A DNA stretch of 64,000 bases, taken from positions 56,258 through 120,257 of IMG/VR virus record IMGVR_UViG_3300021440_000015; one strand, 5' to 3'. Origin of the DNA: a virus. Positions 1-64,000 of the stretch are shown here, one piece after another. The position numbers and the translations under genes are program-made. Each line of letters opens with the position of its first letter. Positions within the stretch are counted from its first letter, which is position 1. The notes under the pieces were generated by a model. It searched no databases and had not been told where the DNA came from. It saw nothing but the letters and a program-made list of their open reading frames with translations.

Positions 1-29
1 TGGATAAAGATTTAAAACTCCGACGTGCC

Positions 30-269
30 ATGAACATCACTTCTGAGCTTTGCCAGATACAAGAATACTTTAAAGCTCAATCTGAATACTTCTGCACACC
101 AGCAGAACTCTATAAAGATTTGAAAGAGCTGGGTTATGATTGGGATATGATCCTGTCACAAACCCGTGGTTGGTGGACCGTGAATAACGAAACCCACCCA
201 CTGAAGTTTTTGAGTACCATGGATTTGCTCAGAATGCGCAAGGGTGAATATAAACCCTATTGGCTGTAA
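30..269 (+). CDS. hypothetical protein
   Basis: 79-aa ORF, co-oriented with downstream genes; no recognised motif. Confidence 0.55.
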   Translation: MNITSELCQIQEYFKAQSEYFCTPAELYKDLKELGYDWDMILSQTRGWWTVNNETHPLKFLSTMDLLRMRKGEYKPYWL

Positions 270-305
270 CTTAACAAAAAACATGAATGACCTTGATGGT
301 CATTC

Positions 306-665
306 ATGTCTCATTTACTGAAAAGAACAAACATCATGAGTCAAGATTATTTTAAACCAAGAGAAGAAAACGAAATAGACCTAGTGGCAGAAGTTCGACA
401 AATATTGCTAACGAACGGTTTAGGACAATCTATAGATGCCTATGACAACAATCGATTTATCACAGAAGCTGCAGACAAATGCTCATCTGTTCAGCGCTTT
501 CAGTTAAATCGTTATTTCAGCATGCAGTTGATTATGGCAACAGCTGATTCCACTGAAGAAAGATTCTGTCTTATTCCTAACGGAGATGTATCAGATTGGC
601 TGTCTTTATTTAAAGCTAAGATATTGCCGTTTCTGATACAACATAACCTTCCAAGATCTGTATAA
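306..665 (+). CDS. hypothetical protein (start may be ATG 336)
   Basis: ORF ends 9 nt before the RNAP subunit gene. Confidence 0.65.
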   Translation: MSHLLKRTNIMSQDYFKPREENEIDLVAEVRQILLTNGLGQSIDAYDNNRFITEAADKCSSVQRFQLNRYFSMQLIMATADSTEERFCLIPNGDVSDWLSLFKAKILPFLIQHNLPRSV

Positions 666-674
666 GGCATAGAA

Positions 675-1340
675 ATGGCTAATAGAAAAGAAGCAGAATC
701 GGTTATTATAACCTACATGGAAAAAATAGCTCCTGGTTCAGGTAATAGCCAAATCTATAAAAATATATTTGCAGCTATGACAGATGTGGACTTTGATAAA
801 TTTATCAAAGATCTAGAATCTGGTAAAAATTTCTTAGTCATTCAATTGCCTAACTTTCGTGAAACCGGAGTTACTATAGAGAATAACTTAGAAATAGCTG
901 ACGAACTGGAACATAATTTCTTTCAAAGAGTCTGGATACTCGGAAAGAAAGACACACCAGATCACATGTCACCAATAGAATCTTTGATATTAGACCTGCC
1001 TGTGAGAAGAGCATCTCAACTCCTTATTAAAAAGATATCTGTTCCTGATGATAGTAAAGTCGTAGACGCCATTACAGGACAACCAACTGGTGAGTCTAAA
1101 GGTGCTAAGTTATCTTATCCTGAATTACAGATATGCGCTGCTATGGGGTTAGATAACTCAATGGTGGAGTTGATGAAGTATAGAGGTGGTGATAATAAAG
1201 GTCTAGTGGCCTTTAACGCTATGCTGAGTAAATACGGTCGTGTTAATTTAAAAAGCGTTGAGCCGTATTCCTCAGGCGTAGAGTCTACAAAGACCTTAAA
1301 AACTTTCTTAACATCCATGATGCTAAAGAGTACGTTGTGA
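675..1340 (+). CDS. virion RNA polymerase beta subunit, C-terminal part (phiKZ gp149-like)
   Basis: DAITGQPTGESKGAKLSYPE aligns with the RpoB C-terminal motif (LVTQQPLGG...GQRFGEME); ~220 aa fits the split jumbo-phage RNAP subunit. Confidence 0.75.
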   Translation: MANRKEAESVIITYMEKIAPGSGNSQIYKNIFAAMTDVDFDKFIKDLESGKNFLVIQLPNFRETGVTIENNLEIADELEHNFFQRVWILGKKDTPDHMSPIESLILDLPVRRASQLLIKKISVPDDSKVVDAITGQPTGESKGAKLSYPELQICAAMGLDNSMVELMKYRGGDNKGLVAFNAMLSKYGRVNLKSVEPYSSGVESTKTLKTFLTSMMLKSTL

Positions 1341-2023
1341 CTGAAAAAATAGCAAGACAAACAATCTTTACTGATTTAGATAGTTTACTAGATACCAGAG
1401 CTGGTTGTATATCTACATTTGGTAAAGATAGTCTAGAAACAAATATAACACCTAGCTATTTTGACAGGTTGAGCGATAAGTTTCAAATAGAAGGTTATGG
1501 CGATAGATACAAGGCAAGAGATAAGTCCGTACTTAGTAACTCTTCACTGACACCTATCATAACTCTCATAATGGAATTCGTAGCCTCAACCTTACAAAAT
1601 AATTTAAATTCACCACATGTTTTTAAACCAACAGTCATCATAAATACATATCCTTATGTTTTAAACGATGAAGAATCTAATTTAGTTATAAGAATCATCG
1701 TAAATAAGACAAAAGAACATGCTGATGTACAGTTAGTGTTTATGGATTATGATGAGCTAACGCCTGCATACGTGAGAAACAATGTGTCTCTTATGGTCAT
1801 GTATGATGGTGTTAATTGGTTGGACACGCAGGCCGATGCTGGCAGATTTAATAAAAAAGCCTGTCCAGAAGTAGGTTTGATTGTACCGGCTATAGGCACA
1901 GGACCGGATCCTAAAATGGATAAAAATCCTTTTGAGATCATGGAAACTATAACAGCACCTATAATAGGGTTAAAGTTTTTACCTGTTGAGTCTTTCTCTC
2001 TTTTACTGAATCCGTTTAAATAA
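1337..2023 (+). CDS. hypothetical protein, possibly degenerate HAD-like fold
   Basis: N-terminal IFTDLDSLLD resembles HAD motif I; 4-nt overlap with upstream gene. Confidence 0.55.
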   Translation: MTEKIARQTIFTDLDSLLDTRAGCISTFGKDSLETNITPSYFDRLSDKFQIEGYGDRYKARDKSVLSNSSLTPIITLIMEFVASTLQNNLNSPHVFKPTVIINTYPYVLNDEESNLVIRIIVNKTKEHADVQLVFMDYDELTPAYVRNNVSLMVMYDGVNWLDTQADAGRFNKKACPEVGLIVPAIGTGPDPKMDKNPFEIMETITAPIIGLKFLPVESFSLLLNPFK

Positions 2024-2029
2024 ACAATC

Positions 2030-2057
2030 CCATACTGCTCTTCAAAGAGCAGTATGG
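2030..2057. terminator. hairpin between convergent genes
   Basis: ccatactgctctt / aagagcagtatgg inverted repeat. Confidence 0.7.
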
Positions 2058-2065
2058 AGTTGATT

Positions 2066-2458
2066 TTAATTTGGCTTTGTGAAAGTTTCGTAATCTAAGT
2101 TACTAGAATCCTGATCGGTTTCACCCAATACTTTATCAGTAACCTGATGTTTCTGATCAATGACGGGCGCCTCTCTTTGACTATCTGGTAGTCTAGCTGT
2201 GGTTCTGATGAGAATTTCTGAAAGACTTTTAGCAACAGCCTCTTGAGTCTTTTGACCATTGTCATCTGTTTTGATCTTAGCTTTACCTAAGATAGTAGCA
2301 TCCATGGTTTCCATGATCTTTAAAAGAAAATACCTGTCTTTAGGATTTTCAGGCATGGCTCCTTTCTTAGTAAGTTCTCTGATCATGTCTTCTCTTAGAG
2401 AAAGACCTAATTCTAACCTACGCTTATCATCAGGATCTAATACATCTTCAGATGCCAT
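2066..2458 (-). CDS. hypothetical protein
   Basis: 130-aa ORF with AGGGG RBS-like sequence upstream. Confidence 0.7.
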   Translation of the reverse strand: MASEDVLDPDDKRRLELGLSLREDMIRELTKKGAMPENPKDRYFLLKIMETMDATILGKAKIKTDDNGQKTQEAVAKSLSEILIRTTARLPDSQREAPVIDQKHQVTDKVLGETDQDSSNLDYETFTKPN

Positions 2459-2536
2459 GTATGGCCCCTTTCTTTAATTAGTAAAGTAACATATATTTTA
2501 GTTGAGTCGACCCACACTAACCATTCTGAGGATTCA

Positions 2537-3034
2537 ATGTTTCAAAAAATCAAATCATGGTTTCAAAAACCAAGAGAACCGACACAACAAGAAAAAACAA
2601 CTAAACTTATTCGTAAACTAAAAAACTTGGATTACGGATTTGTTTATTCATCAGATTTAGCTTTGGTTAGACTTAATCTAGTCAAGAAAAATATTTCTGA
2701 CTATATCAGTTATCTCAGAAAGATCAACAGGATGCTTTCAGGTAATGATGAAATCTATCCAAATTCTATTTCGAGTATTCGATATCAGATACAATTACCA
2801 GATTGGTTTATTGTAAAAGGTGGTTTTATTAACCCAAATGAACAAATGGTTTTATTCTTAGAGGAAATAGAATCGTTCATGGATATTTATAACAAGCTTG
2901 ATAATAATCATGCTCGTACCTATAATCAAGATCATAATCTGAAAATCGTGGGTAATATCTGCGGTGATCTTCTACTATTTATGAAAGATATTGAAAATGT
3001 CTGGAATCAATCCCTTCAGTCTGGATCTCAATAG
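2537..3034 (+). CDS. hypothetical protein
   Basis: 165-aa ORF, GAGGA RBS, promoter-like motif at ~2472-2506. Confidence 0.7.
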   Translation: MFQKIKSWFQKPREPTQQEKTTKLIRKLKNLDYGFVYSSDLALVRLNLVKKNISDYISYLRKINRMLSGNDEIYPNSISSIRYQIQLPDWFIVKGGFINPNEQMVLFLEEIESFMDIYNKLDNNHARTYNQDHNLKIVGNICGDLLLFMKDIENVWNQSLQSGSQ

Positions 3035-3734
3035 ACAAATTAAAACAGGTAGTGTTAACAATATGCTGACACGTCTCTTTATCGAGATGTTGAAAAACAT
3101 GGGTGTTGACAGTATCATGTACGAGAACAGAATAGACCAGTATATAACGAATGCAGGTCTTCCCAAAAACATGAAGGAACTCAGTTCTGTTCGTGGTAAT
3201 ATCAAAAAAGAACTTGCCAAGTCATCTATGTCTTGGAAAGTGTTTTTGAAATCTATGGTTTTTCTGGGTGTCAAACAGTTTAATCTGTCTGTTACTTATA
3301 AGGACATAAATGATGTAATTAAAAATATCGAACAGCAACATACTTTTGATTACAAAACCATTAACATGAAGTTGTTTGGCGGTACTGATAAAGAAAAAGA
3401 CGATGTTGGAGAAACAAACGTTCTACATAGCCTTTATCAAAAAATCCATCAGGACTTTGTTAATTCAGGTGTGACCGAACAGTCTATGGTCGTCAATTAT
3501 GCTAAGAAAACTATGCTTAATAAAGACGAACGTGACCTGTCGGCTATAAAAGGCAGCATCAAGAAAGAAATTTCTCGTGGTAATATGACTTGGAGAGTCT
3601 TTATCAAAGGACTTTGTTTCTTGGGGATAGAACATTACGTCATTGCTTTAGAAGTGATCAGGTTTGATAAAAGGGTGTTCCGAGTAGGTTTCCCTGTATC
3701 AATGACTGCCGCTGATATTGAAAATGACTACTGA
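2991..3734 (+). CDS. hypothetical protein with tandem duplicated domain
   Basis: LSSVRGNIKKELAKSSMSWKVFLKSMVFLG and LSAIKGSIKKEISRGNMTWRVFIKGLCFLG repeats. Confidence 0.7.
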   Translation: MKMSGINPFSLDLNRQIKTGSVNNMLTRLFIEMLKNMGVDSIMYENRIDQYITNAGLPKNMKELSSVRGNIKKELAKSSMSWKVFLKSMVFLGVKQFNLSVTYKDINDVIKNIEQQHTFDYKTINMKLFGGTDKEKDDVGETNVLHSLYQKIHQDFVNSGVTEQSMVVNYAKKTMLNKDERDLSAIKGSIKKEISRGNMTWRVFIKGLCFLGIEHYVIALEVIRFDKRVFRVGFPVSMTAADIENDY

Positions 3735-3743
3735 TGAAAATAT

Positions 3744-4286
3744 ATGTACAAATCAAACATAGTATCGGTACTCAACGCTGTTGACAGCAGTTGTGTCAAG
3801 CAACTCATTCTGTCAAAAACTGATAAAGATGCTGGGAATGTGTTAAATGAATTCTTTGAAATGGCTTTGGGATTCCAACCTTTTTATGCTTTCATGCCCA
3901 CGCGACTAGCTCATTTCGTAGACAGGATTCATTCTGACTCTGCATTGCGTGATTTTGTTTACAACACAGCTGAAAGTATGGTCTTCAAACTGAGATGTTT
4001 AAAAACATCTGAAGGTGTTGATGAGTACGCAGAGCTTGTTAAAATAATAGCATCCATACCTTCAGTGGCAAGAGATCACAACAATCATCTTTCACCAGAA
4101 GCTTTTCTTTCGACCGTGGATATCGCCAGTAGATATCGAGACATCACAGGCAGCAGCACATCCTCTTCTGTAAAGCTGCAAGCGTTTCTTTACGCCAATC
4201 CCATTATTGTGATGTTCTATGTGTTATCTCAACATGTAAATGAACTTCAGACATTTAACGAAATCTACATCAAGGATAGAAAATAA
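3744..4286 (+). CDS. hypothetical protein
   Basis: 180-aa ORF in tightly packed operon. Confidence 0.7.
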   Translation: MYKSNIVSVLNAVDSSCVKQLILSKTDKDAGNVLNEFFEMALGFQPFYAFMPTRLAHFVDRIHSDSALRDFVYNTAESMVFKLRCLKTSEGVDEYAELVKIIASIPSVARDHNNHLSPEAFLSTVDIASRYRDITGSSTSSSVKLQAFLYANPIIVMFYVLSQHVNELQTFNEIYIKDRK

Positions 4287-4288
4287 TC

Positions 4289-5155
4289 ATGGCACAAAAA
4301 TCTCTCTATGACGAACTTGTTCGTATTAAAAAAGCTCGGCTGAAGAACTCCGAATACGACAACAACAAACAATCAAGGTCTGGTTTTAGAGACAATCGTC
4401 GCTTTAATAATGAACCAGAATACATGAAACCTTTCAAAGATGTTATGTCTTTGCTCGGTGATGGTGTGGATCACATCAATGTCTGGACAGGCGCTGAAAC
4501 AGATTTGGGCATGGTCTTGGATCACGCAGGTCCTTTGCCGCTTAATCATCACGTCTTTGGTTTCTTTGACAACATGACCAGCTTTTGGTTTTACCTACAG
4601 AGTGTGGAGCGTGATGACAGAATCCGCAGAATGACACCACAGGCTGCTTTTAAGTTCAGTAAAAAACTAACGTTTCAAAAGGTTCTGAATTTCAAAGCTA
4701 TCATAGCTGATTCTAATTGGCAGCGGATTAAATCTAAACCAATATTGATGAATCTGCTTAAGAAATCGACGTTGCCATTTGACGCATATATGGTCAACCC
4801 AGAAACTGGTTTTAGAACAAGACCTGCATTCTTCGGTTGGTTGGTTTGGTCTTTTGAAGAGATTCGACGAGCCGTTAAAGAAGACCGCGAACCAAACTTC
4901 AACGAAATCATGGATCGTAAAGATTCTGATATTTATGATTTTGCTGTAAGACATCTTCAACATCCTAATAACAGCAGTGGTGAAAACCGTAAAAACACGG
5001 TGAGTGAAAATCTACTGAAGGATGAACATAGCAATTTGTATGAAAAGACTGAAGTCCCACAAAGTTACTCAGACGCAATTGAAGTAATTCCTGATTCAAT
5101 TCCCGAAGTAGCTTTGGATAATAACCAGGCAACGCCTGTTGTTGTTCACAACTAA
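4289..5155 (+). CDS. NADAR-like (T4 gp30.3-type) protein, possibly degenerate
   Basis: DGVDHINVW...TDLG..L...GFFDNMTSFWFYL resembles the phage DG.DHINI...TELG..LSNF...F.S.EG.W family. Confidence 0.45.
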   Translation: MAQKSLYDELVRIKKARLKNSEYDNNKQSRSGFRDNRRFNNEPEYMKPFKDVMSLLGDGVDHINVWTGAETDLGMVLDHAGPLPLNHHVFGFFDNMTSFWFYLQSVERDDRIRRMTPQAAFKFSKKLTFQKVLNFKAIIADSNWQRIKSKPILMNLLKKSTLPFDAYMVNPETGFRTRPAFFGWLVWSFEEIRRAVKEDREPNFNEIMDRKDSDIYDFAVRHLQHPNNSSGENRKNTVSENLLKDEHSNLYEKTEVPQSYSDAIEVIPDSIPEVALDNNQATPVVVHN

Positions 5156-5176
5156 GTCTTAAATCAGGTAAGAACG

Positions 5177-5205
5177 ACAGGACCCTAGGGTCCTGTTTTT
5201 TTTTT
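5177..5205 (+). terminator. rho-independent terminator
   Basis: palindrome acaggaccctagggtcctgt followed by a T-run. Confidence 0.75.
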
Positions 5206-5245
5206 CTGTTCGCAATCTTATAGTTGTTAAACAAAGGATTGAGAA

Positions 5246-6313
5246 ATGGCAATAGCTTCAAAACGTTTTTCCATTATAGGAGAAGAGACTAATTTAAGCA
5301 TTACAGATATAAACGGTCTAGAAGATACGTTTATACGTAACGACCCTGATGCTGATTACAGTGAAATAAGTGATGAGTTAGAAGAGTTTGTCCAGGATAT
5401 GATGGACGAAGTACCTTTTGACTATGAAGATGCTATCGATGAAGCCACCAGAGCTACTAAAGATCTGATAGCTGATATGAAAGATGTGAATCTCTTAGAT
5501 GTCAAAGAGATGGATAAGAGAGTACAGGATCTGTTTCCAGATAACCCTGTAGCCAGGTCTGTGTTCACACAGATGTCTGACAAATGTAAGAGAGAGCCTC
5601 TTAGCATGCAAGGGTTGGGTAAACCTTATGACCCTAGTGTTTCTTGCAACGGTAGAAAAACCAATACTAAGAATAACAGCTGTAATGCAGGTAAGTATGG
5701 AGATATACTTAACAAGCTAACAGGTGGTGCTTATAATTCTTCTTATGAAGATTTGAACGCCATGTTGAAGAAAGCCATGGCTTTGGCTTCCTTCGGTTAC
5801 AAAATGAACATGTGTGGTGTGTTCAATGCTGTTACCAAAGACATGACCAACAAGCCTATGCTCTCCAGAGCCTCTGCTGGCCTTCTAGGCATGCTTAGCA
5901 AGTCTAGCAATAGCCTAGGTGCCCTAGACGTGATAGCGAGCTCTACAGGCTTATCTCCTTTAAGAGAATTACCTGGTGCTTTATCCATGACTCTATCCTC
6001 TTTCAAAATGCCATCTGGTATGAAGGAGTTTGATATGGCTGAGATGTCCGATCGCATGATGGGTGGAGCTGAGTTGCTAGATGGTGAGTTTGACAGAAGT
6101 GAAGATATGTTATCAATCTCTGAGTTTGGAGAATACAACGAAGATCTTTCAGATGTCATGACTGCCAGAAGAACAGCTATAGCTATCGATGAAGACAGTT
6201 TGGATTTTATACCTGATTCAGATCAAGTCTTTTTAAGTTCTGCTTATGAAGCTGCTGGAACAGATGACTTCTATAGTGATGCGGCTGGATTGGTGAGTGA
6301 GGATCTTTGGTGA
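5246..6313 (+). CDS. acidic hypothetical, possibly virion protein
   Basis: 355-aa ORF; no catalytic motif. Confidence 0.65.
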   Translation: MAIASKRFSIIGEETNLSITDINGLEDTFIRNDPDADYSEISDELEEFVQDMMDEVPFDYEDAIDEATRATKDLIADMKDVNLLDVKEMDKRVQDLFPDNPVARSVFTQMSDKCKREPLSMQGLGKPYDPSVSCNGRKTNTKNNSCNAGKYGDILNKLTGGAYNSSYEDLNAMLKKAMALASFGYKMNMCGVFNAVTKDMTNKPMLSRASAGLLGMLSKSSNSLGALDVIASSTGLSPLRELPGALSMTLSSFKMPSGMKEFDMAEMSDRMMGGAELLDGEFDRSEDMLSISEFGEYNEDLSDVMTARRTAIAIDEDSLDFIPDSDQVFLSSAYEAAGTDDFYSDAAGLVSEDLW

Positions 6314-6323
6314 AGGCTGAATA

Positions 6324-6361
6324 AAAGTTTACACAGGGGATTTCCCCTGTGTAAACTTTTT
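6324..6361. terminator. bidirectional terminator-like hairpin
   Basis: aaaagtttacacagggga / tcccctgtgtaaactttt inverted repeat. Confidence 0.7.
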
Positions 6362-6385
6362 TAGTCATATATATTCTATTTGAGC
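6350..6385 (+). promoter_or_regulatory. conserved phage promoter-like motif (TGTA-N26-TTGA)
   Basis: TGTA at 6350, agtcatatatattctatttgagc at 6363-6385; same spacing as other copies. Confidence 0.65.
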
Positions 6386-6439
6386 TATTACCAATGTTTA
6401 AGTTACACATCTGTAACACTATTGGTCAAGGAGATACTC

Positions 6440-6652
6440 ATGATTCAATTCAACAAAGAAAACATCATTGCTTTTGCAGTGGGCGCCGCAGCAATCACTG
6501 TTGTCGATGCTGCCTGTCGCGCAATCTACCGCGCGCGCAAAAACAAAAAAGCTGCAGAAGCCACAAACAAAGCAGCTGCAAAAGAAGCTGGCGAAACAGC
6601 AACCACTGCTGGCGAAACAGCAGCGGCAGCCGCCGCAGCTGCTGCAACCTAA
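6440..6652 (+). CDS. small Ala-rich protein with N-terminal hydrophobic segment
   Basis: AAGGAGATACTC-ATG RBS at 6428-6442; MIQFNKENIIAFAVGAAAITVV...; own promoter motif and terminator. Confidence 0.7.
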   Translation: MIQFNKENIIAFAVGAAAITVVDAACRAIYRARKNKKAAEATNKAAAKEAGETATTAGETAAAAAAAAAT

Positions 6653-6664
6653 GTTGCTGCGGTC

Positions 6665-6700
6665 AAAAAAGACACCCTTTTTAGGGGTGTCTTTTTTTTT
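6665..6700. terminator. bidirectional terminator
   Basis: aaaaaagacaccc / gggtgtcttttttt between convergent genes. Confidence 0.75.
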
Positions 6701-6703
6701 GCT

Positions 6704-8854
6704 TTAAACGCGTGTTGCGTCTGTGGCTCCGCTTAAAATAGATGAGTTACCAACTATACCTTCTAATATATTACCGACTAATGTCCATGACAGTGAACCA
6801 GATGTGGTTGTGTCATGTATTATAGAAGCCCATTCTGCTGAAGAAGTTAATCTATTAAGTCTGAGCATTTCTTTAGCCATTCTTAATTTAGCCTTAGGGA
6901 AGGAAAAGAACTGGCTGTAAAGATCTTGACCAGCGAGAACTGCTAAATAGTCATGCAGGATATTATCTTCATCTAAAGTCATCTCAACTGTACTTCCAAA
7001 AATACCTGATGCGGTTAAAGGCATATGCATAATAGAAGACAGATCAACAACTGTAAAGCTTACATCAAGGGCCAGTGCAGTACCTTTTGTATTGAAAGGT
7101 AGATTAGACGTGCCTCTTGTTATAGTGAGGGATTCTATCATACCTAGTTTAATTTGACATCTACCCCTGTCGTACAGCTGACAGATCATAGGGCTACCAT
7201 AAGCTGCCCTGCCTACTGACATAGGTAATGTACCAGCTAATAGCATACACAAAGGTATGTATATGTTCTGCATTTGAGACATCACGTTTCCATAAGGACT
7301 TATGAGTTTTATTTTATAACTTCCTGATGGTAAACGAGCATTTGAATTTTGCCAGTGTTTGGGTATGTCTATATAACCAGCACTAGCCAGACCCATTAAG
7401 AAATTAGAAACACCGAAAGTCACGCTGCTGAGTCCGCCAGATACCATATCGCCTATGGCTCCTGTTACACTCTTAGCCATATCAGTTATAGTAGAGCTTA
7501 ACAGATTACCATCTGCCAACGAAAAACGTATGTCCCTTATACTAGATGCTGTGCCGTTTAGCGTAGAGGATATTTGAGATTCCACACTAACGTTAGAAAA
7601 AGATTCTGTGACACTCCCAGTATTATCTACTTTAAAGATAGCAAATTGGCTACCTTGTCTAAACTCAGCATTAAAATATTCAGCAAAACCAGCTGGTGGT
7701 TCTTTAACTTGACTATTTTCTTTGGATGATGAATCTATTCTAGGGTCTAATTCAGTTTGACTAGCCTTACCATCCGGTGTTTCACTTTTGGTTTTATAGT
7801 AATCGGAACCAAGCATGAACTTACTGTTAAGCCAATTCCCAAGATTACTGAATATATCATTCTCTCCTGGGTTAATATCAGTCAAAAGAACATCACTTCT
7901 TTTTTTCAAAAAGCCTTTATAAGCTGTAAGAGTGTCTTGTTTATTGGCTTCGTATTCAGCCATAAATACTCTATTAGCTGTTCTTTGGGCTTTTGAAGCT
8001 ATAGCGAAAACGTCTATGTAGTTAGCGTCATCTTCAGAAACACCAGTAAATAGATCAGGCATCAGACCTCTGATTTCTTTAAGATATTCTTTATCTAATT
8101 CAAAAGGCTGACCACCAGCTTTTTGTGCAGTTTCATCTCTAAGAACTTTAGGCATCAATCCTCTGTTAATAGCTAAAGTATTGACAAGCACATTAACAGC
8201 TGACCAGTACATATTCATAGTTGGTTTCAATGAATAGAACTTTGTTGTAGGTCTGCCAAATATGGCAGTGGTCACATTACCTAAGAACACACCTAAAGCT
8301 ATTAACGGAAATGCTCTGGCACCAATAAAGGTACCGGCAGCCTCACCTAGTTTATAAAAAAAGCTAATACCTCTGCCTGTTTTAGCTAAAGTAGCCATAT
8401 TGCTATCATAGGCTCTTGTTAAAAAGTTTAAGAGCCCATTAAACTGCGGAACACCAAATCTTAAAAAGATAGTTTGACTAGGGTCATCAATAGCTTCTGA
8501 ATAGTATCTACCCATACCACTATTTCTTACTGACCCCACTGTGGGTTCAGTAAATACACTTTTATTTTTTCCTTGTCTTATATCAGCATATGGTGTAAAA
8601 CCAGGTCTTGCATTCATCCCTATGTTGTTTCCAAGCTTAGTGCTTGTGAATTTTAAAGACGCTGAGGTGAAGTATCTGTTATAGATATCAGCCGCATCAT
8701 CTATTTCAGAATCTGAAACTAAAAATGCCTGTTTGACCCAAGCTGCATCTCTTTGCAATCCTGAAGAATCACTTACTACCTTCTTAATAGGAAATATAGA
8801 ACCACCATCTGGTGTTTCTACTATACCTGTATCTATAGTGATGTTGTTTGCCAT
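6704..8854 (-). CDS. virion structural protein (phiKZ gp182-like, tail/baseplate region)
   Basis: 716 aa, directly downstream of the giant tail lysin; synteny-based. Confidence 0.55.
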   Translation of the reverse strand: MANNITIDTGIVETPDGGSIFPIKKVVSDSSGLQRDAAWVKQAFLVSDSEIDDAADIYNRYFTSASLKFTSTKLGNNIGMNARPGFTPYADIRQGKNKSVFTEPTVGSVRNSGMGRYYSEAIDDPSQTIFLRFGVPQFNGLLNFLTRAYDSNMATLAKTGRGISFFYKLGEAAGTFIGARAFPLIALGVFLGNVTTAIFGRPTTKFYSLKPTMNMYWSAVNVLVNTLAINRGLMPKVLRDETAQKAGGQPFELDKEYLKEIRGLMPDLFTGVSEDDANYIDVFAIASKAQRTANRVFMAEYEANKQDTLTAYKGFLKKRSDVLLTDINPGENDIFSNLGNWLNSKFMLGSDYYKTKSETPDGKASQTELDPRIDSSSKENSQVKEPPAGFAEYFNAEFRQGSQFAIFKVDNTGSVTESFSNVSVESQISSTLNGTASSIRDIRFSLADGNLLSSTITDMAKSVTGAIGDMVSGGLSSVTFGVSNFLMGLASAGYIDIPKHWQNSNARLPSGSYKIKLISPYGNVMSQMQNIYIPLCMLLAGTLPMSVGRAAYGSPMICQLYDRGRCQIKLGMIESLTITRGTSNLPFNTKGTALALDVSFTVVDLSSIMHMPLTASGIFGSTVEMTLDEDNILHDYLAVLAGQDLYSQFFSFPKAKLRMAKEMLRLNRLTSSAEWASIIHDTTTSGSLSWTLVGNILEGIVGNSSILSGATDATRV

Positions 8855-8870
8855 GTTTCACCTTTTCGGA

Positions 8871-8906
8871 AAAGTAGACAGGCGTTTAAAGCCTGTCTAC
8901 TTTTTT
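8871..8906. terminator. terminator-like hairpin
   Basis: aaagtagacaggc / gcctgtctacttt inverted repeat. Confidence 0.65.
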
Positions 8907-8909
8907 ATT

Positions 8910-11900
8910 TTAAACGGTTCTTCTTCTCAGGTCCAATGCCGGATTTGGTAAAGTATCTTTCTTTTGAGCATCTGGCATCTTAGGAGAAGGTGCTGTTTGC
9001 TCAGAAGTAGGTTTCTCACTTGCTTGAGATTTACCAGCTATAAGGCTATGTATTTTACTCAAGACATCCAGCATTTGTTTTTGGACATTCAAAGAATCCC
9101 CAAGATTAGTATTCACAGTATTAAGATCCGTGTTATTATTTTTAACACTATCAGGAGCTGTTTTGACAACACCTTGTAGATCTGGGGCCTGTTGATAAGA
9201 ACTAAAAGATTTCTTCTGAGGCACATCTTGATAAGATGTATTCTGAATACCTTCTTTAGGTTTATTATTCTCAGTTGGGTTTATAGTAGCTGTAGTCGAC
9301 ACTGCTGTATTTGTAGATGTCGGACTATCATCTGTTTTAGATTTCAACTGACCAAGTGCTTTACCACCGGCTTTATTTACTTTCTTTTTAAATAGCTCGT
9401 AGATTTCCGCCAGAGTCCTCGGACGTCTTCCGTCATAGAAGATTTCTTTATTAGAACCAGCAGCCGCTGGAAATAACTGAGATCCAGGTACGTTAGGATG
9501 TGATGATAGAAATTTACTAGCACCAGCTGGTCCTAAGAAATGAGCCAGATATAAATCTAAATCATCGGGATTAGGTTTAACTTTAGATAGTGTTTCTATA
9601 TTACTTTTAACATACTCACCTGCCATTAAACTGGCTGGTATGGGATCTGTAGGACTTGCATCCGTGGATACGTTATGTTTTCTGCCATATTTTCTTAATT
9701 GTTCCAACCACGTAGCTTTGGTGAATTGGAATAAACCTAAAGCAGAAGAGTTAGGATTCTTTGCGTTTGGATTCATGTTAGATTCCAGAACAGCAAAAGT
9801 CTTAAGTAAATTAGCATCAACACCTGTTGAAGAAGCAGCCTTTTGTATAGCTGTTTGAACATCAGAGTTTTTATTATCTGTGCTATTACCAGTAGAAGGT
9901 TTATTAGAGCCATCCTCACTACCAGTTACATTACCCATAGCGTCATAAGAAGCTGCGGGTGTTTGTTTGAGAACAGTAGCTGGCGGAGCCTTAGCTGCTT
10001 TAATAGAAGATTCGTTAGCCACACCTGTAAAATTACCTAAAGCGTCGTAAGACTCAGAATTATTAAAATAATTTTCCTGAGGTTTTTCTTCTTTAGGTTT
10101 AGGTGTCATAGCTTTACCGGCTATATTGACATCATCTTCTTTTAATTGATTATTGATGGTCCCATTAGCTGTAGATTCTAGCAAAGCTTTAGCCATATCA
10201 TAGTTCCTACCAGATAGACCACCCTGCATAATAGTGCCATATCCACCACCACCGCGACCTATGCCATAATTTATAAGTTCAGATGCTTTACCAGGATCTG
10301 CTTTAGAATCTTTTAATGATAATTGAATACCAGCTGGTTCAAAATGCCATGGTTCTGAACCAACAGGTCTTGTGAACCCGTATTTTTTCATCAGACCCAT
10401 TTTATCAAGTTCGTTAAGTATAGTTCTATCAGCATCAAGTGCTAGACCGAATTCATGTAATGATTTTCCTGGTGGTGCTGACGTGCCAGGAGATCTTCTG
10501 TGTATCTCAGCTTGTTTCTGATAAGATCTAAATGCATCATTTAGAGAAACTTTCTTACCAGTTAGCTCACCATATTCCTGAGCCATAGCTAATAAATTCT
10601 TTTTAACGTCAGGGTGTAGGTTTTCTATATCCACCTCATCTTTTAAACTGATGAATTGCATTCCGGTACTACCATCACGCATGGGTCCATTAGCTAAGCC
10701 TGGTGTTTTAAAACCAGATAATGGAGTGTCGGTTTTACCTGTGTTGGTTTTATCCGATATTTTACCATCTTCACTGTCGGTGCTCACAGAAGCAGTTTTC
10801 TTATTGATTTTAGATGGTTTTATAAGATCTTCCTCAGGCTTAGTTATAAGCACTGGGGTTTTCTTCTTTTCAGCCTGTACTTCGTTTTCAGTTTTAACAG
10901 GTTCTGTTTTAACTAAATTAGAAACCTTAGCCAATAGGTTTCTAATCTCTATTTTAATAAGTTCTCGATTATCTGAAAGTTCTGCAACATCTTTAACAGG
11001 ACTCACTTTTAAATCATGAGGTCCGTCGTCGAAAGATGTCAATTCAAGATATCTTTTTAACTCAGTTGGCTTAAGTGTGTCTACCTTAGATAAAGATATC
11101 TTAGGATTGATTTTAGATAAAACTCTTAAATGGTTTATAAAAAAGAATTTGAATCTATCACTAAACCAAGCTTTTAACTTTTGGGTCTGTTCTTTATCTT
11201 CTTCATTAACACCAAAGATACCGGCTATATCTACCCATTTAAGATTGTTTGATATTTTAGGCTCGTCGCCAGATAAAGACACATTATCATCTAACATCAG
11301 AGCTTCAAGCTCCATTAGTTTATGATGATGCTGGGAATGTTCGGGACGATTACTAAAGCCGTATTGATAAGCTCTATAAAGCTCGTATTTATTAAGATTG
11401 TTTTTGGTAAGGCTTTTATAGCCTTTGTAAAGGCCGTATCCAGCACCAGCTATGACCATAGCGGCTATACCAGGCGGTGATAATAACGCACCTAATGCAG
11501 CAGTACCTACAGCAGCAACAGCTCCCACAGCACCACCTAGGGTACCGGCTGTCAAGGCTGTCAAAGCAGCTGGTAAAGCTCTTGCTATAGTAGGTAAGTT
11601 ACTGACAACGGCTTTACCGACGCCAAATATACCATTACCGACAAATTTACTTACAGAAGCAAGTCCTCTAAATACGGTACCCACACCACTTATTAAACCG
11701 CCGATACCGGTTATCAGTCCTGATAATTTTCCAAGCAGATCATTTAAAAGACCGCCTTCTCTATATTTAACAGTCATATCAGGTTTATGTTCCTGATTTG
11801 GTTCCTTATTCTGGCTGGGATCTTTATTAGATTTAAGTTTATTTAATCTATCTATCCAGGATCCGTCGCGTCTACCGCTTCCATCCTTATCATTGAATAG

Positions 11901-14900
11901 CTTTGTCTGCTGCCTGTCCTCTATTCGCTTAAGGCGCTCTTCGCGTGTTCCTTTTTCTGCCTTAACAGGTATTTTCTCACGTTTTGTTGCTACCGTTTGT
12001 GATTTTATACTAGATGAAGGTAATTTACCAGCAACACTTTTAAAAATACCTTTCAATAAAGAAGGTTTTTCATTTTTATTGCTTTGTTCTCTTCTAGTCT
12101 CTATTCGTTTAAGACGCTCTTCTCTAGTACCCTTTTCTGCCTTGGTAGGCATCTTTTCTTTTTCTTTGACAGAAGCAGGTTCTGAATTATCAGATACCAT
12201 ACTTGAGATACTACCTGAGATTTTATCTTTATAAACTTTCAAGTCTGCTGAAGCACCAGACTTATCCATAAGAGTTTTAAATTTATTATCTAATCCGGTT
12301 AACTTTACTATAGCAGCTAAACCATTTCTTCCTATGGCTTTTATCAAAGTGCCTCTTGGATCGACAAGACCTTTAGCGATATCACTGCTCTGTAGGACAA
12401 TATTACCTCTCTTGTCTATTACGTCGCCTTTTATATCTTCATATTTAGATATAGGTTTACCAGAGGCTTTGTCAAAATAATAACCAGCGTCGGTTTTATG
12501 TTTTGTCATTCTAGGTAAAAATTCACCCTTTATATACAAATCAGTACCTATTACTGTATTTTTAGTTTCTCTATATATACCTTTAACATAAGCAACTGCT
12601 AATTTCTTAGTTATGTCAAAAGCTGCTTTACCAACATAACTGGTTACTTTAGCAGCGCCGCCTGCTAGTAACCCTAAGTTTTGCATACTTGAGTTTATGT
12701 TGTCTTTATTATCGGTTATATATTTAGTTACCTTCTGAGAAGTAACAGGCGCTTTCTTAACAAAAGCTTCTGTGAGCTTTCTACCTACTCTGCCAGAACC
12801 AACAGACATACTTTTCAATATATCTTTAATGGTGAGTGTTGATTTGGATAATTCTTTAACGAAAGGTTTAGTTGGTTTTATTTCCTCAGACTGTACTAAG
12901 GATAGCTTAGCCATATCGTCTATTTTACCAGACATCGCCTCTGTCAAAGAAAGTGTGTTTTTTATATCCAGAGCGGTTTGTACTTCTGGATTTATTTTAT
13001 TTTTCGATAACTGAGCAGAATCCGCACCAGCTTTAACTTTAGAAACATTTGTGATTTTATCGTCTAGCTGCTTAATAGCCGACATAGTTATGCCGTTTAA
13101 AGAAACCAAATCGATCTTTTTACCACCAGGCGCTACAGAGTCGCCAAGGTTACGTTTCACATCTTGAGCCATAGGACCGATTTTATAATCTGTGTCTTTT
13201 AAACCTGATGTTGTTTTATATTTCCAAGAAAAGTCTGGGATATTCTTAATAGCAGTTAGAGCTTTAGACGAATCAAAAGGTTTTCTGTCTGTCTTGACAT
13301 TAACATCAGAGACAGCCTCATCACTTTCAAATTCCATCTTAGTTAGGAACTTTTTATAGTTTTTAACATTAAGTTTATATTTACCATCTGATTCAAGAGT
13401 CACCAATCCTTGTTTAATCAGTTCCTTGTCTTGCCCAGCTGATAATAGCTTGTTTATATCTGTTTGGACGTTCGGTGAATACTTTCTCATGGTAGCTATA
13501 GTTTCCATGAACTCATTTTTATTACCGATTGCGTCTCTATCTATATCAGGATTATATTTTTGTGAGAATTTATCTTTGAACCTGGTTTGCTGCTCTGGAC
13601 TAAGTTCCTTAAAACTTTCGGATCTCAGCAAAGCATCAGGACTGCTGTCACCTCTATGTTCTTTAGAGAAAGAGCTAAGTAACTTTTTAAAGGACTTTTC
13701 ATCCTCACCAGTCAGCTGACCTTCAAATAACTTCTCTGTGAAGTCTTTAGCTGTTTTCTGATTGCCGTAACTAGTATCTTTTATTTTTTTCTTTAAACTA
13801 GCTAGAATGTCTTTAGACAAAGCGGTCTCAGTTTTAAATTCCCCAGTTAGTTTATCGAAAACTGTTAAAGAGGTTTTATCACCGAGTCTGGTAGTTTGCA
13901 ATTCTCTATAGATCCTAGCTAAATATCCAGGTATTATTTCAGTTACGCTGATATTTAGATTATTATCTGTTTGCTTGTCTATAGTGGCTATATCACCAGC
14001 ATAAGCTTTTTTAACATTTATTTTACTCTGTGCATCTGAAGGTGATAGTAATCCTAAAACATCATCAGCCACTGAGTAAGCCATCCCTTTAACTAAATTG
14101 TCGCTATATAAGCCATCTTCCATGGCCTCTGAATTTCTTATTTTGCCGACATACTCGAAAGGATTAGCTATGACACCGGCTAATTTTTTACCAGTTTCGT
14201 CTAGCTTAGGGAACTTCTTATTAAGATAAGTACTCATCTTACCATATGGAAGTTTTTCCTTACCGTAGTCCATCATCATACTGGTGACAGCACCACCTGC
14301 TAACTTAAATGGCGATGATTGTCCAGCCATAGTTTCTTTAGCATTGTAGACTTCTTCCGTCATAAAGGAAGCTTGCTCAACACCTTCTTTGAATTCATCT
14401 ATTTTCTCTTTAGTATAAGAAGATATCTTTTCAAGCGTTTCATCTAGCCAATCATTATCACCAAAGAGTCGTGTATTGATTCTATTGGCTAATCTTCTTT
14501 GCATCTCTTCTTTCATTATTTCACTTTTTTGAATTTTAGTGAATTCTGGAAGAGCTGTATTTATAATGATGCCTTTAAATTGCTCAGATGATGTTTCTTG
14601 ATATCTCTTTGTCGTAAAAAGTAATTCTTTTTGAACAAAAAAGGATCTTAATTGTAACTCAAGACTTTTCTTTTGATAGGCTTGAGTTATAGTGTCATTA
14701 TAACTTGTTAATCTAGCTATATTGTCACTCATTGACGACAATACGCCAAACTCTGATTCAAATCTTTTCTTAGTTAAATTTTCTTTAACAAGATCTTCGG
14801 CGTTGTCTCTTGCTCTTAACTTTAGATCAAGCTCTTGATTAACTTTAAAAGTATCAGCTATTGTACTTTGAATAGAGCTTTCAAGAGCAGCTTCAGGGTT

Positions 14901-15329
14901 GTAACCGCTAGTTACATATTCTTCACCACCTGTAGCGTCTAGTAACTTATCGACTATTTTTCTTAAGAAGCCTTCTTCTTTAGGTACAAGCTTATCTATC
15001 TTTCTAGCTAGACCGTTTGCCTGAGGTTTTATTTCCTGGATAGATTGATCATATAGCTTAGATATACCAGTAGTAATTTTTTCACCGGCGTTAAAGATCG
15101 TGGTATATTCCTTAGGTAGTGTTCTCTCAGCTATGTCTTTTATAAAATTCACATCCTGAAGAGTATCACTTGCCTGAGAGATGACACCTTTGAAAACCTC
15201 AGATACGGGCTTTCTTTCTTTAGGGTTAGTAGCTTCTAAATCGTCAGGGAAATCAAAGTCACCAAAATCAAGTTCGTCATCAAGATCGAACTCATCTCTT
15301 TTTAATTTTTTCTTAACATCCTTAGCCAT
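8910..15329 (-). CDS. giant tail-associated lysin / tape-measure-like protein (phiKZ gp181-like) with S74-like, M15 peptidase and lytic transglycosylase domains
   Basis: 2139 aa; SLT motifs VLESNMNPNAKN..ALGLFQF..LYLAHFLG; M15 motifs FRSYQKQ..SLHEFGLALD..EPWHFE; hydrophobic Gly/Ala segments; SDVNVK..IGPMAQD..AIKQL. Confidence 0.8.
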   Translation of the reverse strand: MAKDVKKKLKRDEFDLDDELDFGDFDFPDDLEATNPKERKPVSEVFKGVISQASDTLQDVNFIKDIAERTLPKEYTTIFNAGEKITTGISKLYDQSIQEIKPQANGLARKIDKLVPKEEGFLRKIVDKLLDATGGEEYVTSGYNPEAALESSIQSTIADTFKVNQELDLKLRARDNAEDLVKENLTKKRFESEFGVLSSMSDNIARLTSYNDTITQAYQKKSLELQLRSFFVQKELLFTTKRYQETSSEQFKGIIINTALPEFTKIQKSEIMKEEMQRRLANRINTRLFGDNDWLDETLEKISSYTKEKIDEFKEGVEQASFMTEEVYNAKETMAGQSSPFKLAGGAVTSMMMDYGKEKLPYGKMSTYLNKKFPKLDETGKKLAGVIANPFEYVGKIRNSEAMEDGLYSDNLVKGMAYSVADDVLGLLSPSDAQSKINVKKAYAGDIATIDKQTDNNLNISVTEIIPGYLARIYRELQTTRLGDKTSLTVFDKLTGEFKTETALSKDILASLKKKIKDTSYGNQKTAKDFTEKLFEGQLTGEDEKSFKKLLSSFSKEHRGDSSPDALLRSESFKELSPEQQTRFKDKFSQKYNPDIDRDAIGNKNEFMETIATMRKYSPNVQTDINKLLSAGQDKELIKQGLVTLESDGKYKLNVKNYKKFLTKMEFESDEAVSDVNVKTDRKPFDSSKALTAIKNIPDFSWKYKTTSGLKDTDYKIGPMAQDVKRNLGDSVAPGGKKIDLVSLNGITMSAIKQLDDKITNVSKVKAGADSAQLSKNKINPEVQTALDIKNTLSLTEAMSGKIDDMAKLSLVQSEEIKPTKPFVKELSKSTLTIKDILKSMSVGSGRVGRKLTEAFVKKAPVTSQKVTKYITDNKDNINSSMQNLGLLAGGAAKVTSYVGKAAFDITKKLAVAYVKGIYRETKNTVIGTDLYIKGEFLPRMTKHKTDAGYYFDKASGKPISKYEDIKGDVIDKRGNIVLQSSDIAKGLVDPRGTLIKAIGRNGLAAIVKLTGLDNKFKTLMDKSGASADLKVYKDKISGSISSMVSDNSEPASVKEKEKMPTKAEKGTREERLKRIETRREQSNKNEKPSLLKGIFKSVAGKLPSSSIKSQTVATKREKIPVKAEKGTREERLKRIEDRQQTKLFNDKDGSGRRDGSWIDRLNKLKSNKDPSQNKEPNQEHKPDMTVKYREGGLLNDLLGKLSGLITGIGGLISGVGTVFRGLASVSKFVGNGIFGVGKAVVSNLPTIARALPAALTALTAGTLGGAVGAVAAVGTAALGALLSPPGIAAMVIAGAGYGLYKGYKSLTKNNLNKYELYRAYQYGFSNRPEHSQHHHKLMELEALMLDDNVSLSGDEPKISNNLKWVDIAGIFGVNEEDKEQTQKLKAWFSDRFKFFFINHLRVLSKINPKISLSKVDTLKPTELKRYLELTSFDDGPHDLKVSPVKDVAELSDNRELIKIEIRNLLAKVSNLVKTEPVKTENEVQAEKKKTPVLITKPEEDLIKPSKINKKTASVSTDSEDGKISDKTNTGKTDTPLSGFKTPGLANGPMRDGSTGMQFISLKDEVDIENLHPDVKKNLLAMAQEYGELTGKKVSLNDAFRSYQKQAEIHRRSPGTSAPPGKSLHEFGLALDADRTILNELDKMGLMKKYGFTRPVGSEPWHFEPAGIQLSLKDSKADPGKASELINYGIGRGGGGYGTIMQGGLSGRNYDMAKALLESTANGTINNQLKEDDVNIAGKAMTPKPKEEKPQENYFNNSESYDALGNFTGVANESSIKAAKAPPATVLKQTPAASYDAMGNVTGSEDGSNKPSTGNSTDNKNSDVQTAIQKAASSTGVDANLLKTFAVLESNMNPNAKNPNSSALGLFQFTKATWLEQLRKYGRKHNVSTDASPTDPIPASLMAGEYVKSNIETLSKVKPNPDDLDLYLAHFLGPAGASKFLSSHPNVPGSQLFPAAAGSNKEIFYDGRRPRTLAEIYELFKKKVNKAGGKALGQLKSKTDDSPTSTNTAVSTTATINPTENNKPKEGIQNTSYQDVPQKKSFSSYQQAPDLQGVVKTAPDSVKNNNTDLNTVNTNLGDSLNVQKQMLDVLSKIHSLIAGKSQASEKPTSEQTAPSPKMPDAQKKDTLPNPALDLRRRTV

Positions 15330-15392
15330 TTTGGGTAATCCTTTTTAGGCTGATACAAAAGTTTTCATAAGATTCATTTTAGATTTGATAAA

Positions 15393-16862
15393 ATGGAGCT
15401 TTTAAAGAGGAAAAACATGCAAACTGCTATGCTGCCATTTAACATAGACCTGTTAAACCTTTCTGACATAGACATCAGAACCATCAGACCTGTTAAGGTT
15501 CTAGACATAACCGATGGGCTGACCAAGAACTTTCATCCGGATGGTTTATTCAGCACCCAAACCTTTGGTATGGTGGGTGAAGAAAAACGAAATAGGATGT
15601 TCTCTTATATTAATCTGAATATAAAAGTGCTACACCCTATCATCTTTAAATCTTTATACGATCTAAAGTCTCTTTATGGAGATATCATGTCGTCTAAAGC
15701 ATACGCTATATTTGACCCAGAGTTGAAAGATTTTGTAAAATCTGATCAGATAGATGGTCAAACTGGTTTCGATTTCTTCATCAAACATCTACCAGAGCTT
15801 AAATTTGAACAAAACAGTTCTGTAAGAAGACAGTTTAATATCAAGCTAGTGGATAAGTACAGACAAAAAGCTCTTATAGATAAGTTTGTCGTAATGCCTG
15901 CTGGTTTAAGAGATTACGTTTTAGACGAGAATAATCAACCTAGTGAGGATGAAATAAATACACTTTACAGAAGAGTATTATCTTTATCTAGTATTATAGG
16001 TACCGTAAACTCACAGCTAAATGCTGAATACTTCAACAACATGCGGTTTCAGCTACAGCTTGCCTGTAATGAGATTTTTGAATACATAAAAAATCTTCTT
16101 GAGGGTAAAAGCAAACTCATACTTGGTAAATGGGCAGGTAGAAAAACCTTTCACTCCACCAGAAATGTTATTACGTCCTATATCAGCAAGAATACACAGC
16201 TATTTGGTCCTAGACATGTATCATCCACGCAAACTGTAGTAGGCCTGTACCAGTATTTAAGAGCTACTCTGCCTTTATCCATAAAGAATGTGAGGGACGG
16301 TTTTATAGGAAGTGTCTTTACAGGGCCGAACTCACCTATGATACTGGTGAATAAAAAGACGCTGAAAAAAGTAGTAGTTCCTATCAATCCTAAGGAATAT
16401 GACAAATGGATGACTAATGAAGGCTTGGAGAAAGTCTTTGCTACCTATGGACAAGAGAACCTCAGACACAGTTATGTGGAGATATCTGATCACTACGCAG
16501 GTTTAATTTTTAAAGGTAAGGACGGGACTTATAAAATCTTCCAGGACATAGATGAGTTACCCGAACGTTACAGTAGAGAAGATGTGACACCTCTGACTAT
16601 AACAGAACTCATTATGTTGAGTGTCTATGGAGATTCATCTGAAACACCTTGTTTCACAACAAGATATCCTATTACAGGATATGGTAGCATATATCCCAGT
16701 TATGTATATCTTAAAACCACAGTAGAATCTGACACAAGAACCCTGCTAGATGACAAATGGGAACCTACCGAATTTGCTTGTGCTGAGTTTCCAATATACG
16801 GAAATGGGTTTTATAATTCCTTTTCAGTAGCCTCTAAAAATTTATCAAGACTTGGTGCTGAT
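15393..16862 (+). CDS. virion RNAP beta' subunit (phiKZ gp180-like), exon 1
   Basis: PDGLFS..TFG, VMPAGLRD, LLEGK..L.GKWAGRK, RYPI RpoC-like motifs; ends in LGAD, the start of the catalytic motif; start may be ATG 15417. Confidence 0.85.
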
Positions 16863-17271
16863 AAAAAGGATAAAAAATGAGTTAAACGTATTCTCATTTT
16901 GTTATCCAATTGTCCTCTTAAATAGTAATATTTAAAGAGATTTTTCTTGAATTGCTGGAACATCCTAAAGTTAATCCACCACCGCTAGATGAAAATCAAA
17001 GCCAAGGTTTGAAAACGGATTAAATGAAACAATGGGTAATCAGCAGCTAAGACGCTAAAGTTGACTCTATAGTCAACCATGCGTAAAGTTCAACGACTAA
17101 CCCTTAAGCAAGGTGTAGGAGATAGTATCTCCGAAGTGGGAAACGCCCTACTGTTTATACAGAGGGTGAAGATATAGTCTGCTCCTTTGGGAAAGCCAAA
17201 GGCGGGTGTCTTAACACACCGGGTTACTTTATGATAGGTTTGAAACCGAACGACTGTAACTGGACAATAGG
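16863..17271 (+). mobile_element. group I intron 1 (ORF-less, IA-like) in RNAP beta'
   Basis: P AATTGCTGGAA, Q AATCAGCAG, R GTTCAACGACTA, S AAGATATAGTCT; 5' splice site after GAU with TTGTC guide; ends ...ctggacaatagG. Confidence 0.9.
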
Positions 17272-17277
17272 TTCGAT
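17272..17277 (+). CDS. 6-nt micro-exon (TTC GAT = Phe-Asp) of RNAP beta', exon 2
   Basis: Lies between the terminal G of intron 1 and the start of intron 2; restores GAD-FD-GD. Confidence 0.85.
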
Positions 17278-17616
17278 AAGTAACATTGTCGCATACAGAA
17301 GAAATTCTGTAATGAAAACTTCTTGAATTGCTGGAACTCCCTTAGAGCCTAATCACCACTGCGAGGCGAAAGCTAAAGCCAAGGTTTGAAAAGATTAGGA
17401 TTGGGTTATCAGCAGCGAAGCACCGTATAGGTGAACGTTCAACGACCATCCCGTAAGGGAGTAGGATCTAGCAGATCCGAAGTGGGAAGCATCTTATCAG
17501 ATAAAGCTGAAGATGGTGATATGGTCTGTTCCTGTATGAAAGTACAGGCGGGTGTCTGAGCACACCGGGTAAAGAGTGTAGGTTTATATAACCGAGCGAC
17601 TTTACTGGACAATAAG
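17278..17616 (+). mobile_element. group I intron 2 (ORF-less, IA-like) in RNAP beta'
   Basis: P AATTGCTGGAA, Q TATCAGCAG, R GTTCAACGACCA, S GTGATATGGTCT (compensatory P7 change relative to intron 1); GAU|AA...TTGTC P1; ends ...ctggacaataaG. Confidence 0.9.
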
Positions 17617-17778
17617 GGTGATACAATGTCCTTAGTTTGCGTTATGTCTGAAGAAGCTAAAGCAGAAATCAGAAATAAGATAAACTCTAGAGATTTTTAC
17701 GTGGGTGTGAACAATAAAATGAACTTTAGTGGTTCTGATGATGTTCTTGACCTTACCTTAGCTAATATGACGGGCTAA
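17617..17778 (+). CDS. virion RNAP beta' subunit, exon 3 (GDTMSLVCVMSEEAKAEI...ANMTG*)
   Basis: 53 codons starting GGT GAT ACA ATG, matching the GD.M continuation of RpoC; stop 4 nt before next gene; spliced product ~545 aa. Confidence 0.85.
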   Translation, partial: GDTMSLVCVMSEEAKAEIRNKINSRDFYVGVNNKMNFSGSDDVLDLTLANMTG

Positions 17779-17782
17779 AAAC

Positions 17783-20700
17783 ATGCAAAAACTTTTCAAT
17801 CTTTTCTATAAAGAAGTAGGCACAAGACGGATACAGAATCTTGCCAGTCCTAAATTAATAGACTTTATAAGCTTCCCAAGAAACTCTGTATATCACCATC
17901 ACACCAGAGATGATGGAAGAGAGTTAGATGTATCTAAATTGTATTTCAAAGGTTATAAAACAAAAATAGCCGTAGACTACATAACTGAATCTATTTTCAC
18001 AGACGGCGGTGTCAGAAAAGTTAACCTGAATATAAAGAATCTCATAAGAGACTTCTTTAATACTAATAAACAATTTCAATACAGACCTGATGCTTTATCC
18101 GTAGTTAAAGATTCCGGTACTTTAATAGTAGAAAATTATAACTATCTGAATGATAGTTATAAATACATAGAAACATCTCTCACCCCCTACTATAAATTTC
18201 TAAATCATTACAGAACCATTCTGTCTAACATGGCTCTCGCCATGGATAAAAACGACAGACAACATTTCTTTTTTGTAAACACACCCAGAGAGATACCTGC
18301 TTTAAGTTTTATAGTTCAATTTTCATCAAGCAAACCTTCGACAGGGATGCTTACAATTTTCAATAATGAGGAAAAGTTACTTATTCTAGAAATGTTTAAA
18401 TGGTTAAATACAGAGAAAGCTTCTGAAAGTATTTTCTCTGTATTTAAAAAATCACATCTTTCTAGAATTAACTTTGTTTTCTTCAGCAGAACAAACAAAG
18501 CTTCTATATTGAACTTAGGTTATTTACACGGTTGGGTCAAAGGCAATGACCTTAATACAAATTCAACCGATAAAGTTCAAGTAGAAGACAACGACCTTCA
18601 AAAATTATTTCTTAAGTTTCTTTTAAGTATTAATTTTGTCTCTGATGTTGAAGAGATTACAGAACACCCGACTGATCAAGACAACTTTACCTTAAAAACA
18701 AGATCTGATTCTGAACTAGGTGATGACTTTGATGAAAACTTTGAGATCAGCCCAGAGTTCACAACATTAAAAACCACACCTGTGATAGACCTTTCACCCA
18801 GTTCGATAAATACAAGTATCCCATCCTTGGATGAAATACCTGACGATTTAGACTCAGATATATCTACAGACGAAACTATTGCCGCCTTACTGAATCAAAT
18901 TGAACAAGATTTATCTGTCACAGAGAAGAAGCAGAAAATAACTCTTTCTAAAAAAGGGATTTCTATAGGTTCAGATGGTGATCTAGTTCAAACTAAAGTC
19001 ACTAAGGAAATGACAGAAGAGCAAATTACTTCTGAAGTTTTTGGTGATAAAACATATCGGGAAGGGTTGCTGTCAGCTATTGAAGCAGCAGCCGATACTG
19101 GACGATTGTCTGCCGCAGAGTATAGAAAATTTCTAACTGCTGTGAGTGACTTTGAAAATATGCCTGATCCCTATAAAACAGGCAAGGTTATTTCAGAAGT
19201 TAACAAGGTAACCGTTAACGATATTGTCATTAACGACTCTGAAAATGAAATTGTGACATCAGAGATGATGATAGACAAAACCATGGGTGAGTCATCTTTA
19301 CAAACTTTTGACAGTAAGTACATTAAAAATGTTTTGTCAAAAGACATGCTTATGATGGTGTCCAGCATTCAGAAAGCTGGTGTTGTAATAGCCAGTTATG
19401 AAATAGAAACTGAAAGAAGCATAGCTGGAACCTATCAAGTACATGAGATTCAGTTAAAACCAGTCGATGGTGCAGGTTCTACTCTTAGGTTTAGAGTTCC
19501 GGTTCCTGATGAAAATGGTGTTATGAAAGTTGGTGGTAGTCTCTATAGCTATAGAAAACAGATAGTAGATCTACCTGTCCGTAAGATAGATCCGGTAACA
19601 GTTGCTTTATCTAGCTATTACGGTAAGACCTTTGTAGCTGTGTCTGACAAAAAAGCCAATAGTTCTTATGACTGGTTGTTAAGAAACATATCTAAATTAA
19701 GTATTTTGGATAATCCGGTCATTACTGATTTGGGCCCCGCTGATGTTTTCAACAATTTATTCAAAGCTCCTTATCTTTATAGTTTCTTATCTAAAAACTA
19801 TAAAACTTTCAAAATAAAAGGTAATACTTTTGTTTTTGATGAAAGGGAAAGATCTATAATCTACCCAAATTTCTCAAAGATAGAGAAAAACGGTAGTGTG
19901 GTTTGTGGTTTCACAGAGACATCAGAACCTATAGTCATGTCAGAGACCGAAGAGTTTCTAATCTATAGAGCTGGCGGTTATGTCAGTCTCGGTAACATAG
20001 AAACTATGTTAGGCATAGACAAGACTAAGTCACCTGTAGATTTTACTGAACTAAGGGTCTTTGCTAAAACAGTTCCTGTGGGTGTGGTTCTTGGTTATTA
20101 TATCGGTTTTGGCAAACTTTTAAAATTGATCAAGGCTGAGTACAGAGCTGTAGAAGGTAGATCTCTTAAGAATTTACAAGCAGATGAATATGTTGTAGCA
20201 TTTTCTGATACTTCTTATATCTTTACAAGAAAACAAAGAGCTGTAAGTCTCATGGTTTCTGGTTTCCTTGAGTATGAGAAGGTAATAAAACAGTTTCCTG
20301 TAGAAACATTTAACGATAAAGATGTTTACTTCAATCTTTTTGACAGTAAATCTATGTCTGCTCTGTATATAAGAGAGTTGGACATATATCGTCAGTTGTT
20401 CATAGACGGCATAACTAAGACTATCTTAGAACAAATGGGTCTGCCTGTGACTTTTGAAGGTCTTTTAGTAAAGTCTACTGAAATGCTTTGTGAATATGGT
20501 TACCCTGATACCCAGGATATGAATCACATGCGCATCAGAGGTTACGAAAGAATACCAGGTATCGTATACAGTCAATTGGCTACTGCTATACGTCAGTACA
20601 GAACAAAGAATATCTCAGGCAGATCCAAGATAGAGATGTCGCCTTTTGCTGTATGGTCTACAATAATGAAAGACCCTGCTATTAAGTTAGTGGAAGATAT

Positions 20701-20986
20701 TAACCCTATCCAGAACATGAAAGAATCTGAGATAGTCACATACGTAGGTGAAGGCGGAAGAGGAAAAGAATCTATGAACAAAGCCACTAGGGCTTTTCAT
20801 GTTTCTAATGTGGGTGTGGTATCTGAAGCCTCTGTAGATAGTGGTGACGTAGGTATAAACTTTTATCTTTCATCTAACCCTAATTTTAAGGACATGCGAG
20901 GCATAGTTAAATCTGACAAGAAGATAACTCCTACGTCTATGGTAAGTACAGCCACCATGCTTGCACCAGGTAGTAGTAAAGATGAT
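17783..20986 (+). CDS. virion RNAP beta subunit (phiKZ gp178-like), exon 1
   Basis: 1068 aa; late motifs INPIQ..KE..TYVGEGGR..RAFH.S..G..SEA.VDSGDVGIN match RpoB; ends APGSSKDD. Confidence 0.85.
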
Positions 20987-22344
20987 TAAATATATACAGT
21001 GAGGAACTGTATATGATTGAATGTAATACACCTAATTTTAAGATTCCAAAAGGTTACTCTAAATACAGAGTCTCGCCAGATGGAAAAGTTTTTTCGTTTC
21101 ATAAAGAAAAGTTTTTAAAAGGGTCTATAAATCCAGCAGGTTACACCAATATTAGATTAACATCCGATAATGGTGTAACATTAACTTGGGGATTGCATAG
21201 ACTGATAGCGTTTTGTTTTATTTGTAGTGATTATGAAAAGTTTGGTGAGTTGTATGTAAACCATAAGGACGGTAATAAACACAACAACGCACTTGAAAAT
21301 CTTGAAATCGTAACACCTAAACAGAACGTTGAACACGCAGGTCTTAACAACTTAAGTAGAAAGTGTTTACCTATTTTGGTAAGAGATGTTAAAAGTGGTT
21401 TGATATCGGAATACCCTAGCATCATTGAATGTTCCAAACATCTTGGTGTTAGTAAGGATACTGTTTTATACAGATTAAGATATCTAGGTAAGAGATTATC
21501 GCCATCTGGTCAACAATTCAAACTGAAGAAAGATAAAACACCTTGGGTTGAAATAAAAGATTTAGAAGAAGCGAAAAAACTTTACGGTAGGAACAAAAGC
21601 GTTGCGGTGAGAACATATCCAGCTATTGAAAGAATCACTATCTACAGTAGTTGTAATGAAGTATCGTCAAAATTAGGCTTAAGCGCAGGTTATGTTTCTC
21701 AGTTGTTTTACAACAAAGATCAGCCGGTTATAGATAATTTTATTCAGCTTAAACCTAATGATAATTCGATACCTTGGGTAACACACACAGATTTCATTGA
21801 AAGTTATGAAAATTTCACAGGGTGTAAAGTCATAACTGTTTGGAACTGTTTGACAGACGAAAGAAAAATATATAAGTCTGTCACAAGTTGCGCTAGTGAT
21901 AATGGTATTAAAATAACTACCTTACATTGGCGTTTAAACCAAGAAGCAAAGGTTCACCGTGACGGTAGAAAGTATGTGTATTACAGTCAGTTAAGTCCTT
22001 TGGAAAAGAAACTTTTCAAAGAATCTCTTTGAATTGCTGGGAACTCTTGTTAGATCACTGAACCACTGCGAGGCGAAAGCCAAAGCCAAGGTTTGAAAAT
22101 CAGTGAGTAGAGACAATCAGCAGCTAAGACGCTAAAGTTGATTCTGATCAACCATGCGTAAAGTTCAACGACTAAGGTTTTATCAACCTGTAGGGTACCT
22201 AGCGGTATTCGAAGCGGAGAGCACCCTACTGTATACAGAGGGTGAAGATATAGTCTGTTCCTGTATGAGAATATAGGCGGGTGTCTGAGCACACCGGGTA
22301 AAGAGGGTAAGCTGTGAAGCTGAGCGACTTTACTGGACAGTAAG
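20987..22344 (+). mobile_element. group I intron 3 carrying an HNH endonuclease in its 5' (P1) loop
   Basis: P AATTGCTGGGAA, Q AATCAGCAG, R GTTCAACGACTA, S AAGATATAGTCT; ends ...ctggacagtaaG; splicing joins KDD|GKRVNFVQIQMSH in frame (RpoB HDDANR-equivalent). Confidence 0.9.
21013..22032 (+). CDS. intron-encoded HNH homing endonuclease (NUMOD4-like N-terminus, NUMOD1-like repeats)
   Basis: YRVSPDGKVFS; LHRLIA; VNHKDGNKHNNALENLEIVTPKQNVEHA; three Y.S..E/C.S..LG repeats. Confidence 0.9.
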   Translation: MIECNTPNFKIPKGYSKYRVSPDGKVFSFHKEKFLKGSINPAGYTNIRLTSDNGVTLTWGLHRLIAFCFICSDYEKFGELYVNHKDGNKHNNALENLEIVTPKQNVEHAGLNNLSRKCLPILVRDVKSGLISEYPSIIECSKHLGVSKDTVLYRLRYLGKRLSPSGQQFKLKKDKTPWVEIKDLEEAKKLYGRNKSVAVRTYPAIERITIYSSCNEVSSKLGLSAGYVSQLFYNKDQPVIDNFIQLKPNDNSIPWVTHTDFIESYENFTGCKVITVWNCLTDERKIYKSVTSCASDNGIKITTLHWRLNQEAKVHRDGRKYVYYSQLSPLEKKLFKESL

Positions 22345-23460
22345 GGAAAACGCGTCAACTTTGTCCAAATACAGATGTCTCATTTAATCGCGTGTAAAGA
22401 TTATCATCAACCTATCGTAAGAACAGGTTATGAGTATGTAGTACCTAATAGAACATCTGAAATATTTGCCTATAATGCCAAAGACGACGGTGAGGTTATC
22501 TCATTGGCTAAAACTGGTTTGATCGTCAAGTATAAAAACGGCGAGCAAAAAGGCATACAGCTTGGTCGTATTTACGGAAAAGCTGAAGGTAGTGTATACC
22601 CACATGACATTGTTTCTAGTGTTAAACTCGGTGATAAGTTTATCAAAGGTGATAACATAGCTTATAATACAGGTTTCTTTGAGAAAGATTTACTTGATCC
22701 AAAAAGAGTAGTTATGAAAAACTCTATGACGATCAAAGTAGCTCTGATGGAAACCAACCAGACTCACGAAGATAGTTGCTCTATTTCTAATAGAGTGTCT
22801 TTAATGTCTAGTGCCAAAACCACAAAAATGAAATCGGTCACTGTTTCCTTTAAACAAAACTTGCACAATGTTGCATCTTTTGGACAAAGAATAAAACCGA
22901 ATGATATTTTGATGGTAATGGAAGATGAAATTACTTCCACAGGTCATTTTGATGAAGAATCACTTTCACTATTAGCCGACTTATCTAAACAGTCTATTAA
23001 GTCTAAATACGACGGGGTTTTAGATAGAATAGAAGTTTACTATCACGGTAGTAAAGAAGATATGAGTCCTTCTTTAAGAGCACTTGCTGATAAAAGTGAT
23101 CAGGTATTAGAAACTATATGTAAATCGACTAACTCGCCTGTAGTCACGGGTGAAGTTAACGATGAATACAGAGTAGCTGGTTCTCGTCTGAGTTTAGACA
23201 AAGCTGAGATAAAACTTTATATAACCATGGATACAATCAGCGGTACAGGTGATAAACTTGTGTTCGCTAATCAAATGAAGAGTGTGGTGGGTGAGGTAAT
23301 GGATTATGATGTAAAGACAGAATCCGGTGAGAGAGTAGATGCCATATTTGGTTTTCGCTCAATCATGGCTCGTGTAGTGACATCACCTATAATCATAGGT
23401 ACCACAACCACCTTACTTAAAAAAGTTGCTGAAAAAGCTGTCAAAGTTTACAAAGGTTAA
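22345..23460 (+). CDS. virion RNAP beta subunit, exon 2
   Basis: In frame with ORF 22375-23460; PIVRTGYE, THEDSCSIS, GDKLVFANQMKSVVG RpoB motifs; spliced product ~1439 aa. Confidence 0.85.
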   Translation, partial: GKRVNFVQIQMSHLIACKDYHQPIVRTGYEYVVPNRTSEIFAYNAKDDGEVISLAKTGLIVKYKNGEQKGIQLGRIYGKAEGSVYPHDIVSSVKLGDKFIKGDNIAYNTGFFEKDLLDPKRVVMKNSMTIKVALMETNQTHEDSCSISNRVSLMSSAKTTKMKSVTVSFKQNLHNVASFGQRIKPNDILMVMEDEITSTGHFDEESLSLLADLSKQSIKSKYDGVLDRIEVYYHGSKEDMSPSLRALADKSDQVLETICKSTNSPVVTGEVNDEYRVAGSRLSLDKAEIKLYITMDTISGTGDKLVFANQMKSVVGEVMDYDVKTESGERVDAIFGFRSIMARVVTSPIIIGTTTTLLKKVAEKAVKVYKG

Positions 23461-23462
23461 TC

Positions 23463-23654
23463 ATGGCAATTCCTAACTTAACTGTGCATAATACAGTTGT
23501 CATAGCTAATATCGGTCAAGTTGTTAATAGCATTTTGACTAATATTGCTGGTAATGACATTTCTAACGCTATCAACGGCTCTAAGGCTACTGTTGAAGTA
23601 ATTCACAGCTTGGTTAAACAACGCATCCAAGCCAAAATAAAAAACACTAAATAA
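23463..23654 (+). CDS. small hypothetical protein
   Basis: 63-aa ORF 2 nt after the RNAP stop, followed by hairpin 23661-23690. Confidence 0.6.
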   Translation: MAIPNLTVHNTVVIANIGQVVNSILTNIAGNDISNAINGSKATVEVIHSLVKQRIQAKIKNTK

Positions 23655-23723
23655 AAATAGATACCTAGCTAGGTAATACTAGCTGGGTATTTAAACACCG
23701 CATTCTTTCTTTAGGAACAGATC

Positions 23724-25187
23724 ATGTTAGATAAAGTAATTTTGACTTCTTCGTTTGAATTGGCAGAAAGACTCGCCAGCGAGAAAAAAGTTATAGTTGT
23801 AAATTCAAATAGCTTACTTGGACAGCTGACTGCTTTGTCAACTGCTAATGTAAACAACAGTGTGCTACCTCAATCTGCTGAAGCTAATACACCAGAGCAG
23901 ATTTCTTTTTTAGCAGACATTATTTCTAATTTTACATCTGGAAATGGTGAAAATGCAACATTACACGACAGTGCTCTTGACGACATAGTCAGCAATCTGA
24001 GTAAAGTTGTTACTAACCACATAGCTATTGCAAGAACCGTTGTTAAACCGCATGTATTAGACTTTATGTCTGATTACGCAGAATATTGCAACAGGACCAA
24101 ACTTATAGATCCAGCCGGATCGTTTAATATTGTTCAAAAAGAACTTCCATCTTTATTTGAAGATGAATCTTTTATAGAGCAATTTAAATATTACGAAGGT
24201 AAAATGGCTGTGATGCCAAAGACATATGTAGATATGTCTAATGTAAGGTTGGATCCTGAAACTATTTTAAAGACAGGTTCGGCTCGTATCGACAAAATGA
24301 TAGATGAGATCGCTCAGGAAATGGGGCCTGATTTCATCTCTGGTGTTTTAAGTTCTTTTATAACTAAGAACAACGTAACATCCAATGATGTTGGCTATAG
24401 TAACTTAGGCCAGCAGAACTTATACGACGCTATGTATATTTCACTTGTGTTGTATCTGAGTGCTCAGAAACTACACAATAACGTACCTGAAGGACTAGAC
24501 ACAAGTCTAGAAATTTATCAGAACTGCATGCTTGAGATAAGAGACTTTGCAGGCTCCATGCTTAACAACCTCATTAAGCGTGCCTATTTCATGCTTAAGA
24601 GCAACACTCTGATATTGAAATCTGACAGTCGGAATAAAACTGTCTACGTTCAAGGGTCTGTTTATAGATCTTTCATTGAGCAGGGCGGTGCTGTTGAGAT
24701 GATTTTAGGTATTTGTGCGACGGATAGCGGTTTGGCTATTATGGGCTCTATACTTGACAATAGAGATGTACTAATTAAAGGCTGGAATTCTTACTGTACC
24801 TTTATGTCAGTAACAGCTGAAAATTCTAAACTTGAAAATACCAAGTCGTATTTAACAAGTGTTTTTAACACGGCTATGAATAATCTGTCCGATGTTGAAA
24901 AAGAATACTCGCTGAAAAATCCAAAATACGTGGAAACTGCAGTTAAGCTTGCTAATGATTATATCAAAGAACTCAAGCTGCATGATTTAGACCTTGTATC
25001 CGAATTATCACTCAACCTGATGGCTAATTGTCGGTTCTTCTTTACTGCTGGGTATCAGATTTTGTCCGGTATTGAACAAGCCACCAAACTCAATGTGAAT
25101 CTTGATCCAAGAGAAGCTGCTTTGGTCTCCGCTGTTAACTACATTACTGATTTCTTAGTAGATCAGACTACAATAGCACAAGTATGA
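23724..25187 (+). CDS. conserved jumbo-phage protein, probably virion/head associated (gp177-position)
   Basis: 487 aa, AGGA RBS; synteny between RNAP beta and protease. Confidence 0.6.
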   Translation: MLDKVILTSSFELAERLASEKKVIVVNSNSLLGQLTALSTANVNNSVLPQSAEANTPEQISFLADIISNFTSGNGENATLHDSALDDIVSNLSKVVTNHIAIARTVVKPHVLDFMSDYAEYCNRTKLIDPAGSFNIVQKELPSLFEDESFIEQFKYYEGKMAVMPKTYVDMSNVRLDPETILKTGSARIDKMIDEIAQEMGPDFISGVLSSFITKNNVTSNDVGYSNLGQQNLYDAMYISLVLYLSAQKLHNNVPEGLDTSLEIYQNCMLEIRDFAGSMLNNLIKRAYFMLKSNTLILKSDSRNKTVYVQGSVYRSFIEQGGAVEMILGICATDSGLAIMGSILDNRDVLIKGWNSYCTFMSVTAENSKLENTKSYLTSVFNTAMNNLSDVEKEYSLKNPKYVETAVKLANDYIKELKLHDLDLVSELSLNLMANCRFFFTAGYQILSGIEQATKLNVNLDPREAALVSAVNYITDFLVDQTTIAQV

Positions 25188-25897
25188 AATACATACGCAG
25201 CTCAGCGTGTAAAAGAAATTTAATAGAAAACGAAAAAGGACAGATCATTACAAAAGAAAATTGTAAGATACAGATACCTTTTCGTTTTTCTGTTAGAGGT
25301 CTTGGTGAAGTAGGTGTTAACACTCGTGCTTATGGGTGCTTACCTATCATCTTTGAGAATGGAGAATTTACTCTGTGTAATGTAACTGCTATTTTAGATT
25401 TAAATCCATTTAAAACAGCTGTTGTAATGATAGATGATGTTGAGTACTATGAATTTACATTCAGAGCAGGTGACGTCGTTATTAAGAACACAGAGGTAGT
25501 TAGAGATGACCTGTTAATGTATAACATCTTTGACGAGTTTATTTTCAAAGGTAAGATACCTTGGTATATGGGCTATGAAGATGTAGGTAAGTTATTCGAC
25601 ACAGCCGATAGCCATGCTGGTAGTGCGGTTGCTTCTAACTATGAGGTTATTGAACTAATAGCCTCTATGGTTACAAGAAGTAAAGATGACAGAACTAAAT
25701 ATATACGATCTGTTGCTAAAACTGATGAAGATTTTAATGACAGTAAAATTAGTTATGTACCTCTAAGTAGTATTTTCTACTCTGTTAACAGCACAGTTAA
25801 CAAAATAGCTGGTAGTTATTTCTCTGATGGTGTTGTGAGTGCTTTGGTTACTCCTACTACTAAAGTAGATAAAATTGAAAGCATACTTCGAGCTTAA
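25184..25897 (+). CDS. conserved jumbo-phage protein (gp176-position)
   Basis: 237 aa, overlaps upstream stop; synteny. Confidence 0.6.
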   Translation: MKYIRSSACKRNLIENEKGQIITKENCKIQIPFRFSVRGLGEVGVNTRAYGCLPIIFENGEFTLCNVTAILDLNPFKTAVVMIDDVEYYEFTFRAGDVVIKNTEVVRDDLLMYNIFDEFIFKGKIPWYMGYEDVGKLFDTADSHAGSAVASNYEVIELIASMVTRSKDDRTKYIRSVAKTDEDFNDSKISYVPLSSIFYSVNSTVNKIAGSYFSDGVVSALVTPTTKVDKIESILRA

Positions 25898-25989
25898 GCC
25901 TATCTGGAGCCATTAGGCTCCAGATAGTTCTTATCGTTTTTAATTAAATACAGTGGTTGCAGTTATTTTTATCTTATATTGAGGCAGGC

Positions 25990-26763
25990 ATGGGACAAAT
26001 CAAATTTACATCTACCAGGCTTGAGGGCACTGGTAAAAAAGGGTTATTGAAACCTGACAGTGCAGGATACTATACACTGCCTGTAGGTGGTCTTAACGTG
26101 TTTAATAGCGTAGGTCAGTTCTATACAGCAGATGGTGCTAAGAAGTTGTTTGAGGCTAGTAGCATCTTTATGCGTAGAGTTAAGTCAGGATGTCTTAAAG
26201 GTGAATCAGGTCATCCTAAGAGATCACCTGGTATGTCTATGGATGACTACCTGAACAGGATACTGACTATTGAAGAAACCAATGTGGTCTGTCACTTTTC
26301 TGAGATTTGGCTAGATGAAGATTTCGGAAGAAGAAATCCTAAGTTTAACAACAAAGATTTGATAGCTATTATGGCTAGAGTGAAGCCAGCTGGTCCTCAT
26401 GCTGCATCTTTGGAAGCTTCTTTAAATAATCCTGAAGAAGAAGTTTGCTTCTCTATCAGAGCTTTAACCAGAGACTTTATGTTTAAAGGTACGACCCATC
26501 GCGTACTTGAACAAATCGTAACTTGGGATAACGTGGTGGAACCAGGCTTATCCTTAGCTAAGAAAACATACAGTCCTGTATTAGAGTGCATGGCTGAACA
26601 GGAAGTTAAAGTAAGTCAGCTTGAGAAATTAGCTACAAGCATGGGTTCTTTAGTAGCTACTGAATCTTCTCTGGCTTTGGCTAAAGAAGCTTATGAGGCT
26701 GTTAGGAACACAAACCCTTCTGGTCTTAAAGTAGTTACTCTTCCAACGTTTTCTCGTTGGTGA
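25990..26763 (+). CDS. prohead (head maturation) protease, phiKZ gp175-like
   Basis: LKGESGHP, CFSIRA, IVTWDNVVEPG motifs of T4 gp21-type proteases; GAGG RBS before ATG 25990. Confidence 0.85.
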   Translation: MGQIKFTSTRLEGTGKKGLLKPDSAGYYTLPVGGLNVFNSVGQFYTADGAKKLFEASSIFMRRVKSGCLKGESGHPKRSPGMSMDDYLNRILTIEETNVVCHFSEIWLDEDFGRRNPKFNNKDLIAIMARVKPAGPHAASLEASLNNPEEEVCFSIRALTRDFMFKGTTHRVLEQIVTWDNVVEPGLSLAKKTYSPVLECMAEQEVKVSQLEKLATSMGSLVATESSLALAKEAYEAVRNTNPSGLKVVTLPTFSRW

Positions 26764-26819
26764 TAAACATCTATCTATACACCCGAGCCATATAGGCCGG
26801 GTGTATAGATATATCTGCT

Positions 26820-26863
26820 TATAAATAAATACAGTCACATATATTTTATTTGAGCTATCGCTG
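26820..26863 (+). promoter_or_regulatory. conserved promoter-like motif
   Basis: cagtcacatatattttatttgagctatcgctg; TATA instead of TGTA at the upstream box. Confidence 0.65.
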
Positions 26864-26911
26864 TGGTTTAATGGATCTGTTCTGATCTGACTCTCAGCTA
26901 AGGAGATAATC

Positions 26912-27205
26912 ATGAGGGATGTGATGAAACATCTCATCCACCCGACTTTGTCGGCGTGGGTCTTCGGTCTCGTCCGAGAGGATGAGACCGTACTCGCCTT
27001 TGGGTGGGTTGACGACACGGGTGCGAAGACCCGTGTAGGCTCCATCACACGAGAGTGTGATGGAGAGGGCTTCATTGTCCTCACCATGAGTGGTGAGGAA
27101 GCCCGGCCGTCCAGCCAGAACGAACTGTTCTGGTTTCTGTGGGCGCTTGACGCCCACGGCGGGGACATGGACAAAGCCACGATCTGGATGCACAGTCGTG
27201 GCTAA
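26912..27205 (+). CDS. small hypothetical protein, GC-rich relative to flanks
   Basis: AAGGAG RBS; bounded by promoter motif and terminator 27205-27240. Confidence 0.7.
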   Translation: MRDVMKHLIHPTLSAWVFGLVREDETVLAFGWVDDTGAKTRVGSITRECDGEGFIVLTMSGEEARPSSQNELFWFLWALDAHGGDMDKATIWMHSRG

Positions 27206-27327
27206 AAAGATACCAGGGAAATCCCTGGTATCTTTTTTTTTGTTTTAAATATCTATTTATGTATGTAGATTTTTTTTGGGCATATTTACTTAAACTGAAC
27301 AAACTTCAGAACCCAGAAAGGACACAA

Positions 27328-27921
27328 ATGTTTATCGAAATCAAAAAAGAAATAGCTGCTAAGTATAGCCAGCATTGGGAATTGCTAGATCCAGCACATC
27401 GCCAATCTCATTTTGATATGGTTTTTAATAACGGACTGATCATATCAAAAAGACTCAACATCGACATTCGACCTGAAGAAATATTGGCAGTGGCTTATTT
27501 TCACGATCTGTTTACTTGGTCTAGGTCAAATCACCATTTTCTGTCGGAGACTTTTATACGCACTACAAAGTGTAGTATTGTGCAGTCACTTTGCGACACT
27601 TCTGAAAGTATAGAAAGAGTAGCTTTAGCGTGTCGTGAACACAGGGCGTCGTAGACTGGTTCCTACAGTGGGGATTTAAGTATTGTAATGTCAGCTGCTG
27701 ATAGAGATATACCTAAGACAGCGTCTGAGTTACTAAACAGATCTGTACTGTATACAAAAACCCATAATCCTGAAATGAGCGCTGCTGAAGTAAGAGATAC
27801 TGCTATAACCCACATCAAGGAAAAATATGGAAGAAATGGCTATGCTAGAATACCTGAAATTCATAAAAGAAGCTATGTAAATGAGTATGAAGTTCTGTAT
27901 AAAGAAATAGATCTTTTATAA
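27328..27921 (+). pseudogene. HD-domain hydrolase interrupted by an in-frame TAG (27652-27654)
   Basis: H..SH, AYFHD, HH, EHRAS*TGSYSG..AADR; the two ORFs are in the same frame. Confidence 0.7.
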
Positions 27922-27926
27922 GTTCT

Positions 27927-27970
27927 TGTAAAATATTTCAGTCACGTATATTCTATTTGAGCTATCGCTG
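27927..27970 (+). promoter_or_regulatory. conserved promoter-like motif
   Basis: tgtaaaatatttcagtcacgtatattctatttgagctatcgctg. Confidence 0.7.
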
Positions 27971-28017
27971 TAGTTTAAGTCGTTCTTTCTGCGACACTAT
28001 CAGTTAAGGAGATACTC

Positions 28018-28506
28018 ATGATCAAATTAAACGGCATTTTGGCTGTGTCCAATGGCGTGAACCTGTCTGGCGTTGAAGGTATAGTGGGGTCTAATAGCCT
28101 GTGTCGGTACAAGCTGGTGCGTAGTAAATACTTGCCCGTATTCGTTGTCATCACAGACTTTATTTGCGATGATGATCCTGCTGAGATAATAGCCGCTATT
28201 GACAGCGGCAAGTTTGATTTCAAACCTTTGAGGACATTCAAAGGGTATGATGCTATACCAGAACTTCGGAAAAGTCTGATCGATAAGATCAAGCAAGAAG
28301 AAGCAGAGAAACGCTTCGAGGAAAAAGTCGCTCTGATTGGTTTGTCAGCTGAAGAGCTGCAACAGCTGAAAACGGTGGACTGGTATCATGATTATACTGA
28401 TGACGGTGCAGTCTGGCGTTCAGCAGAAGCTCGTCATAAAGAGGTTAAATCTTCAGTCGGAGAATGGAAGTATAACGAGTATCGAAACGCGGTACTTGAC
28501 AAGTAA
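28018..28506 (+). CDS. hypothetical protein
   Basis: AAGGAGATACTC-ATG identical to the 6440 gene leader; terminator 28507-28540. Confidence 0.75.
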   Translation: MIKLNGILAVSNGVNLSGVEGIVGSNSLCRYKLVRSKYLPVFVVITDFICDDDPAEIIAAIDSGKFDFKPLRTFKGYDAIPELRKSLIDKIKQEEAEKRFEEKVALIGLSAEELQQLKTVDWYHDYTDDGAVWRSAEARHKEVKSSVGEWKYNEYRNAVLDK

Positions 28507-28581
28507 AATAAACCCTGGCTTCGGCTGGGGTTTATTTTTTATTCAGAACCCTATTCTTTATGGCTGGTTTTAAACGGCCTT

Positions 28582-28616
28582 TGTAGAGTAAGTTAGCTAC
28601 TTAAACTTTACTTGAC
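28582..28616 (+). promoter_or_regulatory. promoter-like motif, TTGAC variant
   Basis: tgtagagtaagttagctacttaaactttacttgac, TGTA-N26-TTGA spacing. Confidence 0.55.
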
Positions 28617-28672
28617 TATATCAGTCACTTTTGCAAAAGTTGTATTTCAACCCAACCATTTAAGGAATTAAA

Positions 28673-29146
28673 ATGTCTGAATCCAAACTCAAAGAACGCG
28701 TGTTGTCTCTGGCGACACAAATCGAAGCCAGCATTAAGCTGGATAAAGCGACTGGCATCGGCACCAGTGAAGGTGACGTGTATGGCAGCAACTTGCCCGA
28801 AGGTATTACCATGGAGACCGTGAAGACGGTCAACGGTTATGACGCTGACTACGTCGCAGCTGGTACCTACGCCTTCGGTAGACTCTCTGTCGAAGCCATG
28901 AAGAAGAACAAGGGTCTGGAGAAGACCTCTGTTGAGCTCGACATGGGTGTCAACAAAATGACAGTGGCATTTGACCGCACCAAAGAGTACACTAACTCTT
29001 TGGCAAAAGAAGGCGAACCAAACAAGATCACCAAGTTCGGCGTTGCTACAACCACCTTCGAGGTGCGTGGTGGTAAGAACTCTGGTGAGCTGAAGAAAGC
29101 TCGTCAGGAGCTGAATTCATTGGCGCAGGAAGCCTTTGGTAAGTAA
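28673..29146 (+). CDS. hypothetical protein
   Basis: TAAGGA RBS; 157 aa; UUCG-loop terminator 29152-29180. Confidence 0.75.
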   Translation: MSESKLKERVLSLATQIEASIKLDKATGIGTSEGDVYGSNLPEGITMETVKTVNGYDADYVAAGTYAFGRLSVEAMKKNKGLEKTSVELDMGVNKMTVAFDRTKEYTNSLAKEGEPNKITKFGVATTTFEVRGGKNSGELKKARQELNSLAQEAFGK

Positions 29147-29190
29147 TCAAGATACCAGACTTCGGTCTGGTATTTTTTTTCAGGAAAAAT

Positions 29191-29228
29191 CCACTCCCCT
29201 CTAGACCCGAAGGTCTAGAGGGGAGTGG
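29191..29228 (-). terminator. strong hairpin after tail tube gene
   Basis: ccactcccctctagacc / ggtctagaggggagtgg. Confidence 0.75.
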
Positions 29229-29241
29229 TCCTAGCTGAGGA

Positions 29242-30105
29242 TTAGGAAATGATAGCAGACTTGCTCAGATCATCAGTACCCTTGAAGTAACCTTCAGAAG
29301 TTTCACTGATGTTGGAATCCATCTTCTGAATGAAGGAAGGACGCAGATATGGGTTAGCGTTAGTCAGATTGATCTTATCAAGGATCGACTGAGCAAACTT
29401 GTTGGTACCCAAGTTGAACTGAGAGATACCAGTGAAAGGAATTGTCAAAGTCAATGTTTCACTTGCAGCAGTCAGATCGCGCTTGCCTTCAATAGCACCA
29501 GTTTCCTTAGGGAACATGTTCGTGGTAACCCACGACTTGACCACGCGACGATGCGTAGGATCTGGTTCAAAGAACAAGCAGCTTGCAGAATACCAGTCAG
29601 GCAGCATGTCGGTAGGGCGTTCACCACCCAAAGTACCCACCATGGCATACTTGGTATCAGGATCCATCAAACCGTAGGTGATCCAGTTATACAGGAAAGT
29701 CTGGATAGGCATACCAGCTTTTTCCATAAACGTGAATGAAGGTTCGGTACGAGCGCGAGTAACGTTAGTCACTTCGTCTTGCATCTCACCAGCGCCACCC
29801 ACAGGATGCGGATCCGTTTCAACAGTAAGAGCACCGTTGAAACCTTCAATAGAACGCGCATGCAGTTCAAACAAAGACTTCAGGGTATCTACCCATTTCT
29901 GTGGCTCAGGCATCAGTTGGAAGAACCGTGGCGATTCCAATAGAATGCAAACCAGATTACGACGAACGTAAGCTTGGTTACTGACCCACTCGGTTAAGTT
30001 AGGCGCCCAGCCAAACTGACCACCGTGAACCGGATCCAGCATGTACTGATTGGCATTCTTACCGAAGGCTTTTTGATCAAGCAAAGCTTCTGTAATACGA
30101 GACAT
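29242..30105 (-). CDS. tail tube protein (phiKZ gp30-like)
   Basis: 287 aa directly downstream of sheath; YGLMDPDTK, FFEPDP..V..W...NMFP motifs. Confidence 0.75.
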   Translation of the reverse strand: MSRITEALLDQKAFGKNANQYMLDPVHGGQFGWAPNLTEWVSNQAYVRRNLVCILLESPRFFQLMPEPQKWVDTLKSLFELHARSIEGFNGALTVETDPHPVGGAGEMQDEVTNVTRARTEPSFTFMEKAGMPIQTFLYNWITYGLMDPDTKYAMVGTLGGERPTDMLPDWYSASCLFFEPDPTHRRVVKSWVTTNMFPKETGAIEGKRDLTAASETLTLTIPFTGISQFNLGTNKFAQSILDKINLTNANPYLRPSFIQKMDSNISETSEGYFKGTDDLSKSAIIS

Positions 30106-30168
30106 ATTTTAACTCCTGTTTTTTGTTCAGAGAGGGAGAGTGTTTAAGCTCTCCCTCATGGTCATGGA

Positions 30169-32253
30169 TCAGGCCGCAGGCAAATCGCTGATGCGATAAG
30201 CTTGGACATAGGTAGTCATGACAGTCTTCATGGATGGAGCGTACAGCTTGATAGGCAGAGTCCAAGAGAACCCGCGAACCTCATCCATGTCGGTGAACAA
30301 CGCATCGGGTTGGATCACAAACCGTCCGTCAAATTTACCCTGTACCCGTGCAGTCACAGCGTCGTTAACACGAGAAGCCAGCTGGGTGTTGGTCAAGTGA
30401 CTCACGCCAGTAAACTGACGCCATACGCTGTTGGCAACTTTGTTCAGCTGTGCACAAGCCATAGCCGTGAAGTAGCTATTCAGCACAGAAGTGTCATTGT
30501 CATAAACAGTCTTCAGCGCAGGGAAGAAGTACGATTTACGATCATAAGTCAGAACCCAGTTCAGACCCACATCCCAGAAACGATTCCGAACAGAAGCAGG
30601 CACCCAGGTGATATTGATATCAGTGAAGTTATCAATAACAGAACCAGGCGCTCCATCAAAATGGAAACCATTCTTCCAACGACCGTCGGCAGCGCCCATG
30701 TACTTAGCAGACTTGATCAACACCTCACCAGTCATAGGCAAGCGATCGGTGTACTGACTGTTACGCAGAACACCAGAACAACCCATGATCATACCACGAG
30801 ACACAGGAGTGCCGAAGTAATCAGATTCAGGATACATCTGCATGTGAGTACGCAAAGCAATAGCCACAGATTGTTCTTCGGACTGAGTCAGCGCACGTTC
30901 GCCAGCGGTATGTGTACCAACAGCAACAAACGTATCCTTACGGACAGCCATGATAGAGCAAAGATCTTTCTTAGTCTGAAGTGGGAATCCAGAGTCATAG
31001 ACAATAGATTCAACATGGTAAGCCAGATCCATCAACTCATCGTTGGGGTTCAGATACCGAAGAGCTTCAGCAGAAGTCAGAGCTGCGTGTACTGTGTTGT
31101 TCATTGTGCCGTCAGAACCACCTTTGGCATAGACGTTAGTTACTTCAGACAAACGAGTCGAAGTAGTGTCGTCAATGAAAGTGAAGCTGTGGTATTTCAC
31201 GTTCTGGCTGGAAACACCAGATACAATATTGAACAGATGTTTGTCTGCTGTATTAGCTGTGAAATCACTGAATCCGTCAATATGAGCCACTTCAGCAGCG
31301 TGGAATTGACCCAACAACAGTTCTAAGTTAGCCTGATAAACATGAAGCTTACCGAAGTTACCAAACAGCTTAGGATAACGTGCGTCAGTCAGGTTCTGAT
31401 AGCTATTCAGGAAGACTTCTGTCAGATTCATAGACCGATCGGTCAGTGGATCAATAACATTTTCCTTCAGAGTAACCATCAAACGTTGTTCACCAAACAA
31501 CGTAGGCACCACAGCAGCAGAAGATTGCGCATCAACACGCTCAACCACAGAGATGTAATATGGATAAGCTTTCTCAGCCACCATCATCTTGTTAGGCATA
31601 GCCGACACTGTTTTAACAGTAGGCGCCCACAGACGCAGACCAGAGTTATTACCCCATTCGCCTTCGCTGGAGACTTCCAGTTCAAACATAGGGTAACGCT
31701 GAGACTGCACACCAGCCGTCACATCAATCTGATCACCAGCAGAAATAGCAGCCAAACCAAATTGAGTAGTTTGATCTGCAACAGTAGTGCGGTTAGTGAA
31801 AACCCATTTTACTTTGTGACCAGTGGTGGTACCGATCACTTCAGGTTGGTTCAACGCATCCAAATAAATAGAACCATCGGAATTCCGACGATACAAATCT
31901 ACGGTGGTGGGAAGAACGTCAAGCCATGCGATGATGTTAGACTTAGGACCCATATCTGTTGGGAACAGACGCTGGATCATGCAGGCATTACCCTGAGCAT
32001 TAGCTAAGTTAGCAAAAACCGTCTGGTGATTAGAGAATTTACCTCTGTAATCAAAAGACGCAGAACCGAAAAGACGGTCGCGTTCAGCTCCAGAACAAAG
32101 TTGCGGAGCCTTGGGTCCCTTCTGGGTAAACAGGTAGAACTTTGGTAGATGTTGTGGAATTGCTTCCGGTACCCGAGGGGGCTGACGAGTGCTCAAGTCT
32201 TGAGTGCCGTACTCCACCACCATCGGTGCTGCATTGACAATTTGATTTGCCAT
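30169..32253 (-). CDS. tail sheath protein (phiKZ gp29-like)
   Basis: 694 aa; PQHLPKFYLFTQKGP, GGSDGT, YDSGF, YPES.YFGTP, DDTSVLN-like motifs. Confidence 0.8.
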   Translation of the reverse strand: MANQIVNAAPMVVEYGTQDLSTRQPPRVPEAIPQHLPKFYLFTQKGPKAPQLCSGAERDRLFGSASFDYRGKFSNHQTVFANLANAQGNACMIQRLFPTDMGPKSNIIAWLDVLPTTVDLYRRNSDGSIYLDALNQPEVIGTTTGHKVKWVFTNRTTVADQTTQFGLAAISAGDQIDVTAGVQSQRYPMFELEVSSEGEWGNNSGLRLWAPTVKTVSAMPNKMMVAEKAYPYYISVVERVDAQSSAAVVPTLFGEQRLMVTLKENVIDPLTDRSMNLTEVFLNSYQNLTDARYPKLFGNFGKLHVYQANLELLLGQFHAAEVAHIDGFSDFTANTADKHLFNIVSGVSSQNVKYHSFTFIDDTTSTRLSEVTNVYAKGGSDGTMNNTVHAALTSAEALRYLNPNDELMDLAYHVESIVYDSGFPLQTKKDLCSIMAVRKDTFVAVGTHTAGERALTQSEEQSVAIALRTHMQMYPESDYFGTPVSRGMIMGCSGVLRNSQYTDRLPMTGEVLIKSAKYMGAADGRWKNGFHFDGAPGSVIDNFTDINITWVPASVRNRFWDVGLNWVLTYDRKSYFFPALKTVYDNDTSVLNSYFTAMACAQLNKVANSVWRQFTGVSHLTNTQLASRVNDAVTARVQGKFDGRFVIQPDALFTDMDEVRGFSWTLPIKLYAPSMKTVMTTYVQAYRISDLPAA

Positions 32254-32300
32254 AATTTCCTCTTCAGCTAGGTTTCCTAAAAAATCACAAAGGTTTCGTC

Positions 32301-33278
32301 ATGTCGATATACAAAGATGCTTACATGACTTCGATCGGATCGATGTATCCAACACGACAACTCGAAGTCTCCATCAAAGAAGCCCTAATCAAAGATCCAG
32401 GTCTTCAAGACGAAAGTCTAGGTCTTGTCGATAACGGAGAGTATCGAGCTGTTTTCATCACCGGAAAATTTTCAAGTGAAGTCGACATACCGCTATTCAC
32501 TCATCCGATAACCATAAATAATTTCCAAGGAAAAAATTTTTTGGTAACGGATTTGAGACTGTTTCTCGGTAAATGGTCTTGGGACACTAAGATAGAAGAT
32601 CTTGTTAAAAATAGAACTGACTTTAACTTTGCAAAAAGCAGAGCTATGTTGAACCTCATTTGGTTAAATGAAGGTCCATCAGTTCTCAAGAATAACATGG
32701 CTTTTTCAGCAAGTGTTTTTTCCTCTGTTGTCAGTGAAACAATCAGCAGAGCTTTTGCTCTCGACTTTAACGATCTTATCACTATCGGTGTTCTTGCAGA
32801 GATATATTACTATAGCCTCTTTTTAGAAACCGAAAGTTTGTCAGATGACGACAAACAGAAAATTGTTGTCCATATTATCAGATCAGGTAAAATTAAGGCT
32901 GATTACATATATGACATTTTGGACAGAATAGAACCCATGAAGGATTTATCAGGTTTCTGTCTGAATGTCGGCAAGGTTGTTCAAAACGTTAGATTGAATA
33001 AATTTAACTCGGCTATTTTACTTAGCATTCTATCTAATAGTTGGTACGGCATAAATGCTAAAGAAATCATCAGTGTTTCTTTAGAACACCCGCCTACATG
33101 GACAGCTCTGGTTTACACAGCCCTTTCTGAAAAAACTTTTAAAACAAGTGCTATTTTTAAAGCAGCCGAAAGATTAGGCAAACGAGGCGTGGCAGATCAA
33201 TTTATGTTGACTTACGCGTCTGTTGTTAAAAATCATACTTTAGCTGTAGAAAAGTTAGCAATACGGGACTTTGAATAA
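32301..33278 (+). CDS. virion structural protein (gp28-position)
   Basis: 325 aa, divergent from sheath; SLEHPPTW; synteny. Confidence 0.6.
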   Translation: MSIYKDAYMTSIGSMYPTRQLEVSIKEALIKDPGLQDESLGLVDNGEYRAVFITGKFSSEVDIPLFTHPITINNFQGKNFLVTDLRLFLGKWSWDTKIEDLVKNRTDFNFAKSRAMLNLIWLNEGPSVLKNNMAFSASVFSSVVSETISRAFALDFNDLITIGVLAEIYYYSLFLETESLSDDDKQKIVVHIIRSGKIKADYIYDILDRIEPMKDLSGFCLNVGKVVQNVRLNKFNSAILLSILSNSWYGINAKEIISVSLEHPPTWTALVYTALSEKTFKTSAIFKAAERLGKRGVADQFMLTYASVVKNHTLAVEKLAIRDFE

Positions 33279-35871
33279 AATGTTTAACCACCTGGTAGAC
33301 CACGCAATTAAAAATGTCTGGTGTACACCTAGACAAGATAACAGTTACGTGTTCAAACCAGCTAGGATCAGCAAGCCCACAGGTGAACTGAATCGCATGT
33401 ACTTCATGGGAAGATATGTGACGTTTCCTGTGTCTTCTGTTAAGATGCATGTTTACCAGGTAGGTCAGGTAAAACCTGAGGTGCTTGGTTTAACTACAGA
33501 TGATCCTGGCTGGGTCAGAGAAACCTGGAAATCATTTTCGACTGTCATGAATGAACAAGAAATCCATGTGGATCTCTATAATGACAATGGCGTACAGCTA
33601 CCAAGATATAAAGCTTGGTATATGTACACCAACGAAAACAATTTACTGGTGGCTTTCTCTGAAACACAAAGACTACCTATTAATTACACAACAGATAACA
33701 TCTATCTGAGGTTTTACAGCAACTCTTATTTTGAATCGGTAAGATCTGGTGGTTCAACCACCAAACTGTTTACCACAGGCAGAACAATACTTAATAACCA
33801 AGAAGTGTTGCAACTTCAGTTTGATGAGGGTAACTATAGGACCATGACTGGTTCTGTTAAGTCTTATGTCAATGGTTTTGTGGTTGATAAAATTGATCTT
33901 CTAAACGCAACTGTTGGTGATGAGGTAGAATTTGTATATGACGCCAGTGTGAAAACACTGGTTTCTTTTCCTTATTCTGGTTTAAACACTTTCTCGTCTA
34001 CGTTAGATAGCTGCTATAAGTATCTGTTAAGCTTTGATGGTGATGGAGACCAGATCGATTATCAGGATGATATAGATGTTTATATCTATAAAAGAACTGG
34101 TGATAAATACAGAGGATTGTACTTTTCAAGGAATCTTCTTAAACACCATCGGATGATCACGCATAAAGATTATGCGATAGATCTGGCTCAGGCTGAAAAC
34201 TTATTCAGTTTCATGAGAGAGATCTCTGGAGTTATGGATAATACAGACATGGTCGTACAAGTAACTGTGCGTAAGTCTGGATATGCCAGACCTTTGATCT
34301 ACGAGAACAGTCGTATCTTTGAACTGTTTAAACTCAGTTATGAAGAACGAGTGCAGGCTCTATTGGGTTTACAGTCCAGCTTAGATATCTGGACAGCACC
34401 TTATCTAGAGAATAGTGGTTATACAGAGTTGATGAGGGCTGACATGAATACTGTCGATCAGAGTATGGTGCAGAGAGCTTATGGATACAACTCTATAAGT
34501 AAATTAGTGGGTAACACACCTACTAAGACTGTATTAAGAAGCGGTCGACAATACGTATCAGTACCTTACTTATTAGCTGAAGGGTCTACAGCTTATGAGT
34601 ACGATGCTGATGGCTATCTGTTAGGCAGCTATTATCATCTGTCAGGCACTGATTACTACTGTCAGAACAACAATGCCAGGCTAGTGGAAATGATTGCCGG
34701 TAGAGGTAGTGATACCCCTAACGTTATCTTTGGTATAGACAACATACTCTTACCCGCTTATGATAATTATAGAGTATACATGTCTGGCATGATAGCTGGT
34801 AACTCTGATGAAAAGTGGGTAGACATAACAGGCAGTGATAAATATCATGTCTCCGGTAACAGATTGGTTTGGGACAGTCCTGTCACTGACTATTTACTGA
34901 TGGTCAGAATCGATAGTGATTTTCTAGAGTTTGATTTAAGTATGTTACCTGTAGCAGGTAATCTACATTTTACACTTTTTGAAAAGGAAAATCGAAACGG
35001 TAGTTTGTTACCTCACACTCTACCTGTGCCTATGGGTGAGTTGGACATTTGGCTAAATGGTAGGTCTTTGATACGTGGTTTGGACTATGTATTAGACTTC
35101 CCTGAAGTTCATTTGGTCAATAAGAGATATCTAAGGCAGCAGTCTGGAAGTGGATTACAAGATATCAAAGTAAGGTTCACAGGGTTCTGTGATGCTAATC
35201 TGTCTGTAGATGCTATTGAGGACTATGGGTTTGTCGAGCATGGTGTGTTGTCTAATAACAATAGATACGATGTCAGAGATGATAAAGTAATGAGAATATC
35301 TTTAGGTGGTAAGTTAGTTACTGCTGAAGATGTGGTATTCTCAGAAGAACACTTAGGCATTAACGTAACCTCAGTCTTAAACGGATTGCCTTACCAGATC
35401 AAAGATATCGTGGTGCCTCTTAAGGGATTGGTGAATGAAAACACCTATAGCCTAAGAAACAAGTCTATGGTAATAGATAAGAAGGTATCCGACTTCATGA
35501 CGACCAGGTTGCCTCAACCTGCCAGAAATGGCATCTCAGCTATACCTGGTAAATATGAGTTGCTAAGTCCTTTCTTTTCACACCTCATCAATGACCTAGC
35601 CAGTGAACAGATCAACACATCACACGTCATGGATGCTATCACAGATATGCAAGTCATGGATGTGTGTAAGACTTATGAGCATCTTCTTAAGTATGATCCT
35701 ATCACTTACAGGGATTCACTGAACTGGGATTATCTGATCCTGCATCCACACAACTTAACCAACGTCGTGACTCTCACTCTTTATGAGTATAGATTTCTGA
35801 CTAAGGTTGTACGACTTTATGGACATGGACTGATTAATCTTTCCTCGTTCGTGAATTTCACTGAACTATAA
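33271..35871 (+). CDS. virion structural / baseplate protein (gp27-position; start may be ATG 33280)
   Basis: ~865 aa; NVWC.P.QD N-terminus; LNGRSLI.GLDY; synteny. Confidence 0.65.
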   Translation: MNKMFNHLVDHAIKNVWCTPRQDNSYVFKPARISKPTGELNRMYFMGRYVTFPVSSVKMHVYQVGQVKPEVLGLTTDDPGWVRETWKSFSTVMNEQEIHVDLYNDNGVQLPRYKAWYMYTNENNLLVAFSETQRLPINYTTDNIYLRFYSNSYFESVRSGGSTTKLFTTGRTILNNQEVLQLQFDEGNYRTMTGSVKSYVNGFVVDKIDLLNATVGDEVEFVYDASVKTLVSFPYSGLNTFSSTLDSCYKYLLSFDGDGDQIDYQDDIDVYIYKRTGDKYRGLYFSRNLLKHHRMITHKDYAIDLAQAENLFSFMREISGVMDNTDMVVQVTVRKSGYARPLIYENSRIFELFKLSYEERVQALLGLQSSLDIWTAPYLENSGYTELMRADMNTVDQSMVQRAYGYNSISKLVGNTPTKTVLRSGRQYVSVPYLLAEGSTAYEYDADGYLLGSYYHLSGTDYYCQNNNARLVEMIAGRGSDTPNVIFGIDNILLPAYDNYRVYMSGMIAGNSDEKWVDITGSDKYHVSGNRLVWDSPVTDYLLMVRIDSDFLEFDLSMLPVAGNLHFTLFEKENRNGSLLPHTLPVPMGELDIWLNGRSLIRGLDYVLDFPEVHLVNKRYLRQQSGSGLQDIKVRFTGFCDANLSVDAIEDYGFVEHGVLSNNNRYDVRDDKVMRISLGGKLVTAEDVVFSEEHLGINVTSVLNGLPYQIKDIVVPLKGLVNENTYSLRNKSMVIDKKVSDFMTTRLPQPARNGISAIPGKYELLSPFFSHLINDLASEQINTSHVMDAITDMQVMDVCKTYEHLLKYDPITYRDSLNWDYLILHPHNLTNVVTLTLYEYRFLTKVVRLYGHGLINLSSFVNFTEL

Positions 35872-35884
35872 GGAGTTTAACAAT

Positions 35885-37564
35885 ATGCCTAACAATGCAG
35901 CTTTGCTAGGGATTGTAGGAACTGATGGCATCTCACCGGTTTATAACCCAGACAGCAGATGGTGTTGGTGGGGTCTACATGAAGTCTATCGCGGCGAGAC
36001 CGGCACTAATATGTATGTGCCTAAAGTCAAAGACTATGTAATGGATACAGAAAGTTACACTGCTTTTGTGGTAGACCATCTGGATCCTGTCACTCTCATA
36101 CCCACACTGAGAGAAATCAGACCTGCTAATATGTCATTCAGTTTGTCAAGGACTGATGTGTTATTTGGTACTGGTCCGGGTACTGCTTCTGAAATCTACA
36201 GAGTTTACATTGATAAATCTGTAACACCTCATGTGTTATCAGTAGATGCAGCTCTTAAGGTAGCAGGAACGCAGTGTCAATATGCTAAGATCTTCAGATC
36301 CACAGATGTGACTGTGATGGGTAAAGTGGTCAGTATGGTGTACGATTCCAGTGGGAATCTGATCACTAATAACGTACCGCTTGAGTTGGCTGCTATGGAC
36401 AGTCATGTAAACCACACTGTCAAAGTAGTGGCTCCTTGTTTCACTACAGAGAATTTAGTGGACGGTGAGTTAGTAACTGTGGTTTATTACAGTGCTGCTG
36501 GACATGTAGTGCATAAGAGACAATTGATGGTGGAAGTATCTTCTTTCATCAGGAATATCAATGCGTCTACCAAGTACATCAGCCATATTTCGTTGGATAC
36601 AGCTTTCTTGTCGCCTACTTTGGATCACGTCATCAACTTCCCTGTCAACATACCGTTGAACAGCTTAAACATGATGGGTGTGGTTCATTATAGTGATGGC
36701 AGTACTTTGACTCTGCCTGTAGACGGCACCAAGTTCAGAATGTTTGGATTGGATCAGTATGTATCTACTATAGTAGGTCAATCTGTTAATCTGGTACTGA
36801 GTTATGAATTAGGTGCTGGTGAGGTAGCTTACAACGGACTGAGTGAAGACAACAGACGTATCAATGAACCTTACGATCTAGTCACCGTCAATCCTAATAA
36901 CAGTTACGCTGTTAAACTCTTTGTCTATCCTGAATGGATTAGTGAGTTGGAAGGATACGGACTGAGATGGTGGATGTTTAACATGGATAGAAACGTTTAC
37001 TTTGATGTAACCGGTAAAGTCATGTTGAATAGTCAGACCGGACCTTTTGCACAAAAAGGTTATGGTTATCAACAGGTCAAGAACGTCAGTGTTAACTTAG
37101 GTGAAGTATCTAGTATCTTTAAGAACTTCATCCATACACAAACCGTGGAAGTGAATTTGTTTAGACATCCTAACGAAAGTGCAGATGCTTGGACTGTCAG
37201 TCATGAGTATGTGGTGGGCAGACCTACTTACGGTGCTGGGTTACTGGCCAAACTAGTCAATAACTTTACAGTAAGACTTAAGTCTGGTGCAGAAACCTAT
37301 ACAGAGTGGAAACAGAGAGTTTACTTGAGCACACACCCTATCTTGGATGTGATGAACACAACAGCTCCGCCTGAACCTACCCATTTCATCCTTCAAGTAG
37401 GTGGTGTGATTAAAGAATGCACCATCGATCAGTGGGGTGATGATATTGCTATGCCTGCTGAAATTAACCAATACGCTAATAAGAATCTGTTTATCAGGTT
37501 TGTTAGGAAGATTGGATCTCAAGAATTGCAGTTGGGTATGGCTGCTATGGTCATTAAAGCGTAA
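35885..37564 (+). CDS. virion structural / baseplate protein (gp26-position)
   Basis: 559 aa, AAGGAG RBS; synteny. Confidence 0.65.
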   Translation: MPNNAALLGIVGTDGISPVYNPDSRWCWWGLHEVYRGETGTNMYVPKVKDYVMDTESYTAFVVDHLDPVTLIPTLREIRPANMSFSLSRTDVLFGTGPGTASEIYRVYIDKSVTPHVLSVDAALKVAGTQCQYAKIFRSTDVTVMGKVVSMVYDSSGNLITNNVPLELAAMDSHVNHTVKVVAPCFTTENLVDGELVTVVYYSAAGHVVHKRQLMVEVSSFIRNINASTKYISHISLDTAFLSPTLDHVINFPVNIPLNSLNMMGVVHYSDGSTLTLPVDGTKFRMFGLDQYVSTIVGQSVNLVLSYELGAGEVAYNGLSEDNRRINEPYDLVTVNPNNSYAVKLFVYPEWISELEGYGLRWWMFNMDRNVYFDVTGKVMLNSQTGPFAQKGYGYQQVKNVSVNLGEVSSIFKNFIHTQTVEVNLFRHPNESADAWTVSHEYVVGRPTYGAGLLAKLVNNFTVRLKSGAETYTEWKQRVYLSTHPILDVMNTTAPPEPTHFILQVGGVIKECTIDQWGDDIAMPAEINQYANKNLFIRFVRKIGSQELQLGMAAMVIKA

Positions 37565-37669
37565 CGATATAGATACAGGAGACCTAATGGTCTCCTGTAT
37601 CTTATTGTCTTTGTTTAACTCAATCAAGTGGTTCAAGTTTAAATAGTCGTATTCGACGGAGAAGCAAAC

Positions 37670-40600
37670 ATGTTTAAAACATATTACCCGAGTCTGGTCG
37701 ATCAGTCTGCCGTACCTATCCAAAAAGGTGGTACAGACGGTGTGACTGCGATAGAAGCCACAGACAATCTGTCAATGGTGACAGATATCATGAATAACAA
37801 ACCCAACGGTTGGTTGGCTATGCCTGCTGGTGGCATAGTAGACCCTTCAAGATTGCCTTTGGGTATGCAAAGTAAAAAGGTTGCGATCTACGGACCTTTG
37901 ACATTAGTGGGTGGTGTCCCTACTGAATATCTGATCACCAATTTTGATAGCTTTGATCAGTATGTGTTTACTGATGTAGATGGTACTATCAGCAGAGCAG
38001 ATGATATCATTACGTTCATACCATTGATTTCAGGTGGTGTGTTGGGTTACGCAGTTAATGGCTGGAGATATGAGTTTGACGTAACGCCAGTGACTGTGAA
38101 TAAACCTATTATCGACGGTTTGGAAAACAGTACTGATTTGGGTCCTTATCAGAGTTTCACATCTTCTCCGTTTAGCGTGGATGGTGGTACTGGTACTCAT
38201 GTGTCTTCTGACTGGCAAATCAGTGAAAGCAATAGTTTCTCTAGCATTTTACCTAGTTCGGTAAATGCTTCTACTGGTAATAAGACTTCTTTTGAGGTAA
38301 GTAATTTACCAGCTAATAAATCTTTGTTTATTAGAGTCAGGTATAATTCTCAGATCCATGGCGTAAGTGCGTGGAGTGACCCTGTGTCTTTCAGCACACG
38401 AATGTCTTATCTGCCTGAGACACCTAGCATCACTTTCCCTGTGAATAATGCTACAGGTATATCTAGCTCTATCACCGTTACTTCTACAGCTTATGTAGGA
38501 CATGGCACTACTTCCACTGGTATGGATACCATGACAAGTGCTCAGTGGGAGTACAGCGCTGATAACACATTCCCTGGAGCCAACACAACATCTGTTATTA
38601 AGTTAGTGGATAACAGTCCCACTAATTTAGCCATAACTGGACTGACTGCAAATATTTCTTACTATGTAAGAGTTAGATATTTAAGCAGTCTGGGTGGAGC
38701 AGCTTTCAGTGATTGGTCTCCTACTGTGATGTTTACCACAGCTGTGAGTTTTAAGCCTGGTGCGCCTAGTATCACTTCTCCTTCTTCTGGCGCTATAGAG
38801 CAAGACAGTAATCTGACGATCACAAGTTCTGCCTTTATCACCACAAGTGGCGATACTCATCAGGGTACCTCATGGGAAGTTAATACAAACGCTAGTTTTA
38901 GCGGTACTTCTTATGCAAGTGTCAATAACTCAGCTACGAATAAGTTGTCTTTGTCTCTGGTGAACTTACCAGCCAACACAACTCTGTATGCCAGAGTGAT
39001 GCATCATGGTGTTGTTACAGGGGCTAGTGATTGGTCTTCCCCTATTAACTTTAGAACAAAGACAGTAACTATAAACACACCTAGTGTCAGTGGTAGTGCT
39101 ACGGTATCTATACTGACACCCAGTTTTACATCCACAGCTTATGCTTTAAGCGATCCTGCTGCTACGTTAGACGCACACCTGCAATCTATCTGGGAAGTAT
39201 ACGCAGTAGCTAATCCAAGTGTTATCATAGCTGATAGTCAAAACTCTGTAGGTAGCAAGACTGCTTTCCAAGTAGGTGCTGGATTATTGAGCTATGGTAC
39301 AGCTTATGCTATACGTGTTAAATACATCGGTAGTCTGTATGGTGAAAGTGCTTACAGCACACCTTTTAACTTCTCTGTAAGTTCCGTAACGGTAAATACA
39401 CCCAGTGTGTTGATAGCTGCTTTCGGCGGCGGTGGCGGAGCTACAGTAAATAGTATCACACCTACGTTTACATCCAGCGCTTTTGCTCAAACACCTACTT
39501 CGGGTGGGTTGATACATATACAGTCTACCTGGGAAGTATCGGATACTTCTTCGTTTACAAATATCATGTCTACCAACACAGGGTTTGTTATTGGTGGTAG
39601 CAATACTCTTACGTCTTGGACTGTAGGTACAGGTACTGTCAATACACCTATGGTGGCTGGTGGGTCCTATTATGTACGTGTTAAACATACAGGTACTGGC
39701 AACATAGACAGTCAGTGGAGTACACCTCAGGCATTTACAGTAACAGTTGGTGTTAATAGTAATTGGACACCAACTGTTATTGGTAATACAGCTTTAGTTG
39801 CGCTAGGAGCTACTGAAAGTTACAGAATATCTTTAGATAATGCCACTGTTGGTCAAACTTATACTTATACAGCTACGGCTAATGGTGTTAGTATAGGTAG
39901 TGGCAGCATAACAGCCACAGCGACAACATTCACACTGTATAACGCAACTGGTATGTCTTTGACAATACCTAGCCAAAATACAACAGCCTCTTGGAACATA
40001 TCGGTTATAGTAACTAACAATGGTGTTAGTAAAACTGTGACGACAACGACTCAGGCTGCTGTTTATACTAATACAGCTAATTGGACACCAACTTTAATAG
40101 GACCTGCTGGTACTGTAGCATTAGGAACAGCGGCTAATTACAACATAACGCTTAACGGCGCCACTGTTGGTCAAACTTATACTTATACAGCTACAGCCAA
40201 TGGTGTTAGTATAGGCAGTGGTTCTATTGTAGCTACTGCTGTAAATAACACCTACAGTGCTTCTGGTATATCTTGGGGTGTGGCTGCTACTAACACAGTA
40301 GCTAACTGGAACATAGTTTTAAGTATGTTTAATAACGGTGTTAACAAGTCCAGTTCTACCACAACTACTGCTGCTACATATACAGCTCCTGTAAATATAA
40401 CAGGTACGACTTTAAGTATATCTCCTACTACTTTAGACCCATATGCTACTGCTAATTTTACAGTGGTTGTAAATGGAGCACCTGATTCACTAGGTAACAT
40501 TAAAGTACAGATAGAGGGATTCGACGGTACCAACTGGATAGATTTAGATGCTACTTATTACCTTAAAGATGCTCCTGTATCAGGTTCATCAACACGAACT

Positions 40601-41104
40601 GTTAGCTTTAGTATTACACACATTAATCCTGGCACAAGCGATATAACTGTACCTGTAAGAGCCAGAGCCTATCAGGCTTCTAATACAAGTAATTTATTTA
40701 GAAGCGATCCGCCAATAAACGTCACACTAAAAGGTGTCGTGCCTAGTTATAATCCTTCGACTTCTGCATCAACGCAACAAAACTTACAGTATTGGTTTTC
40801 GGGTAATAACAGTAATTATGGTAGTTACTGGTATATGTTTACATTTTCAGAACTTGTTAATCTTAATATTTCTGGCGGTCCACCAAATACGACGTTTACT
40901 CTAGATATAGGATACAGATCCGCTAATCCCACTTTTACACTTAATTCAGCTGGTGGTTATTCTGGTTCTTTTGTCAGCAGCCATGCTTCACCAGGACTTG
41001 TGTTATCTTGGACCAATACGGCCAATGTCGTATTTTCAACTGGAGATGCAAGATCTATAAGTTGGGTATCCGCACCTAATTTCCCAGCTGATGGTGGTGG
41101 TTAA
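37670..41104 (+). CDS. Ser/Thr-rich repeat protein with fibronectin-III/Ig-like modules (putative fibre or adhesin)
   Basis: ~100-aa repeats P.I..P...S..F......H..S.W...YYVRVRY...S.WS.P..F.T; 318-nt DNA duplication (39842 and 40160). Confidence 0.7.
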   Translation: MFKTYYPSLVDQSAVPIQKGGTDGVTAIEATDNLSMVTDIMNNKPNGWLAMPAGGIVDPSRLPLGMQSKKVAIYGPLTLVGGVPTEYLITNFDSFDQYVFTDVDGTISRADDIITFIPLISGGVLGYAVNGWRYEFDVTPVTVNKPIIDGLENSTDLGPYQSFTSSPFSVDGGTGTHVSSDWQISESNSFSSILPSSVNASTGNKTSFEVSNLPANKSLFIRVRYNSQIHGVSAWSDPVSFSTRMSYLPETPSITFPVNNATGISSSITVTSTAYVGHGTTSTGMDTMTSAQWEYSADNTFPGANTTSVIKLVDNSPTNLAITGLTANISYYVRVRYLSSLGGAAFSDWSPTVMFTTAVSFKPGAPSITSPSSGAIEQDSNLTITSSAFITTSGDTHQGTSWEVNTNASFSGTSYASVNNSATNKLSLSLVNLPANTTLYARVMHHGVVTGASDWSSPINFRTKTVTINTPSVSGSATVSILTPSFTSTAYALSDPAATLDAHLQSIWEVYAVANPSVIIADSQNSVGSKTAFQVGAGLLSYGTAYAIRVKYIGSLYGESAYSTPFNFSVSSVTVNTPSVLIAAFGGGGGATVNSITPTFTSSAFAQTPTSGGLIHIQSTWEVSDTSSFTNIMSTNTGFVIGGSNTLTSWTVGTGTVNTPMVAGGSYYVRVKHTGTGNIDSQWSTPQAFTVTVGVNSNWTPTVIGNTALVALGATESYRISLDNATVGQTYTYTATANGVSIGSGSITATATTFTLYNATGMSLTIPSQNTTASWNISVIVTNNGVSKTVTTTTQAAVYTNTANWTPTLIGPAGTVALGTAANYNITLNGATVGQTYTYTATANGVSIGSGSIVATAVNNTYSASGISWGVAATNTVANWNIVLSMFNNGVNKSSSTTTTAATYTAPVNITGTTLSISPTTLDPYATANFTVVVNGAPDSLGNIKVQIEGFDGTNWIDLDATYYLKDAPVSGSSTRTVSFSITHINPGTSDITVPVRARAYQASNTSNLFRSDPPINVTLKGVVPSYNPSTSASTQQNLQYWFSGNNSNYGSYWYMFTFSELVNLNISGGPPNTTFTLDIGYRSANPTFTLNSAGGYSGSFVSSHASPGLVLSWTNTANVVFSTGDARSISWVSAPNFPADGGG

Positions 41105-41200
41105 TACATTATCATAACTTAAGTTAACAGAGAGCCTAGGCTCTCTGTTAACTTTTATACCCTATCTTTATAACTTGATATAACTTAACGTAACTTACAA

Positions 41201-41605
41201 ATGAACTTCGGTATCAGAAATTTCAAAGATATAGAAACCACTATTTTTCTCATAGCCTCAGAGTCAGAAGGTAATGAGTACATACTTACCCAAGCTCTTT
41301 TAAATAACAACAGATTTAACTTCTCTGAAAACATTATACTCTGTTATTTAAACTCTAAAGAGTTTTTAAGAAAGTCAGAAGATGGAGATATTCTCTTTCA
41401 CTACTTTCTTTTAAACCAAAACGATAAAGAGATACTAGCTACTTCTTCCACCAAAAGAGGTCTGGCTATTAAGAAACATGAAGTTGTAAATGAAATGAAC
41501 GCATACATGTCTAGACATGTACTGAGTTTTAAAATAGTCAAATCTTTTAACAAATCAGATATTTTATCTAAAATCATAGATAATGAAGATCGTTGCTTTC
41601 ACTGA
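41201..41605 (+). CDS. hypothetical protein
   Basis: 134-aa ORF. Confidence 0.55.
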   Translation: MNFGIRNFKDIETTIFLIASESEGNEYILTQALLNNNRFNFSENIILCYLNSKEFLRKSEDGDILFHYFLLNQNDKEILATSSTKRGLAIKKHEVVNEMNAYMSRHVLSFKIVKSFNKSDILSKIIDNEDRCFH

Positions 41606-41611
41606 GACATC

Positions 41612-42148
41612 ATGCATTTCCTACCTTCAGCCAAAGACTATACCAGACATACTTTAACAATTACACCTGGTCAAACAGTAAGAGATCTATTCACATCCAA
41701 CGGGTACACAGTAGCCAACTTTACCTCTGGTAATATACAAGGCTCCTCAGCTGCTCTTCATGTGGGTACGATGGAAGACAACAATATCTTTTCATTTGTG
41801 CTTACTACAAATGGTTGGGTATGGATACGAGATAGGACTTTAACTAACGGAGAAGTTAAATCTTCTTTGGTTTATGTTTCAGGTACTTTAAAACCTTCTC
41901 ATGTACAAGGTCTGCTTACTTCTAATGTGGGTAAGAGATTTATAGCTGAATGGTGTAAGACTGTGTTGATGAGTGATATAGGTAGTGCGGATATAGATCA
42001 GAAAGAACTTATAGATTACTATCTAGATCTGAATGAACCTGAAAAGTATCTGGGTAGCTCCTTAGAAAGATATGCTTGTGAGCAGGCTTTGCAGTTAATC
42101 AAAGAAGGATATTTATCACAGACACTTTTTGATTGGATAGGTTTGTAA
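41612..42148 (+). CDS. hypothetical protein
   Basis: 178-aa ORF, 6 nt after previous stop. Confidence 0.6.
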   Translation: MHFLPSAKDYTRHTLTITPGQTVRDLFTSNGYTVANFTSGNIQGSSAALHVGTMEDNNIFSFVLTTNGWVWIRDRTLTNGEVKSSLVYVSGTLKPSHVQGLLTSNVGKRFIAEWCKTVLMSDIGSADIDQKELIDYYLDLNEPEKYLGSSLERYACEQALQLIKEGYLSQTLFDWIGL

Positions 42149-42178
42149 ATTTTTACGATCATTTAAACTCTATTTGAC
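42144..42178 (+). promoter_or_regulatory. promoter-like motif, TTGAC variant
   Basis: tgtaaatttttacgatcatttaaactctatttgac. Confidence 0.55.
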
Positions 42179-42208
42179 AATCCTGTCTCAATCAAAAAGG
42201 AAAGTATC

Positions 42209-43450
42209 ATGAAAAACGGAAAAGTTGTTGACAATCAAGGCACTGTTACTTGGTATAAAGACGACCTTTGTCATCGAGAGGATGGACCCGCCATTGAACT
42301 AACAGACGGAACCAAGATATGGTACCGAAACAGTAAATATCATCGGGAAGACGGACCGGCCATTGAACGCGAAGACGGAACCAAGATATGGTACCGTTCA
42401 GGTGAGGTTCATCGAGAAGACGGACCGGCTGCCATACTGTCAAACGGTGATAAATACTGGTACCAACATGGTAAGCGCCATCGTACTGACGGACCTGCTG
42501 TAGAATTTACCGACGGGTGTAAGGAGTGGTGGGTTGATGGTAAAAACGTGTCGCAACAGGAAGCAGAACAAAAAGAGTCTTCTGCCATGACTCGGATTGA
42601 TTACATTGAAGAAGTAGCTGTCGACGACAGACCCATCCCGCGACCAAAGGTCAACATGATGCAGAAACCAGAAGTCTGCGTGGTGTACAACCACTTCAGT
42701 TTGGACGCCATGCTGGCTGCTGCCATCTACAAAAGCAACACGCCAAACTGTGTTGTCTACAGTTCCATTAAGTCTATCCCGACTAACATTGAAAAATATG
42801 TTATCATTGGGATGCGCAAGGTGGAAGGACCTGATGATATCTTGGCTCGCATCTTTGGAAACGTCAAGCTTGACTATCCAGAGAACATGGACTTCTATTG
42901 GGTGGATAACAAAGGTCATGACTATATGTCAGCACCTTCGTTGTTTCACAAGGTGTGTGCTGATCTCATCCCTACAGAAAATGCTTTGTTCTCTGTGATC
43001 GATCAGCTGTCTTACGCAGTTAATCGTATCTATGAGAAAGATCTGACACTGAAGCAACTGGTACTCTTGTACACCAACATGAAACTGGCCGAAGCTTCGA
43101 TTGTTTCACCCAATCGGAAGTTCAAACCGCGTTACGTGATTGATGAGCAAGGGAATCTGCGCGAGTCCGATGTTGAAAATTTCCGAGACTATGTGCGATT
43201 TATTCAACACAAAGTCAACGGCAGTATCAACACTAAATACTTCCGTGCACACGGTCGTACCTTCAAGACCATCCTCACTAACATGACGGATGATTACTTC
43301 TGGTCCATGCGCTTGATTCGTCTTGCTCATGAACACGTTGTAAACTTGGCTATTACCCCTCGTGGGTATGTGGTGGACTCCACCATCGGTGACGAGGACT
43401 ACAAGTCCATCGAACTCCAGATAGATCTCATGAAAGCTGAGATGTTTTAA
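42209..43450 (+). CDS. HREDGPA-repeat protein fused to a degenerate DHH-like domain
   Basis: Four 23-aa repeats H-R-E/T-DGPA (69-nt period); VVYNHFSLDAMLAAAI resembles a DHH N-terminus. Confidence 0.65.
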   Translation: MKNGKVVDNQGTVTWYKDDLCHREDGPAIELTDGTKIWYRNSKYHREDGPAIEREDGTKIWYRSGEVHREDGPAAILSNGDKYWYQHGKRHRTDGPAVEFTDGCKEWWVDGKNVSQQEAEQKESSAMTRIDYIEEVAVDDRPIPRPKVNMMQKPEVCVVYNHFSLDAMLAAAIYKSNTPNCVVYSSIKSIPTNIEKYVIIGMRKVEGPDDILARIFGNVKLDYPENMDFYWVDNKGHDYMSAPSLFHKVCADLIPTENALFSVIDQLSYAVNRIYEKDLTLKQLVLLYTNMKLAEASIVSPNRKFKPRYVIDEQGNLRESDVENFRDYVRFIQHKVNGSINTKYFRAHGRTFKTILTNMTDDYFWSMRLIRLAHEHVVNLAITPRGYVVDSTIGDEDYKSIELQIDLMKAEMF

Positions 43451-43503
43451 AAGTTAAGCACATAGCTCTACTCACCCCAAAAGGGTGAGTAGAGTCTTGT
43501 GTT

Positions 43504-45636
43504 TTATATTTTTTTGTATCTTTTACTATCTCTGATGTTTTGTATCAATTCATCCACAGACAGAACTTTCTTATCCTCATCGGTAAGGCTTACAGCCAGA
43601 TGTCTTAGCTTCTGTTCTAAGCGATGGATAATGTACGGATCTTTTTCTTTTCGGATCTCATCCACTATGTTCTCGATAGATATACGAAGCTGAGCTTGCT
43701 GATGCTGTTGCCTTAACTTAGCTGGATCGTTGTCCTGATTATTTTGTCTGTTGTCTATAAGGATATCTTTGGGGTTCATACCGTAGTAGGATAACCCTGT
43801 ACCCTTACTGATAAGCCAGAATGACAATATCCAGGTGATAACCAAGTCGTCATGTGAACCATCAGCATGATCCACCCTACCGTTTTTAATAACCAAAGAC
43901 AACATCTGATCTATCAACATCACATCCCGTACGCTATCAGCCGTAAGTCTGGTAGCGTTTTGTAAGGTGTTGCTATACAGATCAGATCTGCTTGTCATCC
44001 CAGAAGATGAGGTAGCGAAACCAAAATCTTTCTTATGTTCTATAAGTAGATCTGGTAAAGCCAATAGGTTATACCTTAACAACGTCTCTATGCGGTTTAA
44101 CGGACCAGGGTTTTCCACAGACATCTGCACTACTTTGTTATAGAGTCTCTTAAAAGGGTTTATTCCCTTACCTGGTAACATCAATAGCAAGTAATCTATA
44201 ATAGCAGATCCAGAAGATCTTCTTTCTATAATGCAAGTGAAGTTCTCAAACCGAACAAACCACTCCACCAACCATTGAGCAAATAGTATCAGGTTGGTCT
44301 CATTGTAGTTACCTACAGCTACTACCTCACCTGTCTGCACATCTCTCATGGTAAGAGCTATATCATCTCCACCAGCTGCATCACTGGTATCAAGAGCCAT
44401 AGAGTAATGACCTCTAGCCATCCTCATGTTGATTTCATTCTCAGGTATATACCACCTGGTGATGTAACCAAACTTACTAGACATCTCACTGTAGTAATCT
44501 AATCTCTGAGAGTTTCTTATTTTCTCAGATTGCTCCACTGTAAAAGGAGAAGTGATGCTACCAGATGTCCATTTGTTAAAGAAGTCTCTGTCAGCATCCT
44601 CACCTTTAGCACCAGTGATCTCAAGAGTCTCTCTTAACCAATCATCTGTATAACCTAACTGTCTATGACTAAACGTACAGTTAACACGAGCTTCTCCCTT
44701 AGGAGAGTTCTTTCTAACTGTTCTGTATAGATCATCTATGTTTACACAATCCAATAACTTCTCAGACCATAAAGCACTACCAGCCATTAGCTCATGAGCG
44801 TACTTACCATCAGGATCGTCTTTTTTACCAGCTGTTGTGGTAAATACGTTTCCGTAAGGTTCATGTTTTCTTTTAGCCAAAGCACGAGCAGCTGTGGTAG
44901 AAGCCAAAGCTGCTGGTAAAGTAATACCTACGTTGTATAAGAAAGCGATCTCATCTACTTTAAAAATAGGTGATGTAAGACCACGACCTACGTTCAAAGC
45001 AGCTTTAGGCGACTTGTTAGGTAAATGACCTTCATAGGAGTTGTCCAGATTACCGACTATTAACTTATCAGTGTTGGCTATATCACCTTTCTTACGCATG
45101 TTAAGATAGAAAGGTAGTTCATCTATGATGTCTTTAAGACGTATCAAGTTAGCTGATCTGAGCTTATCGTCTTTGGTAAGTAGATTAATCTTACCATGAG
45201 TCATGCCTATGTTCAACAAATAAGCATCTAGTACGTCAGAAGAGAAAGACTTACCTGTTTGACGAGGTTGTATCAAGAATAGAGTCATGTGGTTAAAGAA
45301 CAACCACGGTAAAGCTATGCCACCTCTATTGGCTCTGTAAACGATAGGATCATCTACTGCACCGCCAGGCGCTCTGGCTATCTCTCTTAAGTAGTACCAA
45401 TAGTTACTCTTACATTCAAAAAGTATATCAGCCATTATCTCTACAGTCAAACTACTGTAGTCGTATGGATCTATACCTTGTAATCTTGGGTTATGTAAAG
45501 CCAAAGGGAAGGCATGGTTTTTAACACCCATGTCTCTATACATGGCAGCCATTCTAACAAAGGACTTGTTGTTTGTTCTGTCATCTACGATAGCGTCTGG
45601 ATAACTTTTCCAGTCATCAGCAAAAAGTATGGTCAT
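43504..45636 (-). CDS. terL: terminase large subunit
   Basis: Walker A PRQTGKS, Walker B FKVDE, TTTAG, nuclease ALDTS, IERRSSG, HDD. Confidence 0.9.
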   Translation of the reverse strand: MTILFADDWKSYPDAIVDDRTNNKSFVRMAAMYRDMGVKNHAFPLALHNPRLQGIDPYDYSSLTVEIMADILFECKSNYWYYLREIARAPGGAVDDPIVYRANRGGIALPWLFFNHMTLFLIQPRQTGKSFSSDVLDAYLLNIGMTHGKINLLTKDDKLRSANLIRLKDIIDELPFYLNMRKKGDIANTDKLIVGNLDNSYEGHLPNKSPKAALNVGRGLTSPIFKVDEIAFLYNVGITLPAALASTTAARALAKRKHEPYGNVFTTTAGKKDDPDGKYAHELMAGSALWSEKLLDCVNIDDLYRTVRKNSPKGEARVNCTFSHRQLGYTDDWLRETLEITGAKGEDADRDFFNKWTSGSITSPFTVEQSEKIRNSQRLDYYSEMSSKFGYITRWYIPENEINMRMARGHYSMALDTSDAAGGDDIALTMRDVQTGEVVAVGNYNETNLILFAQWLVEWFVRFENFTCIIERRSSGSAIIDYLLLMLPGKGINPFKRLYNKVVQMSVENPGPLNRIETLLRYNLLALPDLLIEHKKDFGFATSSSGMTSRSDLYSNTLQNATRLTADSVRDVMLIDQMLSLVIKNGRVDHADGSHDDLVITWILSFWLISKGTGLSYYGMNPKDILIDNRQNNQDNDPAKLRQQHQQAQLRISIENIVDEIRKEKDPYIIHRLEQKLRHLAVSLTDEDKKVLSVDELIQNIRDSKRYKKI

Positions 45637-45727
45637 TTTTTATGTATCTTTCATAAACATAAAATAAAAATACATAATAAAATACACACCAGCCCTTGTG
45701 AGGCTGGTGTGTATCAAATTGAAACGA

Positions 45728-46138
45728 TCAAGGTATTGTTGGTTTCAGCGCTTGCTTTTGGATCAGGTCTTCGAGAAAGTGAAGATATCGCACCAGAAGG
45801 ATCCTGTGGAGATCGTCTTCAAGAAACTCTGCTATGCTGTCGTATTTAAAGACTACTTTAAGATTGTTAAATTGTCTAAGGTGATTAGGCATGGTGTCAT
45901 CCACCTGCATGCGGATCGAGTAAGCCACATGCTGCACTTCCATCGTAGAGAAATACTTTCTAACATAGTCCGTATATACTTCTTTATAGAAGAAGAATTC
46001 TACTTTTTTCCCACCCACGACCAGGAATTCAGATTTCATGAATTCAGGGCTGACCGGAGTGCGATCTGTGGTATAAAAGCGAATCCCTTTCATACCGACA
46101 TAAATCTTCAATATCTGTCTTTTGAACATTTTGAACAT
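45728..46138 (-). CDS. hypothetical protein
   Basis: GAGGA RBS on the minus strand, co-oriented with neighbours. Confidence 0.6.
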   Translation of the reverse strand: MFKMFKRQILKIYVGMKGIRFYTTDRTPVSPEFMKSEFLVVGGKKVEFFFYKEVYTDYVRKYFSTMEVQHVAYSIRMQVDDTMPNHLRQFNNLKVVFKYDSIAEFLEDDLHRILLVRYLHFLEDLIQKQALKPTIP

Positions 46139-46164
46139 ACGGTCCTCTCTAGATTACCATACGA

Positions 46165-47382
46165 TCAACTATTTCTTCCTATCAAAGCCCTTAAACAGAT
46201 GTAAAGAATCAAAGAAGTGCGAGTAGCCATCATCAAACTTTCAGAGATTTTACTACCAGCAGTCATAGTGACTATCCTACTACCCAATTCTCTAATAGCT
46301 AACAGCTCACTATCTGTGGATCGAGTAGATAAATATAAATTTTTCAGATTAGTCAAGACTTTAGGATAGTCTCTCATGTTGGTGATGTTGTTTTGATGTA
46401 GTAGATGGTAACTATATATAACCACCCTCTGAACAAAATCCTGCATAAGGGTTGCATTTCCACCGACGCTACCTTCATATACATTCTGCAACGTGATAGA
46501 TAACATCTTGTTAGATGTGTTTTTGTTAATACTTACAATAACCTGTACTAAGTTAGGTTTTATAAAACTGTTTCTATCGCTTAGTATCTGAAGCATATAT
46601 CTAACATCCGACTCTACTGATTTTGTTTTATCACGTAAAGTTTCTTCACCATCTGCATCAAGGTATGTACCGCCTGTGGTATTTATTCTACCACCAGACT
46701 CTCTTACAGCCATAAATTCAGCATAGTAGTTTTTAATCATGTCTCTAAATCTACCTTGGCTGTCAGATATAGCATAGACTATACTGTTATCGTCAGTGAA
46801 ATTATATAAGTTTTTCAAATGGATGCTGTTTTTACCTACCATTTCTTCACTTCTATAATCCACTACAGCATGCCAGCTGCCTAATCTTTTAATAAGGTAC
46901 TTATTACTAAGGTTAGCATATGTCATCTGAGCCACATGAGGGTCAGCAGGATATTTAAAGTAATGGCTAAACAAAGCAGCTAAACACCTACAGCAAAAAA
47001 TAACAGCTACGTCATAGGCAGCTCTTTTTTTCCTATCTTCATTTAGTAGGTTAGATCTCAAGAAACCGTGTATAAGATACATACACGTCAAGTTCATGAT
47101 ATCGCCGCCTACTTTGTAGCTGTGATCAATCGTGGTAAGTGATCTTATATCTTCAGTAAGGTCATTTAAGTTAATATCAAGAACTTCTTCATAAAACCTT
47201 CTCAAGTCACTATCTTTAAACCTAACTACATTAACACCTAGAAGATTACCACCAAAGAACTGTAGGTGTTCAGAGTTTTGATTGATGTAACCTATCTGAA
47301 ATCTATAAAGTTTATCAGCTGATTTACTGTCAAACTTAAAATTTGAAAAATTCTTTTGAAAAGCCTCGTAAAGATTCTTCAT
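46165..47382 (-). CDS. conserved jumbo-phage protein
   Basis: 405 aa; FFGGNLLGV..VRF, HYFKYPAD, LSNKYLIK motifs. Confidence 0.65.
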   Translation of the reverse strand: MKNLYEAFQKNFSNFKFDSKSADKLYRFQIGYINQNSEHLQFFGGNLLGVNVVRFKDSDLRRFYEEVLDINLNDLTEDIRSLTTIDHSYKVGGDIMNLTCMYLIHGFLRSNLLNEDRKKRAAYDVAVIFCCRCLAALFSHYFKYPADPHVAQMTYANLSNKYLIKRLGSWHAVVDYRSEEMVGKNSIHLKNLYNFTDDNSIVYAISDSQGRFRDMIKNYYAEFMAVRESGGRINTTGGTYLDADGEETLRDKTKSVESDVRYMLQILSDRNSFIKPNLVQVIVSINKNTSNKMLSITLQNVYEGSVGGNATLMQDFVQRVVIYSYHLLHQNNITNMRDYPKVLTNLKNLYLSTRSTDSELLAIRELGSRIVTMTAGSKISESLMMATRTSLILYICLRALIGRNS

Positions 47383-47909
47383 GTTAAAAGAGCTTTCATA
47401 TTTTTTAAGGCCGTTTCTCTGTCTGATGTCACTGTGACACCCATATCAGTGGCTAAATTTGACAACAGGGTAATCTTTCTATTATAAACTCCACCCTCGA
47501 CAGCTAAAATAACTTTTTTATACTTTTTGCTGTCTAAAGCTAATCTAAGGTCATTACCCATTTTGACTATTTCTCTACCATCTATATGCTCACCATCCAC
47601 AGTAAAAACATACAGATCCTTAACAGCGACATCGTCTTCACTGCTAATTTCACTGCTAATAGTTTCAGGGTCTATCATGTTAGTAATGGACTCTTTACCA
47701 TAAACAAGATTCAAAGCCTCGCTATAAATCTTACTTAATGGACCAGTCATAGTCACGGTTTTGACTTTTTTAACATCGCCAGAAGAATCAACTGATGATG
47801 ATAATTCACTAGAATCAGTATTTACTTGTGAGCTGTTTTGACCGGTAACAGGTTCAGTTGATTCAAACTTACTGTCTTTGGTTATATTAGTTACATTAAA
47901 GATACCCAT
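47379..47909 (-). CDS. hypothetical protein
   Basis: 176 aa; GPLS.IYS.ALN.VY; overlaps downstream start. Confidence 0.65.
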   Translation of the reverse strand: MGIFNVTNITKDSKFESTEPVTGQNSSQVNTDSSELSSSVDSSGDVKKVKTVTMTGPLSKIYSEALNLVYGKESITNMIDPETISSEISSEDDVAVKDLYVFTVDGEHIDGREIVKMGNDLRLALDSKKYKKVILAVEGGVYNRKITLLSNLATDMGVTVTSDRETALKNMKALLT

Positions 47910-48528
47910 GATTGTACACCTATGTTAAGATACTATAATCCAAATTTGCTTTTTACTAGCTTTCATAGCATTGATCCTAATGGTTTTTTGGCTTTAAGTA
48001 AAAAAATATTTTTAGGATCAAGTTATGGGGGACATATTTATAACGACAGCTATAAGGGGCTCTCGCCCCTTATAGCAGCTGTCTAGTATATAACTGGGCT
48101 TTAAGCTTTTCTAGCTATCTTTTCTATTATTAGAAATGGTCGACTTAGGACTGCGACATAATATATAAACGAATGAATAAAAGAATAATAGTTAAATCTC
48201 ATTGGGTAAATGAGATTTAAAAAGTTAAGAAGGAAGAGATATAAAACCTAAGATAACTTAAGATAGTTTTAGAGTATGGATTATCGGTAGTAGCTGATAG
48301 TTTATTTTTTATTTTAGGGAAATAAAAAATAATAAAGATTACACTTACTTAACTATTAAGTATAACAAATCTGGTATCCGCGTTTATAAGGGCGCGATTT
48401 TTCGAGATCGATAGGTCTCATCCAAAGGGCTTTCTAGTTATAGTCAATGACTTAAACTTTATTTGGACTCTGGCTATAATGTGCTTAGGTAGATTTTCTA
48501 ACTAGGTATTAACTTTGAAAGGATATAG

Positions 48529-48999
48529 ATGATTAAGCTGTCCGTATTGTTCAGTCTGTTGATTGCTCTGGCACCTGTAAGTGCCAACAATATCACAGAC
48601 TACATCGACGGTCGCTGCGGTAACAAATGTACTCATGTTGGCAACATGATCCACGAGGCAGTGCAGATAGCCTCAGAATCACATCAGGTAGAACCTAATG
48701 TGATAATCGCAGTGATGCAGGTAGAATCTAACTTTAACCCTAAAGCTCAGAATATGAGTAATAAAGGGTTGATGCAGGTGAACCTGAAGTATCATCGGGA
48801 GAAGTTCAAAGGAACCAACCCTATGAACGTATACGCTAATGTATACGTAGGTACATACATCTTGAAAGAGTGTATGGATAAGCGACGAGGTAATCTAAGC
48901 CTAGCATTAATTTGCTATAATGGCGGTGGTGATCCTCGGTATGTGCGTAAGGTAAAGAAGGTCTTAGCTGATCTCAATCAAAAGAAAGTAACATCATGA
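48529..48999 (+). CDS. soluble lytic transglycosylase with signal peptide
   Basis: VESNFNPKA, GLMQV, ALICYNGG; hydrophobic N-terminus. Confidence 0.85.
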   Translation: MIKLSVLFSLLIALAPVSANNITDYIDGRCGNKCTHVGNMIHEAVQIASESHQVEPNVIIAVMQVESNFNPKAQNMSNKGLMQVNLKYHREKFKGTNPMNVYANVYVGTYILKECMDKRRGNLSLALICYNGGGDPRYVRKVKKVLADLNQKKVTS

Positions 49000-49970
49000 G
49001 CAACAAAACGATCGCTATCTACGGCGCGGGCGGGTTCGGTATCAACATCACCCAACAGTTCCAACGCTTTGCTGGGCAGAAAGATCCTGGTTTTGCCAAG
49101 ATCACTCCTTACTTCATTGACACTAGCAAGTCTAACATGCTGGATGAAGTTCCTGAAAACACTTACTTGTTTGACGGTCTTGACGGTTCTGGTAAATTGC
49201 GTAGTAGTAACTATGCTGTGATCTCTGAACGCTGTAAGGAAATCCTTCACAAGTTCAAGCCAGCTGATGTAAACATCGTCGTACACTCAGCTGCTGGGGG
49301 CAGTGGGAGTACCGCGGGGCCAGTCCTCGTGTCTGAGCTTTTGTCTCGCAACGAGACTGTGATTGTTCTGTTAGGCGGGAGCACTGCTTCCAAGATCGAG
49401 ACTGAGAACACCAAGAAGACTCTCCAGTCGTACGAGGTCATCTCACAAAAGCGTGACAAGCCTGTCATCTGCTTCTATCGTGAGAACACAAAGGACACTC
49501 CTCGTGGTGCGGTGGATAATCAGATGCAAACCGCAGTGGTCATCCTGGCGGCTATCTTCTCTGGTGCTAACCGTGAGTTGGAATCTGCTGACCTGGGTAA
49601 CTGGATCAACTACAACCGTGTGACCAGCTACAGTCCTAAGCTGAACCTGTTGGAGTTCCACTCAGGTACTATCAAGCTGAACAAAGGTCAGTCTTTGATT
49701 TCCCTGGCTACGTTGACAGACGATAACCACGACAGCGGTACTGAGGTACCTGTGGAATATCAGTGTGTGGGCTACGTGTCTCCTGAAGCTCAGAAAGCTA
49801 TCTCTATGGAAATGCCTATCCACGCATCTATCGTGGGTGGTGTGTTCAATGAGACAGTGGCTCGTTTGGAAGCACGTCTGGCTGTCTATGATGAGGCTCG
49901 TGCTGTGGTGGTGGAGAAGTCCATCGTCAAGAACTCTGCTGCATCTACAGATGACGGCTTGATTCTGTAA
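48996..49970 (+). CDS. phuZ: PhuZ phage tubulin
   Basis: YGAGGFGIN, IDTS, DGSGK.R, SAAGGSGS tubulin/FtsZ signature, C-terminal DDGLIL. Confidence 0.9.
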   Translation: MSNKTIAIYGAGGFGINITQQFQRFAGQKDPGFAKITPYFIDTSKSNMLDEVPENTYLFDGLDGSGKLRSSNYAVISERCKEILHKFKPADVNIVVHSAAGGSGSTAGPVLVSELLSRNETVIVLLGGSTASKIETENTKKTLQSYEVISQKRDKPVICFYRENTKDTPRGAVDNQMQTAVVILAAIFSGANRELESADLGNWINYNRVTSYSPKLNLLEFHSGTIKLNKGQSLISLATLTDDNHDSGTEVPVEYQCVGYVSPEAQKAISMEMPIHASIVGGVFNETVARLEARLAVYDEARAVVVEKSIVKNSAASTDDGLIL

Positions 49971-50110
49971 ACATAAATAACACCCTAGCCCAAAAGGCCG
50001 GGGTGTTATTTTTTTGTCTAATTAATACCTTATATAGAGGCTTTTAAAAAGTACTATGACGATACATACTTTGATTGACCCCATCCCCTCAATCAAAGAA
50101 AGAATGTAAC

Positions 50111-50482
50111 ATGGATCTTAAAATTCTAGCTAACTATACAACATACGTGATATCGATAGCTACGATGCGTGTGACGTATACTCAGCTTCTACCTGAGATA
50201 GTACAATCCTATCTTATCCGAATGGATGAATTAGAAGACTTGTTTGACTGGCTGATACAAGAAAGTTTCACTAGCCTTATGCAAGGAAGTCATTACAGAC
50301 TCAGTACTCACTACAGACACGATGTGTTTAGAGTGGTTTACGATAGTCATTTTAAATACACGATGCCTATGTTCTTAAGGGGCAGAATGAGGGATATCAA
50401 TATGTCCCACCCAGGTTCCACAAACTGTCCGTATAAGCTGATGGTTTGTGGGGATGTCTTATTTATTTCAAAAGGAATGTAA
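50111..50482 (+). CDS. hypothetical protein
   Basis: First gene of a packed operon after PhuZ. Confidence 0.6.
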   Translation: MDLKILANYTTYVISIATMRVTYTQLLPEIVQSYLIRMDELEDLFDWLIQESFTSLMQGSHYRLSTHYRHDVFRVVYDSHFKYTMPMFLRGRMRDINMSHPGSTNCPYKLMVCGDVLFISKGM

Positions 50483-50483
50483 C

Positions 50484-51203
50484 ATGTACGATTATAAAGA
50501 CTTGAACGAGCTGTTGACTAAGGTGTCAGATGTGACTGTGATAGATCTGATGGACAAGGTCTCCTACATCACTGACTTCAGTGAGTTGATGTTACCCTTG
50601 GCTAAAGGTTATTACAACCGTGTAAACAACGAGCTTGTGTTTAGTGCTGACGTTGAGTATTCTACCATCATGAAGGATGGTACAAAGAAACAACTCATCA
50701 CCATGAGGGATTTCCAGACTTGTACTGGTATCATCTATAGTGAAGCCATCGGGTTTATCCAGAAACCCACGCCTCAAAACGTGATGATCAGGAAAAACAT
50801 CTGTGAAAAGCCTGTGTTTGATCTCAGGCTTCTCTCTGTAGTAGAGAAAATCATCGATGATTATCTCTATCGTTTATGCCCTCACACCCACACCACAGCC
50901 AATAATCTCGACTTAGACAAGCTGCTTCGACAGGATGTCAAAGAGGAAAAACGTGAGATAGCTATTGGTAATCTGGAAACAGATCTTATTGCTGTAATTG
51001 ATGAAGTCTCTAGTTTTGTGGGTCCTGACAGCTGGCACTTCTATTTTACCAAGAGACGTGGTACCGCTATAGTCATCAGTAAGACTGTGGACTTCCGGAT
51101 CTATGATTGGTATCGAATGAAGTGGGAGCGTGAGCAGCCTGACACAGACGAGAGTTCTATGCTGGCTATTTGTCAGGCTTTTGCTGATTTCAAGAAATCA
51201 TGA
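50484..51203 (+). CDS. conserved jumbo-phage hypothetical protein
   Basis: AAGGA RBS; FVG.DSW..Y...DFRIYDW. Confidence 0.65.
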   Translation: MYDYKDLNELLTKVSDVTVIDLMDKVSYITDFSELMLPLAKGYYNRVNNELVFSADVEYSTIMKDGTKKQLITMRDFQTCTGIIYSEAIGFIQKPTPQNVMIRKNICEKPVFDLRLLSVVEKIIDDYLYRLCPHTHTTANNLDLDKLLRQDVKEEKREIAIGNLETDLIAVIDEVSSFVGPDSWHFYFTKRRGTAIVISKTVDFRIYDWYRMKWEREQPDTDESSMLAICQAFADFKKS

Positions 51204-51580
51204 AACCGACTCTGTACACCTTAGATCTCAGATCTGAGTTAGGGTACTACAGAACCGTAGAAGAGCTTCAACCCATGTATTCAGCGGTTACGTTAAATAC
51301 TCTTGTTCAGCATATACTTACAGTACCTGGTAATAGTGATGATGAAGAGTATGTCTGGCAAGCTATAGAGAACTCTGTAGATGAGAATCCAGACGTATTT
51401 AACGAAGGCTATCTGCTAGAGCATATAGACTACTGGGTAGATGATATGAAAATATCACTGGACAGAGCCAATATAAAACAAGCTCCTCACGGAGTAGACC
51501 CTGGTGAATCCTATTTCGTTGGTTGGGTTGACCCCACCACAGTTCTTATGAGGTCACCATGTTACCTGAATCAAAACTGA
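51200..51580 (+). CDS. hypothetical protein
   Basis: ATGA overlap with upstream gene. Confidence 0.6.
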   Translation: MKPTLYTLDLRSELGYYRTVEELQPMYSAVTLNTLVQHILTVPGNSDDEEYVWQAIENSVDENPDVFNEGYLLEHIDYWVDDMKISLDRANIKQAPHGVDPGESYFVGWVDPTTVLMRSPCYLNQN

Positions 51581-51933
51581 AGCTGTATGTAGTAGACATA
51601 CCTGTTGAGATTGCCAATCTGGATTTGGTCCAGTTGGATACAGAGTCTGAAATGAGTAACGAGGATTGGATGAATCTTATTTGGCTTTGTTTGCTTAGAA
51701 ATAGAATCCTGATCAACAAGCTTAAAAAGCATAAATCATTACCTTCACACAAAGCTCTTACAGACATACTGACGACTCTTCTGCTTCAAGAATCCACAGA
51801 AGCATTTGAGGAAGCTTACGATCAGCTCTATCAGATAGTCGTTGACAGACTCCAAAAAGTTAATCTCGATCCTATCAAGATAAGAGGTATGACCATCACA
51901 GAACCCAATAACCTCTACGTGTATCATGTCTAA
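51559..51933 (+). CDS. hypothetical protein
   Basis: GAGG RBS; operon packing. Confidence 0.6.
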   Translation: MLPESKLKLYVVDIPVEIANLDLVQLDTESEMSNEDWMNLIWLCLLRNRILINKLKKHKSLPSHKALTDILTTLLLQESTEAFEEAYDQLYQIVVDRLQKVNLDPIKIRGMTITEPNNLYVYHV

Positions 51934-52387
51934 TGGTTTTTTGTTGATGATTTCCATAGACGACAGACTGGGACAGATCCTACATACTCATATAACTGAA
52001 AAGATGTATGAGTGTTTGGGTAATTCTGTCAACAGAGGTGTTCTGTCTGAGCTTTGTGACAATACCTTTAGGGACATGGTGTCTCAGGTAGTTATGAATA
52101 CTTCAGACGATCACTCTGATTTCTGTTTCAATCTGTTGTCTCTGCCTAATTACTCTGGCTTGCGATTTGGTGCTAAAGGTGAAATTCACCCATTTGCTTT
52201 TCGACAAGAAAGAGAACTTACAGGACTTAGCCACGCATTGAAAGACTTAGGTCTCTTCATGTTCTTCGCAATCGCCAGAAACAAACCTCAGGGTATGTAC
52301 TTGGTCGATGTCAAATATGTAGATCAGTTTAGTATCGGATTGATCTATAAACCCAATCACCTCTCTGGTATCATAGAAAGCTTTTAA
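51926..52387 (+). CDS. hypothetical protein
   Basis: operon packing. Confidence 0.6.
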   Translation: MSNGFLLMISIDDRLGQILHTHITEKMYECLGNSVNRGVLSELCDNTFRDMVSQVVMNTSDDHSDFCFNLLSLPNYSGLRFGAKGEIHPFAFRQERELTGLSHALKDLGLFMFFAIARNKPQGMYLVDVKYVDQFSIGLIYKPNHLSGIIESF

Positions 52388-52389
52388 AA

Positions 52390-52794
52390 ATGGCTGCTCA
52401 ATTTAGTCTGAATAAGACTTTTACCTTTGTCACAAGAGCACCCAGTATTCTGGGTGCATCTGTTATCAACGCCAAGTTGGTTGGTATTATGGTAGCTGAC
52501 ACTGCCAGAAAGACCAGTAATATAGATCTTCATTATCGGAAGATCTTTCCTTTGCTTCCAGCAGGCACGCCTGATGACGTCAACAGCTGTACGTACTATG
52601 AGTTCATTGGGGAATCAGGGGAACGATTCATCTATGCCGATCAGTGGATCGACATGGCCAGTGTGGAACTCATCGACAGTATTACTATCACAGCTGTGAT
52701 AGCAAATGCCAGTATGAATGACGTGAGTCGTATTCGTGACGCTCTTAACGCCATGGGTTACCGCTCTTACAACCTCACCACCAGAACAACCTAA
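52390..52794 (+). CDS. conserved jumbo-phage hypothetical protein
   Basis: APSILG, H..IFP.LP.GTPDD, WID, IRDALNAMGY. Confidence 0.65.
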   Translation: MAAQFSLNKTFTFVTRAPSILGASVINAKLVGIMVADTARKTSNIDLHYRKIFPLLPAGTPDDVNSCTYYEFIGESGERFIYADQWIDMASVELIDSITITAVIANASMNDVSRIRDALNAMGYRSYNLTTRTT

Positions 52795-52825
52795 TCATTT
52801 ACCCACCTCAAGAAAAGAAAGTATC

Positions 52826-53227
52826 ATGCCCTATTTTAGAGATGATTATCAAGACCTTGGTCAGGAAACTCTGATCCTTACACCTGTGGCTATACCTGGT
52901 CATGTCACTAACTTCGGTACTGTGGGTAATTTCACTTATCTGGAAATGTCCACAGGTCTGATCTATGTTCGTGAAAAAGACAGCAGTCTGAAAACACATC
53001 TAGGTTGGATCTTCCTTCATCAGTCTTGCATTGATGAATGTTTCCGTGAGAATATGACTTACGCTATGTTTGATATGGAATGCATGGCTTTGATCAAAGC
53101 TAAGTCTGACAATAAGTTAGATGACATAGCTGTGTTCCAGGAAAAATATAAGCAACTCTTTAACAAGTATGGTGTACCCATGCTCCATAAAGAGTACTTT
53201 GTCAACGGAACCAAAGAAGGACTTTAA
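52826..53227 (+). CDS. hypothetical protein
   Basis: gaaagtatcATG leader shared with genes at 42209 and 59411. Confidence 0.6.
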   Translation: MPYFRDDYQDLGQETLILTPVAIPGHVTNFGTVGNFTYLEMSTGLIYVREKDSSLKTHLGWIFLHQSCIDECFRENMTYAMFDMECMALIKAKSDNKLDDIAVFQEKYKQLFNKYGVPMLHKEYFVNGTKEGL

Positions 53228-53231
53228 TATC

Positions 53232-53558
53232 ATGTCTGATCGAACCTACAAACACGTGGATGATTTCATTGACGCTCCTTGTTTCCAGATGTCAGAATCA
53301 GAAACCTATGCAGCTTGGATGCTTAATCATTTCAGGTTTCCGGCTGGTCTGAAGTATAAGTTTGATAAGTTTATGAAAGCTCATAAGCTGTTTGCTACTT
53401 ACGAAGGCAAAGTTTACCTGGTGACAGGTGCTTCTCGCATGGGGGATGTTTGGTTAGCTAAAGATTTCGATCGTAAAAGTGGTTATGATCTTCGTATAGA
53501 CATCAATGTCATCCAAAGCTGGAGTAATAAACCAGACGGTCCCTACCAACTACCTTAA
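53232..53558 (+). CDS. hypothetical phage protein
   Basis: AAGGA RBS; VTGASRMGDVWL...GYDLR. Confidence 0.65.
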   Translation: MSDRTYKHVDDFIDAPCFQMSESETYAAWMLNHFRFPAGLKYKFDKFMKAHKLFATYEGKVYLVTGASRMGDVWLAKDFDRKSGYDLRIDINVIQSWSNKPDGPYQLP

Positions 53559-53567
53559 GGAAAAAAT

Positions 53568-55226
53568 ATGAGTATCAAGTCTGATAAATGGATTCGTGAG
53601 AATTCTCTGTTGCGGGACATGATTGTTCCGTTTGTGATGGACAATGAAAACAAGATCGTTGTTCATGGTGAGGAAAAGAAAGTACCTAGCTTTGGCCTTT
53701 CCTCTTACGGTTACGATGTACGCCTGGGTCCTAACTTCAAGTTCTTTCGCGGACAAGAAGCTTACCTGGTGCGTAGCAGCCCTAATTCTGGCGGCGGTCT
53801 GTCTGTTAACACACCTGTATTGGCAAGTACGCTAGGTCGCTCTATCGACATCGCTGATTTTACCAACACTTGTGAGTTGGCTTCTTTTGAAGACCTAGCT
53901 TGGATCGAACTTCCAGCAAAGAGCTTCTGTCTGGGACACACCATCGAAAAAGTGACTGTTCCTCGTGATGTCTCTGTTGTTTGCATGGGTAAATCCACTG
54001 TGGCAAGAGCTGGCATCATCGTTACTGTAACGCCTCTCGAATCTGAATGGTGCTTTACAGGTGATACTGAAGTGGCGTTGGCTAATGGCACGTCAATGTC
54101 TTTTAAGGAAATGGAAGAACGTGCAAAAACCGGCGAGCGTTTCTTTGGATACACATTTAGAAATGACGGAACTATCGGAATAGAAGAATTGTTGAATCCT
54201 AGAAAAACTAGGGCTATGGCAGATCTGGTAGAGGTAACGTTAGACACCGGGGATGTGATACGATGCACGCCGAATCATAAATTCTTAACTAAGAAATTTG
54301 GTTACGTCGAAGCTCAAAATCTAGAAGAAAACATTTCTTTGATGCCTCTTTATAGATATGTCGATAAAAAAGGATATGAGAGCGTGGCCGGCCCTGTTCA
54401 ATATAACACCAGACCTATCTACACTCACAAATTATCAGATCAATGGAATCTTGAAAACCACATCTATCCATTAGTAAATGGGCATGTCCGACATCACATT
54501 GATTTTAATCCAAGAAATAATTACCCTACAAACATTATTAGGATGTCCGATGAAGACCATCATAAGGTTCATGAAACTAAAGAAGGTTACACAGAAGAAC
54601 GTAAGCGCATAGCGGCAATTTCTAGAGAGTCTTTTTATGAAAAATGCAGAACCATTGCAAATTTCAGAGAAATTATGTCAGAAGTATTTAGCAAAGCTGC
54701 TAGAACGTTCTGGGATAGTCCTGAACATGCAGAAACAAGAGCAGGCTGGTTGAAAGCTCACTCTGAACCAAGGCCATATAGACTTAAGTATTTTGACAGG
54801 CAGGTGGTTTTAGATGCTTTTAAAGAATACGGGTCTATAAGGCAAGCAGGCAAAGCGTTGAAAACGAAAGCAGATACATTAGCTAGAAGGTTCCCAGATA
54901 TTGTAGCACAAGCCAGAAGTTTGGGTTACATACCTATGAATCATACAGTAAAATCTGTTAAAAAACTGGTTGAGAAAGAAGATGTTTATTGTCTCACCGT
55001 TCCAAACACGTCAAACTTTGCTTTAGATGCTGGAGTATTTGTTCATAATTGTGGAAATATCACATTGGAAATCACCAACACTACAGATCTTCCTGTGCGT
55101 ATCTACCCTGGCATGGGTATCACTCAGCTTCAGTTCTTTCAGTCGGATGAACAATGTTTGGTGAGCTATGCCGATCGGAATGGTAAGTATCAAAACCAAC
55201 CAGCTGAGCCTGTCCCCCCTATGTAA
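53568..55226 (+). CDS. dcd: dCTP deaminase containing an intein
   Basis: MSIKSDKWI, SFGLSSYGYDVRL, GKSTVARAG, TPLESEW|intein|CGNITLEI, SYADRNGKYQNQ. Confidence 0.92.
   Translation: MSIKSDKWIRENSLLRDMIVPFVMDNENKIVVHGEEKKVPSFGLSSYGYDVRLGPNFKFFRGQEAYLVRSSPNSGGGLSVNTPVLASTLGRSIDIADFTNTCELASFEDLAWIELPAKSFCLGHTIEKVTVPRDVSVVCMGKSTVARAGIIVTVTPLESEWCFTGDTEVALANGTSMSFKEMEERAKTGERFFGYTFRNDGTIGIEELLNPRKTRAMADLVEVTLDTGDVIRCTPNHKFLTKKFGYVEAQNLEENISLMPLYRYVDKKGYESVAGPVQYNTRPIYTHKLSDQWNLENHIYPLVNGHVRHHIDFNPRNNYPTNIIRMSDEDHHKVHETKEGYTEERKRIAAISRESFYEKCRTIANFREIMSEVFSKAARTFWDSPEHAETRAGWLKAHSEPRPYRLKYFDRQVVLDAFKEYGSIRQAGKALKTKADTLARRFPDIVAQARSLGYIPMNHTVKSVKKLVEKEDVYCLTVPNTSNFALDAGVFVHNCGNITLEITNTTDLPVRIYPGMGITQLQFFQSDEQCLVSYADRNGKYQNQPAEPVPPM
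54051..55049 (+). mobile_element. 333-aa intein with internal HNH-type endonuclease
   Basis: Block A CFTGDTEV, block B CTPNHKF, block F DVYCLTV..NF, block G FVHN followed by Cys; HHIDFNPRNNYPTNI...H. Confidence 0.9.
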
Positions 55227-55287
55227 ACCCCCATACAGACATCAGCCCATAAAGGCTGATGTCTGTATTACCCCAAGGAGTTAAGAA

Positions 55288-55539
55288 ATGTTAATCACGA
55301 TGCAAGGTATGATGAAACAACTGCAAACCAATGATAATCTTATCTTGGTTACTGTGGTAGGCTACACAACAATCAAGAAAGCAGCTCTTGATGAGATTAA
55401 CACAGAGACTTGTGATTTATCATGGGTCTGGAACGCTATGCAAGTTCTGGGTGAGACTCATGAACAGATTTATAAGCGTTTTGAAAATATAGTTTATAGC
55501 TTTCGTATCATGGAAGCTAATAAATGGATCTACCCTTGA
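55288..55539 (+). CDS. hypothetical protein
   Basis: AAGGAG RBS; 83 aa. Confidence 0.6.
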   Translation: MLITMQGMMKQLQTNDNLILVTVVGYTTIKKAALDEINTETCDLSWVWNAMQVLGETHEQIYKRFENIVYSFRIMEANKWIYP

Positions 55540-55548
55540 CCATCCTTA

Positions 55549-55584
55549 TGTAAAAGATTTCAGTCACATATACTTAACTTGAGC
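55549..55584 (+). promoter_or_regulatory. conserved promoter-like motif
   Basis: tgtaaaagatttcagtcacatatacttaacttgagc. Confidence 0.7.
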
Positions 55585-55632
55585 TTAGGTTCAAATATTC
55601 ATTCGAATATACGCTATGCTGAAGGAGTTATC

Positions 55633-55689
55633 ATGGAAGTCCATGAAATCACCCTGACCGAAGTAGAATGGTTGTTCTACTTCGGTTAA
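55633..55689 (+). CDS. putative 18-aa peptide MEVHEITLTEVEWLFYFG
   Basis: AAGGAG RBS, upstream promoter motif, downstream terminator; below the ORF-track size cutoff. Confidence 0.5.
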   Translation: MEVHEITLTEVEWLFYFG

Positions 55690-55735
55690 GAGGTGCCCGA
55701 ATTACCGGGCACCTCTTTTTTTTCTTTTTTTTTTT
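55690..55735 (+). terminator. rho-independent terminator
   Basis: gaggtgcccg / cgggcacctc followed by long T-runs. Confidence 0.8.
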
Positions 55736-55841
55736 GCCCTATCTGTTTAAAAAGTAATCCTTTGACTATAGCGATAACTCTTATCGTTTACAGAAGTTGA
55801 TTGTAATCAGTCAAAGACAACCTTATTTAGCAGAGGTCCAG

Positions 55842-56264
55842 ATGAAAGAACATGACCATATTAAACTGATGGCGTTGACTCTGTTCAACAATCAGTTTAA
55901 CAGAAACCTACGCGTTACAGATTTTGATATGATCTGTATTGCTAAAAAAGCTGATTACCCTATTGCTTTTGAAGCATACACCACAAGAGCAGATGACTTT
56001 CTACGTTTGCGTATTTATTTAAAGATAGGTAAAGCCGATAATCTACTTCCTTTTAAACTGGAAGTAAACGCCCCTTATCACAACACCACATCCGAAGATG
56101 AAGTTTGGGTGACTCTGGGTACCTTAGACGTTTATCATCTTGAGTCAGGCCACCTGAAGGAACAGTTCCTTTATGACTGTCCTGAACAAATGTTGAATTT
56201 AATCCTAGCTGAAGATGGCACACCTATCTTAGGCGAGAATGGTGAATATCTGTTAACAGAATAA
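55842..56264 (+). CDS. hypothetical, possibly tail-associated protein
   Basis: GAGG RBS before ATG 55842; C-terminal LILAEDGTPILGENGEYLLTE. Confidence 0.55.
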   Translation: MKEHDHIKLMALTLFNNQFNRNLRVTDFDMICIAKKADYPIAFEAYTTRADDFLRLRIYLKIGKADNLLPFKLEVNAPYHNTTSEDEVWVTLGTLDVYHLESGHLKEQFLYDCPEQMLNLILAEDGTPILGENGEYLLTE

Positions 56265-56331
56265 TACTTACATAGATACTAAGCTGTAAAGGCTTAGTAT
56301 CTATTAAACACGAAATAGGAAAGAAGGTAAA

Positions 56332-56676
56332 ATGGCTAATAGAAAGATAAGTGACTTTTCGCCGTTAACCACAGCTTCAGGTACTGTTTCTTGGGATTTA
56401 GATACCCATCAAGTCATCCGTATAGAGTTAACCTCTAACGTCACCAACTTCAATATTCAGAACTTAGATCTCACACGGATAGGTTTTGATTACAAAGTGG
56501 TTATTATTCACAAAGGCGGTGATCTTGTATTCCCAGCTAACGTGAAGTTCCCTGATGGTGCAGCACCGGCTCTTACTTTGGTCAACAACAAAATCGATAC
56601 ATTCAGCTTTATGGTGGAGTCCTTTGATGGAGTCACGCCTTATCTGTACTGTGTCGGTTACGCTTTGAACATGTAA
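56332..56676 (+). CDS. tail-fibre-associated small protein
   Basis: MANRKISDF N-terminus; FPANVKFPDGAAPALT...IDTFSF typical of fibre C-terminal modules. Confidence 0.6.
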   Translation: MANRKISDFSPLTTASGTVSWDLDTHQVIRIELTSNVTNFNIQNLDLTRIGFDYKVVIIHKGGDLVFPANVKFPDGAAPALTLVNNKIDTFSFMVESFDGVTPYLYCVGYALNM

Positions 56677-56677
56677 A

Positions 56678-56974
56678 ATGAAATTCAATCACCGACTTTC
56701 AGGCAGATACAAGCTAGAGATAGTCGGTAAAGAAGGTATCCGTAACACTCACGTATTCGACAACATGGTGGTCGATAACGGACTTGAACAGATAGGTAAT
56801 AACAACGTATTACTTACTGACTGTCAAGTGGGTGTGGGTAATAATCCAGCTTTACCGACAGATACATCTCTAGAAGTATTGAATAGCTACACAAGTCTGG
56901 TGACTGAAGCCATAAGCTTCAGTCATTCCCAGATTAAACCCTATGTGCTACAGACAACAAAGAGAACGTTATGA
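56678..56974 (+). CDS. virion-protein-like ORF, possibly truncated
   Basis: GRYKLE..FDN.V.D.GLE.IG..CQVG.GN..A..TDT.L resembles the N-terminus of longer tail proteins. Confidence 0.45.
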   Translation: MKFNHRLSGRYKLEIVGKEGIRNTHVFDNMVVDNGLEQIGNNNVLLTDCQVGVGNNPALPTDTSLEVLNSYTSLVTEAISFSHSQIKPYVLQTTKRTL

Positions 56975-57125
56975 AATAGAGAGAAATCTTATGGCCTTAC
57001 CTAGTAATGTCAAAAGACTTGTCTCAGCAGGTATGGGTACAAGTAATCGTTTACAGGTAAATTATAGCACATTGACTTAACGGTCATGCTATGACCGTTA
57101 ATAAGTCACTAACAAAGAGGTTATT

Positions 57126-58232
57126 ATGCCTAGTAAAAAAATCAGTGAATTTCTGATGCTTACGACCCCAACGGGTCTTGAGCAAACTGTAGTAGCTATC
57201 GGTGGTGTCAATCACCGTGTCACTTTGAACGCTATCAAGTCTCTGATCACTAAAAATGATCTGGGGTTGGAGTTTGTCAATAATACTTCAGACGCAGATA
57301 AACCTATCTCTACGGCTACTCAAGCCGCATTGGCAGGTAAGTCTAATATGGGTCATACTCACGCCATGGCAGATGTGCCAGGGCTGGTGCAGTATATCAC
57401 CGATCAGTTAACTGCATTAGCAGCTACTCTGTCAGCAGCAGGTCATACTCATCAACTCACAGAAGTGGTGGGATTAGTCACTGCCCTGGCCGATAAGGCT
57501 AATACAGCAGATCTGAACAGTCTGGCGACTGTGGTGGTTAACATCAATACAGCTCTTGCCACCAAAGCAGCTGCAGCACACAGCCACGCTACTGCAGACA
57601 TAATAGGTCTTGATCTGTATGTAGCCAGTCAAATTACCGGTAAAGCTGACGTTAGCCACACACATACAGCTGGTGAAATTTCTGGTTTGACAGCTTTTGT
57701 TCAGGCTCTGATCACAAACGCGATCGCTAGTTTCTCTAGTGTGGGTCACACACATGAGATCTCTGAGATCAATAACCTTACTGCTACTCTAGGTGGTAAA
57801 GCCAATAATTCAGATGTTACTGCATTAGGTACTCTGATCACAGCTTTGCAAACTACTGTAGCTGGTAAAGCAAATACAAACCACCAACATAGTGTAACCG
57901 ATCTCTTGAATTTCGCTTCTGAAGTTCAGGCTATCGTTTCTACTATGAATTTGGCTTCAGTTGCTCACACGCATACAGCAGCACAAGTCACTGACTTTAA
58001 TGCAGCTCTGTCTGTGATCATGCGTGATGTAAATACATTCATGAATGCCACTTCTGGTGCCCATGATGTATTACCACACGCACACACGGCTACTCAGATC
58101 CAAGGCTTGCAAACAGCTATCACTTCTGAACTTACAGTACCTAATCTGGAAACACAGGTGCAGACTATTGTCAATGCTATGGGACTTGGTGCCGTCATAA
58201 ACGCAGTCACTATTGGTGATATCCAGTGGTGA
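57126..58232 (+). CDS. tail fibre protein with HxH repeats
   Basis: VNNTSDADKPISTATQAALAGK; repeated GHTH/AHSH/SHTH...I.GL units. Confidence 0.8.
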   Translation: MPSKKISEFLMLTTPTGLEQTVVAIGGVNHRVTLNAIKSLITKNDLGLEFVNNTSDADKPISTATQAALAGKSNMGHTHAMADVPGLVQYITDQLTALAATLSAAGHTHQLTEVVGLVTALADKANTADLNSLATVVVNINTALATKAAAAHSHATADIIGLDLYVASQITGKADVSHTHTAGEISGLTAFVQALITNAIASFSSVGHTHEISEINNLTATLGGKANNSDVTALGTLITALQTTVAGKANTNHQHSVTDLLNFASEVQAIVSTMNLASVAHTHTAAQVTDFNAALSVIMRDVNTFMNATSGAHDVLPHAHTATQIQGLQTAITSELTVPNLETQVQTIVNAMGLGAVINAVTIGDIQW

Positions 58233-58283
58233 TAAAACCTAGTTCAGGTAATCATTCCCTCTTTAACTTCATAGGAGTCTAAC

Positions 58284-58856
58284 ATGGCACAATTGAAAAT
58301 TAGTAAAGTAACAGCTCTGCCAGGTACCCTGGAAGCTTCTACTCTGTATTTGGTGGCTGATGCCGTTCGTACTAACGACGTTAACATCTATGTGTCCAAC
58401 AGCACCGGCAGTGCTGCTAAACACGTGCCTACGTTTGCTGAACTGGAGACGATGGTCGACGGTAAAGTTACCGCAGGTCTGACCGCTGCTTCTTCGTTGA
58501 AGGTTGTTGCTGACATCACCGCTCGTGATGCTCTGGCTCCTGTCATCGCTACGATGGCTCTGGTGTTGGACGCTACTGGTGATGCTACCGTCTTGGTTGG
58601 CGCTGCCACCTACGTGTATGATCCAGTCGCTCTTGCTTGGTCGAAGATCAGCGAACATGAGTCGCTGGACGTCACCCTGACCTGGGCAAGTATCACTGGC
58701 AAGCCTACCTCGGCTGTGGCTGACATTGATGATGCAGTGACCAAGCGTCATGCACATGCTAACATCGCCGTGTTGGATCTGTTGAGCGACAACACCGGCA
58801 ACCTGTTGTATAACGGTCTGCCTGTTGCTCCCCAGATGCTGGCTGAGCAGTGGTAA
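58284..58856 (+). CDS. tail-fibre-associated protein
   Basis: AGGAG RBS; VVADITARDAL, VLDATGDATV..GAATY, WASITGKP, HAHAN..VLD. Confidence 0.7.
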   Translation: MAQLKISKVTALPGTLEASTLYLVADAVRTNDVNIYVSNSTGSAAKHVPTFAELETMVDGKVTAGLTAASSLKVVADITARDALAPVIATMALVLDATGDATVLVGAATYVYDPVALAWSKISEHESLDVTLTWASITGKPTSAVADIDDAVTKRHAHANIAVLDLLSDNTGNLLYNGLPVAPQMLAEQW

Positions 58857-58933
58857 TCTGACTCATGAGAGTCTAAGAGCTTAAGACACACAGAGCCGAA
58901 AGGCTCTGTGTGTCTTATAAACCCGACTGTCTT

Positions 58934-58969
58934 TGTAAAAGATTTCAATGTTATATACTTAGTTTGAGC
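58934..58969 (+). promoter_or_regulatory. conserved promoter-like motif
   Basis: tgtaaaagatttcaatgttatatacttagtttgagc. Confidence 0.65.
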
Positions 58970-59042
58970 TATATCGCTAGTTCATTCCCGATCTTGGGAA
59001 AACCTGTAGATGTCAGGTGGTTTAAAACATCAAGGAGACAAC

Positions 59043-59297
59043 ATGAAAGAAGTTACTTCGCAACAGCTCGATATCGAGCTGGCTCGTTTGGCCGGTGAGT
59101 TGGTTAGACGAGCGCGAATGATAGCGCGCATGTGTTCTTCAAAGTCTAAGGATCTTAAGGTTGACACCCTCTTGATCCAAGACTTTGAAGAAAGTCTCAA
59201 AGCTGACCCTTCTATCAAGGGTCAGTTCGCCGCGTGCGACATTATCATGGAAGTATCATACTTCCATGACGTCGAGCCTATCAAGGCAACGGCATGA
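59043..59297 (+). CDS. small hypothetical protein
   Basis: AAGGAG RBS before ATG 59043; terminator follows. Confidence 0.65.
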   Translation: MKEVTSQQLDIELARLAGELVRRARMIARMCSSKSKDLKVDTLLIQDFEESLKADPSIKGQFAACDIIMEVSYFHDVEPIKATA

Positions 59298-59346
59298 CAG
59301 AGAATCCCCAGGGCCAAAAGCTGAGGGGATTTTTTTTTTCAGCCTA

Positions 59347-59381
59347 TGTATAATTTTTTGATCCTATTTACTTTACTTGAC
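59347..59381 (+). promoter_or_regulatory. promoter-like motif, TTGAC variant
   Basis: tgtataattttttgatcctatttactttacttgac. Confidence 0.55.
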
Positions 59382-59410
59382 AGTATCTCATCTTTAAAAA
59401 GGAAAGTATC

Positions 59411-59815
59411 ATGGGTATCGCAGAAAAAACCAAGCTGTTAGAATTTATGCTGGAGAATCCTTTTTTCAAAACCATCTCTCTGATGGAACCTGAGGACATC
59501 GCTGAAATGTTTCAGTCTGAAAAAGAATTCAGAACTGAACTGATAACTATGGAAAGTATGTTTCATGAACTGCTTTGGCAGCAAGGGACATACGACGTCA
59601 TGGTTTTGAGTAACTTCAATCAGACACGCCCTGACAAAAGTAGAAGACTTGAGTTGGTTTCAGAAAAACCTGCGCAAGCTTTTATGGATAAACACATACG
59701 TACCATAAAAGACAAGAAAGTGTTAGCGACTCGCTGGCGTCTGTTTTACCACACACGCAATAGCAAAACCCTGGTCATGGATCGTACCGTGGCTATAATC
59801 AGAAAAGGAGAATAA
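59411..59815 (+). CDS. hypothetical protein
   Basis: AAAGGAAAGTATC-ATG leader. Confidence 0.65.
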   Translation: MGIAEKTKLLEFMLENPFFKTISLMEPEDIAEMFQSEKEFRTELITMESMFHELLWQQGTYDVMVLSNFNQTRPDKSRRLELVSEKPAQAFMDKHIRTIKDKKVLATRWRLFYHTRNSKTLVMDRTVAIIRKGE

Positions 59816-59816
59816 C

Positions 59817-60428
59817 ATGTTTAAAATAATGCTGAAAACAACGTTCGATAAATTGCTTGCTGATTGGAAACAATACGGTATCGTGCATGAGCGAAGTGAT
59901 GCAGCGTCTCGTAAAGAAATCGTAGCTGCTACCCTGGCTAAGGATATGCTTTACATGCCTGTTTATCATCAGTCAGATGCATGGGAAGATCCACTGGTTG
60001 GTTTTGTGACTCATGTTCACACAGACCGTAAAGGCGCACCTTTGTATCATGTCTTTGACTGGATTACCGGTGAGACCAAAGTGACTTTCTCAGTCACTAA
60101 GTGGGTCAATATGGACTCATGGAAAAATCATACCAAATCAGGTATACTTCCCATCATGGACCTGACACCTTACCAACGTTACAACTTCTTGGTCTGTAAT
60201 GAGTACAAAAAGAAAGTTGTGGGTGATAACTGGGAAAATCCGGAGTTCACAAACTCTGAACAGCTTCACCATAAGCTTTCGACAAGTGGATTCTTTGATA
60301 TGGTTGAGAAAGTCTATACAGCAGAAAACCCCATGCTTCTGAAGAATATTCTTCTCTCTGCTATTTCAGAACATGAAGATGAATTCATCGCACGCAACTT
60401 TATTAAAGGACAAATCAATGAGCAATAA
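59817..60428 (+). CDS. hypothetical protein
   Basis: AGGAG RBS; 203 aa. Confidence 0.65.
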   Translation: MFKIMLKTTFDKLLADWKQYGIVHERSDAASRKEIVAATLAKDMLYMPVYHQSDAWEDPLVGFVTHVHTDRKGAPLYHVFDWITGETKVTFSVTKWVNMDSWKNHTKSGILPIMDLTPYQRYNFLVCNEYKKKVVGDNWENPEFTNSEQLHHKLSTSGFFDMVEKVYTAENPMLLKNILLSAISEHEDEFIARNFIKGQINEQ

Positions 60429-61077
60429 AATCGGGAAGTTGATCGCTATCGAAGGTATCGATGGCGTTGGTAAAGCCACTCAGGCTAAGCTACTGGCTGA
60501 AAACATGTCTAAGCTTGGCTTGAAAGTTTTCCTCTCTGGTTATCCTCAATACCAATCTGATACAGGTAAGTGCATCGCAGCTTATCTTAACGGAGAAGGT
60601 AAAGATCTGTCCAGAACAGAAATCTCAGATCTTTACACAGCTGATCGCGCAGCTCATAAAGATGTGATCGAACAAGCTCTGTTAGAAAATGATTATGTGA
60701 TATTAGACAGATACATCTTGTCTAACATTCTGTATCAACAAGCTTTAGCTGAGCACCCTGAAGACGCTATATACATGAAAAAGTATACTGAATATTCTGA
60801 GTATGTCCACTCAGCACTCAGACCAGCCGACATCACTTTTGTACTTACTCTGTCAGAAGAAGTAGCTGCTCAACGTGTGCTTCAAAAAGGTCAGCGTGAT
60901 TACACAGACAAGAAGCAAGATGTCCATGAGGCTAATAGCACTCTGATGTCTAAAGTGACTAAGCTGTGTAATGGACTTCCAGATAACTACTATAGTAAAA
61001 TCATCAAGATAGATTGCCACGGTTCTATCGACATGGTCCAAGCCAGCATCTTGATGAAGATCGAAGGTCATGATTGA
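60418..61077 (+). CDS. tmk: thymidylate kinase
   Basis: IAIEGIDGVGKATQ P-loop, LYTADR, ILDRYILS; AAGGA RBS before ATG 60418. Confidence 0.88.
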   Translation: MSNKIGKLIAIEGIDGVGKATQAKLLAENMSKLGLKVFLSGYPQYQSDTGKCIAAYLNGEGKDLSRTEISDLYTADRAAHKDVIEQALLENDYVILDRYILSNILYQQALAEHPEDAIYMKKYTEYSEYVHSALRPADITFVLTLSEEVAAQRVLQKGQRDYTDKKQDVHEANSTLMSKVTKLCNGLPDNYYSKIIKIDCHGSIDMVQASILMKIEGHD

Positions 61078-61618
61078 TCTGCTCAGTAACCGTACCTACA
61101 CAGGTATAGGCAACAGAGATACTCCTCAGTTCTATCTAGACGCTATGACTAAAGTAGCTGCCCTTCTGGAGCAGAAACAATATATCTTGCGTTCAGGTGG
61201 TGCTGATGGAGCAGACTCAGCGTTCTATCAAGGTGTTAGAAATAAACTGAATTGTGAAATCTATCTACCCTGGAAAGGTTTCAACGATTTAGATTATCAA
61301 TATCACATACCAAACGAAGCTTACAGAATCCTGGAGAACGTTTGTCCTTACATGGATAAATTGACCCCAGCTATTCTTAAGCTATATGGTAGAAATGTAC
61401 TTCAGATACTAGGGAATGATTTGAGCCATCCTAGTAAGTTTGTTATCTGTTATACCAGAGATGGTTATATAGGTAGAGGGACTACGAGTACAAGAACTGG
61501 TGGTACTAAGATCGCTATAGATTTGGCATGTTTGTATAATGTACCTGTGTTTAATCTCAAGATCACAGAACACTATAACCGCATAGCTAATTTCTTTAAT
61601 GGCGATAGCGTCAATTAA
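61070..61618 (+). CDS. SLOG-superfamily (DprA-like) protein
   Basis: YTGIGNRDTP, LRSGGADGADSAF, IYLPW.GFN, RN..QILG, TGGT..AI. Confidence 0.75.
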   Translation: MIDLLSNRTYTGIGNRDTPQFYLDAMTKVAALLEQKQYILRSGGADGADSAFYQGVRNKLNCEIYLPWKGFNDLDYQYHIPNEAYRILENVCPYMDKLTPAILKLYGRNVLQILGNDLSHPSKFVICYTRDGYIGRGTTSTRTGGTKIAIDLACLYNVPVFNLKITEHYNRIANFFNGDSVN

Positions 61619-61728
61619 AAATACCCTGTGTGACCAGGGTATTTTTTTATTCGTGTTTGTAATAGAATGCGGAGAGTAAGCCGGATTAGCTCAGGGACGG
61701 ATACTGTTTAAATCAGTGTAAGAACACC

Positions 61729-62241
61729 ATGACTAAAAACGCAAACACGATAATAAATCTTGAGGAACCTTTTTCATATCTTTGGAAAAGAGGATATCTG
61801 CAAACACACCCATCTGGCCGAAAATACGTATGTCTTTTTAACAACAATAGCTGTAGAACATTGATAAGCTATGCCCGTTATCTAATGTCTGTTAAATTAG
61901 GCTGTTTGATACACAAAGATTTGACTGTGGATCACATCAATAACGACAAAACAGATGATCGAGTAGAAAATCTTCAATTGCTGTCTTTGTCTGAAAATAT
62001 AAACAAGGAAGCTAAAAGATACATAGACGAAGTACAGATAAGACATAATTTAAAATGTCAAGTTTGCGATAGAAACTTCGTGATAACAGACAGACTTTAT
62101 AAAATGAAACGTAAACAAACAGATAAAACTTTTTGTAGTAATTCATGTTCAACAAAATTTCACAAAACAAAAAAAAGGATTGTCATAGGTTGTCTGTTCG
62201 ATTCACACCCGTGGCACCAATCCTTTTCCAGAATAATTTAG
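61729..62241 (+). CDS. free-standing HNH endonuclease with C-terminal Zn-finger
   Basis: YARYLM, VDHINNDKTDDRVENLQLLS..EN; CQVC...FCSNSC. Confidence 0.85.
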   Translation: MTKNANTIINLEEPFSYLWKRGYLQTHPSGRKYVCLFNNNSCRTLISYARYLMSVKLGCLIHKDLTVDHINNDKTDDRVENLQLLSLSENINKEAKRYIDEVQIRHNLKCQVCDRNFVITDRLYKMKRKQTDKTFCSNSCSTKFHKTKKRIVIGCLFDSHPWHQSFSRII

Positions 62242-62284
62242 TGATAAATGATTCTAACTGACTACATCGTGAGATATAGATATT

Positions 62285-62373
62285 ACCAGGATGCCCAAAT
62301 AGGTAAAGGGAACGGATTTAAAATCCGTCGACTGGAGACGGTCTTACGGGTTCGAGTCCCGTTCCTGGTACCA
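62285..62373 (+). tRNA. tRNA-Leu (UAA) with encoded CCA
   Basis: Acceptor accagga/tcctggt-A-CCA; anticodon arm acgga-tttaaaa-tccgt; long variable arm; T arm acggg-ttcgagt-cccgt. Confidence 0.92.
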
Positions 62374-62960
62374 TTTAACCTAAGTAAATCGGAATAGACT
62401 TTATCGTATCGATGGTAACTAACAAGTCGCTGCTTAGTAAATCTAGTGTTTAAACATTTCTTAATGTGCGTATATCATTGCGGATTGCGGAGTTAAGTTA
62501 ATAGATCGCTTGCGGGCGTAAGGCTAGGGTGCAGGTATTGACCATTGGTAACTTAGGTAAACGTACTATCGGGACGTTAGCGTGATAACAAAATACACGC
62601 ACGATGGAGCAGTATAAAGTGATCGGTATTTTCACTTAGTTGATAAAACAAGGAAGATATAAACTGTCGATCTAGGACACGGTTTCCCAGAGCTGTGTTT
62701 GATGCTTTTAAAATCCCCTGGGATCATGCATGCTGACCATTGTTCAGGCGCGATGTGGCTCTAGCTTCGAGGGTTAGTACCAAAGCAAGCAGGCGATTCA
62801 CACGTCTTTATTATAATAGGTTGTGGTTATCTACCTTTGTGATATGATAACAAGTTAGCACTCAGGTGTTTGCCTGTAGCAGATTAGATAGACAGAAGTC
62901 ATTTAGTCTGCTATGGGAAAATCCCTTTCTAAAAGAATGAGGTCACATAAACTTCATTTG
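62374..62960 (+). ncRNA. candidate large structured ncRNA 1
   Basis: ORF-free, multiple hairpins and long-range complementarity (acctaagt/acttaggt; atcgcttgc/gcaggcgat). Confidence 0.5.
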
Positions 62961-63030
62961 AGCCTTATCTATCTGATGAGTCCTAAGGCTTTAAACACAA
63001 GGACGAAACACATCACAAGTGTGTAATAGA
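62961..63030 (+). ncRNA. type I hammerhead ribozyme with pseudoknot
   Basis: Stem I tctat/ataga; core CTGATGA; stem II gtcc/ggac; GAAA; stem III acaca/tgtgt; cleavage triplet GTA (63023-63025); agcctta pairs with loop II taaggct. Confidence 0.9.
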
Positions 63031-63626
63031 AAGAGGTGCGCTCACGATATTAACCTGCCTTAACTTTTTGTTAGGAGTAGAAGGTGGTCTAACCAACCGC
63101 CAAATCGTACGCCCTATGGATAAAGCTTGTATCGACTACCCTTGGTCGGGAACTTTATGAGCTTTATCTTTGGGAAGTTGTAAACTTTGGGATTGATCAC
63201 CCCAGAGAGCAGCCTATAAGCTATCTTGAAATACAGATAGCTTTAGAGTGCTTAGGTATCAAAAATACAGCGAGATTCTCAATTGAGAACTCGGGTGTCT
63301 TCAGTGTTATGTTGATGAATTAAAACACTGTCGTATTAAGGCTCTGTGCTTATTATAGCACAATCATCTTAACCCTTACCTGAACTACTGGGTATGTGGC
63401 GATTGAGTTAAACAGATGTAGCTTATCCATTCACCAGGTTTTGTTAACCGGTAACACGAGTCGGTGTTATAAATATCTTGGATGTGGTGACTGACACATC
63501 CTTCTCTATCTTGTAATAAATAGAGAAACAAAGCCGTCTGGTATAGACGAGTGGTGAAACTGGAGCAGCGCTGTTCTGCGTAGAAAGTTTACACACTTAA
63601 CATGTTCGATTCATGTTGGCTTTGTT
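63026..63626 (+). ncRNA. candidate large structured ncRNA 2 ending in a tRNA-like fold
   Basis: ORF-free run of about ten hairpins; terminal aacaaagcc/ggctttgtt stem enclosing aacatg-ttcgatt-catgtt T-arm. Confidence 0.55.
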
Positions 63627-63759
63627 CTTAATTAGGGACAGTTTGTTGATGCAAGTGATCAGTCTACCCAGACTCGGTTGTCACAAGCAGATACAAATTG
63701 TCCCGCCTTTATTTTTTTACCCGAAATTATTTGGCTTTAACTATATCGATGGTGCTAAA

Positions 63760-63981
63760 ATGGATTTTATTATAACAACACATTTGGCTTTTGTAATTTT
63801 TGGTTTTGTCTTAACAGCTATCTGTGCTTATCTTTTTTATGATGAGAGAGGCGTAGACTTCAGTGCTACCACAGGTGGTGTTTTGATAGTGGTATCTTTA
63901 GCCCCTTTGTTGAATATATTTTCAGCTCTGGTGTTATCGATGGTGGTTTTCAGAGAGATAAAAAAGAGGTTTAATAAATGA
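63760..63981 (+). CDS. small two-helix membrane protein
   Basis: MDFIITTHLAFVIFGFVLTAICAYLF...LLNIFSALVLSMVVF; upstream extension overlaps the structured RNA. Confidence 0.6.
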   Translation: MDFIITTHLAFVIFGFVLTAICAYLFYDERGVDFSATTGGVLIVVSLAPLLNIFSALVLSMVVFREIKKRFNK

Positions 63982-64000
63982 TGATTGGTAACGAAATAGT

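Follow-up and report, generated by a model that had tools for sequence, protein, structure and literature searches.

A predicted six-nucleotide exon between two group I introns in the catalytic motif of a giant phage virion RNA polymerase gene

Tandem introns and very short exons in described systems

The closest described counterpart of the locus reported here is found in phage phiKZ. It is a group I intron in gp180, with the HNH endonuclease gene gp179, for which PMC10914365 and PMC11512511 cite predictions by Mesyanzhinov (2002) and Ceyssens (2014). The available portions of these two papers name the intron without placing it in the DFDGD motif. According to the accessible text of PMC10914365, a long-read transcriptome of phiKZ, under the conditions tested, gave no evidence that the predicted introns are spliced, that of gp179 among them. 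In our mapping, phiKZ gp180 ends at GAD, which is also where its annotation ends, the intron matches RF00028 with 92 bits, and the exon resumes with TTCGACGGGGAC. Our locus belongs to a giant freshwater phage and was analysed within a stretch of 64,000 nucleotides (positions 56,258 to 120,257 of the IMG/VR record IMGVR_UViG_3300021440_000015; hereafter the window), where the split gene appears to encode the catalytic subunit of the virion RNA polymerase. It shares with phiKZ the gene, the flanking gene order and the insertion site after the first Asp codon, as mapped here. The single intron of phiKZ, however, is 1443 nt long and carries an endonuclease gene, and in the window a 6-nt exon separates two introns, both of them ORF-less.

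Phage Twort provides the second comparison. [quoted passage not shown] As far as these excerpts describe it, Twort resembles the window in having tandem, mutually similar group I introns around a very short exon, the likeness of the two ribozymes creating a danger that the outer exons are ligated to each other. It differs in that its exon has 23 nt, versus 6 nt here that are wholly used by one P1 stem; in that the gene is a tail tube gene and not an enzyme active site; and in that skipping was seen there by RT-PCR, whereas in the window it is hypothetical. In PhiPA3, the group I intron of gp210 interrupts the virion RNA polymerase gene gp211/209 (PMC11620839, consulted in part). In both jumbo phages a group I intron interrupts a virion polymerase gene at a conserved site rich in Asp, but in the text consulted the PhiPA3 case concerns a different subunit and a lone intron that brings an endonuclease, and no micro-exon is described.

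Short exons have also been reported outside these phages: micro-exons of 1 nt and 18 nt in fungal mitochondria and a 1-nt exon in placozoan cox1 (PMC12308204), a 34-nt exon between two introns of the Coxiella 23S rRNA (PMC10136302), and a 'small exon' in phiNIT1 (PMC11878797). From the parts of these sources available to us, they resemble our case in that short exons arose from independent insertions at neighbouring sites and are often missed by annotation pipelines. The mitochondrial examples differ in being organellar, with the 1-nt cases partly flanked by group II introns, and none of the organellar, Coxiella or phiNIT1 cases described there lies in a phage polymerase active site. The original prediction knew of no described equivalent. 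This holds only in part, since the phiKZ gp180 intron (PMC10914365, PMC11512511) and tandem introns with skipping (PMC10136302) are in print; what stands, within the portions of the literature covered, is that we found no 6-nt exon between phage group I introns, while further short exons may be listed in the supplementary tables of PMC12880540 (Jug-phage) and PMC11878797. Introns within enzyme active sites and group I introns in tandem are known kinds, and it is their form here that is new. TTCGAT seems to be shorter than any exon so far observed between group I introns of a phage.

A polymerase gene divided within its catalytic loop

All features described here lie on the plus strand. Exon 1 (15393..16862) is an open reading frame that matches positions 1-484 of phrog_2986 (E 6.7e-167); an ATG at 15417 may be an alternative start. 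It ends in frame with CTT GGT GCT GAT (LGA-D), in which the GAT at 16860-62 encodes Asp 1. It is followed by intron 1 (16863..17271, 409 nt), the micro-exon TTCGAT (17272..17277), which would encode Phe and Asp 2, and intron 2 (17278..17616, 339 nt). Exon 3 (17617..17778) opens with GGT GAT ACA ATG at 17617, carries Asp 3 as the GAT at 17620-22, and keeps its frame (GDTM...) open to the stop at 17776-78; it matches positions 487-538 of phrog_2986 (E 1.5e-7). Each junction proposed in the original prediction was found in the sequence at the given position and with the given letters. The introns are only 6 bases apart, so that the three essential aspartates fall on three exons, and their removal yields D-F-D-G-D with one Asp per exon, in agreement with the intron-less homologues to which it was compared.

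The profile search supports the micro-exon. phrog_2986 has 539 positions, of which exactly two (485-486) are absent between exons 1 and 3, and these are the two that the hexamer would supply; exons 1 and 3 combined give a full-length match to the family. The D-x-D-G-D loop of the window gene becomes contiguous only after removal of both introns as proposed. A hexamer of the form TTYGAY makes up 4 of 4096 possible hexamers, and those coding for [F/Y/H]-D make up 12 of 4096, with the frame required in addition. Other junctions, such as an intron 1 3' site shifted by one base or an exon 1 ending at GCU, did not keep both frame and motif. An intein, a ribosomal bypass and a frameshift were rejected, since each insert matches the group I model over its full length. 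The split gene with two introns and a 6-nt exon is confirmed as a real feature, and we consider it highly probable, judging from the sequence, that two separate ORF-less group I introns flank a true 6-nt exon in the D-F-D-G-D loop.

It could be argued instead that both ribozymes leave as one tandem twintron, with Phe-Asp supplied in some other way, or that separate unspliced polypeptides are functional. The available text of PMC12308204 describes fungal mitochondrial group I modules that lie in tandem and are spliced out together, and gene callers do report two ORFs here. Removal as a unit, however, would lose Asp 2, and the profile needs exactly the two residues encoded by the hexamer; each intron is found alone at its exact site in other phages, and the codons of exon 3 upstream of its ATG are under coding selection. 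We therefore give these readings very little credence.

By homology, the split gene is the N-terminal subunit of a virion RNA polymerase beta' of the phiKZ gp180 type. Exon 1 is 35% identical to phiKZ gp180 (tblastn, E 4e-95), and the annotation of the phiKZ record reads 'structural head protein'. The assignment to the virion enzyme, already made in the original prediction, agrees with synteny to phiKZ gp181-gp180-gp178, which have the same order and orientation (tblastn E values of 4e-95, 3e-8, 2e-113 and 1e-84 for the gene-order comparison). All Pfam matches of exon 1 were below threshold (RNA_pol_Rpb1_1, 16.6 bits against a cut-off of 39.7), and phmmer gave 0 matches of exon 1 to solved structures.

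The interruption is easily overlooked in annotation. The called ORF (15393..16880) reads ...RLGAD and then KKDKK before a stop. The expectation that gene callers would cut the gene short was borne out: the called protein P0001 has 487 aa, and among the 120 homologues listed, the best of 1816 reported matches, 55 have their stop within the motif. In the same list, the motif D[F/Y/H]DGD is unbroken in 64 homologues, and a stop follows Asp 1 in 25 and Asp 2 in 26. Since 55 of the 120 called proteins stop in the active site, the virion polymerase genes of jumbo phages seem to be systematically mis-annotated. P0004, which is 78% identical and ends with ...GADFD, may represent a close relative with intron 2 only.

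Two ribozymes and the risk of skipping

Both inserts had been proposed as group I introns, and covariance searches agree: they exceed the RF00028 gathering score of 50 bits and cover the whole model (positions 1-253), including the whole core. Intron 1 matches at 16882-17201 with 78.1 bits, or at 16880-17201 with 78.9 bits in a closer search, and intron 2 matches at 17268-17548 with 79.9 bits. All four junctions follow the rules of a U.G pair at the 5' site (U16862.G16912 and U17277.G17288) and a terminal G (G17271 and G17616), and both guides hold UUGUC (TTGTC at 16910-14 and 17286-90), again as originally described. Neither intron seems to encode an endonuclease; the ORF list contains no plus-strand ORF of at least 40 aa in intron 1, and the sole ORF of intron 2 has 42 aa and a GTG start.

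The guide of intron 1 (16910-14) adjoins P2. It was placed by this position and by conservation in relatives, because the P1 has only 3 bp and a plain search for guide sequences is ambiguous for site-1 introns. The pairs are G16860-C16914, A16861-U16913 and U16862.G16912, the only base pairs with the exon, and there is no P10 with the micro-exon. A 3-bp P1 without P10 is the rule for introns at site 1, that of cultured phiKZ included, and a GUCC guide occurs in 13 of the 17 site-1 introns listed.

Intron 2 uses its exon differently. All six bases of the micro-exon lie inside its P1 stem, with the pairs C17274-G17291, G17275-C17290, A17276-U17289 and U17277.G17288 to a guide at 17284-17293, and a P10 is formed by GGUG at 17617-20 with CAUU at 17284-87. 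Intron 2 clusters with site-2 introns of other phages. Within this site-2 family (8 sequences), compensatory changes were found in 29 of 70 predicted pairs of the fold, the P1/P10 cells are paired in 89% of cases versus 22-66% in slid controls, and the U.G, A-U and G-C pairs of P1 are kept in 8/8. Two-sided covariation is absent from P1 and P10, since coding fixes the letters of the exon.

On this basis we suggest how the gene may be assembled. The recognition elements of the two introns would be separate and would not overlap: intron 1 would hold exon 1 through the 3-bp GAU/GUC P1 with no P10 downstream, as other site-1 introns do, and intron 2 would take the micro-exon as the 5' strand of its P1 (CGAU/GUCG) and pair with GGUG of exon 3 in P10. 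An active subunit would need accurate removal of both introns, most likely in the order 5' to 3' during transcription. Introns probably colonised the neighbouring sites independently of one another, the region being an intron and homing endonuclease hot spot. We infer splicing itself, its order and its accuracy from sequence patterns. If this holds, an exon can shrink to the six bases required by a ribozyme as P1 substrate, and an essential catalytic loop can come together from three exons by RNA catalysis alone. The locus would then be a natural system for studying how adjacent group I ribozymes keep from cross-reacting, the minimal exon requirement (a 3-bp P1 and no P10) and the order of co-transcriptional splicing.

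Exon skipping as a regulatory gate must be weighed against accurate splicing. A controlled fraction of the transcripts would then join exon 1 to exon 3 in frame, 6 nt shorter, and the resulting subunit, without Phe and Asp 2, might tune or poison the assembly of the virion polymerase, which is speculation. Both 5' sites end in GAU and both guides hold UUGUC; the guide of intron 1 pairs as well (3 bp) with the end of the micro-exon as with that of exon 1. Overall identity between the two introns is 68%, with long identical stretches in their cores and near-identity over the last ~23 nt of their 3' tails. Skipping is documented in tandem introns, with Twort (23-nt exon), an artificial Tetrahymena pair and SIOphi given in the accessible parts of PMC10136302 and PMC11878797. 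Against this, the skipped protein would lack one catalytic Asp, relatives with one or no intron show that the gene works without a gate, and in one related contig with the same arrangement (L001) the two intron tails differ. We find a regulatory role of skipping improbable, and prefer accurate removal of both introns.

There were 20 sequencing runs listed, three of them RNA with small shares (0.05-0.08); we examined X18, X19 and X20 and the DNA run X1. Two RNA contigs fall inside intron 1 (17030-17263 and 16957-17222), one inside intron 2 (17518-17570, with loose ends) and one at 17766-17936. No RNA contig in the three runs spans any junction, spliced or unspliced, or shows a skipped product, and they are uninformative on splicing or expression. 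The RNA runs gave no joints. In the DNA run X1 an apparent 'joint' leads from 17224 to 17594 by way of 22 other letters; it matches the tail of intron 3, and we take it for a contig of that paralogous intron.

Related loci, selection and transfer

Both introns and the micro-exon also occur in three other IMG/VR contigs (L001, L002 and L003; ~80% protein identity), in which TTCGAT is identical to that of the window, and both ribozyme cores are intact in all four. IMG/VR was also scanned with a degenerate 18-mer spanning the end of intron 1, the micro-exon and the start of intron 2. Of 53 stretches, the three that resemble these introns were contigs already known; the other 50 do not resemble them and were taken as chance matches. 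Among phages, megablast with the gene gave no match, and blastn with the cassette matched 86 records by intron cores only, with 0 covering at least 80% of the query. We found no cultured phage with the cassette, and all contigs that contain it are metagenomic.

Single introns occupy the same sites elsewhere. Site 1 alone is interrupted in L012, L017, L037, phiKZ and 9 metagenome loci, where TTCGAY/TACGAY-GGN-GAY resumes directly after the last G of the intron. Site 2 alone is interrupted in L047, 6 metagenome loci and phage EL, with [F/Y/H]-D directly before the intron and GAY-TWC-GAT among the sequences seen there. Other double-intron loci have exons of 12 nt (L016, L041 and L088) or 9 nt (L071). 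We found five insertion sites inside the 15 nt of the motif; among cultured phages, VP4B is interrupted at site 3 and CF8 after the Gly codon. A terminal G is present in 14/14 introns extracted from relatives. Inserts below the Rfam threshold were those of L017 (419 nt), L054, PDCC-1 and CF8 and the first of L016 (635 nt), and these were classed as introns by position and visible core motifs alone. Four of the 59 metagenome loci (L074, L078, L081 and L105) were left out of the count, their matches ending before the motif. The IMG/VR and metagenome samples are not independent, because they include the same contigs (e.g. L067/L038, L090/L034, L094/L010 and L102/L017).

Substitutions among the window, L002 and L001 suggest that the gene is maintained. 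In exon 3, pS was 0.65-0.93 versus a pN of 0.08-0.14, and changes in the GGT-GAY-ACR codons upstream of its only ATG were synonymous. By this measure exon 3 is under strong purifying selection, and exon 1 likewise. Decay of the gene, with one or both introns no longer splicing accurately and the hexamer a leftover, could be considered in that the cassette is confined to metagenomic contigs, the P1 of intron 1 is weak, and the genome record is incomplete (~44% by estimate), so that a second gp180-type copy may lie outside it. Selection on both exons is at odds with decay, as are the intact cores and the invariant micro-exon in four contigs; the 120-kb record holds one phrog_2986 gene only, and a 3-bp P1 without P10 is normal at site 1, even in cultured phiKZ. 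A non-functional gene thus seems most unlikely, and a working gene that needs both introns removed remains our reading.

The introns of the window share 96-98% identity with those of L002 (intron 1 alone 96%), against 74-75% for the exons. Introns so much more alike than exons point to a recent transfer, and we infer that the two-intron cassette moved recently between diverged phages. The five sites in 15 nt and this contrast in identity fit a contest in co-infection over the active-site codons of the virion polymerase. Experiments on PhiPA3 and phiKZ have shown such a contest of mobile introns, and the available part of PMC11620839 gives a rationale for why co-infecting phages would compete at sites of this kind. 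One may go further and tentatively picture the 15 nt of the motif as a battlefield of competing introns and homing endonucleases, though we hold this broader scenario to be rather unlikely as a whole. Introns with a minimal GUC guide would settle after any GAU codon, two stacked ORF-less introns would destroy the targets of two endonuclease lineages and confer immunity in co-infection, the cassette would move as one unit, and occasional skipping would leave a dead but assembly-competent subunit.

The neighbouring gene is also interrupted. The next gene (17783..23460; phrog_3148) encodes a putative virion RNA polymerase subunit of the phiKZ gp178 type, and its exon 1 (17783-20986) and exon 2 (22345-23460) are contiguous in phiKZ gp178. 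They are separated by a third group I intron (20987-22344; RF00028, 87.6 bits at 21972-22277), which contains an HNH/NUMOD endonuclease ORF at 21013-22032 (Pfam HNH_3, NUMOD4 and NUMOD1). Its junction corresponds to residue 1072 of phiKZ gp178, and it is this HNH-bearing intron that is equivalent in site to gp210 of PhiPA3, as far as the latter is described in the text available.

The interrupted polymerase gene

The gene for the phiKZ gp180-type virion RNA polymerase beta' N-terminal subunit is split within its catalytic loop, D-F-D-G-D, and the coordinates and anatomy in the original prediction all match the window sequence. The exon 1 ORF begins at 15393 (+) and reads ...R-L-G-A-D, with the first Asp codon, GAT, at 16860-62; unspliced, it continues for five more codons and stops at 16878-80. 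It is followed by intron 1 (16863-17271, +, 409 nt), the micro-exon TTCGAT (17272-77, +), intron 2 (17278-17616, +, 339 nt) and exon 3, which starts at 17617 (+) with GGT GAT ACA ATG and stays in frame to the stop at 17776-78. The assignment of both introns to group I was borne out by an Rfam search (RF00028, gathering score 50), which returned two full-length matches (model 1-253) above that score, at 16882-17201 for intron 1 (78.1 bits; 78.9 bits in a closer search) and at 17268-17548 for intron 2 (79.9 bits).

Against the PHROG profile phrog_2986 (539 positions), exon 1 covers positions 1-484 and exon 3 positions 487-538, so that exactly two residues are absent between them. Because only 4 of the 4096 hexamers fit TTYGAY, the micro-exon hexamer is no chance leftover. 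A protein search gave 1816 matches with E up to 0.001, and among the best 120 of these the expected agreement with intron-less homologues was found, 64 reading D-[F/Y/H]-D-G-D unbroken. In the same 120, homology ends right after the first Asp in 25 (including the window's own called protein), after Phe in 1, after the second Asp in 26, after Gly in 2 and after the third Asp in 1, so 55 are interrupted within five codons; one more is a fragment without a placeable end. The comparison strongly supports the claim that two splicing events, themselves predicted, would be needed to assemble D-F-D-G-D, and on sequence grounds we regard the arrangement of two introns around a 6-nt exon as real.

Exon 3 also appears to be translated in this frame. 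Among the window and two IMG/VR relatives with the same cassette (L001 and L002), its differences are mostly synonymous (pS 0.65-0.93 vs pN 0.08-0.14). The three codons 5' of its only ATG vary synonymously as well, which indicates that this frame is in use from the 3' splice site on. The 120-kb record, with an estimated completeness of 44%, contains a single gene of the phrog_2986 family. None of the contigs from RNA runs at the locus spans an exon/intron junction, spliced or unspliced; for phiKZ, a published long-read transcriptome study describes predicted introns without observed splicing under the conditions used (PMC10914365).

Predicted splice-site pairing around the micro-exon

The predicted splice-site pairing of intron 2 is canonical. 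Its guide (17284-93) would form P1 with the micro-exon (C17274-G17291, G17275-C17290, A17276-U17289 and U17277.G17288), and the four bases 5' of the guide G (G17288) would form P10 with GGUG of exon 3. In eight introns from different phages inserted after the second Asp codon (site 2), these eight P1/P10 pairs formed in 89% of cells, compared with 22-66% when the partner was slid; two-sided covariation was absent from these pairs, as expected where the letters code. Of the 70 pairs in the fold of this intron family, 29 showed compensatory change.

Less pairing is predicted for intron 1. Its P1 has 3 bp, formed by GAU and the GUC (16912-14) that immediately precedes P2, and continues into a long extension hairpin; a P10 with UUCGAU is absent. 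By eye, the extension carries a compensating change between the window and L002. These features are not special to the micro-exon. Of the 17 introns listed for the position after the first Asp codon (site 1), 13 show GUCC ahead of P2, and in none of those inspected by eye can the guide's 5' neighbour pair with the U opening the 3' exon.

The predicted recognition elements of the two introns do not overlap: intron 1 would rely on the end of exon 1 alone, and intron 2 on nothing beyond the micro-exon and exon 3. This separation would make a 6-nt exon workable, probably with splicing in 5' to 3' order. It had also been proposed that skipping of the micro-exon could act as a regulatory gate. The guides and tails of both introns are alike in sequence and there are precedents in Twort and SIOphi; we consider such a gate very improbable, and prefer removal of both introns in order.

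Both guide regions are also complementary to GGACA(AU) near their own intron's 3' end (16908-16915 with 17262-17271 in intron 1; 17285-17290 with 17607-17612 in intron 2). This pairing is invariant in all eight site-2 introns (alignment A3, columns 77-80 with 448-451), without covariation, and its register differs in other lineages. A possible role is competition with P1 or positioning of the 3' splice site.

Intron sites in relatives and probable transfer of the cassette

Three IMG/VR contigs with about 80% protein identity in exon 1 each have two RF00028 matches and an identical TTCGAT; a pattern scan of IMG/VR for the cassette junction gave 53 stretches, among which only these three were similar to the cassette introns. 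A profile of the gene family recovered 40 IMG/VR loci, of which 30 are uninterrupted and 10 interrupted. Three of the ten have the 6-nt cassette, and two (L016, L041) have introns after the first and third Asp codons, with a 12-nt exon for F-D-G-D between them. Three have an intron at site 1 only, one at site 2 only, and one within the Phe codon, where the intron carries an ORF of 437 aa. The metagenome sample (59 loci, 55 assessable) overlaps with this one, since some of its contigs are IMG/VR contigs. It contains 29 uninterrupted loci, 9 with site 1 only, 6 with site 2 only plus 1 incomplete, 3 with a break after the third Asp (1 of them complete), 1 each with a break after Gly and inside the Phe codon, and 3 cut by the contig end. 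The remaining two have double introns: L088 with a 12-nt exon, and L071, where introns after the first Asp and after Gly leave the 9-nt exon TTTGACGGT. All 5' sites are preceded by U and all extracted introns end in G. Motif introns in several relative loci (L029/L093, L054, L071, L086, L088, L100 and L103) contain ORFs of 335-531 aa with a common N-terminal theme, ...F..IP..N.Y.I...G; they probably represent several lineages of homing endonucleases directed at the same 15-nt target.

In cultured phages the same sites are occupied, one per phage: site 1 in phiKZ (a 1443-nt intron carrying gp179; RF00028, 92 bits), site 2 in EL (annotated HNH ORF), after Gly in CF8 and after the third Asp in VP4B. 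The phiKZ gp180 is annotated in RefSeq as ending at G-A-D, and its second exon (L111, NC_004629, ~186345-186178), starting F-D-G-D-T-V-S, has no RefSeq feature. In Photobacterium phage PDCC-1 (L113, MN562221, 4900-6700), exon 1 ends ...R-L-G-G-D and the protein resumes at Q-L-N-S, which follows D-Y-D-G-D in its relative VP4B. No 12-nt stretch encoding Y/F-D-G-D was found between them; the gap may stem from a deletion or from faulty assembly, or the arrangement may be hidden.

In a quick, rough tree, intron 2 falls among site-2 introns from distant phages (~71% identity), and intron 1 clusters with the third intron of the window and not with other site-1 introns. Introns 1 and 2 share 68% identity. 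On this evidence the pair arose through separate insertions rather than local duplication. Between the window and L002, identity is 74% in exon 1 (only 65% in its last 60 nt), 96% in intron 1, 98% in intron 2, 87% in the first 45 nt of exon 3 and 75% in the remainder. This pattern points to a recent transfer of both introns between diverged phages, probably together because they lie only 6 nt apart. An ORF search found no endonuclease gene in either.

Published group I introns in jumbo-phage genes are known, virion polymerase genes and phiKZ gp180/gp179 among them (PMC12908238, PMC12880540, PMC11620839, PMC10914365, PMC11512511). Short exons flanked by tandem group I introns, together with skipping, are described for Twort (23 nt) and Coxiella (34 nt) (PMC10136302), a 'small exon' is mentioned in phiNIT1 (PMC11878797), and inter-intron exons of 1 to 18 nt are known from organelles (PMC12308204). 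This kind of arrangement is already known; the exon here is 6 nt. A search of the main texts of open-access papers found no publication linking DFDGD with a group I intron and no phage 6-nt exon between group I introns. The 6-nt exon with the middle catalytic Asp is new and merits experiment, and the same holds for the exons of 9 and 12 nt, the hot spot with its five sites and the indications that the cassette moved recently.

Neighbouring genes and further introns

The gene order in the window, an oppositely oriented 2139-aa gene, the interrupted gene and a gp178-type gene, matches phiKZ gp181 / gp180 (with gp179) / gp178. In tblastn against phiKZ, exon 1 gave E 4e-95, exon 3 E 3e-8, and the two halves of the gp178-type gene E 2e-113 and 1e-84. 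In the phiKZ record both gp180 and gp178 are labelled as structural head proteins, and PMC11620839 describes gp178 as a virion polymerase subunit. The 2139-aa ORF (8910-15329, -) corresponds in place and direction to phiKZ gp181, a tail-associated endolysin.

The gp178-type gene (exons 17783-20986 and 22345-23460) is itself split after ...K-D-D, again behind GAU, by a third group I intron (20987-22344; RF00028, 87.6 bits at 21972-22277) with an HNH/NUMOD endonuclease ORF at 21013-22032. In the alignment this junction corresponds to residue 1072 of phiKZ gp178, where PMC11620839 puts the PhiPA3 gp210 intron site. Two further RF00028 matches lie outside the window, at G000:C1:6778-7068 (+, 69.1 bits) and 10262-10563 (-, 85 bits), which brings the 120-kb record to five group I introns. 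A tRNA gene lies at 62285-62370 (+; RF00005, 59.1 bits).

Follow-up and report, generated by a model that had tools for sequence, protein, structure and literature searches.

A type I hammerhead ribozyme in an uncultured fresh-water phage overlaps, through its pseudoknot, a promoter-like motif that recurs along the phage contig, and is followed by a strongly folded non-coding RNA. Judging from the sequence, we consider it probable (about 0.6) that this promoter-proximal ribozyme acts as a self-removing 5′ leader, i.e., that it would trim the front of the structured RNA and leave that RNA with a 5′-OH. The window, the whole stretch of 64,000 nucleotides that was analysed, lies at the right-hand end of an IMG/VR contig of 120,257 bases, for which a completeness of 44% is estimated. 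The phage is a phiKZ-like jumbo phage of the nucleus-forming type; its Pfam matches are to phiKZ gp29PR, the phiKZ vertex protein gp28, the S80 prohead protease, a tail-tube family, DUF7193 and, weakly, tubulin, and the stretch is present in fresh-water or aquatic metagenomes. The hammerhead class and the idea of a pseudoknot contact within it are well known; the less common trait of this element is the placement of the pseudoknot on the 5′ side, upstream of the ribozyme core.

The element is a genuine type I hammerhead (Rfam RF00163, clan CL00010), for which self-cutting is predicted from its layout (Table 1). Stem I has 5 bp and is open, stem II has 4–5 bp and stem III has 6 bp, the latter two being closed by loops. 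The stem III pairs (63008-13 with 63019-24) run A-U, C-G, A-U, C-G, A-U and U.G, and both pairs of the RF00163 core, G62980-C63004 (G10.1-C11.1) and A63008-U63024 (A15.1-U16.1), are present. The cleavage triplet is G63023-U63024-A63025, in which nucleotide 17, following U16.1, is not a G, as expected of type I hammerheads. Loop II (17 nt, 62984-63000) opens with UAAGGCU, and its first base, U62984, has two possible partners, namely A62967 in the pseudoknot or A63000 in a fifth stem II pair. The initial annotation had described the core (CUGAUGA, GAAA and the GUA triplet), the three stems, an exact complementarity between AGCCUUA (62961-67) and the UAAGGCU of loop II (62984-90), and a cut after A63025; reading the sequence bears out the core and the stems with all coordinates correct and confirms the complementarity as seven Watson-Crick pairs, and the predicted position of the cut agrees with the rules of the hammerhead family.

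Table 1. Positions, in the window, of the ribozyme, its parts and the features that adjoin it.
Feature	Position	Strand	Remarks
Recurring promoter-like motif (39-nt matrix window)	62925..62963	+	Conserved TTTGAGC at 62957-62963
Pseudoknot 5′ strand AGCCUUA	62961..62967	+	Exact complement of 62984-90; overlaps the end of the motif by its first three bases
Hammerhead, type I	62968-63030	+	Every core nucleotide, three stems and GUA triplet read from the sequence
Stem I 5′ strand UCUAU	62968..62972	+	Partner 63026-30
Core CUGAUGA (C3-A9)	62973..62979	+	Sequence reading and Rfam model alignment
Stem II 5′ strand GUCC	62980..62983	+	Partner GGAC 63001-04
Pseudoknot 3′ strand UAAGGCU	62984..62990	+	Start of loop II
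Rest of loop II, UUAAACACAA	62991..63000	+	A-rich third loop of the putative H-type pseudoknot, 10 nt
Stem II 3′ strand GGAC	63001..63004	+	Partner GUCC 62980-83
Core GAAA (G12-A15.1)	63005..63008	+	Sequence reading and Rfam model alignment
Stem III hairpin	63008..63024	+	6 pairs, loop CACAA closed by U.G
Predicted cleavage site	63025..63026	+	Between A63025 and A63026; hammerhead rule: cut 3′ of H17 after U16.1
Stem I 3′ strand AUAGA	63026..63030	+	Sole ribozyme part that would remain on the downstream RNA
Competing partner GAGGU of 62962-66	63033..63037	+	Would extend stem I; present in the nested MFE structure
Downstream non-coding RNA, predicted release product	63026..63565	+	3′ end uncertain

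The exact 7-bp complement of the pseudoknot, which a G62960.U62991 wobble could extend to 8 bp, arises between a 20-nt 5′ flank and a 17-nt loop in 2.05% of 20,000 composition-preserving shuffles (P = 0.02), and its seven pairs compare with a minimum of four Watson-Crick pairs taken to mark a contact between a segment adjacent to stem I and the loop or tail of stem II. From 5′ to 3′, the strands follow one another as pseudoknot strand a, stem I strand, core, stem II strand a, pseudoknot strand b, the 10-nt A-rich loop and stem II strand b. Such an order would give the topology of a classical H-type pseudoknot, in which no linker separates stem II from strand b, so that the two helices could stack to ~11 pairs; the A-rich third loop, with its 10 nt, should be long enough to cross the groove. 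In folding calculations on nascent RNA beginning at 62960, the minimum free energy (MFE) structure is the pseudoknot hairpin (-10.2 kcal/mol) at every length tested, from 62992 to 63030.

The ribozyme is conserved among relatives of the phage. In a near-identical phage contig (L002) it is identical and its flanks differ at scattered sites; a third strain, represented by a DNA contig, has seven differences within 63037-63072 and none within 62960-63036. A distant relative is found in a metagenome contig of 3,973 bases (L189), the genes of which are syntenic with 59.0-61.6 kb of the window and the proteins of which share 33–54% amino acid identity with those of the window over the longer tblastx matches. 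In L189, a homologue of a 182-aa protein is followed by ~200 nt, a tRNA-Asn and then the same hammerhead, and the block aligned to window positions 62923-63010 has ~81% nucleotide identity vs. ~65% for the neighbouring gene. Its stem I reads UUCAU/AUGAA where the window has UCUAU/AUAGA, i.e., two compensatory pair changes, its stem III is rebuilt and 2 bp longer with the loop and closing pair (U-CACAA-G) unchanged, and its cleavage triplet is GUC. Anatomy, conservation and stem covariation thus agree with the type I class first proposed for the element. Among GenBank phages, no relative was found for 61000-64000 (near mode) or 62374-63612 (distant mode), the query 62920-63060 gave only 20–40-nt matches at chance level (E of at least 0.4), and a protein-guided search with the neighbouring 182-aa protein returned only the L002 contig.

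The pseudoknot strands AGCCUU/AAGGCU are kept between the window and L189 without variation, and that pair of sequences therefore yields no covariation. A wider comparison was drawn from type I hammerheads of viral, metagenome and genome contigs with stem II fixed as GUCC/GGAC, which comprised 88 unique ribozymes among the matches listed; the viral-contig set held GUA sites only, and two scans, including that of the metagenome set, demanded a loop II of at least 12 nt. The register tested places the end of the 5′ strand 3–7 nt before CUGAUGA and the start of the loop strand 0–2 nt after stem II. Six of the 88 ribozymes have a run of at least five Watson-Crick pairs in this register, where permuted flanks lead one to expect 0.79, and the runs are of five to seven pairs with none of four (among the matches listed). 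The pairs are AGCCUUA/UAAGGCU in the lineage of the window and L002, AGCCUU/AAGGCU in L189, AGUCG/CGACU in L197, AGUGG/CCACU in L192, AAGGC/GCCUU in L105 and UAAGGU/ACCUUA in L191; a wider scan allowing any stem II added a seventh member, L217, with CGUCG/CGACG in a 260-kb viral contig. The strand lies 5 nt from the core in all members except L197 and L217 (6 nt), the remainder of loop II is A-rich in most of them, and similar tails follow the paired part in L189, L197, L192 and L217. Pairing is thus kept through sequence change across related ribozymes (6/88 plus L217, a small and biased sample among the matches listed), and the homology established among the members extends as far as the universal core.

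Several comparisons qualify this picture. In an ungapped alignment of the window, L189 and L197, 85.7% of cells pair vs. 63.8% in shuffles (9 of 500 reach the observed value), and at most 61.9% pair when the partner is slid; the tally of positions changed on both sides in this alignment stems in part from the window and L189 carrying the same sequence in registers 1 nt apart. Compensation is clean for two pairs when L197 is compared with L189, and for one pair when L105 is compared with L191; the latter, from two sequences, is not significant alone (243 of 500 shuffles). When loop II is compared with the 12 nt next to stem I, runs of at least five pairs occur on the 3′ side in 25 of 88 ribozymes (4.15 expected) and on the 5′ side in nine of 88 (3.26 expected), in both cases among the matches listed. 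A first set of 54 unique ribozymes gave a 5′ complement of at least six pairs in the window lineage only, and a 3′-tail complement of at least five in 11. Viral-contig patterns aimed at the 5′-pseudoknot class found only L002, and a scan of genome contigs yielded seven hammerheads that parse as type I, all of them lacking a 5′ pseudoknot. In L197 and L217, stem I is extended distally so that the 5′ strand bulges out; inspection by eye finds only three weak pairs for such an extension in the window. Candidates set aside were the TAAAGG.. group from the viral-contig patterns, in which loop II pairs with the 3′ tail; L146 and L219, which are GC-rich repeats with relatives that pair through the 3′ tail; L195, both flanks of which are complementary to the loop; L280, with a closed stem I hairpin upstream; L071 and L297, which are AU-rich with 5-nt loops that would be wholly paired; and L309, which could not be parsed as type I. 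Taken together, the comparative evidence across type I hammerheads backs the pairing of loop II with the 5′ flank that was proposed from the window alone, and a 5′-side pseudoknot in the window ribozyme is supported by good evidence from few sequences in a biased sample.

The sequence in front of the ribozyme is a copy of the recurring promoter-like motif. The motif was first seen as a ~45-nt repeat by listing TTTGAGC sites, and its matrix was built from five copies, that of the hammerhead being excluded. Above 8 bits, the matrix finds 16 sites in the contig, all on the + strand and 13 of them above 20 bits; the – strand has no site and a maximum of 5.7 bits, and shuffled sequence (50 shuffles) averaged 0.06 sites and reached 13.6 bits at most. 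The 12-mer CCCTTTCTARAA taken alone is not enriched (18 matches vs. 13.6 expected). At ten of the 16 sites a + strand ORF starts 35–63 nt downstream, and for most, the preceding ORF ends 24–107 nt upstream. The hammerhead's own site scores 23.2 bits (rank 12 of 16) and departs from the consensus, matching it at 28 of 39 positions; it is the exception in having no ORF within ~650 nt on either side. In L002 and L189 the motif likewise precedes the hammerhead (21.0 and 11.4 bits, respectively), and both have more copies elsewhere. A contig scan thus finds what is known of jumbo phages, i.e., a conserved motif that recurs upstream of operons on the coding strand. The initial annotation, sound on the type I hammerhead and on the pairing between loop II and the 5′ flank, had overlooked this motif as well as a competing pairing of 62962-66 with 63033-37.

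According to a review, jumbo phages that encode their own RNA polymerase each carry a conserved motif ahead of their early operons, in which an AT-rich block is centred near -10 of the start (PMC7598289). When the spacing from that block is applied here, transcription would start at ~62958-62962. The pseudoknot 5′ strand opens with the AGC of the motif's TTTGAGC, and the invariance of this strand between the window and L189 would be explained if it doubles as part of the promoter motif. In view of this overlap, the ribozyme is more likely to remove a 5′ leader than to cut a long transcript. Transcription starting after 62962 would shorten the pseudoknot.

The RNA that would be released also has features of its own. 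From 63026 to ~63612 there is no + strand ORF of at least 40 aa, a single – strand ORF (63385-63531) overlaps the region, and neither reading of the sequence nor the ORF list revealed a small ORF with a ribosome-binding site after the cut site. Positions 63026-63300 fold at -94.5 kcal/mol vs. -66.6 ± 5.1 kcal/mol in shuffles (z = -5.44, none of 200 as good), and the window and L002 differ by compensatory changes in several of the downstream hairpins. RNA-library contigs of three studies cover ~63270-63565 and those of one cover 63043-63226. The ribozyme has no RNA cover, the contigs of metatranscriptomes X4 and X17 lacking 62891-63268 and those of X16 lacking 62890-63042, and assembled contigs of this kind cannot show RNA ends. 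The X16 contig starts at 63043, 17 nt past the predicted 5′ end, which proves nothing.

Leader removal would proceed as follows. Transcription would begin at ~62958-62962 within the promoter-like motif, the first RNA bases would then be AGCCUUA, i.e., the 5′ strand of the pseudoknot, and these could pair with the start of loop II once 62990 has been made. The resulting helix would stack on stem II as an H-type pseudoknot with the A-rich 10-nt third loop, and would keep stems I and II side by side in the active geometry. Stem I would close after 63026-30 have been made, upon which the RNA is expected to cut itself after A63025. A leader of ~65 nt with a 2′,3′-cyclic phosphate would be discarded, and the strongly folded non-coding RNA beginning with AUAGA would remain with a 5′-OH. 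The initial annotation suggested that these ends may stabilise the products or allow their ligation. RtcB and RNA-ligase families were not found in the contig, which, at ~44% of the genome, says little on their absence.

An active hammerhead could instead cut read-through transcripts from an upstream tRNA-Leu and its ~520-nt trailing RNA, thereby separating two stable non-coding RNAs or freeing a tRNA unit. A tRNA-Leu(UAA) does lie 590 nt upstream of the ribozyme on the same strand, the tRNA-Asn of L189 ends ~86 nt ahead of the pseudoknot, the L192 hammerhead abuts a tRNA-Leu(UAA) of which the A of CCA is the first pseudoknot base, and L217 has two tRNAs 1.4–2.2 kb upstream of its hammerhead. 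The L105 and L191 hammerheads come after ORF stop codons, which is the classical placement between genes, and hammerheads that flank genes in prophages have been reported (Perreault 2011, PMC3088659). Since the hammerheads of L105, L191 and L192 are not promoter-proximal, the 5′ pseudoknot as such is not tied to promoters. Against read-through cutting in the window stands the promoter-like motif, which immediately precedes the ribozyme in the window as well as in L002 and L189. In addition, in two studies the upstream RNA contigs break off at 62889/62890 with no loose end, at a point that a DNA contig crosses, a weak hint that the tRNA-linked RNA ends ~70 nt before the ribozyme and ahead of the motif. 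We therefore hold read-through cutting to be unlikely as the main role, bearing in mind that the two roles are not exclusive and may coexist.

It is also conceivable, and distinctly less probable still, that an extension of stem I brings stems I and II into line, with 62962-66 paired to 63033-37 beyond a small internal loop, or that the two pairings switch, the 7-bp complement then being a promoter or leader hairpin. The nested MFE structure of 62955-63040 does use this extension (-14.2 vs. -9.0 kcal/mol for the bare three stems), a DNA variant, T63037C, converts a G.U pair of the extension to G-C, and, as the 5′ strand shares bases with the TTTGAGC of the motif, a promoter alone could account for its conservation. 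The same variant, however, also carries C63039A, which breaks the outer G-C of the extension, and the duplex energy of the extension is -4.1 kcal/mol vs. -8.0 kcal/mol for the pseudoknot, with the partner 63033-37 being transcribed last. L189 lacks a GCCUU complement after stem I and yet retains the loop II complement. Moreover, six other hammerheads (L189, L197, L192, L105, L191 and L217) have complements in the same place, five of them differing in sequence.

The detection statistics bear on whether the element is a hammerhead at all. A full descriptor (core plus three stems) has one match on both strands of the 120,257-base contig; a loose descriptor has a mean of 0.07 matches over 100 dinucleotide shuffles, six of which have at least one. 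Taken alone, the bare pattern CTGANGA..GAAA is meaningless, since the window contains it 18 times. At its gathering threshold, Rfam does not find the ribozyme anywhere in the window and reports three group I introns and a tRNA. The Hammerhead_1 model does locate the site, at 16.1 bits against a gathering score of 34, which is a threshold of detection and not a property of the RNA; the score is low because of 14- and 9-nt insertions in loops II and III. It is very improbable that the element fits the hammerhead pattern by chance and lacks a catalytic role, for although its Rfam score is below the cut-off and its own fold energy is unremarkable (z = -0.81, not distinguishable from shuffled sequence), the descriptor at the observed stem lengths matches none of 100 dinucleotide shuffles, the element is identical in three strains with varying flanks, and L189, with proteins only ~35–55% identical, keeps it with compensatory stem changes and a score of 37.0 bits on the Rfam type I model, which exceeds the cut-off of 34.

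A broader proposal can be made only tentatively, and is more apt to fail than to hold: that the ribozyme represents a distinct and so far uncatalogued type I architecture, in which loop II would form an H-type pseudoknot with a segment 5′ of a short stem I and five ribozyme bases would be left on the product, and that nucleus-forming jumbo phages use it as a promoter-fused, protein-free device for the maturation of 5′ ends. Host RNases are not known to reach the phage-nucleus compartment where transcription occurs, and if they do not, protein-free 5′-end maturation could make sense. As a case the locus is simple and testable: in a phiKZ-type phage, a promoter-like motif is followed by a 65-nt ribozyme, and this by a strongly folded non-coding RNA. 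If the start site and the 5′-OH were confirmed, it would be an instance of natural ribozyme use that defines an RNA 5′ end without host enzymes, and a promoter-fused device in jumbo phages, if real, would give one concrete role to a hammerhead of a bacterial virus. The roles of genomically encoded hammerheads in bacteria and phages are largely undefined (PMC6765202), and our literature search found no report on hammerheads in jumbo phages.

Several known systems resemble parts of this arrangement. The promoter-like motif shares with the early-promoter motifs of RNAP-encoding jumbo phages (PMC7598289) that it is conserved and phage-specific, stands before operons and has an AT-rich block; its class, early or otherwise, would be assigned by analogy. 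Type II hammerheads offer a precedent for the pseudoknot. According to Perreault 2011 (PMC3088659), about 40% of hammerheads likely use a pseudoknot in place of the loop-loop contact; in type II, the pseudoknot contacts are needed for fast cleavage at 0.5 mM Mg2+, mutants of the pseudoknot lost activity and compensatory changes restored it. The suggestion that tertiary contacts would give the window ribozyme fast cleavage is in line with these type II results. In the type II form, loop I pairs with the tail directly 3′ of stem II, and the likeness lies in the joining of a continuation of the stem II 5′ strand to a segment adjacent to stem I. The circular permutation is different, the window ribozyme having an open stem I, as if opened at loop I and closed at stem II, and its loop II has an extra 10-nt A-rich tail that closes stem II.

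Also close in kind are the phage and prophage type I hammerheads with a pseudoknot, which share the core, the open stem I, the intergenic location on the coding strand and a Watson-Crick helix in place of the loop-loop contact (PMC3088659). The 5′-side form may already be described there (Perreault 2011, PMC3088659). The usual partner of loop II in the hammerheads sampled here is the 3′ tail after stem I (25 of 88 among the matches listed), whereas here it is the 5′ flank. This 5′-side pseudoknot is a compact design with an almost scarless predicted product, and could serve in engineered RNA parts. Synthetic ribozyme insulators such as RiboJ are engineered parts, based on a satellite-RNA hammerhead, that are placed between a promoter and a gene. 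There, too, a hammerhead directly behind the start removes the promoter-derived leader and leaves a defined 5′-OH; the arrangement in the jumbo phage differs in that it is natural and that its predicted downstream product is a non-coding RNA.

Beneath the stem III loop of the type I hammerhead, the stem has been rebuilt between the window and L189, a syntenic distant relative, and the loop CACAA (63014-63018) with its closing pair U63013.G63019 is the same in both. The persistence of loop and closing pair over a rebuilt stem suggests that U-CACAA-G is a sequence-specific contact or a putative binding site.

Assembled metatranscriptome contigs from two to three studies cover window positions 62337-62890 and 63270-63565 and have common ends at 62889/62890 and 63564/63565, past which DNA contigs continue; together, these ends weakly hint at two discrete stable RNAs, one on each side of the ribozyme. 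On the 5' side, the near-identical phage contig L002 (7150-7565, minus strand) has in common with window positions 62250-62373 only the 3' part of tRNA-Leu(UAA), i.e., the T arm and acceptor strand. Upstream of this part, a group I intron scoring 59.7 bits (7357-7565) stands in place of the window sequence in L002. After the intron comes another tRNA-Leu(UAA)-like 3' portion, in which ARAGORN called no tRNA. The arrangement appears to be a junction left by recombination or homing within a tRNA gene. On the 3' side, a T-arm-like hairpin with the loop TTCGATT (~63590-63606) lies just ahead of and across the start of ORF 63613-63981, the N-terminal third of which may be non-coding; ARAGORN called no tRNA at this hairpin.

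The promoter-like motif is strand-specific, its 16 copies comprising nine window sites (see table) and seven more from the contig's left half. Several copies have in common ~18 conserved bases 3' of TTTGAGC, which possibly represent a shared 5' leader.

The window also contains three group I introns (78-88 bits), the third immediately preceded by an HNH/NUMOD homing-endonuclease-like ORF (21013-22032), and a dCTP-deaminase-like ORF (53568-55226, plus strand) that is split by an intein splicing domain accompanied by an HTH domain.

Coordinates of RNA elements and promoter-like motif copies in the window and in three other contigs
Feature	Location	Strand	Remark
Group I intron 1	window 16882-17201	+	Rfam, above cut-off
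Group I intron 2	window 17268-17548	+	Rfam, above cut-off
Group I intron 3	window 21972-22277	+	Rfam, above cut-off
Promoter-like motif copies	window 2501, 6379, 26849, 27956, 42173, 55578, 58963, 59376, 62957	+	
Pistol ribozyme; 5'-pseudoknot hammerhead	L105 7061-7126; 8000-8049	both -	pistol 46.1 bits
tRNA-Leu(UAA); 5'-pseudoknot hammerhead	L192 3846-3934; 3934-4010	+	
ORF-free stretch; 5'-pseudoknot hammerhead	L217 1420-2296; 2286-2385	+	260-kb viral contig

Three other contigs carry hammerheads in which the 5' flank of stem I is complementary to part of loop II. In L192, the hammerhead directly adjoins tRNA-Leu(UAA), and its pseudoknot strand starts on the final A of the tRNA's encoded CCA. 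In L217, the hammerhead has a long stem III, an ORF-free stretch of ~880 nt precedes it, and two tRNAs are encoded 1.4-2.2 kb upstream of it; a predicted 7-bp distal stem I helix would turn its pseudoknot strand into a stem I bulge. In L105, a pistol ribozyme scoring above the cut-off lies ~870 nt downstream of the hammerhead on the same strand, all ORFs between them are of 67 aa or fewer, and the RNA excised by the predicted hammerhead and pistol cuts would have 5'-OH and cyclic phosphate ends.
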